Shown here: in pieces, positions 1-64,000 of the stretch
Numbering within the stretch: position 1 is the first letter of the stretch
Layout: every line of letters starts with the position of its first letter
Source: Raillietiella orientalis
Lineage: Eukaryota
NCBI GenBank assembly: GCA_036172245.1
Contig: JAYWIR010000004.1
Location: 5,456,001 to 5,520,000 of the forward strand
Direction: 5' to 3'
Length of the DNA stretch: 64,000 bases
Made by a program: the position numbers and the translations under genes
The notes under the pieces: model-generated
The model's input: the letters and a program-made list of their open reading frames with translations, nothing else
What the model was told of the DNA's origin: nothing
The model's database searches: none

Positions 1-3000
1 TCAGTACCTAAGAGGCAGGAAGGATGCCGTTTCTAGATGATGCTAGAAACAACTGCGCTGTAATGAGTGAACCAGACAAACCATCCTCCCATAAAATAGT
101 CAAAAATGAGCTTTGGGTCATTAACTTGTTTGAACGCCCACCACTCCAATATAGATCGGAATTACAATGGGAAACACGAAGTTGCATCATTCCGAAGTAC
201 AATCTGATACAAAATATAAACACACATCCCATCTACACTTCTTGATTGAAGGCTGATTACTAACCATAATTCATCATTAGCTTTGACTGCAATCTCGCAT
301 CCCAGTTTTATTCGTAGATATATCTGCCGTTGTAACATTTCATCATTTGCTCTCCGAAGGTGCAATCAAGTCTTACGTGTGGACAATACCCAGACTAGGT
401 GGTCAAGTGTTTCTGCATAGATTTTGTGCTTGCTAATCACTTTTTCCACAAAAACCGTTTCGCCCTCTTTTTTGCAGAAAGTCTTCCAACTCATCCTGAA
501 TTGCACGTGGTCACCAGATGTGACTCCAAATCGAAGAATGTTGAGGGTTCCGGTGTCTCTCACGAAGCTTCCCAATGCAGACGATTAGAATGTCTTATGA
601 ACCATTTGCATGGCCCATTACCTCTGGTAGTTTATTCGAAAGTTACAATGAAGAGTTCACCACTGAGCCCTTACTCGTTTAGAGATTCTACTTCAACCGT
701 ATTATGCCTTTATCAATGACATGGTGTCACCAAAATCGTAAAGCAGCAGTTACAATCTTCTGATTACTTGAGCTATCAGCATATCCACTAATTTATCTTC
801 ATCCCTTGAATAAAATGGCTGCATTCCATCTACGATTGCAAATACAATGGAATCTCCTAAGAATGCGTACTTAGCATTCCTGAGGAGGCACTTATCTAAG
901 ATAGTCTAAAATAGACTTTATATGCGATTTAAGATCGTATAAGTCTTCTCCTCCTGTTTCCAAGGTACATAAACTCGAACTTTTATGATTGAGGGAGTTG
1001 AATACAATTTTTCTCCATTCCTGAAGTTTTTCCCCCCACTTTTTCGTTTTTCTTACTCCCCATAAAATAACTCGAGAAAATATGATGAAACGAAAGGGTC
1101 GAATGAATGATATTGAGACAGCTGTTTTCCAAATTACACTCCTGTATTATTCTGAAATATGATCTGGATATTCTAAGTATTGAAGGGAAAAACACTAAAT
1201 CCTGATGGCTTTCTTAATTGTAGTGTGCTTCCGAACACGAGCAGAGACGCTGCTTCCGAAACAAGTCGAAGTCTTTCGTTGCGAGCCAGATGCAAATCAT
1301 GAAAAAATGATCACAACGGTTCTAATTGAAAAAAGGCATACACATGTGAAGTCCGTAGCTACCAAAAGTCAGTTCGAATTCAGAGAGGGACTTGAGATTT
1401 TGGGAAAAACCAATTTCATTGGAATCGTTGCTAGACTCGTTATCAATGAAGCGCTCCCATTCTCGACAGATTTAGACGAAAGGATCTGCACCATTTGATA
1501 GAATGATGCAATTTGTTCTATAAGACTGTTGAAATTCTATAAGCTTAACAGAATTTTTTTTTTTTTTTACTAAATCATGAATAAATTGATAATAATGGCT
1601 TTTGTGTGATGCTTTAACCCTATCTGTGTACTAAATCAATACATATGGACTTGTTCTTAGAAGTTCTGATTTATTTCCTTTTAATCTTATAGTTGGACAA
1701 TTGGTAGATTTTTTCTAATGCATAGATAATAGTCATACTTTATGTTACACGTATGACTTGTAACTTTACAACAGAAGATGCCAATCTTGAACCTATTTTG
1801 TCTTCCATTTATTTGTTAAATAGGCAGGTGATATCAATGATGATTGTAGCAATATAATATAAAGGACACATATGCGTCACTGTCATATGTCATATCATCA
1901 AAGAACTAACTGCTTTAAGTGTTTGAACCACACAGATCTCCATTTTTGACTAAGTGTCGTCCTGTTTCAGAACATGTTTGAATAATATTTGCACAAACAG
2001 AGTCTGAACGTTACATAGATCGGCTCCATAAAGTATAAGAAAAAAGGTAGACATTCAGAAATGTATTTATCGTATGAGTTGTTTATTTGCTACCCGTGAC
2101 TTCCATGCTCCGATAGACATGTTTTCCTGTGCGATCTGCTTAACAAGTGTAAGGAGTGCACTTCATTGGACTACCAATCAGAATATGAATCCTCTAATAC
2201 TAGAAGGAAAGGAATGTATATCAGTGCATCATTCGCTACGGATAAACTCGAGTTGTAAAACATCTCAAGTAGAGATCTTTATCCTTAAAGATCAAAAATG
2301 GGGATATAAAATTGTCTATGAAAAAAAATCAAGTAACTGATAAGGCATACAACCTTTACTGGAGTTAAAATTTTTTAATATTTTATTAAAAAGTACTTTG
2401 ATCTTCATGCTATTATTAAGGTTGCAAGATTGAGTATTTTATTGCACTTTTGTTATGAACTGGCCACAATGCAAATTAAAAGGTCGACCTTTTGGGACTT
2501 TTCTGCAACCTGACTTCCGAGAAATTTGCATTTTTACTGTTGTGTGGGGAAATAATTAGTATATTATTTTATATGATTTAAATGTAGCTACTTGAAATAT
2601 TTGAGGGGTTCGGGATTTTTCATTAAACAAAAGTATTTTTGAACTAGCTTTTTTATTAGCTTCCTTGTGTTCAGATTTCTTATTGATTCGAAAACTTTTC
2701 GAGGTCATATCTGTTCCAAATGAGGCAGGAAAAGGAACGTAATTGGAATTCGTACTGGATATTGAATATTCTAGGCTCTGCAACACTTATCTGGAACATT
2801 GTCTCCAGCTCTTCTTTCTAGTGTAGAATAACATGAACTGATCGAAATTTAAAAGTCAAGATCCAATTATCTGAATTATAATTGAATCTTGACACTTGCT
2901 AAGTTTTGAAAGATGCAAAGTGGATGCAAATACACATTTTTGTGTAATGGTTTTGAAAAATAGTTTACTGCCGAATAAAAGAAAAGAATCGTCTCCTGAA

Positions 3001-5221
3001 TTGCCTGTGACTGTTAAATTTCTTCATTCTCAAAATAAAGATCAAGAAAGTCGATTTTACATTAAAGTAATTTAATAAGTTATAAATGCAAATCTGTACA
3101 ATGTGCAATTTGTCATCCTTTTATGTGAATATGATTTCCTTTTGATTCTGGTAGTACTTGCGCAATTGTTTGTACCGGAAGGCGCTCCTTTCCTGGATGT
3201 TTCAGTTTTATGGTGAACATATTGTTAGTTTGTAAGCCAATTAACAGAAGTTTGCTCTCTACAACTAATTTCATTTATGCCTTTTGCAAGGTACCTCCAG
3301 CAAGCTGTTATGAACTGTGTAGTTCTTAGGCGTGTTTAAGTTCGGAATTGTACTGCGAAGTCAAACTTCTTAGCAAATACAAGAAGTTCCGTTTGCTGTT
3401 TACTGTTCACAGTATTGGCAGTTGAGATCGGATTTGTAATTTTATTTAATTTTTTTTTCTAACCCTGAAAAGTAGCTTTCCATGAACTTTGCTGATAATT
3501 TTCTACCAACAACTGCGTGCTTTGATTTAAAATGGTGGTCATACATAAATACGCGTATTCATTGTCTTTGAAAAAGTATTTGTTTAAGAATGCGTGCAAT
3601 GCGGCAGAATTATTTTAGTTATTTTATGTTGCATCGATCCATACCTGTGGTACACACATCTTAAAGATATTTTGTTTACACAGTATTCTGAATCATAGAA
3701 GCATGCCCTATTACGATTTTTACTCAGCTGTTAGATAATTTTTATGAAATCATGGGTTAATATCCACTAGGCCCATGATCTGTTATTAATGATAAATATC
3801 TTTTTCATGCTACTCAAAGGTACTAATTATCTCTTTTACAAAAGCAGCTTTTCAAAAGGGTGGTTCTAGATATTTGCAATGTCTCAAGGTTTCACCGTTT
3901 CCTCCCACAACTTGCATATGTTGTATCCCCTCCTTTGCATTTCTTGTAATGACATTGCAGCTTATGGAAGAAACTCTCTGTAACCACATTTATGTATTAC
4001 AATACTTTGTGATGGTTGGAATACCTAATATTTATGAAAACATGAAATGGAATGTGAGTGAATGATTTCATGAGAAATCAGTTTACCATTCTGGAAGTTA
4101 GAATTCACCATTATGGATTTTTTTGTTATTAACACTGCAGTATTTGTCAGTTCTCAGCATTCCAAATTATCTCTACCTGACTGATGTATTTATTAGAAAA
4201 GCATGTTGTCACTCACTCGGTTATGGGGGTTTTCATTTCATTTTGGTGGGATAGGATTTTCATTTGATTGTATTGCTTATTATTTTAGTTGTCACCTCAG
4301 CATCAATTAATTGAAAAGGATGACTAAATATTGTTCATAAATATCTCTAGGCAGTTATATGTTTTCAGATCTCTTATTGCCGAATTTTCACAGGAAATTC
4401 TGCAATAAGAGAGCAGTGCCTGTTACTGCCATGTCATTAATTTCATCGTTTTCTATGATGAATTTTAATGTTTCTCTCATTTTCTGAAGGCATAAATCTT
4501 TCAGTTGTTCATTGTTTTACTTTGTTTATTATAGTCAGCAGGTTGATTTATTCAAAGATCCTTTAGCCATTCAAAGCCTTTAACCACACTTTGTTGTAAG
4601 CGATTTTGGAAATTCTGTAGGTCATCAAGTTGTTTTGATATGAGTTTAAAGTGTCTACCTGATCAGCATTGCTATATTAGCTATCAAAGCAAAAATTGAA
4701 AATATGTGCTCCTGTAGATCAAAATTTATCAGTATTTGTACAACTCCAAGGTAATTTGTGAATCTGTTGAGTCAAGTTTTGTGAAAAATCGATGTAGTTT
4801 CCTCATGGTTTTCCTGGAAAATTCTTGATCAATAGTAATTGTGTACTAAAAACAAAAATTCGGTGTGCATATTAATTTTGAAGTGGATCTGTGCTGATGA
4901 TTGTTCTGAGCAAGTCTATGATTTGATAGAGGATAAAATGAGATTTGAAAAGGTTTCAGAAACTGTAATACCTATCAATAATAAAAGATATGAATGTGTT
5001 TTATTTAGTCATGCAAATGTTGGGAGAATTATTTAAAAAAAAAGAAATCAACACAAAGTTTGCTGCTTACAGTTTTATTTTTAATGTTTATTTTCTTATC
5101 TATTTGTGTGGTTTGTTCATTTAGTTCATATGCTTAGGTATATTTCATATGTTCTGTTATATCATTGCATTTTATATTATATTGCAGTTTGTTAAGTGGC
5201 TGAATTCCTACATTTATCATA

Positions 5222-7256
5222 ATGTCTGGTATTGGAACACTGACTTTTGATGAATATGGACATCCTTTCATCATTTTTAAAGATCAGCAAAATCAGAAGC
5301 GCTTAACAGGCACTGATGCCCTCAAATCCCATATTCTAGCAGCACGAGCTGTTGCTAACACATTGCGTACTTCTCTTGGCCCTAAAGGACTAGATAAAAT
5401 GATGGTTTCAGCAGATGGGGATGTTACCATTACTAATGATGGAGCAACAATGTTAAAACAAATGGATGTAGAACATCAGATTGCTAAATTAATGGTACAG
5501 TTATCTCAAGCTCAAGATGATGAGATAGGAGATGGCACAACAGGGGTTGTTGGTGAGTTTGAACTGTAAGGTCATCATTGGTTTATTGATCAGTTTAGTT
5601 CTGGCTGGTGCTTTGTTGGAACAAGCAGAGCAACTTCTTGATAAGGGCTTACATCCAATGCGTATAGCAGATGGGTTTGAGATGGCAGCCCACTGTGCAG
5701 TAGCCCATTTGGAAACCATTGCTGAAAGTTTACACATCAGTCCAGATAACTTAGAGCCACTAGTTCGCACAGCCATGACAGCATTGGGCTCTAAAGTGGT
5801 GTCTCGAGATCACCGACATATGGCTGAAGTGGCAGTGCAGGCTGTGCTAGCTGTAGCTGATTTCCAACTCTGTGATGTCAACTTTGAGTTGATTAAAGTG
5901 CAGGGAAAGGAAGGAGGAAGTCTTTCAGATACTCTCCTTGTAAAGGGTGTTGTGGTGGATAAAGATTTCTCCCACCCCCAAATGCCTAAAGAATTGCATG
6001 ATGTTCATATTGCAATCTTGACATGTCCATTTGAACCACCAAAGCCCAAGACTAAACACAAGCTTGATGTAACCAGTGTGGATGACTATCGCAAACTACG
6101 CCAGTACGAGCAGGACAAATTTGATGAAATGGTCGACTTGGTGAGTAATGTGATCAGAAAAGGCGCTAAGAATTGCAAAATAGCTAAGAGCTATATTGCC
6201 CAGACAAGCGCCATATTAATATCAACTGATCTGAGAATCGATCAGTGGTACAAACTATGTTTTTTAAGGTCAAAAAGGCTGGAGCTACCCTTGCTATTTG
6301 CCAGTGGGGGTTTGATGATGAAGCAAATCACTTGCTTTTGCAGCGTAACTTGCCGGCAGTGCGCTGGGTTGGTGGACCCGAAATTGAGGTTTGTACCATT
6401 TGTTTGTTAGTGTTTTGTGTGTCATTGTTTGTTTGTGTTTGGCTCCAAATTAGCCATTTTTGTGGCAGAAAGAGTCAGTACACTAGAGTAATGCATTCCT
6501 AACCATGCATCCCACTGTACATGGTGGCCGTGCCTGAGGGTATGACACAAATTGAAATTTTGTATTTTTCAGCTGATAGCTATTGCTACTGGAGGGCGCA
6601 TTGTACCACGCTTCCAAGAGTTAACCCCGGAGAAATTAGGAAGAGCTGGTCTTGTACGGGAAATTAGTTTTGGTACAACCAAGGATCGCATGCTAGTTAT
6701 TGAGCAGTGTCAGAATTCACGGGCTGTAACCATTTTAGTTCGTGGTGGCAACAAAATGGTACTTTTGGATATACTATGATGCAGATTACTGGTGTTTCGT
6801 ATTTAGATTGTAGAAGAAGCAAAACGCAGTCTTCACGATGCCCTCTGTGTAGTCCGCAACCTAATTCGTGATTCACGTATCGTATATGGAGGAGGTGCTG
6901 CTGAGTTGTCCTGCTCACTGGCTGTGGCACGCCAGGCAGATGATGTTACTGGATTGGAGCAATACGCCTTTCGAGCATTTGCTGATGCATTGGAGGCTAT
7001 TCCTCTTGCTCTTGCAGAGAATTGTGGCTTGCCTCCATTAGCAGTATTAACAGAAGTCAAGGCACGCCAGCTGAAAGAGTCAAACCCTGTTCTTGGTATT
7101 GATTGTAGCATGCAGGGCAGTGCTGATATGCGCCAACAACATGTTGTGGAATCACTGCTTGCAAAGAAACAACAAATCTTACTTGCCACCCAAGTGGTGA
7201 AAATGATTCTGAAAATTGATGATGTGCGCTGCCCAGAAGGCCCACTAATTGATTAA
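5222..7256 (+). CDS. CCT5: T-complex protein 1 subunit epsilon (CCT5/TRiC chaperonin); coding exons 5222-5552, 5599-6140, 6269-6388, 6573-6758, 6807-7256
   Basis: Spliced translation gives typical CCT-epsilon sequence: [120 protein letters not shown]. Four GT-AG introns (46, 128, 184, 48 bp) keep the frame. A probable 5'UTR intron acceptor lies at ~5187. Confidence 0.97.
6162..6255 (+). ncRNA. Intronic box H/ACA snoRNA, SNORA15-like; predicted guide for the 18S rRNA U equivalent to human U1367
   Basis: Lies in CCT5 intron 6141-6268. Hairpin 1 has lower stem GGCGCT/AGCGCC and upper stem GCAA-ATAGCT/AGCTAT-TTGC. Pocket strands GAATT (6170-6174) and CCAGACA (6199-6205) are complementary to conserved 18S UGUCUGG-U-U-AAUUC. 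H box ATATTA (6213-6218) follows 13 nt after the pocket top. A short hairpin 2 (ACTGATC/GATCAGT) precedes ACA at 6250-6252. Confidence 0.8.
6433..6552 (+). ncRNA. Intronic box H/ACA snoRNA; 3' pocket predicted to guide the 18S rRNA U equivalent to human U109 (SNORA42/SNORA80-type)
   Basis: Lies in CCT5 intron 6389-6572. Hairpin 1 is GTGTTTGGCTC...GAGTCAGTACAC with apical GCCA/TGGC. H box AGAGTA at 6485-6490. Hairpin 2 is CATTCCT...AGGGTATG with apical GCAT-CCACT/GGTGG-GTGC. Pocket strands AACCAT (6501-6506) and CTGA (6534-6537) are complementary to conserved 18S UCAG-U-U-AUGGUU. ACA at 6545-6549. Confidence 0.82.
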
Positions 7257-7280
7257 ACATATTATCCTTTTTGTATTTGG

Positions 7281-9380
7281 TCAAATAATTGTACGAATTT
7301 TGCGTGGCGCCACTTTCGTGATTAGTAATGAACTGAGCATTGCTGGACGCAGTCTTTGTTGGCGATGCAAACACCCCTCAGAAGTTTTTGTGTGCCCCAT
7401 GGGCCGGCACAGCGGTGAGTTCTGACACTGATGTCTCTCTCTCATCAGTTAAATGACTGTTCTTACCTTTTGACCCTTATCCAAAATGGTATTTGTTAAA
7501 CACAGCGGAGCTGTCGATGTTTGAATGTCACTTAAGCTTTTTTCAGCCTGCTCACTTGTTTCAGCCTTCAGATCAGAGGGATGAAGTAGTTTTAGTGCTT
7601 CCATGTTTAGTGCACACACACCACGGAAGAAACCATGCCGTGCACGTGTTTCGAAAGTAATGCGTTCAGTTCGGAGGCGACGGTTTTCATCCATCAGATT
7701 TTGTTGATTTTTGTTCATCTATGCGTTTGGTGCCAAGTTCTTTATACATTTTGGGTACATACTTGATCAATGGTTTTCTCATACTCCTGGGCCAAGAGTT
7801 TGCAAGCGCGCTCAGCATGAAGCTGGCACTGGATATTGGTTTGCAATCTTTTTTTCTCCCATATCGTATTTCTCCATTCGTTGAAGTATCGTCTTTGCAC
7901 TTTACGACCGTAAAAGCAGGTCGCATATGTTTGTATGATTTTCTGAAGATGCGTTAGGAAATAAATTTCATACTCACAAGACGGTTGGCATGGAAGGAAA
8001 TCATTTGCCATCTTCTGTAACATGACCCCAAAAGGCGTAGTTCATGGGATTCCTTTAATTTTCCAGCCAGCGTTCCAATTAGGCGATCTCTGCCATGCAA
8101 AGCTCTATCCTGCCATGTGAAAACATTATGGCGAAACTGAGATGAAGGAACTCACTGTCTTTTCTTGGTTTTTGGATTGCAGCTCCTTGATGTGTTTCAG
8201 CAGATTGTTGGCTATTTGGGTAAATTCTTCCCGTAAGCATATACCAATCTCCTTTCGATTTTCCGATACGATGGACTTTTCATAAAAAAAAAAAAAAATG
8301 ACGATGATGGAAACATGTTGCAGATTCCGCGAGTACCAAAATCTGGGTGCGCGCATCAGCGAAAACCACGTCCAGTCTCTGCTGCACCTCCAGCAGCTCC
8401 TCCTTGCGTAGTTTTTTCTCCAGGTCAGCCACCATGTAGCTCAAGTTTTTTGAGGTGAGCACTGCTTGGTTCGACGCACAGTCCAGCTTCCCATCTCCGT
8501 GAGAGAACCAGGTTGGATTTTCGTTTCCCGGAGATGTACCTGGAGCGTCGCAGGGCATCGGGGGATCGAAACATATCGTGGGTTTCTGACTGAGGGCATC
8601 CTCGTTTGGACGAATTCTGAAATCTGAAAGATACACTTGAGATCAAATGGGTTACCTTACATGCTATTCAAGTAATCTAATTTGTCATTATGTGGTCTTG
8701 ACTTTGAGTTATACCCTTGACTGTTCGAGTCCTCGTGGAAAGAAGGCGTTGCCGATCTGCACGTGGAAGGACCAGCAGCGCGATTGGAATTCGATTGGGC
8801 ATGCGTTGACAAATTACGGGAGATTGGAAAGGATTTACGGGAAACAGGCCTTTTGAATTCCTCGTCGGCAGCCTTTTTATTCGGTCTTGCCGACTCCGGA
8901 GACTTTTTGAGCTTTTTTCGGGTTTTCCTGGAACTGTTTGGTAAGTCAAGACTGCATGTGGGATTTGTTTCGGCCTTGAAATTTGCAGAGGTGGAATTTA
9001 ATGAAAGAGGTGGAACCGAATTCGAGTCACTGATGGCTTTGTGTGTGCCTATGCTATTATCCTTTCCTAATGAAGTGGTCAAAGCAGTGGATTGTAACTG
9101 TGAAGGACGAGTAATTTCATTACAGGATTTCCTTTCAATGCGTAATTTCTTACTGAACGCGATGGTTGCCCACTACAACGGCGTGGAATATCAAGCAGTG
9201 GTTTCTCAAACAGCTGTGAAAAGAGTGTTTCGTCACGAGACAACACTCCCAAATCCGGGGCACTAGATGCCGATGGGTGTAAAAAGTCCCTTATCTAGGA
9301 CGCATTGAATAAAAAAAAAAAAAAAATCCTTCTTTCTTTTTTTTTTTTCATCTTACCTTTTTCCTTTTTTGGTTTTGCAT
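7281..9380 (-). CDS. POC5: POC5-like centrosomal/centriolar centrin-binding protein; predicted exons (minus strand) 9380-9357, 9213-9154, 9097-8661, 8616-8337, 8275-8156, 8109-7978, 7942-7763, 7718-7467, ~7427-7281
   Basis: Spliced product contains Sfi1-like W repeats (LLGSCYRRWQ, VQRRYFNEWR), CQLHAERACKLLAQEYE and the POC5 hallmark FETRARHGFFRGVCALNMEA (cf. FMRGVCALNLEA). All junctions are GT-AG and keep the frame. The start codon (9380, or in-frame 9431) and the last acceptor are less certain. Confidence 0.85.
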
Positions 9381-9566
9381 GTTTTGTGCTTTGTGGAACC
9401 TTGCCAGCAATCCGTTGAAAGGAAACAGCATTCCATCTGCAAATTCGCTTTGTCTTTTACCGGTTACTTTTTTGTCATCCTTGAAAAACACTGCAAACTG
9501 GCAACAGGAATGGCGCTATTTGTTAGTGTATCAAAACATAACAATTGTTGCATGGCCACCACATTG

Positions 9567-9584
9567 TGACGTCAGGCGGAAGTG
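9567..9584. promoter_or_regulatory. Candidate POC5 promoter elements: CRE (TGACGTCA) next to an ETS site (CGGAAGTG)
   Basis: Perfect CRE palindrome at 9567-9574 and ETS core at 9577-9584, ~190 bp upstream of the predicted minus-strand ATG, where CpGs reappear. Confidence 0.45.
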
Positions 9585-10434
9585 TCTGCAGAGATGCAGC
9601 AGCATAAGGATCCCATTTCAACCATTGCTCGTCCAGGAACCATCGGAACCACGAAGAAGCTTGGGGTGGCAGTTGAAAATGGGTAAAAAAAAAAAAAGGG
9701 GGAAACGAACTTGCCGCAAGAATGCCGCTCCGCCGCGTTGGGTTGGCAGCCGTTCGCAAAGCGCCTACAACTTTTTCGAAAATGGGGATCACATAACTGT
9801 GCAGCGGTGGGAGCCTCTGGAACCGAACTTTGACAAAAATGCATCCGAATCGGCTCGAAACACGAGAATTCCTATGCACAAACATGCGGCCGGGCCGCGT
9901 GCGATCACGAAATCGAATTCGGACACAGCGATGGGCCGCTTCGGATCCAAAACTTCAGGATCGGCATCCACTGCACGCCCAGCTGAAGTTCCTTGTGTGT
10001 GCAGTATTCTGAATCATGATTCAATCGAACCGTTCAACTCTTGAAGGCATACAAGAACTGGAAAACAAAACTCGGAAAGTTTCCCAAGGTACCCCTGCTT
10101 CATGAGGAAAGCCAATTTCCTCAAAGCAAAGTGGAAATCATCAACTCATCACATGATTCTTGCTCTTCATCCTTCACTCAAGATGCCTTACAAGACAAGA
10201 ATGGAAATTGCCACCCCATCAAATTCAGCATTAAATATCGGGATAGTACTCCATGTATAAAATTCATGCGCCTTGTGCATCGCGTGCACACAGAAATAAG
10301 TGTTTCCCCAATCCCACTATTTTGGGGTAATTTTATTTCTTTTGGCATTCACTCTACAAACTCATTCATTCCACTTCGAACAAAGTTCATTATTATTTTT
10401 CTATTGATGTTTTACTTCGGGGAGTCACTGCACT

Positions 10435-11290
10435 AAGGTTCTAACTAGGGTGGGTTTGAACATTGTCCCCAATCCCTTTCAGGATATGTACATGGGAGAT
10501 ACGTCCATTCCACTGGTCCTCATCTTCCACCATCTGATTAGGATGGCCGTAATAAACAGGGCAATGGTCGTCCTCACATGGGATTGTAACAAGGGACGTT
10601 AACGGTTCTTTGAAACATCTTGGCCAGGACTTCCGTCGGCGAATAGTTCTGCAGCCCTGTGACTCTTTTCAGAGTCTGCCAGTCGTGATTGTGGGGCAGG
10701 TAAAGACATGAAGTCTTGTGTCCATATCCCCACATGCTTTGCAGTCCTCGTCTTCTCTTGCTCCTGTAAAGTATTTCATCCTGGACCCGCTCAGGATTCC
10801 TCCATGACAGAACATTAGGGGGTTGTCCTGGGTGTCCGGCGGTAGGTCACACTCCTCCAGAGCATCGTCCCTATCGCCAACAGGTTGAGTGTGTCAGCCC
10901 CGTAGCGCTGAGCAGCTTCTTGGAGGGCACTGATGACTTTATCTTGTTCCCTTATGATGCGGCGTAGATTTTGTTTGTTTATCCTGGACCATGCGTAATT
11001 ATTGTGATTCTTCCATACTTCGCGGGTCCTGTGGATGAAGCTTCCCGTCATCGTGTCGACATATTTTAGTATCCTGGAGTGGTGGAAGAATCCACTCCTT
11101 CACCATTCTTGTGTTCTTTGTAGAGTGACTCGGCTGTTGGTAGATCCAACTCCGCTTGCCACTGGGGACCGGGAGCATCTGGGGGATTACCAGGGTGGAT
11201 TCTTCCTCCCCGAGTTCCTTGCTTCTAGGCATGATCTTGATTTAGTGCTTCCACACCATTGCCTGCTTCATTTTCCAAGTGGGGTCAATG
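10435..11290 (-). mobile_element. Decayed 3' portion of an L1/Tx1-like non-LTR retrotransposon ORF2 (zf-RVT CCHC knuckle)
   Basis: Minus strand reads DLPPDTQDNPLMFCHGGILSGSRMKYF...CKACGDMDTRLHVFTC (knuckle at 10743-10696), matching the CxxC..ET..H..C motif. Frameshifts and stops flank it. Confidence 0.6.
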
Positions 11291-14200
11291 GCTGACCATT
11301 CCCCTGCTCGACCTAGTAACGCAGTCATCAGGCCTCTCGAATTGTTTGCATACACAAATAAGTGTATACAAGTGCGTGTGGATGATTCCAAAAGATGTGT
11401 TTTCATGTCAACGATGAACGCTCAAGGGATGGCAATATCTGTGTTTTATGGAAAGTTTGAACCGATCGATCAACCGATTTGCAAAGGTTTGAGTCGAAAA
11501 CGCGAGGGATTCTTCATGTTGACGATCTCTCCCGATCACAAATACAATTCCTTGCCCACGGATATTTCAGAGTCAACGTCGACAGGGTTTCAGAGATGAA
11601 ATACAACAGAAAAAATATCCTACTCGTAGGAATAAAAACTGTTAGCTTCAATCCACTTACTAAGTTCGAGATACTGTCTCTTCCTCGGCGTGCTCATTCT
11701 CTGTCAGATCATATGGCACCATTGAACAGGAAGTGAATTTCCCTGATTTCGAAAAGGGATCTTGAATCATTTTTTAATCACCTTTTTTGATGAAAGATTA
11801 TTTTTTTGAAGTGGAAAAGTAGAATCGGGATATTCTTGCTTGCAAGGAAAGTTCGAAAGGAAATACCTAATTAACCAAATTTCCTTCGCAAACTGAAATT
11901 TAAGATGGAGCGAAATGGAAGAAAAATAATTTCATGTATGAATTGATGAAGCGCACGTATTTGAAAGCTGAAAGAAGGTTATTTAATGGCAAGCGGATTA
12001 CGTTCGAGCAGTTAAGCACATCTTACGGCAATCTTTCTTCTTCTTCCTCTTCTTCTTCTTCTTTAGATGTGGAGAAAACACCTGGAATTTCGAAAAGGCG
12101 CGCAAGTCTTGATGAAAATGGAATCACAGCATCCGGTTCAGGTACACGATCTGATCCCAATGTGAGCATGGAGATGCTTGCCTGCACATCCTCTCCTCGA
12201 GAAAAAAAAAAAAAAAAAAAGTGCTAACAAAAGCATGTGCAATCCACTTTTGCGTGTTTCCTCCGTCCCAACGATCATTCGGAGTTTCTCGAGTTAATAT
12301 CAATCTGAAGATTACGTGTGAGCAAAAGCATGGAGCAATCCCCTTTTCAGCGAAATCTGGATTTTTCAACCCATTCATCTCATCAAAACCTCATCAGCGC
12401 TTTCTTAGTACGGCAACAAGTAAACAGCTTTCCCGGACTCTTGCAGCCCCAATTTGATCAAAACGATCGAAGAGTGCAAATCTTGAATCTCGAAAGCGAC
12501 AAACGAAAAACAAAAGAACGGAAACCTCCGCACAGATGTGACGAGAGTGACGCAGAAAGCGAACCCGGCAGACATGAAATCCTCCTCAAACCAAATCTGA
12601 AGTGGTGTGAATTCGGAACTCGATGAGGAATGAATTGAAGGGCAACACCGTACCACGGTTTCCACGAGCGGAATGGAAGGAAGCTGGGCTGACGACCGGG
12701 TCAGTCGTCCGGATTCCCGCCTGAAGTGCTGGGAGAACGACCAGCATCCTCCGCAGGAGAGCGCCGGCCACGAGCGTTTCCATGCTTGTGCTGCTGGATT
12801 GCAGAAAGCTGGTCCAACGCACCTGTCTTGCGAATTACGTGCGGTTCCAACATCAAGTTGCTCTTTTGTCGTGCGCTCGCACAGCCTTCCCTCCGCTAAT
12901 TCCGTTCCCCGTAGGGGAAATGAAGCTTATGCACTCCCTACGGGTGAGAAAATGACCTCTCTCAGCCAAACTACATGTTAAACTGGCAACATGGATTCAG
13001 CTATTCCGTTTACAAGCAAGCAGCCACGTACTCATGGCGCCGGAGCGGATGTGTGCTCTAGACTGAGATAAAACATTTCCATTGTCTTAGACTGTTTCTT
13101 ATAGATTGTAGCCCTCGACAAAAACCCATAGTGGGAGCTAAACAGGCGACTTCCTCCACTTGACGCAGAGCTGAAGACGCGCGAACAGCAGGCAGACCCG
13201 GTCCGCGTTTCCTCAATGAGCCCAATGGCTTGAGGCGGCAACCCACACTACCCGCACCGACTCACAGGAAAGCTAAATGGCGTCGTTGCGACAAATCACG
13301 TCACACGATGGCGCGGCGTTGCGTGATCTTCTGCAAACTCGTGAGGTGTCTTCGTCGTGAAACGGTTTCCCCAAGAGGAGGTGGAGCTTGCTCTGGCGCT
13401 CACGTGAGCTGTGAGTGTTTGCATTCCCGTCTCGGCTCATTTCTCAGCAAGGGAAAACATTCGGGGGACACTGAGCACTTCTTGGAGCTGACCGCTGGTC
13501 TCGCACGGCAAACAGGACACGACGGTTCGTTCCTCTCCCTCGCCGACATCGGCGCGTTCTCGACAGCAAGCACCTTCCGTAGTGAACCGCGGAGGTCTCC
13601 GAAGGTTCGTAAACCGGGAGTCAGTTATTCTTTGGCAGTGTCGCCCTCGAGAGTGCTCGAGGAGGCACCCACGCCGTGAACTCGCGGTGGTTTTCCCCAA
13701 AAGGGTTCGATCGATCGACTGCTTCCGCTCGCCTTCTTCGAAACGTTGCGTCTGTGGATCATCTGCGTCCTCGCATCGTCTTTGCATCATCTTTCCTCTT
13801 TTCAGAGTCCCCCCGGACCCGTTTCGATTGGTGGAACGAGGTAGAACTGCCTTTCTTCTCCGTGCCCACGGCGTACATCCACCAGCAAAGGGCACTCCGC
13901 GGTGCTCGAGGGAACATCTCGAGGCGTAGAGAGAGTACCGAAGCGGATCTCTGACGTCACTTCTCCAGATCCGGAAGTTCCCCGAATCTACGAAACTGCA
14001 CAGCTTCTCGCTCCCCCACCCCCGCAGTCCCTTTTCTTTTGCCGGATCCAGACATCACTAAAGGGGAGTGGGAAGACGGGTAGGAGGAAGGGGGGCTTTT
14101 CCTGCTGCCCTAGCGAACGACGACGACGCGGCCCGACCGCGGCGGCGCTACCACCCTGCCCTCCACTCGTCTTTTCGTAACCATCTCCCCTGCCTCTCCT

Positions 14201-17200
14201 TACATCCCGCGTTCCTGAAGACAAACAGCAACATGACGTCAGCTGTTTCCCTTATCAGTCGTCTCTCGTCGGTCCGACTCCGTCCAGGAGTCGCCGCTGC
14301 CTCTATGGCGATGCAAGGCGCGTGACACGCCTGTTATACATACGATGTAGGGGAGGAGGAGGAGGAATGAATGAAGGAAGAAAGGGGAAGCTCGAAAACA
14401 AAGTGTTTCTTTCGGGAACGGTGTTTGCCTTGCGGAAGAGAGGGGCTCGTCAGCTGATTCGCTCTTGCTGACGCTGATGCCATTAGGACGTCGTTTGGTC
14501 CCAGAGCCCCTCCGTGCGCAGTCCGGTCACGGAGGCGAACGCGAGGTAATGGAATCTGCCCCTTTCCTCCTCCTCCTCTCCTCTCCTCCTCCCCACCCCC
14601 TTCGCCTCGAGAGATCCCGCGAGTCGACACCAACAAACGAGACGAGGAAAAATCCGGCGGAATTCGATTAAGGACGAGGACCAGCTCTTGGAACATCACC
14701 GAGACGAGCGAGGAATCGGGAAGAACGGATGCAGCCGGAGGAGGCAACCGAGGAGCGCGGGTCCGCTGGGACAGCCAGGCAGGCGTTGGCAGCAGTTCGA
14801 AAAGTCCTCGGAGTTGCCGCCGCTGAGGCTGCTGCAGGCGGCGTCGGCCATGCCAGACTTTCCGGGTCCTCCGCGCAAGAGAACGGGGCAGCCCCCTGGA
14901 GCGAGTGGTCGACGGAGATCGGGGATCTCCGTACTGCAGTCCCCTACCCCCCCCCCCCATTCCTCCTCACGGGGCCATCGCTGACGTCACAATTCATTCT
15001 GGGACGGGGGCAAGGATCTCTCGTGAGAGCGCGAGGCGTTCCCCCGTTACGGGGGAAAGAGAAGATGGGAAGCCCCACTTTCGTAGGGGACGTCCGTGCG
15101 ATTAGAACTGGACTCCCTGGTACGCCGACCCTGGCCTGGTCTCCAGGAACATCTCTGGACGGCTGCTCCTGGTGGCCTGTCAGGTCTCCCCGGCAACCCG
15201 CGACGCCGAGGGGTAAGTCCCTTGCGGAAGCTCGCGCCATCCGGACGAGCCAACTGCTGACCATCGTCTGAGGAAACTGGGGACACCCCAAGGCGATTTC
15301 AGTGAATCGTAGGGGACCTTTTGATTGTTCTCCCGGGTTCGAAGTTCGAGTCTGCTCTACCATGACCCGCCGTGATCCCGAGATTCTTGCAGTTTCGCTC
15401 CGTCGGAGGCCCTCCCACGGCGGCAGCGATCCCCACTCCGGGAGGCAGGGAGGGGATGGGAGGGACGCGGTCTTTCGAGCCGATTCGTGCCCCGGGACAC
15501 GAGGGGAGTACCGGCACCTGGCAGCGGCTCCAAACCCGCGCTCCTTCCCCCCCCCCCCCCCTCCCCTGCTCGGCCCGCGAAGAGGGGGCAGCGGGGGACA
15601 GGCGCATCCAGCCCCATGAGGTCCTTGCTCCTTGCTTCCAGAACACTTGAGATAGGGAGAATCGAACCCGCGAAGACGCCCCAAGGAGCAGGTCGACTCC
15701 ACGGCAAGAACTGGAGGGGAACCCCGAAGCTCCGTGACCCTTGGAAGAACCCCGGAGGGCCTGTTTTCAATTCAGCCTCCTTGACCTGGGCAGTAGATCT
15801 CCAACGCGCGCAAGCACCATGCCGGCGATCCACGACGCTCCCTCTTCCCTCTTCCCCATTCTCGGAGTCGATCCTTCTCGAAGCATTCGAACCAGCAGCG
15901 CTCGGTGCCGCCAGCGTGAGTCTCTCTCGGCCCACATCTCTCCTACAGCGTGCTGTAACCAAAAAGGGAAGACCCATACGTTCGTCCGCTCGGGGAGCGC
16001 CCGCCTGGTACAGCGCAGTCACCTTACCCAAGCATGCTGCGCGCGTCGGGTGAAGCGCACGCGCGCCTGGGTAGGTGACTCGGCGCACGCGCGCACCCCA
16101 GCGCGAGAAACGACACGGGAGACTTGCAAAACCGAGGTGGAACGGATTTCACTCCGAGGGTCTTCCCGGCCCACGAGAGGCGGATTCCTCCCCTCCCTCC
16201 CTTGCAGCGCCTCCTTCCAGGACAGGAGGATGAGGAGAATCATCTCCGGGGAAGAAAGGAGGGAAAGGCTGATCTCTCCGGTTCCTCTTCACTTCTCAAA
16301 GGCCGTTCCAGGATGGGCGACACACCCGGTCTCAGACTCCTCCCCCGACGAGCCCCCCGAGTTCGGAAGTGGAAGCAATGCGGCGCTGCACTGTGGAGGG
16401 GAGGGGGAACGGAGGTCCAGGGCTCCTCGAACTCGGGTGATTCCTTCGGACGCCCCACCTTCTCTTGCCCGCCGCCTTCCCTCGCGCAGCACCCGTCGCT
16501 GTCCATCCCGCTCGTGGAATGCCGCTGAGGGGCAGCGAACAGGAAGGGGAGAAAAGCCGCCCAAGGTGCTTTCCGTCCGGTGGGTGAATCACCCCCGCTG
16601 TCCAATCAGCGGGCTCCCTTCCCGGCGGAGGGGAACGTGCCCGCTCACTTCTTCTGATGTTTACTCTCCCGCGGGCAGATTAGCCGGGTGCGCGTCAGGT
16701 GTCCCCGCGGAACGCCGCGCCTCACGTCGCGCTGGGATATCTGCCGGCTGACCTCGGAGATCACGCGCGCGCGGGGCACACGCGTGACCGGCCGCGGCTG
16801 TCGCCGAGGCGACGCGGCGTCGCTGGCGGGGAGAAAGGAGGGCGGGCGAAATCCGAGTTCGAGGACGCCGTTCCAGCTAGCGGCCCCGGGCTCCCTCTCC
16901 CCCGGGAAGCATCCTCCGCGCGCCGCTGCTGCGCTCGCGGCGCGCATGGTGTCTCCGGAGATTCTCCTTGCGTTCTTCCGAGCGCGTCCGAGCGAACGTA
17001 GGATGGTCGACCCACGATAGCTTTTCCTTCCTTCCTCGGGGCAAACTCCCTGGGAATTCACGGAACTGCGGCGCTTTTCCTCTACTACAAGAGCTCGCCC
17101 TCCTTCCTGCCACTCGTATGCATCGGCTTTCACGCCTTCGAGACGCCAGCGCCTCCGCAGACCTCATCGCCTTCCCTGAAGTCCCCAGATGGCATTCTCC

Positions 17201-17449
17201 ATCCCGTCCGATGAAGAGCACCATCCAAGTGGGAAGAAGTCCAGTGTTGGTTCCAGAGTTCTGGAGTGGCGCGGCGCGCAGGGCAGCACGGCTCAGAGTC
17301 GTCGCAGCCGTTGGGCTCGCCTCTCAGGCAATTGGTCCGTTCGCGGGAGCCGCCCGTGGGTCCGTCGCGGTAAGCGGGACTGGCTGCAGCGGGAACGGAG
17401 CAAGCGTTGCGTCTGATGCGACGCTGGTCGGACCCCATGGAAGGTGTCG

Positions 17450-19000
17450 GTTGCCATGGAAAGCGGGACGGCGACCACAGAAGCTTTCCACCTGGTTCTG
17501 CCGGGGCACTTATTCCTGGAAGGCAATAAGATCAAGTCAAGAACCTTGCACTGGGGGAATCCCCGTTAAGAGGAGCAGCCAGGATGTTTCGAGATGGACC
17601 AGGAACTTCTGGTTCGCCTCCACCGCTTCCCTCCGCAGACATTTCCGAGAGCCGAACCGCGGAGCAAGCGAGGTTCCGACAAGGATCCCGGTGAGCTGCT
17701 TCCGGTGGACTTCCGGTCAGCTGGAATCCCTCCTCCCCTTCCTCTTTCCTTAGTCCGAGTCCCTCTAGGGAGTAGGAGGGAAGCTCCACTCCGAATTCTT
17801 GTCATGAAAAAACCGTCCCTGCAGATGGGAAGGTGCGTGGACTCCAAGTGAGAGCGAAAGAATGGTCAGCTGCAAGAAGTGAAGGAGGAAGAGGGGAGGG
17901 GAGGGGGCTGAAGGCAGCGTGTCCTGACGGGCCTGAGGAAGGCAGTGCCGCAGCGGCATCTGCGCCAAATGGAAACCAAACCAAGCTCTCCTCTACGAAG
18001 AACCGATCCTAAGAGAGGACCCGTGCAAGAGGGAAGGGGCAGTTCTGGTCTCTCTGCCTGAAGCCAGTGCTCCGAGTAGCAAAGCTCCTTGCCTTGGAAA
18101 CGGTTTCTTCCAGAGGAGATAAGAATGCTCTCTATCCTGTGGAGGCAGTTTCGCGAGCAGAGTCCCCATCTACAACGGGACTCGCGAGACCAAGCGACCA
18201 ACCGACTCACGGGTTAGGAAACCTTCGTCTCCCTTTTCTCTCTCGGAGGTTTTTGAAAAGAAATTCGCCCTCTCCTTCCGCATCCAACGCGTTGGTGTCC
18301 TTCTGAACCAAAAACAGCTCCAGAATTCTGAGTTCGGAGGAAAGCGATAAAGCAAAGAGACTGTTCGGGAGGGGGGGGAGTCAATGGGGGATACTGTGAA
18401 TGGATGCAATCGCTCCCCGCGTTTGAGGACTGCCGTCGACGCTCGTCATTGAATGTCTTGCTGTGAGGAATCACCTCAGCTTGCTATGCAAGTAGGCAGG
18501 CGAGGTCCGTCTCCACGGAGAAAACAGGAAGGGAAAACGGGAGGAAAAGTTTTGCTGGGGATAGGATCGCATTTCTCTGGGAGACTTTCGTCTTCTGCAT
18601 CCTGTCCAGTGGGGGCCATCTCGAGGAGGTTCTCAGGAAGACTGTCGAGGTGGATGGCGTGCCTTCAATTTCGGTCTCTCCCTCCGACGCTCTACGCTGC
18701 CACGGTCCTGCGGAGACAGCAGAGGCTGCAAGGGACGCGGCTGGCGGCATTGCGGCACGCTCGAAGAGGCGTCTGAAAATGTCCCTGGGGCCGCCCGCCG
18801 GGATTCCTAGGGTCGTCGAGAGGCGATCCAAAAGCGAACGGAGGGCAGCACAGTCTAGCAGAAGGTGCGGGAGAGCCTTCTTCTCCCCACACTTGTTCCA
18901 TTCCGCACTCGCCCTCTCCCTAGGTCCAGTGGTGAAGGCGTGCCTTGTATGGGGGACCGTGTAGGTCGGCAGGGACTCGCCCAGGCGAGAAACCGGCTGC
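17450..19000 (+). mobile_element. Highly decayed L1/Tx1-like reverse transcriptase remnant
   Basis: Degenerate RT motifs in the expected order: EDCRRRSSLNVLL*GITSACYASR at ~18425 (cf. WRPISLLNxDYKI..K..ANRL), then LKMSLGPPAGIPRVV and SRRCGRAFFSPHLFHSALALSLGPV at ~18850-18940 (cf. RGVRQGCPLSPLLF.LALEP). Boundaries are approximate. Confidence 0.4.
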
Positions 19001-21662
19001 GAGAGTGAGCGGCGCCCAGACGTCGAGCTGACTGCTATCGAAGGGCCGTTCCTGCCCTTCGGCGCGTTCCGTCATCGGAGGGCGGCGGGTCCCTCAGCTT
19101 CCGGGGGGCGAAAGGAGCGCCACGGACGCGCGCCTGCGCGGTGCCTCTATCAGCTCGCGTAATTGTAGCCGATATTCCACGAGGACGTCCGGTGTCGTCC
19201 CGTGCGAGCAGTCCCAGGGTCGATCCGAAGTCTTCTCGTGGGGCTTCGTTGTTGCGCCCGAGACAAGAGCAGAAAAGCTTCGATGCGCACATGGGGTTTC
19301 TGGTTGTCCACGGTGTGGTCCGGGACTGTGCCGACCCTGGCGGGAGACAGATACGTGGAAGCCCCCATCTAGGTCTCCGCGTCCCTCCGTTGCATACCTC
19401 AGGCGCTTTGGCCAGCATTTCGCCAAGCGAACAGCAGCCTTCCTGGAGTCGGTGGGGATGTCCAGCCCTGTTTTCTCCCATGACGTGGTTCCGAGACAGG
19501 CTCCCGGATGGCGCGGCGCCTGGCGGAACGTTCTGGACCCCCCCCTTCCTTTCCCTTCTATGGGACCGAAGCACTCCAAACCTCTCGCGCGCGAAAGCCT
19601 CCCCTCTCGGACGGGAACCGTCGGGTGCAGCCGACCCAACTAACCCAGGAGGCCACGGGGTAGTGCGAAAACCGTCCAATGGAGAGGGACCTTCGGCAAG
19701 AGGCAGCGCTGTCCCACGGGACTCCTGGAGCGAAGCGGCCAAAGCCGGGCGGGGGGAGGAGGAGGTTCCGTGAAGGGAAGCGTTGCAGCATCCTCGCTCC
19801 CGTCTCTCTGAGGAGTCTTTGCGGCTAGCAGAGGGTCCCAGGAGAGGTCATCGCGCGCTGCTCCTGGCATCCGTCCAGCCGAACGGCCTTTTCCACTCGT
19901 GGGCGGGAAGGGGTCCGAGCTCTTTCCCTGGGAGTAGGGGCGGTGCTGTAGGTGATCCTCGACAGAGGAATCTACGAAGACAGAAGGGCAGAGGTAGGTC
20001 CAGAGTGATAGGGGAGGAAGCTCTCTCCGCACCTACCGGTGCGTCCATCGGGGGAAGGAAGGGGGGGGCGCCCTGATTCGCTCCTACCGATCCGCTCTCC
20101 CCTGCAGGACCGGGGGGAGGCACACGCGCACTCTCGGCAAGGATTGACCTCCCTCCCCTGGTCCTCCGCGTCTGGAACGCCTCTGGCAACTGGAAACATT
20201 TCGATGAAGGATGACCTCTGGACCACGCGCACCTCCACTTGGGAAGGCTCTGAGGTGGCTCCGCCCCGGAAGGAGGAGTCCTCCTCAGCTTCCGCGGAAG
20301 TTTCGGCCTCCACGGCCACTTCCACGCCTCTGGAGGCCAGAGATGACCTTGACCCGACTCGAGCCGTGTGGCCATCTCTTGGACGGAGTCCAAAGCTGCT
20401 GCTGGGGGGCGTCCAGTCATGCTAACCAGCGCGAAGGACGCTGCCGCCCCCGGTTGCGTGGCTCCAGGAACCCTCACTCCCCCCTGAAGCTGGGAGTGTG
20501 CCTGGGGACGGGTCACGGAGAACCCTCCTTCCCACGAGGGCGTCGTGTCCTTGGACGCGAAAACCTCCGTCCTGACAAGGGGCACTGACGAGCTGTTGCC
20601 CCCGCCTCGACCCCTCCGACCCGAGTGCGCCTTTCCGAGAGCCTCGGAGGCCAGGGTCTCGCCCTCACCACACGGAGCCTTCTCGCTTCTTCTGCCGTCC
20701 GCAGGAGGCCTCGGCAGCTTCCGTGGCCACGAGAAGCGAGCCGCCGAGAGTGTGGGGCCGGCTCTCCTCCCTCAAGGGGTCCGAGTGACGGTTCCCTTCA
20801 GGAAGGGTCGCTCTCGGGCTCTCCAGAGGATGGGAGAGCCTCCTCCGGGAAGCGGGAGGCGACCAGGAGAGACGGCGTCCAGACCGCATCTCCCCACTAC
20901 GCCCACCCGACGGGCTCCAGAATCCTTCCCATCTTCCTCGGCGCCACCTTCCGCGGTGGCTCCCCCAGGTTTCCCAGAAGCGCCCCGCCGGCAGCCGAGA
21001 GGCAGCGACTCGACCGTCTCGAGAGGGCGGCCGGGGACGTGGCGTGACCGTGCGCCGAACCGAGAGTGACTCTCCGACATGCCCAGCTCGGAAGCGCCGC
21101 CGGCTCCTCCACCCCATCCCCCACTGCGCCACCACGGGTCGCCCCTCTTCGTGCGGAAGGCAGTCCTTTCCGAAGGCAGCTGCCCCTAGCCTCCCCGTCC
21201 TCGAACCGCGGACTCCCGTCTCCGTGGAAACGGGGGAATGCGAAGGGGAGGGGAGGAGGGAAGACGAGAGTCGCCCGCCGCGGTTTCCCGAGAACTCCCT
21301 CCTCCTTCTCCTCCTACCCTCCCGGCGGCGAACGCGGCGCTCGCGGCCATGACAACGGCGGATCGTCCCACCTCCGGCGGCTGAGTTCCTTCGGGAAGGT
21401 AAGGAAGGAGGGGCAGAGTACCGAGACCTCCGGGCCAGGAGCGCATCCCGAGACCTCGTTGCCCGGGAGCCGGGAGAACCGTCCGGAAGCGGGCGGGGGG
21501 AGGAAGCAAGGGGGGAGGGGGGGCAGGGCAGAGCAAGGAGGAGGTGGCGCTTGGGACGGGGGCAGGAAGGGGCGGTGGAGGGCGGTGGGCTACACGACCG
21601 AGACGGCCGCCGTGCGCGCGCGTCGGCGAGCGGGACGTGCTCGGGCGGGCTATCCCGGCGGA

Positions 21663-21700
21663 CCAATGGCCTCTCGGCTCTGCGCGGCAAGCCCCGCCCC
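21663..21700 (+). promoter_or_regulatory. Candidate Mnx proximal promoter: CCAAT box and GC box
   Basis: CCAAT at 21663-21667 and GCCCCGCCCC at 21691-21700, ~75-110 bp upstream of the ATG at 21775. Confidence 0.4.
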
Positions 21701-21774
21701 CGCCCTCTCGGAGGGCGTCGACGGGAGAGGCGCTCCCCGCCGGCCGCCCAGTGTGCTCGCGCCAGCGGTGCCGC

Positions 21775-25125
<3,351 letters not shown>

Positions 25126-26499
25126 GAGACCCCGGGAGCTTAGATTTTAGAATAAAAAAAAAGGGGGGGGAAAGGAAAGAGAAGGGAAGGACTAAAATGG
25201 AGAGGGAGGAAAATGGGGGGGAAGGCGGCGTGCTCCGGAGGAACCGGCAGCGGTGCATCCCTCCCTGGTCGCCGCCTCAAGAGCTCGTGAAATTCCCGGA
25301 ACTCCCGGGACCTCGAACAGCCGCCCTTCGGAGCAAAGAGGGAGGGAAGGAGGGAGGCGACCGCCGCGGCAGCGGCAGACGTTACCACTGTCATGGCGGC
25401 GTCTGCGGCGCCATGACAGTAGAACGCGGTGACTCCAGGCTCCCCCGTTCCTCCTTCCCTTCGTCCTTTCGAACCGCTTCGCGCCTCCTGGAAGAGTTCC
25501 CTCTACCTTCCGGACCCGGAGGAAGCCGGGAGCAAAATTAAGGGCAGATGGCTGCCACCGCACTCCTGAACCATCCCTCACCTCCTCAGCGCCCACGCCT
25601 CTCCCTCACACCGCCGCCTGCCACCGTCGAGCCTCCCCTGGTCTGCAGCCATTGTCTCGGACACTCCTTCCTACCGGGCACCCTCACTTCGTTCCCACCA
25701 CCCCGAGTTGCGCTCAAACAGCCGAAAAATCCCGGAGTACCTCACGATACCGGCCCTCCTTCTCTCAGTCAAGGGGCTGGATGGCTTCCCTTTCCCCAAA
25801 AAACCGACCTACTCGAGCCCTACTCGGATTTCCTACCCCCTACCCCCATCTTGCCGCTTTTTTCTCCCGTCGTCCGTTCCTCCCCTTTCCCCTCCGTCAC
25901 TCTCTTCCGAAATGTCCACATCTCCGAGTGGCTTCAAGAACGGCTGTTGCCGCAAAGACCATGCGCTTGCTAGGGAGTCAGAAGGGAAAGGAGGGTTGGA
26001 TTTCCCTGGGACGCGAAATGGGAATGAGGTCGGGAAGGACGTGCGCCACCGGCTGCCTACTTATCCCTGAGGGCGTGTCGCCACCCCAGTCCTTCCTGGA
26101 GCGGTCAGGAGTTTCCCTGGCGTCAGACCCCAGGCCGAATGGACCACCTATACGCGTGGGACTCCATTCCCCCCAGGATAGGTCCACGATTGCGCGGAGT
26201 GGGGATCGTAGGGGAAGCTTGTGGGTTCCCGTCTCGTTCCTGCGACTCCCGTCCGCGCGTTGCTGCTTCATTCCCCCCCCCCCTCCCCTTCCCCTTCCCC
26301 CAAGGAAACGAGCGTTCCTCCCTTTACTTTTCGCCACCATCATCGTGCGCCCTCGAAATTAAAAATAGCTCATCTTCTCTACCCGCCCGTTGCACCTGAG
26401 ATTGTTGTCATGGTGACTCTGTGACCTGGACCCGGAAGAGTCGCCTCCCCTCTTTCCCGATCCGTTCTCCTTCCCGAGAAGCTGGAACGACGACTGCTG

Positions 26500-28500
26500 T
26501 CTGAGGCACCCAGGTAAAGGGTGGAGGCGGTGGTCAACGGCTACGACCTGCGCGTGTCACGAGACGGGGAGAATGAAGACCGTCGGGCGTTTCCTCCTTC
26601 GCTGCCTCCGGAGCTACCTGCGCGGGCAAAGAGGGCACCTGTGGATGGGAAGGAGAACTCGGGGCGAGGGGAGGGAGCGTAGGGTGCGCTCAGTCGCGAA
26701 GGAGGAGGGGAGAGAAGGGGGAAGCAGGTGCCGAGCTCGGATATCCCCGGCGCGCGCGCCTCGAGGAGCGAAGGAGGCGGGGGCAAGGCAGGGGACGTCG
26801 CCTAGAGGCGCCTGCCCTGTCCGATCCCCTCAGGGAGAGTGTTTTCTGCGTGGAGGTGGTGCACCTGGGTCAGGGACACCGACAGCACCTCCCGCCGACC
26901 ACTGCCTCCTCGGATGGCTCGGGGCCATGTGGGAAGAGCCCTCCTCTCTTCCTCCTCTTTGGGGGTGGTCGCCCCCTGTTAGTGGTGCACTTCTCACCAA
27001 AGGGGAACCGCATACCACCTATCCAGGCCCGTAGAACCATCGACTGCCTCCTACCCTTTCAGATGGGGATCGCGGGGAAGACGGGGGGAAAGGGACCCGG
27101 AAGGAAGGCGGGCGGATGGCCGCAGGACGAGCGCATCCCCTCACAGCGGGCCCGGAGCCAAAGGTTTCATCCATCGGAATCTCCAGGCACATCATCTCTT
27201 CCAGATCGGTGAGCTGCGACGGGAAGGGGAGTTGGACCGGAGCATCCAGGAGACGGGCTCGCAGCCCAGCAGCGCCAGTCCGGCGGGTAAGCTCGTGAGA
27301 GAGTAGTCTGGATGGCGAGCCACGGTGGCACTGGAAGTTCCCTGTGGGGACCCCAGATTTGCTGTTCCCTAGTCGATTCGCCCGGGTTCAGGAGCGCCGA
27401 GGACACCCAAAAGGGTAAGGGAACTTCGGGACACGTGCTACTGCTTTCCCGCCCGAGCCTCGGGGCGTGCATTCGTCGTGTGGCGACTGCGCCTGGGTGC
27501 AAGGGGTCGAGCGGACGTCTCGTCTTCTTCCTTCCCTCCCGCCCCATCAAGGCGATTTCTGAGGGGAGAGCAGGAAGCGCGACGGCGCGGACGTCACTTC
27601 GACAGGAGCGTGAAGAGATGGAAGTGGACGGAACGCGGAAGGTGCGCACCTCGTGATGTGAGAGCCCTTCACGCGTCTAGATGAGAATCCCGGATGCTCC
27701 CTTGGAAAAAAATCCTGCTCACCAGCAAGAAGATCAGGAAATCCTGAAGAACCCGGGGCGGGGAGTAAAGGGCTATGCAGGATTCGTGCTTTTCTGATTC
27801 CTTCCGCGAGCGTGAATTTTTCTTTCCCTTATGGCGGAACATGAATTGCTCCGGACGCGCCCAGAGTTCTGGCGCTTCCCTTCACGAGGGCGGGTCCGAC
27901 CAGTTGCCGGCATTCAGGGAAAGCGGATTCGCGCCCTTTCTTCCCTTCATTTTCCTTTCACCCGTGAGGAAGTCGCGGAAGAATTCGTTCTCTCCGGAGG
28001 TTTTCAGCGCGTTGTTTCCCGGAAGCGAATGCTTTGAGGGAGTTATTCAAGTGGCAAATGAAAGACGGCCAGGACAGGGAGTTCAGACCTCCGATAGAAT
28101 GGACCAGGACAGACAGAACCAGATCCGAATGGTAGGTGCACCCGACGCCACAGGATTTCTTGGGGGAATGAGAGAAGCAACGACTGTCTCCATAGCAAGG
28201 GCAGGAGAGCGGACCTTGTCAGCTGCCCTCCGCGAGTTGATCAATCACCCTTCCACAATTCTTCTGGATTTTGTCAGGAACAACAGGAACGGTCACCCCT
28301 GCACATTCTTGAAGGGAAGACCACGTGGTAGAGATGCGATTGGCCGGGAGCCGCAAAAGTGCGCGAACCCTCACTGCCAAAAGTAAAATGCGGTGGATGA
28401 GAATGATGTGGGCGGACCGTAGCACGGACCTCCTCCATCGACGGGTTCTCGAGAAAAAGTCTCGCTGCTCTCTGAACAGAGAGCTCCACCGTAGCCTCGG
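26500..28500 (+). mobile_element. Possible very decayed L1/Tx1-like ORF2 remnant
   Basis: Scattered degenerate motifs in plausible order (RTRGGSKGLCRIRAF ~27750; IEWTR...VHPTPQDFLG...SGPCQL ~28090-28230) with many stops. Weak. Confidence 0.25.
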
Positions 28501-31500
28501 CTTTGGATAACTTGCTTTCCTTCTAGATTTTGATGGAAGATCATTGCAAGCCTCAGTCGGCCCAGCCTCCGATGAGAGGAGCTTTTGTTCAGCCGTCCAA
28601 GTACCTCAGTCATTGTGTGAATTTTACATCCACCTACTCCGATCCGGGACGCACATCCATCACGAAGAACCTTTTTGTTGTCTTGTCCCTTTCTTTTCGA
28701 TCGCTGGTTTCGGTGGGCTTGTGAAAAATCGGCAGCTGATAGAAGGAAACCATTTTCGAGAAAACAAAAAATTGACCCTTCCAACCATCGCTCCTAGCCA
28801 TTGTCGAGAAAGCAAAAAGTAACCTCTTACACGCAACTCTTCGCCACTGTTGAGAAGATTTGTGATCCGTTAGTGCACGCGGATTGCCCGAGACACTCAC
28901 CGTTGAGATCCACACGTTGAGGACAATTCGAGCAGGGGAGAAGAAAAAAAATACATGTAAAAAAACCAGAAGAAAAGCGGAGGGGAGGCGCGGATGGAAT
29001 GGTAGGGAGGCTGGGCACAAAGAGGGAGGAGAAGGAGAGAGAGGAGGGGAAGAAAGAGCCGGCCAGATGAGAGAGAGAGCACGTCGGATAGGATTCATTT
29101 GCAGCGAAAGAAACGCAAATGTGATTACGCTGCTTCCTGATCTGGTCGTTCCGCAAGCAATCAAAGATCTCCTTGGCCGAGCGAGCAGCGAGCCGGAATG
29201 CATCTCCGGGATTACGGGCATTCCCCGAAAAGCTGATGCCCGGCCGCCGCGAAACGACGCGTTTTTACTGTTCCTTTAATTAAAGGAATCGAATTCTGTT
29301 TCAGGAGGGCAAAAAAAAAAAAAAAAAAACCATCTTTATCTGGCTGATGTGCGATCCTTAAGAAATGAGGGCAAATGGGATTGCTATCCAAGCAGTCGGA
29401 TAATCCGGGATAACTGATAGAGGAACCGATAAGGCGGAAAAAGAGAAGATGGAGAGAGCGAGAGAGCTGAAGAGAAGGGGGAGAAGGGTGAGAGCGTGGG
29501 CGGAGTCGAGATGGATGGAGGGAAAACGAAACCTCTACGATTTCTGAGTTTCTCTGGAGCAGCGGAAGGGACGGAGGAGAGGCGAGTGGCTTCCGGCTTC
29601 CTCGTCTTTCGCGAGGGAAATCGTCGGCGACGGCGCGGTTTCGATTGCTTCCCGCCCTCTTCCTTTCCCCCCGTCCCACCCCTTCCCTCTTTCTCTCCCC
29701 GCCTCCCTCCCCCCTTCTCGAACAGCAATCCGGAAAGCGGACGAGAAAAGGCGCGCGCGCGCGGGCGGTAGCTCGCCGGCTCCAGACCGGCCGGCGGAGA
29801 GAGGAAATCAACGGGAAGACAACAAAAGCGCCGTCTGCTGAAGAAACAGAGGTGGAGCAGGAGTACCCCCCTGCTGGCGGTTCGCCCTTTCTGTTTCTCC
29901 AGCCGACCCGACCTTCCTGTCTTCACCTTCTCCTCCAAGATGAGTCATCTGAAGGACCGAGAGTTCTTGTCGCGTCTTTCCTGAAGGGGAGCGGGAAGGC
30001 TTCGGGATGAAGTAGCTGCCTCAGCTCCAGTCCTCCCAGTTGCCGCCGTCTCTGGTGCTCCTTGATCTTCCCCGTTTTCGTGGAGCGCGGTTTCCCCAGG
30101 AAAATGATTCGAGAAGAGCTTCTTTGCCCTCCTCTCACCACCTCCTTCCGTTCTTCCTGGCATCTTTGCGTTCCCATTTCCTGTCGCCACGGCAACAGGT
30201 TCGGTCCGCGAGGCGGGACAGGGAAATCACCGTGCGGAAAATCTCCGGAAAATCGCATCCCGAGGGCGACCGGCAGCAAAGGGAGGCAGGACGAAGGGAC
30301 TGCTGGCTGCGAACAAGCGAGCTCTCCCGACCCTGCGGCAAGAGCGCCCGTCCCCTGGCGTGGCGCGCTTTTCCGGTCGGCTTGTCCCTTTCATCCCGTT
30401 CGGGCGCACCCCGAACAGGTGCTTCGTGAGCGGGCCGGGAGCGCAGCCGCCGTCGCAGGAGCAGGACACTGCGACGCAGGACACGGCTTGAGCCGGAGAT
30501 TCGTTCCAGGGGTACTCACGACCTCGGGCTCCAAAGCGCGACCCCCACGCTTCCCTATTTCAGGAAGGAGGGAGCCGCAAGGCCGTGGGAAAGCCGAGCA
30601 GCGCTATCGGCGGTGCGGGGACCGACGAGCCGGCCAGAAAGGCTTCCGCGAGGTGACCGTCGCGGAAGGGGGCGCGTGCACCACGGGTAGCTTGAGGAGG
30701 GGGGGGGGAAGGCAGCAGCAGGTGCGGATATGCCCCGGGAAGCCATGGGAAAGGAGAAATCAGCGACGACCTTTGCGCTCCTGTCCTTTCCCTTCCGCGA
30801 AGACGGAAGAGAAAGGGAGCTTCGCGAAGAGCGTTCCCTGAGGGGTACCACTGACCGAGCAAGCTGCTGTGGTTCCCCTGCAGGGAAAAAACGAAGAGGG
30901 CGAGGAAAGGGTCTTGGACGGAAAGAGTCAGGGAAGAGGGAATAGAAGGGGGGCTCGCGCACGATGTCCCTCTCCTGCGAGCTCATCGTTCGTTAAGGTT
31001 CGCCAAGGACCGCAGGAGGCTCCGGTAGCACTGAGTGACGCCCTCTCGAACCTTCAGCTGGCGTCGGGTCCTCGGGCGTTTGCTCTCAGACGCCTTGGGG
31101 AGTGCCCCTCCAAATTCCGTTGGATCTCTCCTGGGGAGAGAGGAACTCTCAGGAGAGCCTTCGCTGGACTCGGGTTTACCGGTTCCAGGAAGGCCTCCGT
31201 TCGCTACGCTGGAATTCGGGTCTGGACCTCGATGCCTCCGAGCAACGAGAGGTCAGGACTGCTGCTTCTGGTGGTGGTGGTGGTGGTGGTGGTGCTTCAG
31301 AGCGCCTGATGGAAGAGAAGCAGATGAGGAGGTACGGACCATCAGTGCGTTCTTCTGGCCGACCCCAGCCTCCCTGAACCCGGTCTTTCCTCTCCCCTCG
31401 GATCACCCCCAAGATAAGCAAAGGCGTGGAGCGAAATGGGGAGCCACCCTTTTCTTCTCCTGCTTGGGATCAACCCCGAGATGCCTGGGTTCTATGGGAA

Positions 31501-34500
31501 CGTCCCGAGGATGAGAAGGGCGACCTCCACCTCCGCAGGGCTCATCCACCCCCTATTCGGCCCCACCTCAGGGTCTCTCCCCTCGGCACCCGCCAGAATC
31601 CGCTGCCTTCGTCACTCCCCACCGGCCGCCCTGCGGCCTCCCAGGGCATCGCAAGAGTGGCATGGCCCGGAGGCTTCGGCGAGGGACTCCTGCTTTCGAT
31701 CAGACGCTCGCCCTTTCTCCTCCCCTCTGCCCTCTCGCCTCCCGGCTCCGAAAGTCATCTCGTTCCTGCCTGCTCCCCGATGCGATCCCATTGCTCCCTT
31801 AGTCGCCATCCTTGTAGCCGGGCGCAGCTGCCGACAGAGAAGGCCCGTGGGGAAGGGAGGGGGAGACAGCAGGAACGTTCGCTCCGTGTCCCGTCCTCCC
31901 CGTTTCCTCCGCCACCATGCTACCCTCTTTTCCTCAGAGGGATTTCCGCTCTGCAGGAGATTATGGAAGGGGGCAGAGTCTCCCATCCACGAGACGAAGC
32001 CTCCGTGTCCGGGGTAATTCCTCTACTTCGTAGGCGGCAGCGCCACCGACGCAACTTTCTGCCGCCGCCCCGCCTCAACCCCCGAGGAGGTCGTAGCTCG
32101 TGCGCCGCACGCTTCCTCCCAATCGCGGCGTCGCACCCCTCCGAGTTCCGTGCTTACCCGTTCGCCGCGGAGGAGGGGGGGGGGGAGAGAAGAGGCGCGG
32201 CCGCCGCGAATGCGAGGCAAAGGCTGCGAAAACCCACGTGACCTCCCCCGACGTGGCAGGACCGCTCCCTCCGGCTCTCCACGCGGCGGCCATGGATTCC
32301 CGGAGGCAGAGCGGGTGTTTTCCCCCCTCTCCTCCTCTTCTGTCCGCGGACCGCGTGTTTACCCTCTCGTGGTCGCGGATCGGGGACTGCAACCCTTTGC
32401 CATTGAGGTCCCGGATGGGGCAGATTTTAAACTCATCAACTTTTGATCGCGGGGGGGGGACGGCACATTGTGCGGCCACGAGAGGGACTAAAGGAGGCAG
32501 TGTGGAAGGGAGACGTCGGAGAAGGCCGGCGACTTCTGTGGAGCCTACTCGCCTCCGCTGCCAGGACCCCTCTCTCCTCTGCTCTCTCTCTCCCTTCGCG
32601 TGGGGGGCCGCACTCGAGACAGCTCGCGAGCGAAGGATGCGAATGACATAAGGAGCTCAGGGAAGTGCAGCGCAGGAGGAGGGGTGGGGAGGGAAGGATA
32701 AATCGGAGCAGAGGAGGAGGGGTGAGGGGAGAGAAAGGCAAGCCCCGAGGAGGGGCGCGCAGCTTCTTCCGCCGCCGTCACCAACCCCATCCCTTCCTCC
32801 CTTCGCCTCCTCGGGCGATCCGCTCGGAGAGCCGAAGGTCATATCGCCGCTGCTGCTGCCGCTTCCCGCATAGCCTCCAGAGATTTCCCGTGAACGTGCC
32901 ACCCGGCGGGAGTGGAACGACTTCCTGGGGACTCCTTAGAAGGAAACCCTCGGTCCTCGCGTCCCCTAAGGGGACTCCTCTGTGTTTGGAAGAAAAGAAG
33001 ACTCCTCCGCAGACCTTTCCCTCCCACTCTCCCTCCTCCACCCTCTCCTCCTTCCCCTTTGCCTTCTCGAAGCTGGCAGGAGCCTCTGGAAGTTGACGGT
33101 GCTCCTGCTCTGCCCTCCACTCCACCCTCCACCCTTGCGGGATTTCGCTCGGAGCCACCCAGGTCGGGTGACGACGCGAGATGCAGGGCATCGGGATAGC
33201 TGCCGAGATGGCATCAGCAGTCGAAAGAGACTGCATCAGGACGCTCCTCGCGCACAGCCTCCTCTTTGCGTTCGCCGTCTTCCTGGGCGACGATCGGGGG
33301 TGGTCCTCACCCCGAAGCACGGTCTCCAAGATCGGGGAAGGCCAGGAAGGATGATCAGCAGACTCGCCACTGCTGCGATGCTAGGTAGCAAGGGGCGAGA
33401 CCCCCAAAGCGCACCCAATGCCGCAGCCACCGATGCTCAGAGCGGGGGGAGGTGAAGGAACCGATAGGCAAGAAGGGGAGAGAAGGACGACCTCTGGGGA
33501 GCATTCCCGGAAGAGGAGAGGAACAAGCGTCCGCCGCCGTCCCTTGCAGAGAGGTCAGTGGGCGGTGGCGAAGAGCATCCCAGACGCTTCCTCTCAGAGC
33601 ATTCCCAGAGGCTGCACACTGCTGAAATCGACGCTCCCTTGCTCACGGAAGGCAGGGGGTGCGCCAGCGAGTGTGGCGTTGTTGTCCGGGGAGGACCACA
33701 GTCGTTTCCTCTTCTGGGATCCTGCTGGGCCGCATCACTCCACGCCCTCCGTTCCCGGACTCTCACAGTGCGAGGGGGAAAGCCGGAAAGGTCCTGAGGG
33801 CGTCGAGAAAAAAACGGCAGGACATGCGAGCCCCAAGGTTCCTTAGGAGGAAGGTCAAGGCCTCGCGAGGACGGCCCATCCCGGAGGGCCGCGACTCCCA
33901 AAGCCGCTGACAACCCGGAGCTGGAGTGCCAGGAATGGCAGCTGTGAAGTAGGAGGGGCGGCTCTCTGTGCCCATGCCCTGATTGAGGAAAGGTTCCAGA
34001 ATCATCACGGTCTCCGTTGCCTTGGAGCTTTCCCAATTCCCTGGGTGAATGGGCTCCGTTGGCCTTCCCAAGCCGATCACGTGCAGGTGCCGCCCTAGCG
34101 CCCTCTCTCCTCCTCCGCTGCTACATGAGGCCCTCGGGGGCTCTCCAAGGGGCGACCGAATGCCAGGAACGCGCGGAGCGGGTCTTCACGAGGGGGAATG
34201 TCTCCATCCCTGATCAGGAGGCTCCGGAAGCAGCGCTTCAGAAGCAATCCGGGAAGACCCGTGACGGGGGCTCTCGGGATCGACACATCTCCCCGCGTCC
34301 CAAGCAGACCCGATGAGATTCGCTCGTCACGGGATCTGATCCGGTCATCTTCTTGATTAGCGCGAAGGAAGCATCGGGAATGGCCGTTCCTCCCGCCCGA
34401 TCGCTGATCCGACGAATCGGGAGAAGGGTGGCGATTTCCCAGTTGGAACTCACGAAAATCCCGCAGGTGTGCGGGATATCTACCCTCGCAGATCCAGGAC

Positions 34501-34719
34501 TTTCGCCGATCCGCTTGCCAGCGGGGCGGAACGGGCCGCCGACGTTCATGCCCGGTTGCGTTTCGGTGGCGTTCGCCCAGCGCCGCCGCCGCCGCCGACG
34601 ACGACCGTTCCTCCAGCTGCGAACCTTCTGGGCTCGCCGGGATTGCTTTGCTAAGGGTGGTTCCGCGTCGGATGCCCGATGAATGTGCGCGCTTTTTGAA
34701 CCCGGTTTCACTGGGCCGT

Positions 34720-35520
34720 TTGTTTATACAAAAATAAACATACAAGCTTGATCTATAGATTGTTGGAGTGAGGGAAGAGGGGGAGGGGACCGCCAACCCT
34801 GGTTGTCAGAAGACCAGGAGGGCGAGAGGGGACTATAGGAGGAAGGGGAGGGCTCAACGGTCTAAAGCGTCTGGAGGGAGGGGGGGGGTAAAGGAAGTGT
34901 CTCTGAGGTTGGGGTGGGGAGCCTGACCAGACTGGTCCGCCTGAATCGGAGATGTTGGACAATTCCTGTATTTCCAGCCGTGTGGCTGGGGAAAGCGAGG
35001 TCCGTCGTATGGAATGTCCAAGTAGGGAAAGGGGGAAGCTCCACGACGAGATCCTCTAATGATCGAGTTCTAGACAAGACCAGGCCGCGGATAAGGGGCA
35101 GAGCTACGACCACTGCGGCATCGGGAAGACCGTTGCGTAAAAAGAAACGACGGAAGACGTCCTTTGGTCCGTCGCAAGGGAGGATGATGGCTAGGGCCAA
35201 GTGCTTCTGATATAGGCCCACTCTCGAGCAATCCGACAGCGCGTGGGGCAGCATCTCCTTCCCCTCGCATAGGCTGCAGTCCGGTGAGACACTTTCTCTT
35301 GTTTCATGAAGCCTCCTTGCTTTGCCGTGGTGGCCCCAGTGCAGAAACAGGAGGGTGTTGTTCCTGATAGCGACAGGAAGCTGTGCAGGCATCCCTCTGG
35401 GACATGAAAGTCCTGCTCGGAGATGCCTAGGAGGTTTGTCCGTCGGGCCTGGGTCTCATTGCTCTGGCTCCGCGAAGTGCTGCCAGCTCGCCATTCTTTT
35501 GGGAAAGGAGGACAACGCAC
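34720..35520 (-). mobile_element. 5'-truncated L1/Tx1-like LINE 3' end (zf-RVT knuckle plus 3'UTR and tail)
   Basis: ORF 35392-34862 contains LPVAIRNNTLLFLHW...SPDCSLCEGKEMLPHALSDC (35278-35228). It is followed by a C-rich 3'UTR and an AT-rich tail (TTGTATGTTTATTTTTGTATAAAC on the minus strand). Confidence 0.6.
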
Positions 35521-38500
35521 CGATCGTGGATCCATCAGTAGACGTCCACCGGCGTTGCGCACGCGCGCGCGGCCCGCCGAGCGTGCCGGGCCTGCACACG
35601 ACGCCACCATCCCGGTTAGCAGTCCGGCATCTGCACCACGCCGACCGAGCGCCGACGCGGCCGCGCTCCGACACGAGGAGAAAAAGTCGACACGAGCGCA
35701 CCGGTTTGGCCCGCGCCAGGACGCCTACCCTCACGCGCTAAGCGACGCCTCGCGGGAAGGCATTCTCTGCACCCATCAACAGTAGGGCACGTGCGCTTGC
35801 CAACGCTGCAACGAGTTGCGCCCCGTCGTTCCCGGTCGACACGCGTCCGTATTGTGCGCACCACCTCCGGCGTACTGCGGCCCTTAGCCAATCGGGCTTC
35901 CTTTGGCCTCTTCCGTTTTGCCTCGTGTGCTGGGACCGTCGGCGCGGTTTAGCGCCGAAGGAGTAGTGCAGCGGCGTGATTCTGATCACCCCCGGGACGG
36001 CAGTGGGAGCAGACCGGGAGGAAGAAGGTCTTGACAAGGAGGAACAACCATCCGAAGCTTGACTCGCTTTGTTGCTTTGGCAGCGCGTGCCGCAGTGGAC
36101 GAAACTCTCATGCGTTGTTCTCCCTCAGTCCCTGTGCGGGTCTTCCTTCCGTTTCCGTCCCTCATCTGCTAGTGGAAGCACAGGGGAGAGTTTGCGTTCC
36201 TTGGGAAACCCGGATGAGCTCGAGCGAGCTGAGCTTCGCCGCCACGTCCAGCTACAACCCCTCGTCCTCCCCCTCTCTCTGTCTCTCTCTTACCCACCCG
36301 GCTGCCGGTGGTTTCGAGTGCGCGCTCCGTCCCACGACGCCTTCCTCAAGTGCGAAACTCTCTTCAGGAGTGAGTTGGCAGGACTGATGTCGCCGCCGGG
36401 TGCTTGACATCATTCCCGCGTGGTTGCCCCCGCCTGCAGCGCCCTGATCGTCCAATGAATGCCGCCATCGGAAAACGGCAGCAAGAACCCGAGCTGTCCC
36501 GTGGTGTGCCAATGGGCTGTTAGGAAGGCGAGCCGCTTCCATCTCCTTCTTCGCGTGCTCATAACTTCGCTTGCTTCAGTTAGCGTCCGAAAGTTGCTGT
36601 GCAGAATCTCTCTCCGTCGACTCGCATCTTTCGTGATCCTCCCCCTCACTCTGTAACTTCCCTTCCCCCCTTACACTGAGCTCCTCTACTGCTGTTGCTA
36701 CTGCTGTCTACGTGGGAACAAAGGAGAGGATTTCTTTTCTGTTCCATCTCTACTTCGAGAAACCACTTCAGTTGGGTTCTCGTCAGGTGGCATTTCTCAA
36801 AAAGCGCGCTTCGTTTTTGGCCTTCTTTCAGATCTCATTGGTGCTCCGCTTCAAACGTAACTCCATTCTCCTCCCCGCATCTCATTGCTGTGCACGAGAT
36901 CTCCCCGTCATCTAGCTTGTTCCCCTCTTTTTGCTTGAAATCTCTGGTTCGACTTCGGAGAGTGCATCGGTTCGAGCTCAGGGAGGGTTGGTTTCTGATC
37001 TTCCACAGTCGGCTACGTAGAACTCCTTTCTCTGGTGCTCGCACTTCCTCCGACACCTCTCCCCCGCGCATCCATGCCAACATCTGATGGAAGAGGGTGG
37101 GGAGGAGACATGGCACAGTGGCTCGCAAAAAGATCGACTCGGGCGCGTATGGCTTCTTGCGTCCACGGAGTATCCGAAACGGTCTCTTGGATCGATTGGA
37201 TCGGTCTACCAGGGCTATCTGTGAAGGACGAAGAGTGTTAGCAGCAGCCCCTCTCCGGAGATGATTGGCTAAAAGGAGAATCGCAGAGTTTCCGAACGGC
37301 GGTCCCCCTTCAACAGAAAGCGGTGATAAAGTTTCGAGGCGGGCAAAGCGCAGGGTTCATCAGTGCACTTTCCCTCGCGGGAAAGCTCGGTTGCAGTGCG
37401 CCTACCACGAGGCAGGGCCGGACATCGCGCGGATGAAGAAATGCTGAGGGGAGAGGAGGGGGGGGGCATGTAGGATCCGGAAGGATTTCCATCGGCCGAA
37501 CTCCCACAGCAGAACACGCCGGGGGGGATGCTCGGATCCGCGCGCGCACTTCTTGCAACATTTTGCAAACTCGCGCGAAGGAAAATTGTGGATTCCTTCG
37601 GCTTGTTTGCCCTTTGGATCAATCCTCCATCATCCCCGAAAACCAGTGTCGGAGCAGAAATCGCGGCTTAATGGTGTTTTCCTCTTAAGATGCTTTGCAC
37701 TTTCCTATGCGGAGTACCCACTGATTCCTTACGCTTGTGATTACCCTGTTTGCCTTTTACTGCTGATGGTCTGCTGGTACTTACTGAAACTGCCTTGGTC
37801 TTTCGGGATTCCGAGCACAGATTCTTTCTGTACTCATTAAAAGCACTTGAAGGAATTCGCCGGGACTCCGAATCTTCGTTCCAAAATCCTCCGATTCATT
37901 TGCGGATTGATCGGAAAAGAAAAAAGGGGGGGAAGAGGGAAGGATGGAGCCTCGTCTGGTTTGGAAACTTTGGAACTTTTCGAACGGCCACCTTTATTGC
38001 TCCAGAACGAGAACGGAAATGTCGAATTCAGGAAAAAACAATCCTCTTTCCTTATTTCGCACTTTGTAGCTTCTGTGAAGGAGGAATCGTGCATAAAAGA
38101 GCTCGTAGAAGAAAGTTGTCAGGGTCGAAGGGAATGCGTTCTCCGGATAGCCAAAGAGGACAATGGAGACGCTGCTCCCGTTGCATGGAAGCACTCGTGG
38201 TACGGGGTCGCAGGATCGGAAAGAGCTCCTCTGACTCCAGCTGGGGAGGGTGCAGCGTATGGTTCTTCCTTGATCGAGGGAGGCACTTGGTCCCGCTGCT
38301 CTTTTCGCCCCAAAGCGAGCATCTCTTCGAGACTGAGCTCCTCTTTTAGGCCGGGCGGGCGTGGGTGACCCCAAAGACTGGTGCTACTCACCATCTCCTT
38401 CGAAGTGGAACGAAGAGATAGGGAGCAAGAAGGGTGTGATCTATTCGTCGGCGCGGCGGTGATTCTTCAGTGGTCGCCGGCTCCCGACGTCGGCCTGAGC

Positions 38501-40498
38501 CGCTAGAAACACGCACAGCCACGAAGACCAGCTGTTGAGTTTCAGCGATACCTAATCAGGGCATCTTTTCTCTCCGCGCGGCAATCTGTCAGGCTTGGGA
38601 AACCTCGTTCTCCTATTAAGTCACTCTCTCTTTTTGGTTCTCCCTTTGTTTGCTGTTGATTTTTCGAATATTTTTAAAAAAAGACCCCTGTGGAGAGCCG
38701 GCGATAAAATTGCAAGCATTTCCGTTGAGGTGGCTGCCGGAGAGCATTTCAAAAAGAACAATCCGATTGAGCGCAGTGTGCCCGACCAGGAGAAGACGCG
38801 TTGATACTCCTCCCCCCGATACGTGCTGCTGATTGCATTTCCGCGACCCATCTTCGCCAAAGTTTGAAAAAAGCTAAAGAGAATCCAAGACCAGAGGCGG
38901 TGCGATAATCAGCAAACAGTGGCGGCTGGGATGAACCTGGTAAATACAAGACGGACGGGAAGCACGAGAGCGGAAAACTTCCGTGCTGATGATGCTCTTG
39001 CCAGAAGGATCGCCCTGATTACGATGGTTGCGATAGCCCTAGAAAGCGCAGGTCTCGTGCGCCAGGTTCTTCGTCGAGCACGGCAGTCAGTAGGAAACAT
39101 GCGGTTGCAGCGCATGCCGGGAAACTCAAAGAGCATGCTGCTGGAGCTTAGACTTGAGCGTCGCGCAGGTAACGAGGAATGCTGGAACAGAGCAAACAGA
39201 GCTTCCGGATGAGCATGGAAACACGGAAGAGCAGCTTCGAGGAGGAACCGACCCGACCAGGGACACCGAACGGTTGAACGGTGAGAAACACGTGAGGACG
39301 CAGTGAGTTACCAACCTTTCATGTACATTGGGGATGGCGTCGTCCGATTGGAAACTACACAGAGGTTTGGAGTTCCTACGAAATGGACAGCACGTTAAAA
39401 AAATCCTCCCTCTTCTCCGGTACCCTCCAAACGACTTTTCTCTCTTTGAAACAGCTCCTTTTATCGATTCTGAAGCATTGCCATCAAAAGGGCATTTGAA
39501 GCGAATTGCGTTAAGCCCGGCTCCGTGCCCATGCTTGTGTTGCACATCTCCATATATGCCGCTCACCATCTCGGAGGACTCAATAGCGGCCTAGACGTTG
39601 ACTTCTCTCTCGTCGCAGCAAGGCACTGACGAACTCAACAGGCGTGTTCTCTGTCAACGAAGGGAACCAAGATCCACTGGAATGAGACATTGTCCGTCCC
39701 GAGTGCGAAACGAGGTCAGATTCGGGAAGCGCCCGAGAACAGCAACAGAAGGTCACGCGAAACGTGCGAAAGATAGAAGCATTTTTCAGCGACCAGGTGA
39801 TGAGCCCTTGAAGAACTCCTCTTGCCGAGGGCATGTGGGCATGTGCTCTTTCACGTTCTTCCGTGGTGACACGTCCACATGGGCACGAGGTCCTCACGCG
39901 CTTAACTGTATCGACTGTTGCGTGCACACCACCTGTTGTGACGGTGACGATTCCAATCCAGCACGAAAATCCTCCTCAGCGGGAAAATCAATCCGGGGCT
40001 AGCAATCGACCCCAAGGGCGGACCTGGAAGGAACAGACTGAGAGGTTGGATGATGGGCCGCGACAACACCCGCATCCGGATGGGGCCCAGATGAGCGAAC
40101 CTCACCGGAAATCAGGAGCTGCGTGAAAACGGCGTTTCAAGGGAGATCCTGCTCCGCTTTCAAGGAGCAGCAACACTGACCGCACGACTTGCTGGAATCT
40201 CCTTCCCCCAGGGACCGTTTGAGAGAGTGTCCTTCCTGTAGGCGTTTCCTTTCTTCGTCCTCTGTCTTGCAGCGCATGATCGAGGGCTCACCGATTCATG
40301 GGTGCATGCGGCGACCGGGGAAGGCAGAATCTGGAAGGATGAGCAAGCACGAGAAAAGAGACAATGCTACCTGTCCATCCTCTTCTTGCCAAAAGAACGA
40401 CGCGTTCCTTCCTAAGTTGAGGACTGGAACGCCGTCGCATCGTACACCGAACACCTCAGCTTCCCGAAGCTTCTTCTATAGGGCGCGTTTCACCAGCC

Positions 40499-40871
40499 CA
40501 GTGGTGACGAACCTTCCTACGCGTGCATGCCAAAAATAATTTATAGATACTATTCATCAATATGCCGACGTGCCAGGGTATTTTTAATAAGAGGGAAAAA
40601 ATGATAGGAAATTGATCATTGCAGAATTTTCAATGAAATGATTCAAAAGTTAAGATAACGTAATCCAAAGCAGCATGAAGAATTTCATAAGGGTCCAGAA
40701 CTCGACATGCATATTTTAATAATTAATCGAATTTTTGTTGTATTTTTGACTCCAACTGATCGAGTGAAAATTGTTTTTGTGATGAACTTTTTTTTTATTT
40801 ATTGGCATGCCAGCAAAATTTTCTTACGTGCCGCGACTACTGGCACGCGTACGATAGGTTCACTACCACTG
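40499..40871. mobile_element. Non-autonomous hAT (Charlie/OC1-like) MITE, ~373 bp
   Basis: Imperfect TIRs: CAGTGGTGACGAACCT..TACGCGTGCATGCCA at 40499 and, as reverse complement, CAGTGGTAGTGAACCTATCGTACGCGTGCCA ending at 40871. AT-rich interior. Degenerate 8-bp TSD CACCAGCC/TACTAGAC (5/8). Confidence 0.7.
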
Positions 40872-43800
40872 TACTAGACGATGACCTACAGGGGGGAAAT
40901 TGCGGCAATGATGACCTTCTAAGTAAGCGTGGCAGCGATGCGCTGAGACTGCAACAAGCGGTCTTCTTTCATTGCCATTTAAAGATGCGATAATGACTCC
41001 GTTACAGCGATGCTGCAGTAGCGTTACGGTGGATGCTGCAATTAGGAGATTGCTCATCTAAACGGATGATCACGCGAAGAAGCCTGATGCGACAGTGTTT
41101 GAAGAAACGGATGTCCGGAACTAGATATTTCAATTCCAGTTTTTCGGATCAGATCCACCTTACTCAGCAGCCATTCTATCGCGACCGCTCGCCGATCCAA
41201 GTGCCAAAGAGGGCGAGGGCATCTTTTCCATATATCTTCGTTCAGAAACGGCATGGCTTCAACCGAAACTAAGCGTCTTCGTATCCTCTAGGAACTTGCA
41301 TGCCCAAGTTCCTAGAGGATACGAAGGCACGCCTGCCTCGTTCTGAGGCACTCACTCTGTAGGAATCTTCATCATGCAGCGAAACAAATTCGCAAGATTC
41401 GAGGCACAAAGAGGTGCTTATTTGTTTCGGTTTTGGTCCACAATGGGAGGGAATAAGCGCTGCATCTGCTTCCATCCCCACCGAGGAGCGAACTCTGAGA
41501 GGTCCGGGAGAGAGCCGTTGCGCTAAACGGCGAATTGATGGGAAGGAGCAGCCTGAATTTTTGTCATAGGGAGCAGCTGATCATCGCTGCTGATGGCAGG
41601 AGGGAACGATAAGGGAAGATCCCCTATTTCCGTCGTGAAGAGCCCGACGAGTTCCATGTGCGGAAACATTCCCGGTCAGCGATCATCCCCTCCTGAACGA
41701 AATTCACAGCAACCGCGCCTGCCTGTCTTCTTTGATGCAGAGACCCCAGTCTCAACTGACGAAGATCTCTCCGGATCGTCGCGAATAGGCACCGAGGAAT
41801 TACCTGGCGGTACTGAATTCCCACGTCCGTTTTAAAGAGGAATCCCAGAAGGAGAGGCCGCATTTCATCTGAGGATCAGGAGTTGCGTTCCGAGCAGCTG
41901 CATCCGAATGACGCCCGCAAGGATAGAGGCGGGCTGTCCGTGCGGCAGACGCGCGGCGCGGGATGAGGCGCTGCGGCGCGCCCCTGTCACGGCGTGCAGC
42001 ACGCGCCAGTCTCTCCGTCAGGAGACGCGCGACGACCTGGCGGAGAGGCGGCCCAGGAACAAAGAGGGCTGGGGCAGCCTGCAGCCGGGCAGTGTCAGGC
42101 TCGACCGCAGCCTCCCACCCGGCGCTACTGCTCCTGAAGAAGAACCTCACCGCCCTCTGCGGTGCCTTCGAAGAATGGGTTCGAGGGGGCGCTCGAGAAG
42201 GGGAGGGCCGGAGCTCCCCCTTCTCTCCGGGAGAGAGCAGGGTAGCGTCCCTGGGACCGACACGGGCCCCACGGAGAATCGAGAGGTCCTTCGCCCTCAC
42301 GAGAGCCTCCCAGAAGGCGGCACATCCTGGGCGCGCCCCCTGGGTCGCTGGCCGGCCAGAGGGGGTGGGACGGGGAGAGAAACTGGATCCGAAATCTGCA
42401 ACGGTGGGCAGCCCCGCTGTGGCTAGGACTCGGACGACACTGTCCTCCAGGACAAAGGGAATCTTGGGGAATGCTGGAGCCTTCTACGGAGTCGGCTGGT
42501 GCGGGCCTGAATTGCTCCGCCCGCTCCGAGGAGGGATTCCGGCAGGAGGGGTCACATCTCTGCGGCCCCTCCTGCTGGAAGGGCACCGGAGCACGCCACA
42601 TCCTCTCGAGGACCAGCGGCGTCCGAGAGGGATGCGGTGGGGTTCGTCGAGGGGGAGGGAATTCGCCCAGAATCCTTCGCAGGACCCTCACAACAGCCCC
42701 TCTTTTTTCTGCGCGGAAACGGCTCCGAGAAAACCTTCGGGAAGGACGAATCTCATCAGAAACGTATCAACTAGGGGAGAGAGAATTCCCGACCGACCCC
42801 CTCATCTCGTTCCTTAGCAGGAACGGGATGAGGGGGAGCGCAGCGTGCTCGTCCATGGAACTTGCAGCCCTTCGGGAAAGCCCTTTGGCGGGACAAAGGA
42901 GGCAGCTGCCAGCTATCAGGGACTCTTCGCCCCGACTACAGGGACTCCGCGCTAGGACACAGAGCCAGGCGGGCGCGTGGCAGCATCACCGCTCCGATCC
43001 AGCGCGCCGCCGCCTCTCCCGCCGGACGCTCGTGGGCGCGCGCAAGAAAATCGGATTCCTGCGACCCTTGGGGACCCTCTGGTGGGAGGTGGGAACCTCG
43101 AGCAAACGGATTTTCCCGAAGGGCGTTTCTTGTTTTCGCTGCTCCGCTCTCCCCTTCGTCCATTCCGCTCGGGGAAGGAGGGGCGGCAAATCGCAGAGCA
43201 AACAGCCCAACGCCCGCCAGCGAGTGGGCTCGCCAAGGAAGGGGATCGCGGAGGCATGCGGGCTGGGGACACGACCCATTCTTCGCTTCCGCTGAGAGGG
43301 ACGGGGGGGGCGGAACTGGAAGGGAGTGGCGGCGGCGGCGGCGGCACGGGAAACGAGCCAGAGACCTCATCGGGAGACCCGTGGTCACCTACTCCTCCCT
43401 CGTCTGCCTGCCTCACGCGGTCCCCGTAGCCGCCCCCTCGGCGCCTCCCCCTCCCTTCCCACCCTTAAAAAAAAAATAATATGGAAGAAAACGAAAAAAG
43501 AGGATGCGCGCGGCGGCTCCTGGGCGATTGTGGATCGTGCGGTGCCTTCCCCAGACTGGAGCTGCTGATTCCGAAACAGCTATCTTTGGATCCTGAATGC
43601 CAATGAGGACACCACAGGGTTGGGTTGGACGCAGATGGGGCGGTGAAAGTCGGATTGCTCTTTTGTGCCACCCTTGCGGCGGGAACCGCGCGAGCAGTGG
43701 ACCCTAAGAGGGAAGGCAGGAGCTCTCACCTTGCCGGAGTGCAGATCAGGACGCTCCTCCGTTGGTCAGCTTCCCACCCGTCCTCCTTCTATCTTCACTG

Positions 43801-44179
43801 GCTCCGCACGTCAGAAAGGTGCGAGGGAGCGGCTGCTTTCGGAGAGGCGCAACCATCGTTGCACTCCTTCGCGGCCGAGCTCAAAGGCGGCGGCGGCGGC
43901 GGCGGCACGGAGAGACGCCGTGGGCATCCCTCCGTCCATCTGCCTGAAAGCAGGGCCGGCTCCCCGTCTCGCAGAGGCGGCAGAGTCCTTCCGCCCCTTC
44001 GCCAACCGCCGCACCCACCCCGGGAGCAGCGCCGGGGAAACGGTGCCCTGCAGCCTGACGGGAAGGAACGGCCCCTCCTGCTCCCTTCTTAAAGGAAGGC
44101 TGGAGCCAGAGATTGCCTCACCGCTTGGGATGAGGCTCTGCGGCACGTCCCCGTCACGGAACGCGCTGGTCTCGCCGCC

Positions 44180-44956
44180 GTGGGGGGTCGTTCCTTTAGC
44201 TGGCTCGAACTCCCCTCGCCTCTGCCCGAGACACCGAGAAAAAACCGTTTCTCTGAGCATTCACCAGATACACCCTCCCTCCTTCCTCCCAGAGATTTTC
44301 CACGTGGACTGCGGAGGAGGAGGCACAAAACGAGCGGCGGACCCGAGAGTGGTCCCAGGAGCAACGGTGCCGTCCTGGAACTGAGCAGTCACCTTCTTCC
44401 TCCCTACCATCACGGGATTTGGAGGAGTCCGAAGTGTGCCAGGTGCGAGGAACGCGAATTCCTTCCGCTCCTGCTTGTGGATTGTGTTGCCCTCCAGCCC
44501 CTCCTGGGAACGTTTTGCCGCTACCCTCGGAACCCCCGGCGGCAATCCCAGGGACGCTTCAAGACTCCTCGTACGCGACGCCCTTCAGGCCCGCAGTCTC
44601 GTCAGGAGCTCTCTCTGCTGCCTGAGCGGGATTGTAGAGGCCTGGAACGACGCAGGGGGTTCCACGTTCACTCTGCCCTCCGCTTCACAAGGATGGCAAC
44701 AAGATAATATATCCACCTGAATAATATGCGAAGTGAACTTGACTTGCCAGCATCCTGGAAAGGATGCAGAGGACTGCCTCCAGAAGACTGTGATCCCTTC
44801 CCGTACCTCCCCAGTTTATTATTTTTTCATTTTTGTTTCTTTTTGCTTTGCCCTTTCTCCTCCGCTGCCGAGGCGAACCCCACAAGCAATTCGGCAGGCT
44901 CCTTTGGAAATGTACGTGGTTGGACCACCGATCCAACCACACAGATTGTAAATGTT

Positions 44957-44987
<31 letters not shown>

Positions 44988-44990
44988 AAC
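44180..44990 (+). mobile_element. L1/Tx1-like LINE 3' end relic ending in (TA)n and AATAAA
   Basis: SPKCARCEEREFLPLLLVDC (44435-44485) aligns by eye with SPDCSLCEGKEMLPHALSDC of the 35.2 kb copy. It ends in TTGTAAATGTTTA(TA)n-AAATAAAC at ~44947-44990. Confidence 0.5.
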
Positions 44991-47900
44991 GCTTCAGCGC
45001 ACCCGGGTGAAAATCCGTGCAGCGATGACCAGACAGACAGAGACCTTGGTCTCTAAGACACAGCTGGAAGATGGCTGCTAGATCTGCAGGACCGGCTACA
45101 GGACCCGGGGAATCATCCCTCTGCAGGAGAATTTCTGCAGGACTTGCCAAGGAAGGAATCCCAGGAGGGCATGCGGGAGGGAATGACCCACCCTTCGCGC
45201 CCGCCCAGAGGGATAAGGGAGCGCGGAATTCCTGCAAGGGTGCACGCACACTCCGGGGAGTCGGAAGACGCGCATTTTTTTTTTTTTTTTGATGGGGGAG
45301 GAGGAAGGGGGGGTTGCAGTGAAGTACGCATCGTCTTTGCACCCCGGGAAAGAATTTTCTTCCGAGGAACGCTCGAGAGGTCTTTCAATGAAAACATCAT
45401 CTTCTACGCAGTCTGCATGACCGTCCGCAGGGCTGCTGAAGGAAGGTCTGTAGCTCCGCAGAAGAACCTTTCGTCCGCGTCTCGCCTTGGGGATGTAGTG
45501 GTGACCCCGGACTTCGACTTGTCCTGCGAGTCAAAGCTCCAGAGGCGCTGACCGCCATTCTTCTGCAGAGGAACCAAACCGGCTCGTCCTGTTGGAAAAG
45601 AGAGTGCTCGAGGGTCTCAAACGGGGGGGGCTGCCTCCTCCGTCACGACAACTGCCCCTCCCCTTCGTGCGAGGTCCGAGGGCGGAAGTAGATCCGGTGA
45701 CGGTGGCGGGGCCTCCAGAGTGCCGGGAGAGAACCATCGCAGAGCGAGAAAACTCCGGTCACCTCGGGAACCGGCTGCTCAGCCTCGAGGGAGCTCGCGG
45801 GAGCTCGCAGCGAACCGGCACCACCACCCACACCGACAAGCAGGCGGCGACCACGCTGACCGGAGACTGCCGAGAAGGCCGAACGAAAGTCGCCGCTGGT
45901 TCCGGGACGATCCGCGCGCACCCACCCGCTGGTCGCATGACACCTGTGACCCCTTTGCTTGCAGCCGAGAAGGAAGCAATCGCGGAGCTGCCCCGCAGAT
46001 GCAGCAGCAGTGCCTTCTGGAGCTCATCGTCTCTGGCGAGCGTCCCTGCCCGCGACGCGGCAGCTTCCGGTACTGCGAGAGGGATGGGAAAGTGCGGGGA
46101 GCCGCGGCCGCCGCCGTGCCGGGGAGGAACGCGCACGCGCGGGATGGCCGACCGGGAATTTGATTCACCCGACTGGCTTCCCAAAGGACCAATCGGACAG
46201 CGGGCGTCCCTTCCTGGATGGATGCGAGGAAGCAACCAGCGCAAGTCTCCCGCGCGCGATACGTCCGCTTCGGGATTTTCTTCACTTGCTCCCCCTCCCG
46301 CTCCCTCTTCATCCCGGCTGGCGGTGCTTTTTCCCGCCTCCCAGGCTGCTCTGAAGACGGAAAGCCGCGCTCCGTTTCGCTTCCCTCTCCTCCTTTCGAG
46401 TCCGGTGATCGTCGGGCGCCGCTCGTTCCAAGCGAGATGGAAGGCACCTGCTTCATCCCTACTCCTCCCTTCTTCCTTGAGGAGGAGACGGCGGAGCCAC
46501 GAACGTGGGAGCGTCCCAAGCAGCAGTGGCGGCTGGTGCGAGGTAGCAGAAACGCTTCACTCCCGTATCCCAACTCTCCGTCGCCGCTTTCCAGTCGCTA
46601 AGGAGACCTAAAATGCTCAGTTCCCTGAGCCACATTCAACCTCAGTCTTTCCCAGACCACACAGCCCGGGAGGAGGAGAACAACGGGAACCCCTTTCCCT
46701 CTCTCCCTTCAGTCCGCATCCTCCCCGCTGCGAATCCGGAGTGCTGGTGAAGAAGGGGGGGAGCAGGAAGCACAGCACGCTTCATCCATCCGCTCTCCCT
46801 TCCTCCGCTGGAACGGGAGACTGCCCGTGCTCTTCGGAGAAGAGGCCGAGGCTCAGCTTGTTGGGAGAGCCGCCTCGTTGTCTGAGAATGACTTCACGCG
46901 GCAGACTTCACGCCGAGGGCGAAAGTGGGGAGGGGGGAGCGACAGGGCTCCCGAGCTGCGCCGCGAAGGCCGATGGCGGATCCCGACTGAAGGTGAGCAG
47001 CAGTGGAAGCAGCAGCGAGGTCTTGCGCATATCCCCATCGGGGACGACCACCTGCGGCTCCGACAAAGGTCGCGTCCGCGCCCCGCTGCTCCATCCCGCT
47101 CGTAACGCTTGAGAAGGGAAAGGAAGGGGGGGAGGCGGGGAGGGGAGAAGGGGAGCTTCTCACCCGCCGCTGCTGAGACTCACATCCCGTCCCCTTCCTC
47201 CCTCCTGGAATAGCAGGAAGTCCATGGGGTCATGTGGGAGTCACCGCCAACTCCCGCCGCGTGATCGTGCGCAGAGGGAGAAGGGAAGAGAGGAGAGCGA
47301 GGTGGGAACTGCCGCCGTACGAGTGCCTCGGGAAAAGGTGCTGCTGTCAGCGAGGAGGGAAGGGAAGCAGGCTGCTTTCTGCCCCGTGTCTCTTCGGCAC
47401 CCTGTTACCTAGTTTTCTCTAGGCTCCACCCCGCCTCTCTGGTCTGCAAGCTGGGAAGACAGCGGCGGAGACAACATCAGCAGTTCCAGCCCATTCATCC
47501 TTCGACTCTCCCCCTCGCGTGTTCTTCGCTCTTGACGTTTGCTGCAAGAAAGATGGAAAGAAAAGGACGAAAAAGATACGGCGCGCTAGGCGAAGTCACC
47601 ACTAGCAGCATCTGTAACAGTGGCAGCTCCTCTGTTGGCGTGGCGGGGACAGTGGCCGGAGGTGTTCGACACAAGAGGAGAAAGGGGGAAGGAAAAAGTA
47701 CTCCCCTTTTCCGGGAGTGTTTCCTGCTAGGTCAGGGAAAACAAAACAGTTTCACCTTTTCGAGTCCCTCAGTCAAGATAGACAAGAAGATGACTCCACT
47801 TTTTGTCCTCGCCCTTCCTTCGGAAAGCCATTTGGTTTCCGCTGCCGCCCAGAGATCTCTGGGTCGACAGAACCTCAGCAGACGGACGCTCCCAGAAGTG

Positions 47901-48199
47901 GCACTTCGCCCCCGCCGTCGCTTTCCCAAGGACGGCCCTTCCAATGTCTCGGTGTGGAACCGGAGCCGGAAGAAAGAGAGTCGGGAGCTTGCACCGGGGC
48001 CAATCAAACAAAGTGTATCCCAAATAAAAAAAAAGAAAATCCCTCTCTTTTCAGTTCCCCCGCCTATTCTCTTCGCCTCGGCATGCGGCTCATGCACCTC
48101 AAAAGAATGGTCTTTGCATATGTCCGCTGTCCTACTGGACGCAGCATAGAGCTTGGCCAGATAGGGAGGTGAAAATGTCCTCCTGAGGCGGTTGGCATT

Positions 48200-48256
48200 A
48201 CTGTATCTTCACCATCACTTTTTCGTACTTTCGAAAAAGCCCCAATGGTAAAATAG
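48200..48256 (+). pseudogene. coxA: 3' end of a bacterial cytochrome c oxidase subunit I gene (coxA/ctaD), Wolbachia-like
   Basis: [18 protein letters not shown] matches the alphaproteobacterial CoxA C-terminus (W)TxSSPPPFHTFE. The stop lies 1 nt before the ctaB ATG, as expected in a bacterial operon. Confidence 0.75.
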
Positions 48257-48257
48257 A

Positions 48258-48631
48258 ATGTACACAAGTGCCTTGTTAAATGTTGAATCAACAATACTGG
48301 ATTTTTGGAATTTGCTGAAGCCAAGAATAATGTACCTTGTGGTATTTACTGCGGTTGCTGGAATGGTTCTGCACCAGGTAGTATTCGTCCTTATCTCGCG
48401 CTATCTCTTATATGTGTTGCTCTTGGTTCAGGATCCGCAGGTGCCATAAACATGTGGTATGATGAGGACATAGATCTTCTCATGAAAAGAACAAAAGATT
48501 GTCCTATACCCTGAGATAGAGTCTCCGCAGAAAGTGCGCTTGAATTTGGTATAACCCTTGGGGTATTGTCGGTATTTATTATGCCAATAGCAGTAGACTA
48601 TATTTCCGCCACTCTGCTTGCAGTTAGCATT
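48258..48631 (+). pseudogene. ctaB: Truncated, frameshifted protoheme IX farnesyltransferase (ctaB/cyoE), Wolbachia-like nuclear insertion
   Basis: [37 protein letters not shown] [1-nt deletion ~48369] [86 protein letters not shown]. Carries the LLKPR and NxxxDxDID..MxRT..P UbiA-family motifs. No introns and no mitochondrial presequence. AT-rich inside a GC-rich region. Confidence 0.9.
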
Positions 48632-51600
48632 TCTGGATGAGACCAGCGGCCGCGAAGGAGGGGCCCGGCCCAAATGGAGGTTCTGTGGTGGTGAACGGGG
48701 AGCGAAGCTTGGAATAGGGTTCCTTTCCCTCCTTTTCCTCTTCCCCCTACCCTTCTCCCGAGAATCCAGGAACACGGCAGGAAGGATGAGGATGAGCAAT
48801 GCTGTTGGTGTCGCTCGTTCTGCTGCCCTTCCTACCTGCCCGTTTCGGAGAGTTCCCCAGAAGAGATCCGGCGGCGTAACGGAGGACGACGTGAAGACTA
48901 CGGTTCGTTGCCGCTCCATGGTCCCACGACGGCGGTCCCTGGGTGCTGCAGGCGTCCGGACGCTATCTGTGGCGAGGGTTGCGTACTTCGGCTGCGTCTT
49001 CAGGAAGGGATAGCTTTCCCGAGGCGCGAGACTGCATCCCCAGCCCGTCTTAGGCGGAAATACTCTGCGTGACCTCGCGGCATCGTTCGGAAAGGAAGAG
49101 AGTGTATCCTGAAGCGGATGGAGGGTGCTCACCAAGCGCTTCGGACACCAGACCCGGTTCAAACCTCTGATTTGCTCTCCTCCTTCAGCCAAGCCCTCCT
49201 GCCCATCCCAGAACAGCCTGAAGCTCCGCCCCTGAGCCCCGGTTAGGGAATCCCGTCAGGAAGCGATTTGGGTAGGGTAGAAGGAACCACCGTCTCTCTC
49301 ACCGTGGCAGAGGTACTCCTGTGCAAGGAACGAGACCAAGAGAGAGAAGGGACGAGGAAAGATTGCTTCGCGACCGGCAAATAGCGTCGGACGAGCGCAG
49401 ACGAGGAAGCCAGGACGAGTCTTCCGGCCGATGCGCGGGATCGATCGGCGAAAGCGCTCTGGAAGAAGGGGACGCGGCAAGGACACCGTCCGCTTGCCCA
49501 GGTTCCGTCACCAGCTAAGCAGTTGCCCGCAGGCCGGGAAAGGGGGAGAGGACGAAAGGAGGAGGGAGTAGGAGCCATGACGTCTGTTCCCAGAAGCGAG
49601 CGTCCTCTTCCCCTCTCTGTCTCTGCCAGGAAAAGCTCTTGCCCCCTATCCTCCGCGCCACACATGTACGCCACGCCCTCTCATGGCCACCTTTACCAAG
49701 CACGTCTATACAATCCGTTCACTGTTTGCCCCGCACACGGAGGAGGGTCCTCTGCGCATGGGCACCGAACCTACTCCGGTGCGAGGACCGGAGTATGTTC
49801 AAACGCTGCAACGCTCTTTCCTGGATCTTTTCGGAATGGAGTCGCAGGGAGAGTGTGGAAGTAAAGGGCTGGGGTGGAAAAGGAACCTTTCAGAGGAGAA
49901 CGAAGGAGATGATAAGGAATGGGATGGGTCCAAACGAGAACTTCCGTTTTCTCACCTCGGAAACGGATTCCCTACTTCCAGCCTCGCACCCCAATCCCCT
50001 CGGCTGCTCCCTCCCGCCCTCAGGAGATCCACCTTTGTTGCGGACGACAAAAAGGTCCAAGTTTCGCGTCTCTAAGTAACCAAGGGAGGGAAGAAGCAAA
50101 GTTGTGAAGAGCAGCAGCCGTCGGAGACAGGCATTTACGTCACGCGGACGCCTACTGCGCTGCAATCCGGAACGGCTCCTCGATATCGCCTGCATCCCGA
50201 AACCAGCGGATGGTTAGCAAGGCAACGTCGTGTGGAAAGTCCTGTTAGGTTCATCCTGTTTCGCGCCTTTGCTTCGTGCAGGAAACGAATACCTTACTTG
50301 TTCCCAAAGATGGCGGCGGTCCTCTTGCCCGCCCCCTCATTCCGGCCAGTAGACAGCAGCAGCTCGCAAAGACGACGAACGGCTTCCATGCGTTCTCCTC
50401 TTCCTTCGCTGAATGGAGAACACGAAAGCCTGGAACGCTAGCGGTTAGCTTGTTTGCAACAGGAATGCTGGAAGAGTGGGGAGAGAGCAACGTCCCCGTT
50501 CCCATTCCACGAGTGGTTTCCCTTTGTAAAGAGGAAGGGTAGGGGTGCTCTCGAAAGCTCTTTTTCCTTTCTCGTTTTGCAGCAAGCTCGCAGGGCAGCG
50601 ATGGGCTCCTAAAAGACACAATCGTTTGTGGTGCATGTGCCACCTCCCGGAAGCATGCTCGCAAAACATTCGGCCATCCGTTTTCATGGAGGTAAAGCAT
50701 CGCACAATAATCCGAGAGAAATGGCTTCCTGATGCCCAACTGATTGCACAAAACCGCTCCCTGATGCCTAATTACTTGGACAAACAAATTTCTTAATAAC
50801 GAATCAACGCCACGAAATTTCCCAGCGCACAAATTCAATAAATCAAAGAAATTCGATAAAAGGAATCCCTTGCGGATCACAAACTGGGATGCGCAAAATG
50901 GAGGGTTTTTTTTCGGGCCTAGGGAACGCGCGTCGTGATTCGCTCTCCAGCTCCAACAATGCTCGGCCCTCTGTTGGCGCCGTTTAAGATTTTCTAGCGG
51001 CGTGCACTTTCCGTGTAGCCATTCCAGTCCTTTGCGCGGTTCGCATGCAATGCGGAAAGAGGGCAGCGGTGACGAGGAAACGTAATTGCGGCGCAGAAGG
51101 ACACCCTTTCCCATTCTTCAATTTTAAAAGGATCCGCACCTTTCAGATGCAAGAAACAAGGCCGAAGCTAAAGTAAACACGGACGAATTTACACTACAGT
51201 GCAGTCTTGCGTGCTTCGAAAATTGTATTTGAAACGCACAGATGGTGCCATTGGTGGTGTTGAAAGCTCATCTTGTTTTTGTGACGGTTCATCAAGTGAG
51301 GCGATATTCATTTATTTATGGGGAAAGTAGTCCATACGCGTTGGTTGTCATTTAACCAAATGAAGAAGATAGTATGAAAATCTCGTGCATGCAGCTTCGG
51401 CGATTTCATTCGGTGAATCCTTCAGCAAGAGGAAAAAATTTCTATGGCTTCGATCATCAATGCTTCATCGCGAAAGATGCATACTGGAATTTAGCACACA
51501 TCTGGAACATGCTTATTAGTTTTCACCGCAACCACATTTCGGCATGGCACTACTCAACTCTCTATGGACAGATGAAACGCATTTTCTAGTAAGTACTCTC

Positions 51601-54600
51601 TTCTAGTGAGTTGCGATATAAAGAATCGAAAGATTCCCATGAAACACTAGTGTTCGCATTGCGAAACAGGATTTCAGCAAAAAAAAAAAAAAAACACTGC
51701 ACTGCTGTTTCCTATGCTGCCGAGAGTTTGTAAAGATTGGGTTGTTGATTTGCGATCTCCCGTCGAAGTCCGTTTTGATAATTTTTCGCTATTCATTTCC
51801 TAAATCCCAATCAAGCATACGTACTTGCTTCCCGAATTAGGCTCTCGAAGCACATGCCAGCTTTTAGGTTATAAACGCATCGGGACAGAGAGAAATGAAA
51901 GAAAGAAAGAAAGGTTTACTTTCTCTTTCCGATTACCAATTGGATTGCCTGATTAATTCTTCCGGTACGGTAACGCAATGACAAGAGCAAAAAGAAAATA
52001 CGCGCTCACACTTAAAAAATAAAAAAAGAAAATCATAATTAGCCCATCACAAGGGGGAACGTCCAGATGGTCTGCAATCGATATAAATGTTAGCCGAAAG
52101 GTAAACAAGCGTTTCCCGAGTAACCAGCTTAACAGCTCGCGACGCCATTTCTAATTAGCCTATTGTTTGGCCTCGGTCAACACGGAAATCTGCGCTTCTT
52201 GTAACATTGCAAAAATTATGAAGCCATGTCTCTTCATTGCGCAAAAGCCAAACGAATTCAAATGCCGGAATTATGAGTTATGAGGGCTGTTGGAAGACAT
52301 TCGTCCAAAGACCTTTCATAAATTAACTCGTATAAAAGATTGATGATTTTTTAATCTGTCAGAAGATGCTCCGTGCATTCCTTGAGCAGGATGTAGTGGA
52401 AACAAGTGTTGGGTTACCGAAGCAAATGTGTTTTTTTTTTTGTTGTTGTTGTTGCTGCGAGCCATTGCTCCTGTTATTCGTATGCTTGACCTGTTATTTC
52501 AGTTCATACCTACATCATCGGCTAAACAGAAATGATTGAAATTCACCCAATTCATTTGACATCTCTGGAATTCAAATTGCTAAGATTGAAACTTCCTCTC
52601 CAGTGTTCCTAACGGATCCTGTTTAAAGAAGTTCATATACACTCATGTATAAGACCCTCGTTCCCCTTGATCAACGTGCCAGAGTGAAGAGATGAATAGC
52701 AACAACAGAAGGAGCGAGTTTTCATTTCGCAGTTTTCCGAATTCTCAAGGATCTCGAGAGCATTTTCATTTCCGCCTTACGCCAGGCTGTCCACAAGCTT
52801 CGAGAACACGTTCTGCAAAAAAGGTCTGCTCTCTTTGCAATGCGGAAAAATTCGGGTGTGGTGTGCTATTCGTGATCCCTCAAGAGTGAACGTGTTCAAG
52901 CATCCGATATTACTCTTGTAATGTGTACTCTAATCGTGCTTAAACGTGCATTTAAGCAACGGAAACGCTCCAGAGCATGTCAATAATCTCGCTCGTGGAA
53001 CAAACAGATTCTTTCTAAATTATTCAGCACAATTCTGTGGAATGGTGTTTTCCTTGTCATCTAGCTGGGCCCAGGGTTTGCAGAAACGTGTCTCCGAGGA
53101 AATACTTCACTTGCACGTCGACTTTTTCTAGTATTTCACAATGAAGACGACGTACGAGCAACGGCTGTAAACGCGCGCATATATATATACACACATACAC
53201 ACACATACACGTGCGCGCGTAGCCTGCGGATCGCCCGTTCATCACACGACATGTGACTTTCAATCGAACGCGACCTTTTAATCATGCTAAACTCTTTCAA
53301 CGTAGTGCGTGTATAATGTGGTATTTTACTTGATTAACTTGGTAAACAATTCAGCCTCTCTGCTCATTTGATCGACGCAAAGTTTTACGCACCACTAATA
53401 AGTTTATCATGTACGTCCCCATCTTTTGATCGAGACTGATGTGGTCGAACCATCAGTTTATTTAAGGACATGACGCTCTGTGCACGAAACTCTGTGACCT
53501 GGTAAGAAAGGAGGATCTTCCACGTGGTTGCCGCCACGAATAATCATTAGTGAGTGATTCTGAATTGTGTTTGCCGAGAAAATGACAGATTTTGTTTATT
53601 CACGTCCCGATTCATGAAGAACCACTCATAAAAGCTTACATGAAAAAGTGAAATTGAACCCCAACTGCCTGCTTCGAACGCTGCCCGACTATCGTCACGT
53701 CGGTGAGAACAACGTACATGATTTTAACTTGGGTTACGTGTGAATGGATAAAGGGGACCCAACAGCAGCAACTCTGAATGAAACTTGAATTACGACGAGT
53801 AGCGTATAAAACTATCAAGAGACGGAAAGCAGACTAAAGAATGGATGAACAATCATCATGCAGCACTTCAAATAAAATCGATGGCAGTTTGTCACATGAA
53901 TTACACTGCCAATATCCTTAGAATTATTTACGTACCAAACGAGCCCACGCTTCTCGTCATCATTACCCAGTAAAATTCCAATCAGCAGATTCTAAAGAGG
54001 ATGCTAAAAACCTACTTTTCGCCATTCATTCTTTGACGTTTTGTACCTCCTGAAAACCTAATTGAATGCATGCAAAGCATCGAGCTATAGGATCGTGAGG
54101 ATCCAAAAGTGGAAAAGAAAGACAATGCATCGCTCCCGAGTGAGAACAAAAAAAAAAAACATCACAGGAGCTGGCAGTTGATACGAAAACTGCTCATTTG
54201 AGATGGAGAAGCTACATATCACGTGACTGGAAGCAGTTCTTCTAAACAAAAAGATGTTTCTAGAATTCGAGAGAAAACTACTTCTGAAGACTCTCGTGTC
54301 CACGCAATTGAAATCCATTCTGATCTCTAAGCGAAAATGAAGGGCAGATGACGATTGAAGAAAATCTTCACTCGAAAATAAAGCACAAAAAAGGTAGCCT
54401 GTCACTGAAGAAAATGAGATAAGTCAAGTTCCCCAAGGGGAAATAAGGAGAAACATATATATTTAGGCATGTTCATAAGGAAATGGAAATTCAGAGTGCT
54501 CTGATTCTCTGATCAAAAAGAAACGAAGAAAAGAGATCAGCAGAATACCGCATCGACAAGATGCGAGCTTGGTTTATAGGAATACGTTGATCAACTTAGT

Positions 54601-57600
54601 TGTGTGCCAAGAGGAAAGCAAGCCCAAACGGTGGATAACTTGATTTGGAGCGAAAGCTTCCTTTCTGACGCGGTTTCTCTGCTTGTCTTCCAAGGTACAA
54701 GCGACCAAATCGACTGAATTGGAACGACTAAATCGACTTTCAAATTGAAACGGTTTATAACATTTATAAGACTGATTTGAGTCACTTCAAAGTTGCTAAC
54801 TTTGTGCGATAAGATGCTCAGTAACGGGAAGTCCATCTGACGTGAACCGTTTCGGGGTTTCGTCACATCTGAATCGGGAGTAAGATAACTTCTTACAACC
54901 AAGAAACATTTCTGTACATCATATTTACTGATGATCACGAAATTCGACCACATTCGATCACATTAATTCTACCGAAATACCTGATGTATGTAGAGATCAC
55001 TCAGCTTGGAGAAATGAAGAAAACTTTTCATCCGAAAAACGCAGATCGATTGCGATGCAGGAAAATTCTGCCCTGCGATTTTCAAAATGACCAGCTCCAT
55101 TAAGGAAAGCATGCATTCCTTGAAGCGGAATAATATTGTTCTCACAAGACATATTTTGTCTCTTGCGATCATCTCCAGAGAACCGGTAAGAGTCCAGGAG
55201 CTGCGTAAATGATAATTCTGGAAAATTGAAGGATAAAGCTATTGACGGGATCAACTGGAAATTACTTGCTCGCTTCTTAGTCGCCAATGCTTGCAATTAC
55301 TCGCGATGCATACTGGGTAGCCACTTTGCTTTCGGTTCCGATTCTCCATTTAGCGATAATATATTTGCTATCCTTAGCTGTGTGCGGGGCCTCTAACAAA
55401 CGTTTAAGCAGTCTCACTTGCCTTTCATTTTATTATTTTTCATCACAAAGAAGGTTCATTCAAAAAATGTCTCTTGAGTATACAGTGGGAGAATTAGAAA
55501 AGACGAGAACGTACCGAGATATATAGGGTAGGACAAAGGAGGGAATCTATATATATATATATATATATATACACCCTCCTCCTTATATATATATATATAA
55601 GAATAGCGTATTAACTAGCAAACTTCCACCAATAAAGGAGTAAATGAGTAAAACGATCATTCAGCAGTGAATGTGAAGGAAGGTGTCTCCACTGAACTGG
55701 AGTACGAAAATTCATCGAAATCTCGTGCAGATTCATCCTCATTTCCCCTCTTCTCCCTCTTTTTTTTCTTTGAAAAGAAGGATCACAATGTTCGCACCTG
55801 TGATTCCGAACAAAAATTTTTCTTCAGTAGTGTTTGGGAATTCTTGAGCACGTTCTGTGTCACTTTGAAATAAAACGCTTGCATTCAGTAGTCCATTGGA
55901 AAAGTTTTTAAACATCTTTCCCTCCACAGAAAGTTTGTCTTGCGCTCGTTAAATAACATAATAAGTGTTATGCGTTCAAGCTTCCAAAATGCCGGTTCGC
56001 CTTGTTTCTGCTTTTAGCGATTTTACCGTTCCATCGCCATCAAACTCTAGAAGAATAACTTTTTCCTTCTCTCCTGTCTTACTACTTTTCCCTTCTTCCG
56101 TTTAGCCTCGCTGCTACTAGTGGTAGCAGGAAATTACACCTCGACTGGTTCAAAAGATGGCACGAGATGAATATTAATTCTGATTCAGAAATCACCGAGT
56201 CAGATCACTGGCACAGAAAAGTGCGAAGTATGAACCGAATGAAAAAATGCCATAAGTTTGCCATCCACGTCAAAATGCAATTCTCGAAGCTGAAGGAATT
56301 TCAGTTTGGAATGGTTGTCCCGAATCCAATAAACGAAAAAGCTGAACTGAGATGCCCAAAGTGTTCAGACGTGATTGGAGAGCTGGCTTGTAAGAACACT
56401 GACAATATTGTGTGTCGCGTGGAATCTTTGTGAGACGGATTCGAGCCTGGCTTTCCATCTCTCCCAATAGCACAGAAAAACAGTGATTTTGTTCTCACCA
56501 TAAACGCAATGAAGTTCGAGAGGTTGAACATGTTTACAAATTATGCTGGCTGCATGAAGGCACTGCCATTTTCTTTTAAAATCATTATATAGAAATCCAA
56601 TTATATGAATTTCATGACAAGCGACAAAGTACTGTTTACAAAACAGAAATATAAAATTAAAGCAAAAAAAAAGTGCTAAAAAGTTGGAATGTAGATGATT
56701 TAAGTACAGTTGATTTAGAACATCGATGTTTGGACTACGTTGCTGCATTTGAAATTTTCTGTTCTGTCGAAATAAAATCAATTCTGTTCAAGGGTTCACA
56801 GGTAAAATTTACTTGAGACTGTTATTCGAACAAAATGATGCGCTTCATACTGTTCTAACCACAATTGAACTTGCAGACCTATCTCTAACTCGTGATAACA
56901 ACTTTCTTAATATGATGTTGATTTGTATAAATACATGGTTCGTTGTTCACAGAACTTATGGCGATCTATAATTTCTATGAAGTATGACAAATACATGCGC
57001 AATACCACATCCACCATTTGTTAAAAATGTTTGTGATCTTGTGAGAAACAAGTATTTGTGTTTTACATCAATCGAAAGAACGTGGAATGCACTTCATCGG
57101 ACTTGGCAAGCCACTGAATCAAAACAAAAAACAAATAATTCAGACGTTATTATCGACAGATTTGTTTGATTTTGTTATCGAAGAACTGCTATGGAGCACG
57201 CTTAGTGCATGTGCTCCGTGTTCAGTGTCGTACCAAAGCTTCAACCTAGTAAAAGCTTTGTGGAAGCTGAAAATGAAACGCTTTCTGCACTTACAGCCAG
57301 AATTGATGGGATTTCAAAGTCGACTTTCAAAGATTATTGGTGATCAAATGATAAATCAGACAACATACATTAAGCAGACGACCCTACTCACCATCGCAGC
57401 AACTTTGGGTACAATTAATTGCTTAGCGCTCTGATGTAACAAAACCTGAAATCCCACCAATATATTACCCAGTGTGCTTTGATCAGCGAGATTTTTCAGT
57501 AGTAAGCATCCTTTTCTCAAGTCGAACAAAGTCATTTACAAATATGTCCACATACAATTCTTTGTTCTATTCTCCATAACTCTACATGCGAACAGATCTT

Positions 57601-60600
57601 CAGCCCTCAAGTGCGATCTTTCGTTTGAAGATCAACACAAATAGAACCAAGGAATACATACAGAAGATTAAAATTGAAGGAATGAGAAAACTGTTGATGT
57701 TAGAGAAAATATAATCCAATTATCTCGTTCACTAAACCTCATTTGTCAGTTGACTAAGTCACTGCCCAAGCAACGACCAGTGACGGATACCATTTCGATG
57801 AGGAACCAAGGGGATTCTGATGTTATGTGGAAGTAGGCACTTTGCCCTTACCCAGAATCGTTTCGAGAATATTTTTCCTGCGTACTCACCGGGAGAGTCA
57901 AAATCAAGAATTTTGACATATTTTTCGATTCGACGATAGCTTAAAGTAAAGATTCTCCATCAGTGGCGTATTAACCACAGATAAGATTTCTCTAAGATTC
58001 TTCGGTCCCTTTCTAGAGCAGAATCATTGTCATCACGACGTTACAAAGATTCTAAGTTCTTGTCCGAGATCCCATTTGGACTTATTTGTTATTTTTTTGC
58101 CTTACTTCGGAACGAAATATCGGTAAGACTGCTGCTTTGTATGAACGATACAGGATAAAGTTGATGGATTGTGGGATATTTCTGCAACATTTGCAAAATG
58201 ATTCCTGGATCTGTCTGCGCAGCTAATGAAATCCGTGGGCATTCCATTCGTTGAATGCTGAACGCAGAAAAATGTTAGTCATCCACTGTAATTTACAGAT
58301 TTCGTGAAAATCTTTTGCGATTTTTGTGCCTGTGATCTTATTCAAGTACGACTTTTTATGCCCTTGCGAACGTTTTGGACTTGATATACGGCAATAAATG
58401 TCACAACATTAACATTTGACCAGACAACGCGCCAGATTGATTGCTTCTACACTGTAAGGATCATTCGGATAATAGTGTTCGTATCAAAATACAGGAAACA
58501 AGAAAAATGTGTATAACAACGGAACCATATGATATACAAAAATGGAAATCCTCCGAAACGATCAAAACATTTCCAGATATTTTCTCCTAAAACTGGGTGA
58601 AATAAAATTCAAAATCAAAAACTGCGCATATGTAAATTTAATACTTGCGCACATTGTATAATGTATTCATGTAAAATTCACATGCATGTGTAATTTCCTT
58701 TATTTCATGTTTTCGGTCAACCAGAATGAGGTTGCTTAGTATTATTGCATAATTATGAATATGGAGGAAAATACCGTCGTATGGACCGTCTTAAGCCCAT
58801 TTACCTTAGAAAATTTTTATAATGCTTGCCTAGATCTTGAACGATGCAGGAAAAATTACAGACAATTTGCACACAGGGCAAAAGAAGTGCACAACAAAGA
58901 AGAAATGCTCTCTTCCTTGCTTTGCAACAAATCCAGATGCAGGATGTCCTTTACACTTGCTGCTGCTTTGCAAGCGTGCCCAGTTGGATGACAATGACGC
59001 CCTTCAACGGCATTCCTGTCGGACTTAAGATTAAGGAATTGTCTGAAGGAGCACTGATTCTCGGATGAATACCTCGTGAACGGCAGGTCTAGCCGTGACT
59101 GGAAGATTTCTATTGCACAACCTGAGGGAACCTCCTCTGAGAATCGAGCAAAACAGTAGGAAGTCTTGCCCTCCATTTACTGCAGAAAAGACCTCATCCT
59201 GTCCGTGGAGATCATGGCGTTTCACACCGCCAATCAGGACTTCCCATCTGTAATTAAATGTTACAAGCACTGCAAGAACGCACAAGTAACTATGCAAACA
59301 TTGCATTTTGCTACCCTCATTCTATTACTGGGAGGTCTGGTAGTCAACATATTTATATTTCCCTACAGGCGTATACGTATGAAATGCATGCACATTTGTG
59401 CATACTTTCGGCACCATCACCCTAAACTCGAAATCCTTAATGAACATTTTTTTATTACCAGAGCTCTTAGAATTTGAACAAGGTTACATTACTCCTTTGC
59501 TATTCGTATTTATCTATTTAAATTTATTGCTGTCAGTTGCTAGTGATTTTCTACAAAAGTTTCAAACGCAATCCGTGATTTATTTTGAATAATGCGACTT
59601 CTAGAAGGACTGAGTGGAATGAAAACATCAAAGTTCTTGTAATAGGCACACATTGCAGTGTTTAATGTCCCGAGCGTTCTCATCCACTGCCAACGGAATT
59701 GCACGATGGAGCACTTCGTTTCAAGAACATTTCGTCGAGTAGATCTCCCCAAGCTTATCCTTACTCTGCCGTATACTCATAAATGGAGTGCAAATGAAAA
59801 CTTAAGGATTTGTTTTCGATCGTTGTGCCTGCTTTTTGAATAAAGAAAAAAAAACACGTTTTTTTCAAACATGTGGAGATGTAACTAAAATTACAGAAAA
59901 TAAATAAAAGCGAGTAGATTCAAGGGACCAAAGATTCTTAAATTAGCTGCAACTGAACAAGACAGCTTGATTCGATGCACTGATTGCAATTACAAAGGAA
60001 AAGTATGAAGCTTTGCACAGGGTTTCATAGGTAAAAAAGAAAAGAAAATAGACAGGAACAGAATTTATTTCCATAGACGTAATTTTTAAACACAGAGTAG
60101 CTAACCGTGTCGAAATTGGAAAACGATGCTCTACGGAGAGAAAACGAAGCGAAACTATCCCTTAGCTCTCTCTTAGCTCTGGCCAGATTATTTTGCAGAC
60201 GAGACTTACTAAATACAGCTAGTCATGGGTAGCTGCTTAGTATCAAATGAATGAATGAACCACCATGGGATATTATTATATCAGGCGCAACATTCAGTCC
60301 TGAAATTTCACGAGGAACGATAGAAACAAAACATCTGCAGCTTACTAGATTCGCCTAAGGAGAAATGCAAGCAAAATCCGGCCACGACAGTGCGAGTTGT
60401 TTTTTTTTTTTTGCACTGCGAGTTGTTTCTATTGCTCTCACTTCGAGAACATTCTGTTTCATAAATAAAAACGCATCAAGAGTGATACGAAAGTCTTAAA
60501 ACCAAAAAGCACTAGCCTGGTGAAGTTAAGGGATGCTAATAAAGGTATGATAATAAAGGGTGTCGTGAAAATTCCTTAGCATTTAAGAAATTACTAAGGT

Positions 60601-62522
60601 TGGTTAGTTTGTATGCCATGCCCGACAACGCAATAACACAAGCGAAATCACGAAGTGTTACTCAGTTTCAAACACAAAATATAAACGTGAATACAAGACA
60701 ATTTTTCCTATTCTGTAAACAAAAGGCACACTTCAAAAAAAAAAACGGAAACCCTAGAATCGCACGGCTTGCCAAGTAATTGATCTGAAAAGATGCTTTC
60801 GAGGCATGCAACTTTAACATACGATAAATTGAAATAGTGTTAACAGCAGTTTACTCGCACACAATTGGTAACACACCACGCAAAGGACACATTGTCATCC
60901 GGATGGAACATTGGTCGCAGGTATCCGTGAATCACATCATGACGAAATCAAATGATCTGTGAATCAGGCACCGTAAAGAAGCCCCCGCGTGATGGATGAT
61001 CCAGAAATCAGAATGGAAACACAACTTTACTACGCCACAAGCACTAACCCAATTAGCTCCGTACTTGGAAGTGCTACTCTACTCGTACAAGTGGTGTTTG
61101 CAATGGATATGGAAAACCCAAGCATCGAAAAACACAACCGAGCAGCTGTTTTTTGATGTTATAAGATAACCGAGCAGCAGCTATCTTATTACTGTCGTGA
61201 TCATCAGCTGAAACCACCTTAACGAAACACCACAAGAACAAGCAATGCGTGCTTTTCCCCTTATTTGTACCTCACGTAAGGTGGTGGGAAACAAATTGCT
61301 TGGGTTGACCACTGTTTACCTGCAATACGGTCTTCCTTCACTTTTCGATTTTCTAGTGTCTTGCCCCTCACTTTAATCCATATTCAATCAATACAATGAA
61401 ATACTGTGATAGTAATTTTAATGAACACTGATGAAAATTCAATAGAAAAAAAAAAAAAAAAACTGCTCTCTCAACAGTGCCATTTACGTTCATTCATTTC
61501 TGCGTGTTCCGCAAAAATGAGAAGTGCTAAGCTTTCCCAGTAAAACACTTACAGACAATTATTTCACAATATAACAGATCACAGGATTGTGCTTAGGAAT
61601 TAAGCATTTTACACAAAGTACAATAAACAAATGATCACTTTTGTTTTGTTTCTTGCAGGCTTTCCCACAGCTTACGCTAAGCACAGTGAAAACGGTTGGT
61701 AGAAACTTACTTTTCTCTTAGAATAATCATCTTATTGTCTCCCCTCCTCCCGTCCCTCATAATTTATATGTCCCAAATAAAGCGATTAAGACGATTCACT
61801 GGAGCTAAATGCTGGAAACGCTACTGATGTTTTCAAGTAAGTTTCCAGATGAAATCTTCCTATTAATGCGCTATCGTATGCTTTTCCAAAACGCCGTCTT
61901 TCTTTCTTTTCTTTTTACCAAAGTACTTTTTTATTTTCACAATACTTTCCCTTTTTCCTATCTCCAGCCAATCCATTTGTTCCTGGAATAGGTAATTTTT
62001 CAATGTTTGCAGAAATACTTTTCCAGAAATGGGAGGTTCTATTGATGGGCTCGCATTTGGAAAAATTCGCTGCAATTGCCAGATTACCATAGATTTTAAG
62101 TGCCTCTTTAGAAGCTTTATAATACAAAAACAAATGTCTTCACTGCTATGTACAAATGCGAGTTAGCAAATCACCAAAAAAAAATAAAAATACAGATACA
62201 CAAAATCTGTAATATAATTCAAAGTGTACTTTGATCACGAAATCACGACTGCTTGAGTCTGTAATGCGATGGGAGATGTTATGACAGAAAAGTCTTACTT
62301 TTCCCGAAATATTTTATAAAAGTACACTCCACAGCTCAGCACAAGAATCCATCGCACCAGTAAACATCTTCAAGATGGAACACATCAACAGGAAGCATTC
62401 CACATTACCCGACTGAAAGTCAAGTAATCTAGAAACCAAAGCAGCATCAAAGAAGAAACACCGAAGCCATTTACAAAGAACAGTGATCAGGATCCGCAGG
62501 TTCCTTATTTTTCCATATATTT

Positions 62523-62866
62523 CAGAGGTTCCCAAACCACGGCCCGCGGGCAACTTATGGCCCGTCTGCTTTCAGAAAGTGGCCCGCGAAGCCTCAATAT
62601 GTAATATAATATATTTTAATAATTACACAAATTTATTGACGTTCAAGTAAATAAATATTATTTTAACGAAAGTTGCAGCAATGCGCGATGTACAGTATTC
62701 CAGAGTTTAGCATCTAAAATTCTAAATTATGGTTGCTGAAAGTTAAGAATGATATTGCACGACTTTCATAACTTTATAAACATTGATAATTTTACAACCT
62801 TGTGACCCGCTTAATTACAGAAAATAGTAGATATGGCCCTCTACTTGAAAAGCTTGGGAACCACTG
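62523..62866. mobile_element. Non-autonomous hAT (Charlie-type) MITE, 344 bp
   Basis: TIRs CAGAGGTTCCCAAAC and GCTTGGGAACCACTG, subterminal GGCCCG motifs, AT-rich core, and 8-bp TSD ATATATTT/ATCTATTT (7/8). Confidence 0.85.
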
Positions 62867-64000
62867 ATCTATTTGGACCAAAGTGTACTTCCTTTAAAGC
62901 ACTGCTCAAAAACGAAACGCGGTCCTGAACGATCCATATTTTCTATACTCTTGCTTTGCCGATTGCCAGAATGAGCCCACACAGACTAAAAGTGCAGTAC
63001 CATTGTCCTACGAAGTTTCTTTCCACTGGATGTACATCCTACTTGTTCATGCCCACGAAAAGAAAAAGGAACGGCAAACTCATGGTCTGTTTCAAACTTC
63101 AGTGTAGGCATTATGCTACTGCAAAAGTAATGCCACAAAGTAACGTGAAAAACATGATTAACAATCTGCAGGTAAAACTCCTCAAAAGGTTTCTTTTGTA
63201 CCAAGATGTTGGCAATGAGAGTTGATAAACAGTAAAAATATGAATTTGAAATCCATGCTTACAAGTGCTTAGTAATTTCCTCAAATTTCAATCATGACTT
63301 ACGAACATTTTCATCTGCAAATAATAAGGCTCACAGATAGAAACACCCTGCTAATTAAAATGAACACAATTCTTCCACTCCATCCAAATCATATAGAGTT
63401 ATCCACTCTAAGAACGCAAACGCAATACCTACATGAATTCATGTTTCCAAAATATAAGCTGTAATGTTGCTTATGTTTTGGAACTTGCAGAAAATCGTGA
63501 AATTTTTACGTGATGAGGCACAACTGGGGCATACGTGCCTTTTGGGGCCTTTTTGTTAAATAGGCAATGCTCAAATCAAATGTGGTGCACCCGTGATAGA
63601 TGGAAGCACTTGATTAACATGGAATAGCTCGTTTAAGTGGGATTTTCCAAGGGTCGCTGTCTATGGAATCGAATGCTTTCCCGCACGTTAGAAAGAATTT
63701 TATGGGATCCAAATAAGCCACGATTGCGAGCACAGAGAGCAACTAACGTTTTTGATAAATGACTCATTTATTCGAACCCAACTCTCTACTGCGATGAAAA
63801 TTAGAAATGAAATATGCAAGTAAGCACGAAATCACACCAGTCCTTGTCTTGGGGATAGCCAGCGTCCAAGGAGCGTTTCGCGAGGATGTTGCTGCTAACA
63901 CCCACACATAGTAGCACCGCACATACTCATCCTATGATGTAGGTGCAATTTTTGGAAGGCTCCTTTACTTTAAAAGGAGTCAGGTACTGCCCAATTGTCA

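Follow-up and report, generated by a model that had tools for sequence, protein, structure and literature searches.

Wolbachia DNA occurs in the nuclear DNA of arthropods and nematodes, and these nuclear Wolbachia transfers (nuwts) are usually fragmentary, pseudogenised and non-functional. The first broad survey of them is reportedly that of Dunning Hotopp et al. in 2007. Many of the known cases are large, ranging from tens of kb to whole genomes, as in Drosophila ananassae, or are recent. In contrast, the locus described here is a single piece of 431 bp that differs by about 9% from the nearest sampled Wolbachia and that is alone in the 64 kb of DNA analysed (hereafter the window, positions 1-64000). 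Degraded Wolbachia remnants have been treated as a record of lost infections in the woodwasp (PMC8962096) and in filarial nematodes (PMC12693587), where decayed pieces in the host genome are taken as fossils of an earlier symbiosis. The present 64-kb window has one such fragment only.

The closest living counterpart of the fragment is the coxA-ctaB operon of supergroup F Wolbachia, represented by wPaur (JAJEUB01), wMoz and the MAGs Gx481_bin163 and Nx346_bin4 (loci L010 and L001, respectively). The two have the same gene order and the same 1-nt spacer, with 88-91% DNA identity over 431 bp, but the copy in the window is truncated at both ends, frameshifted, interrupted by a stop codon and mutated at invariant residues, and it is not a working gene. 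Numts, the mitochondrial equivalents of nuwts, are generally presumed to arise by the same route of capture at chromosome breaks followed by neutral decay. The source in the present case is bacterial rather than mitochondrial, since ctaB beside coxA is a bacterial gene order. We regard the fragment as, very probably, a nuwt that is old and non-functional, and that is solitary within the 64 kb.

Anatomy of the fragment and its host surroundings

The fragment forms a 431-bp island at 48200-48630 with an overall GC content of 0.406. Measured over 200-nt intervals its GC content is 0.39-0.43, compared with 0.52-0.64 in the flanks, in keeping with an earlier note on this DNA that had described an AT-rich island of about 430 bp in GC-richer surroundings. 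The features of the locus and its neighbourhood are listed here; the clade-mates are the ten Wolbachia sequences that group with the fragment in the phylogenetic tree described below.

5204-7253, + strand: TCP-1 chaperonin pieces split by introns, in four ORFs (Pfam)
24307-25122, + strand: homeodomain exon ORF (Pfam)
47800..48199, no strand: left host flank, GC-richer and dissimilar to what lies before this point in Wolbachia
48200..48256, + strand: 3' end of coxA (cytochrome c oxidase subunit I), a Wolbachia pseudogene fragment of 18 codons plus TAG at 48254-48256 (translation)
48257..48257, + strand: 1-nt intergenic spacer, an A that separates coxA from ctaB and was retained from the bacterial operon
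48258..48630, + strand: 5' part of ctaB (heme O synthase, UbiA family), a Wolbachia pseudogene with its ATG at 48258
Between 48368 and 48369, + strand: frameshift through a 1-bp deletion of a G that is present in 10 of 10 clade-mates (alignment with Wolbachia; translations)
Between 48401 and 48402, + strand: in-frame 3-bp deletion, one codon's worth (donor codons 49-50, L-I; alignment with Wolbachia)
48512-48514, + strand: premature stop TGA, from a TCA that encodes Ser in 32 of 33 Wolbachia rows (translation; alignment)
48631..49100, no strand: right host flank, GC-rich and unlike the remaining part of ctaB

In the multiple alignment the coxA tail lines up with the last part of coxA in 10 Wolbachia loci. 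The ctaB piece covers donor codons 1 to about 126 of 295, the first 43% or so of the gene; nothing of the enzyme's second half is left, and the region that would match residues ~127-295 of the L010 CtaB protein is missing. Two pieces of ctaB reading frame are 97% and 83% identical to L010 CtaB, and Pfam UbiA matches 48359-48511 with an E value of 1e-9 and 38.5 bits (cut-off 34.2). The fragment lacks the full-length open frame of ~295 aa that is expected of a functional CtaB/CyoE and, being composed of 18 codons of one gene and about 43% of another, it is by its sequence a piece of DNA without function. Our count of 18 CoxA codons, one spacer nucleotide and ~126 CtaB codons agrees with the earlier note, which had put the last figure at ~125. 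That note had also recognised both the frameshift and the TGA at 48512-48514; it had overlooked the in-frame deletion of 3 bp at 48401/48402.

Similarity to Wolbachia ends abruptly on both sides of the fragment, both in the multiple alignment and in sensitive blastn searches of the flanks against all fetched loci. Homology spans 48200-48630, and the match to the closest strains begins at 48204 because of two private mismatches. On the left, a sensitive blastn search with 47200-48215 against all fetched loci returned chance-level matches only (E 4.7); on the right, the match stops at base 16 of a query that starts at 48615, corresponding to position 48630. Target-site duplications and flanking repeats were sought in 46500-50500, where only short, low-identity, chance-like repeats were found, and Rfam had no matches in 44000-53000. 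The whole 64 kb was also searched, in four pieces, against five Wolbachia genomes. Only 48200-48630 matched, at 85-89%, apart from one marginal match of 29 bp, and neither 1-40000 nor 59001-64000 had any match to the five genomes. The marginal match, at 53178-53206, is 93% identical to a contig of wPaur (G004:C125) with an E value of 9e-4 and probably arose by chance.

Both flanks are non-Wolbachia and GC-rich, they are contiguous with the fragment in the assembly, and they lie in a window with intron-split arthropod genes. The largest (5529-6407) of at least four TCP-1 exon pieces encodes the epsilon subunit, and its best named relatives come from diverse arthropods at 69-77% identity; the host is thus an arthropod that has no close relative among named proteins. 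Judged by the same identity values, the host lineage seems to be poorly represented in protein databases. The four TCP-1 ORFs and the homeodomain ORF are the only ones with Pfam matches among the 298 ORFs, taken from stop to stop, that reach 90 aa. The earlier note had placed the fragment in an 'Mnx gene desert'. The homeobox part of this description stands to the extent that Pfam finds a homeodomain exon; as for the desert, the ORFs of 90 aa or more that lie from 25.2 to 64 kb are all without a Pfam match, though short exons would escape a scan of this kind. The homeodomain at 24307-25122 looks like one of the Mnx class, and a PDB sequence search with the homeodomain piece was headed by engrailed, GBX, GSX and others and did not single out Mnx.

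The homeodomain itself breaks off after LMLTETQV (position 44 in the Pfam model) and picks up again about 65 codons further on, the intervening Ser/Pro-rich gap remaining open in frame. Probably this gap represents a short intron that keeps the reading frame and occupies the classic 44/45 position. The GC content per kb is uneven across 1-64000, ranging from 0.315 (4-5 kb) to 0.741 (21-22 kb), with a GC-rich block at about 13-51 kb around the homeobox gene that is flanked by DNA of 0.32-0.46 GC.

The Wolbachia donor

When one genome of each prokaryote species was scanned with the protein as guide, 20 loci were confirmed. The ten best belong to Wolbachia or to 'Rickettsiales' MAGs of the same genus set and have 78-87% amino acid identity to the fragment, against 41-57% for the remaining ten (Magnetovibrio, Rhodospirillales and others). 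At the DNA level every one of the 60 genomes in the Wolbachia genus set matches 48150-48700, with identities of 68-91% and a best E value of 4e-170; for the ctaB part the identity to Wolbachia genomes is 85-91%. The best blastn match is to L010 (MAG Gx481_bin163), with 90.7% identity over 431 columns, 36 mismatches, 2 gaps and an E value of 3e-171, which places the resemblance to Wolbachia far beyond chance. The ORFs of L010 that lie upstream of the match and across it were identified as CoxB (TIGR02866), CtaD_CoxA (TIGR02891, 707 bits) and heme o synthase (NF003349, 336 bits). In this locus 2888 is the last position of the coxA ORF and the ATG of ctaB is at 2890, leaving the same 1-nt spacer as is seen in the window. 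Thus, on the evidence of sequence similarity, the fragment at 48200-48630 is Wolbachia DNA.

The earlier note had named Wolbachia as the donor from a remembered resemblance of the CtaB N-terminus, and had stated that coxA followed by ctaB is a bacterial gene order. The DNA matches throughout the genus and the gap in protein identity between the ten best loci and the rest bear out the first statement, none of the ten top loci lying outside Wolbachia and its same-genus MAGs, and the second is borne out by the NCBIfam-confirmed order coxB-coxA-(1 nt)-ctaB in the closest Wolbachia locus. A mitochondrial origin was considered and rejected, given that ctaB adjoins coxA with the 1-nt spacer of the Wolbachia arrangement and that identity to Wolbachia is 85-91%. 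Among metagenome contigs, a protein-guided scan found 16 loci, all with at most 57% amino acid identity, revealing no second copy and no closer donor. An exact scan of such contigs for a 24-base word that spans the left junction had 0 matches, hence no independent copy of that junction. As a separate observation, the MAGs with loci L001 (Nx346_bin4) and L010 (Gx481_bin163) are titled only 'Rickettsiales bacterium'. Both fall in the genus set of Wolbachia and in the F-like clade, ranking first or nearly first in closeness to the fragment, and the titles of their records under-classify them.

We built a maximum-likelihood tree from 34 rows and 438 columns, comprising the fragment and 33 Wolbachia rows. 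The latter were L001-L010 and 23 loci from the 30 best genomes of the genus after seven duplicate loci had been dropped, the 30 weaker and more distant of the 60 matching genus genomes being omitted. A split supported at 99/99 separates the fragment and 10 rows, among them wMoz and wPaur, from 23 rows that include wPsyChr together with wOo and wLbra, the last two of which we take to represent supergroups C and D. A phylogeny of the ctaB region, which the earlier note had proposed as a means of placing the donor, thus puts the fragment with the wMoz and wPaur rows. These ten F-like rows also have the highest identities to the fragment. Both wMoz (from Mansonella ozzardi; PMC10195089) and wPaur (from Penenirmus auritus; JAJEUB, the record of L002; PMC9903615) are described as members of supergroup F. 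Within the F-like set the fragment appears as the sister of L010 with support of 82/0, and a tree in which it lies just outside the ten rows is not rejected (p-AU 0.41). Taken together, the 99/99 grouping and the p-AU value for the outside position point to a donor in supergroup F or its immediate stem, as judged on one 431-bp locus, and a position at the base of the clade would fit too.

Decay of the fragment and competing explanations

The ten clade-mates are 92.7-99.1% identical among themselves; the fragment is only 86.9-90.8% identical to them. Its end branch in the maximum-likelihood tree measures 0.12 changes per site, about ten times the median of 0.011. Private substitutions number 36 if at least nine of the ten clade-mates are required to agree at the position. 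Two of them (48631 and 48633) are probably part of the flank, so the figure for the fragment is about 34-36. Among the codon changes 17 are nonsynonymous and 16 are synonymous. Nine of the 17 replacements affect residues that are invariant in all 33 Wolbachia rows, namely P6S, P7L, H9R and V16M in coxA and H44R, F46Y, R83C, G88D and N115D in ctaB; R83C and G88D adjoin the premature stop. Replacements occur in 6 of the 18 codons of the coxA tail, including the four at residues invariant in the 33 rows. By its frameshift, its 3-bp deletion, its TGA, its long branch and its replacements at invariant sites, the fragment is distinct from the genome of a living symbiont.

Third codon positions hold 14 of the 28 private substitutions in ctaB, more than the one third expected under pure neutral decay. 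This excess suggests that a part of the long branch may predate the transfer and have accumulated under selection in an unsampled donor lineage. The synonymous codon changes are directed towards G/C in 11 of 16 cases, and the GC3 value of the fragment (0.312) is the highest of the 34 rows, the next-highest row having 0.310 and the clade-mates 0.175-0.278. The shift of third positions towards G/C is a weak signal, one that would fit residence in GC-rich host DNA, where drift towards G/C at third positions rich in A and T might alternatively account for the excess.

Wolbachia contamination is, as is generally known, frequent in arthropod assemblies, and reads from a live Wolbachia might have been wrongly joined into a host contig. 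Such an artefact should have yielded DNA that is intact and on a branch of normal length. What we find instead is a piece of just 431 bp, bordered left and right by host-like DNA of the same 64-kb stretch, that differs by 9-13% from ten clade-mates whose mutual differences are 1-7%; an essential respiratory gene in it is frameshifted, interrupted by a stop and short of one codon, and there are nine replacements at residues that are invariant across the 33 Wolbachia rows. Given this high divergence and the intactness expected of live DNA, a live-bacterium contaminant or an assembly chimera is very improbable. The earlier note had already held the lesions to argue against contamination by a live bacterium, a view that the tenfold longer end branch, the 17:16 ratio of codon changes and the nine invariant-site replacements strengthen further. 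It is scarcely credible that the fragment has been co-opted to serve the host, for example as cis-regulatory DNA or as a non-coding transcript near the homeobox gene. It does lie beside a developmental gene, in a stretch (25.2-64 kb) without coding domains recognisable by Pfam, yet it has no open frame, there is no Rfam family in 44000-53000, its substitution load is drift-like, and no observation made here points to a function.

The age of the insertion is the point at which a further explanation has to be weighed. A recent insertion from a divergent, unsampled Wolbachia would leave a young fragment whose long branch is mostly the divergence of its donor. The third-position excess in ctaB allows for constrained evolution before the transfer, a ratio of nonsynonymous to synonymous changes near 1 leaves room for a constrained share of this kind, and a placement outside the ten F-like rows was not rejected in the tree comparison. 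However, none of the 60 species-level genomes of the genus that were compared is closer than 91%, and three disabling lesions together with nine replacements at invariant residues need time without selection. Moreover, the direction of the synonymous changes runs against the AT bias for which Wolbachia is generally known and fits the GC-rich flanks. We therefore consider a recent insertion unlikely. The reading of the fragment as an old endosymbiont-to-host transfer, which the earlier note had put forward, has in its favour the divergence, the three lesions and the invariant-residue replacements.

Origin, age and significance of the insertion

The origin that we propose for this nuwt is as follows. 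A piece of a Wolbachia chromosome spanning the coxA-ctaB junction would have been captured into the nuclear DNA of an arthropod germ line, from a donor in, or at the base of, the clade that contains the supergroup F strains wMoz and wPaur. By analogy with numts and other nuwts, DNA from lysed symbionts was most likely taken up as filler during the repair of a double-strand break in the germ line, and it would have come to lie in a non-coding region, some 23 kb downstream of the homeobox gene. Capture would have been followed by fixation and then by neutral drift as host DNA, giving rise to the frameshift, the in-frame deletion, the stop and the private substitutions. Residence in the nucleus may account for roughly 4-10% divergence, depending on the share that is given to the donor lineage. 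With neutral rates in arthropods of about 2-10 x 10^-9 per site per year, the private branch puts the age of the insertion, as a rough estimate, probably in the range of millions to tens of millions of years.

The fragment is a record that the host lineage was once infected, as it possibly still is. The more specific proposal, in which a supergroup F (or stem-F) Wolbachia infected a poorly sampled arthropod lineage and the fragment is the fossil of that infection, fixed and millions of years old, is one that we regard as rather doubtful. The phenomenon is already well known from many insects and worms, so that one further endosymbiont-to-host transfer is a modest addition; the fragment encodes nothing functional and alters no concept. 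It does serve as a warning to annotators, and to those who operate contamination filters, against discarding or mis-calling the locus. It also flags an infection of the host lineage, past or present, by a supergroup F-like Wolbachia, and it could date that infection if it were found in a sister species too. If the fragment is a true fossil and is present at the orthologous site in related species, it would set a dated minimum age for the association between this Wolbachia clade and the host group, and if it is common to those relatives it would provide an outside calibration point for Wolbachia substitution rates.
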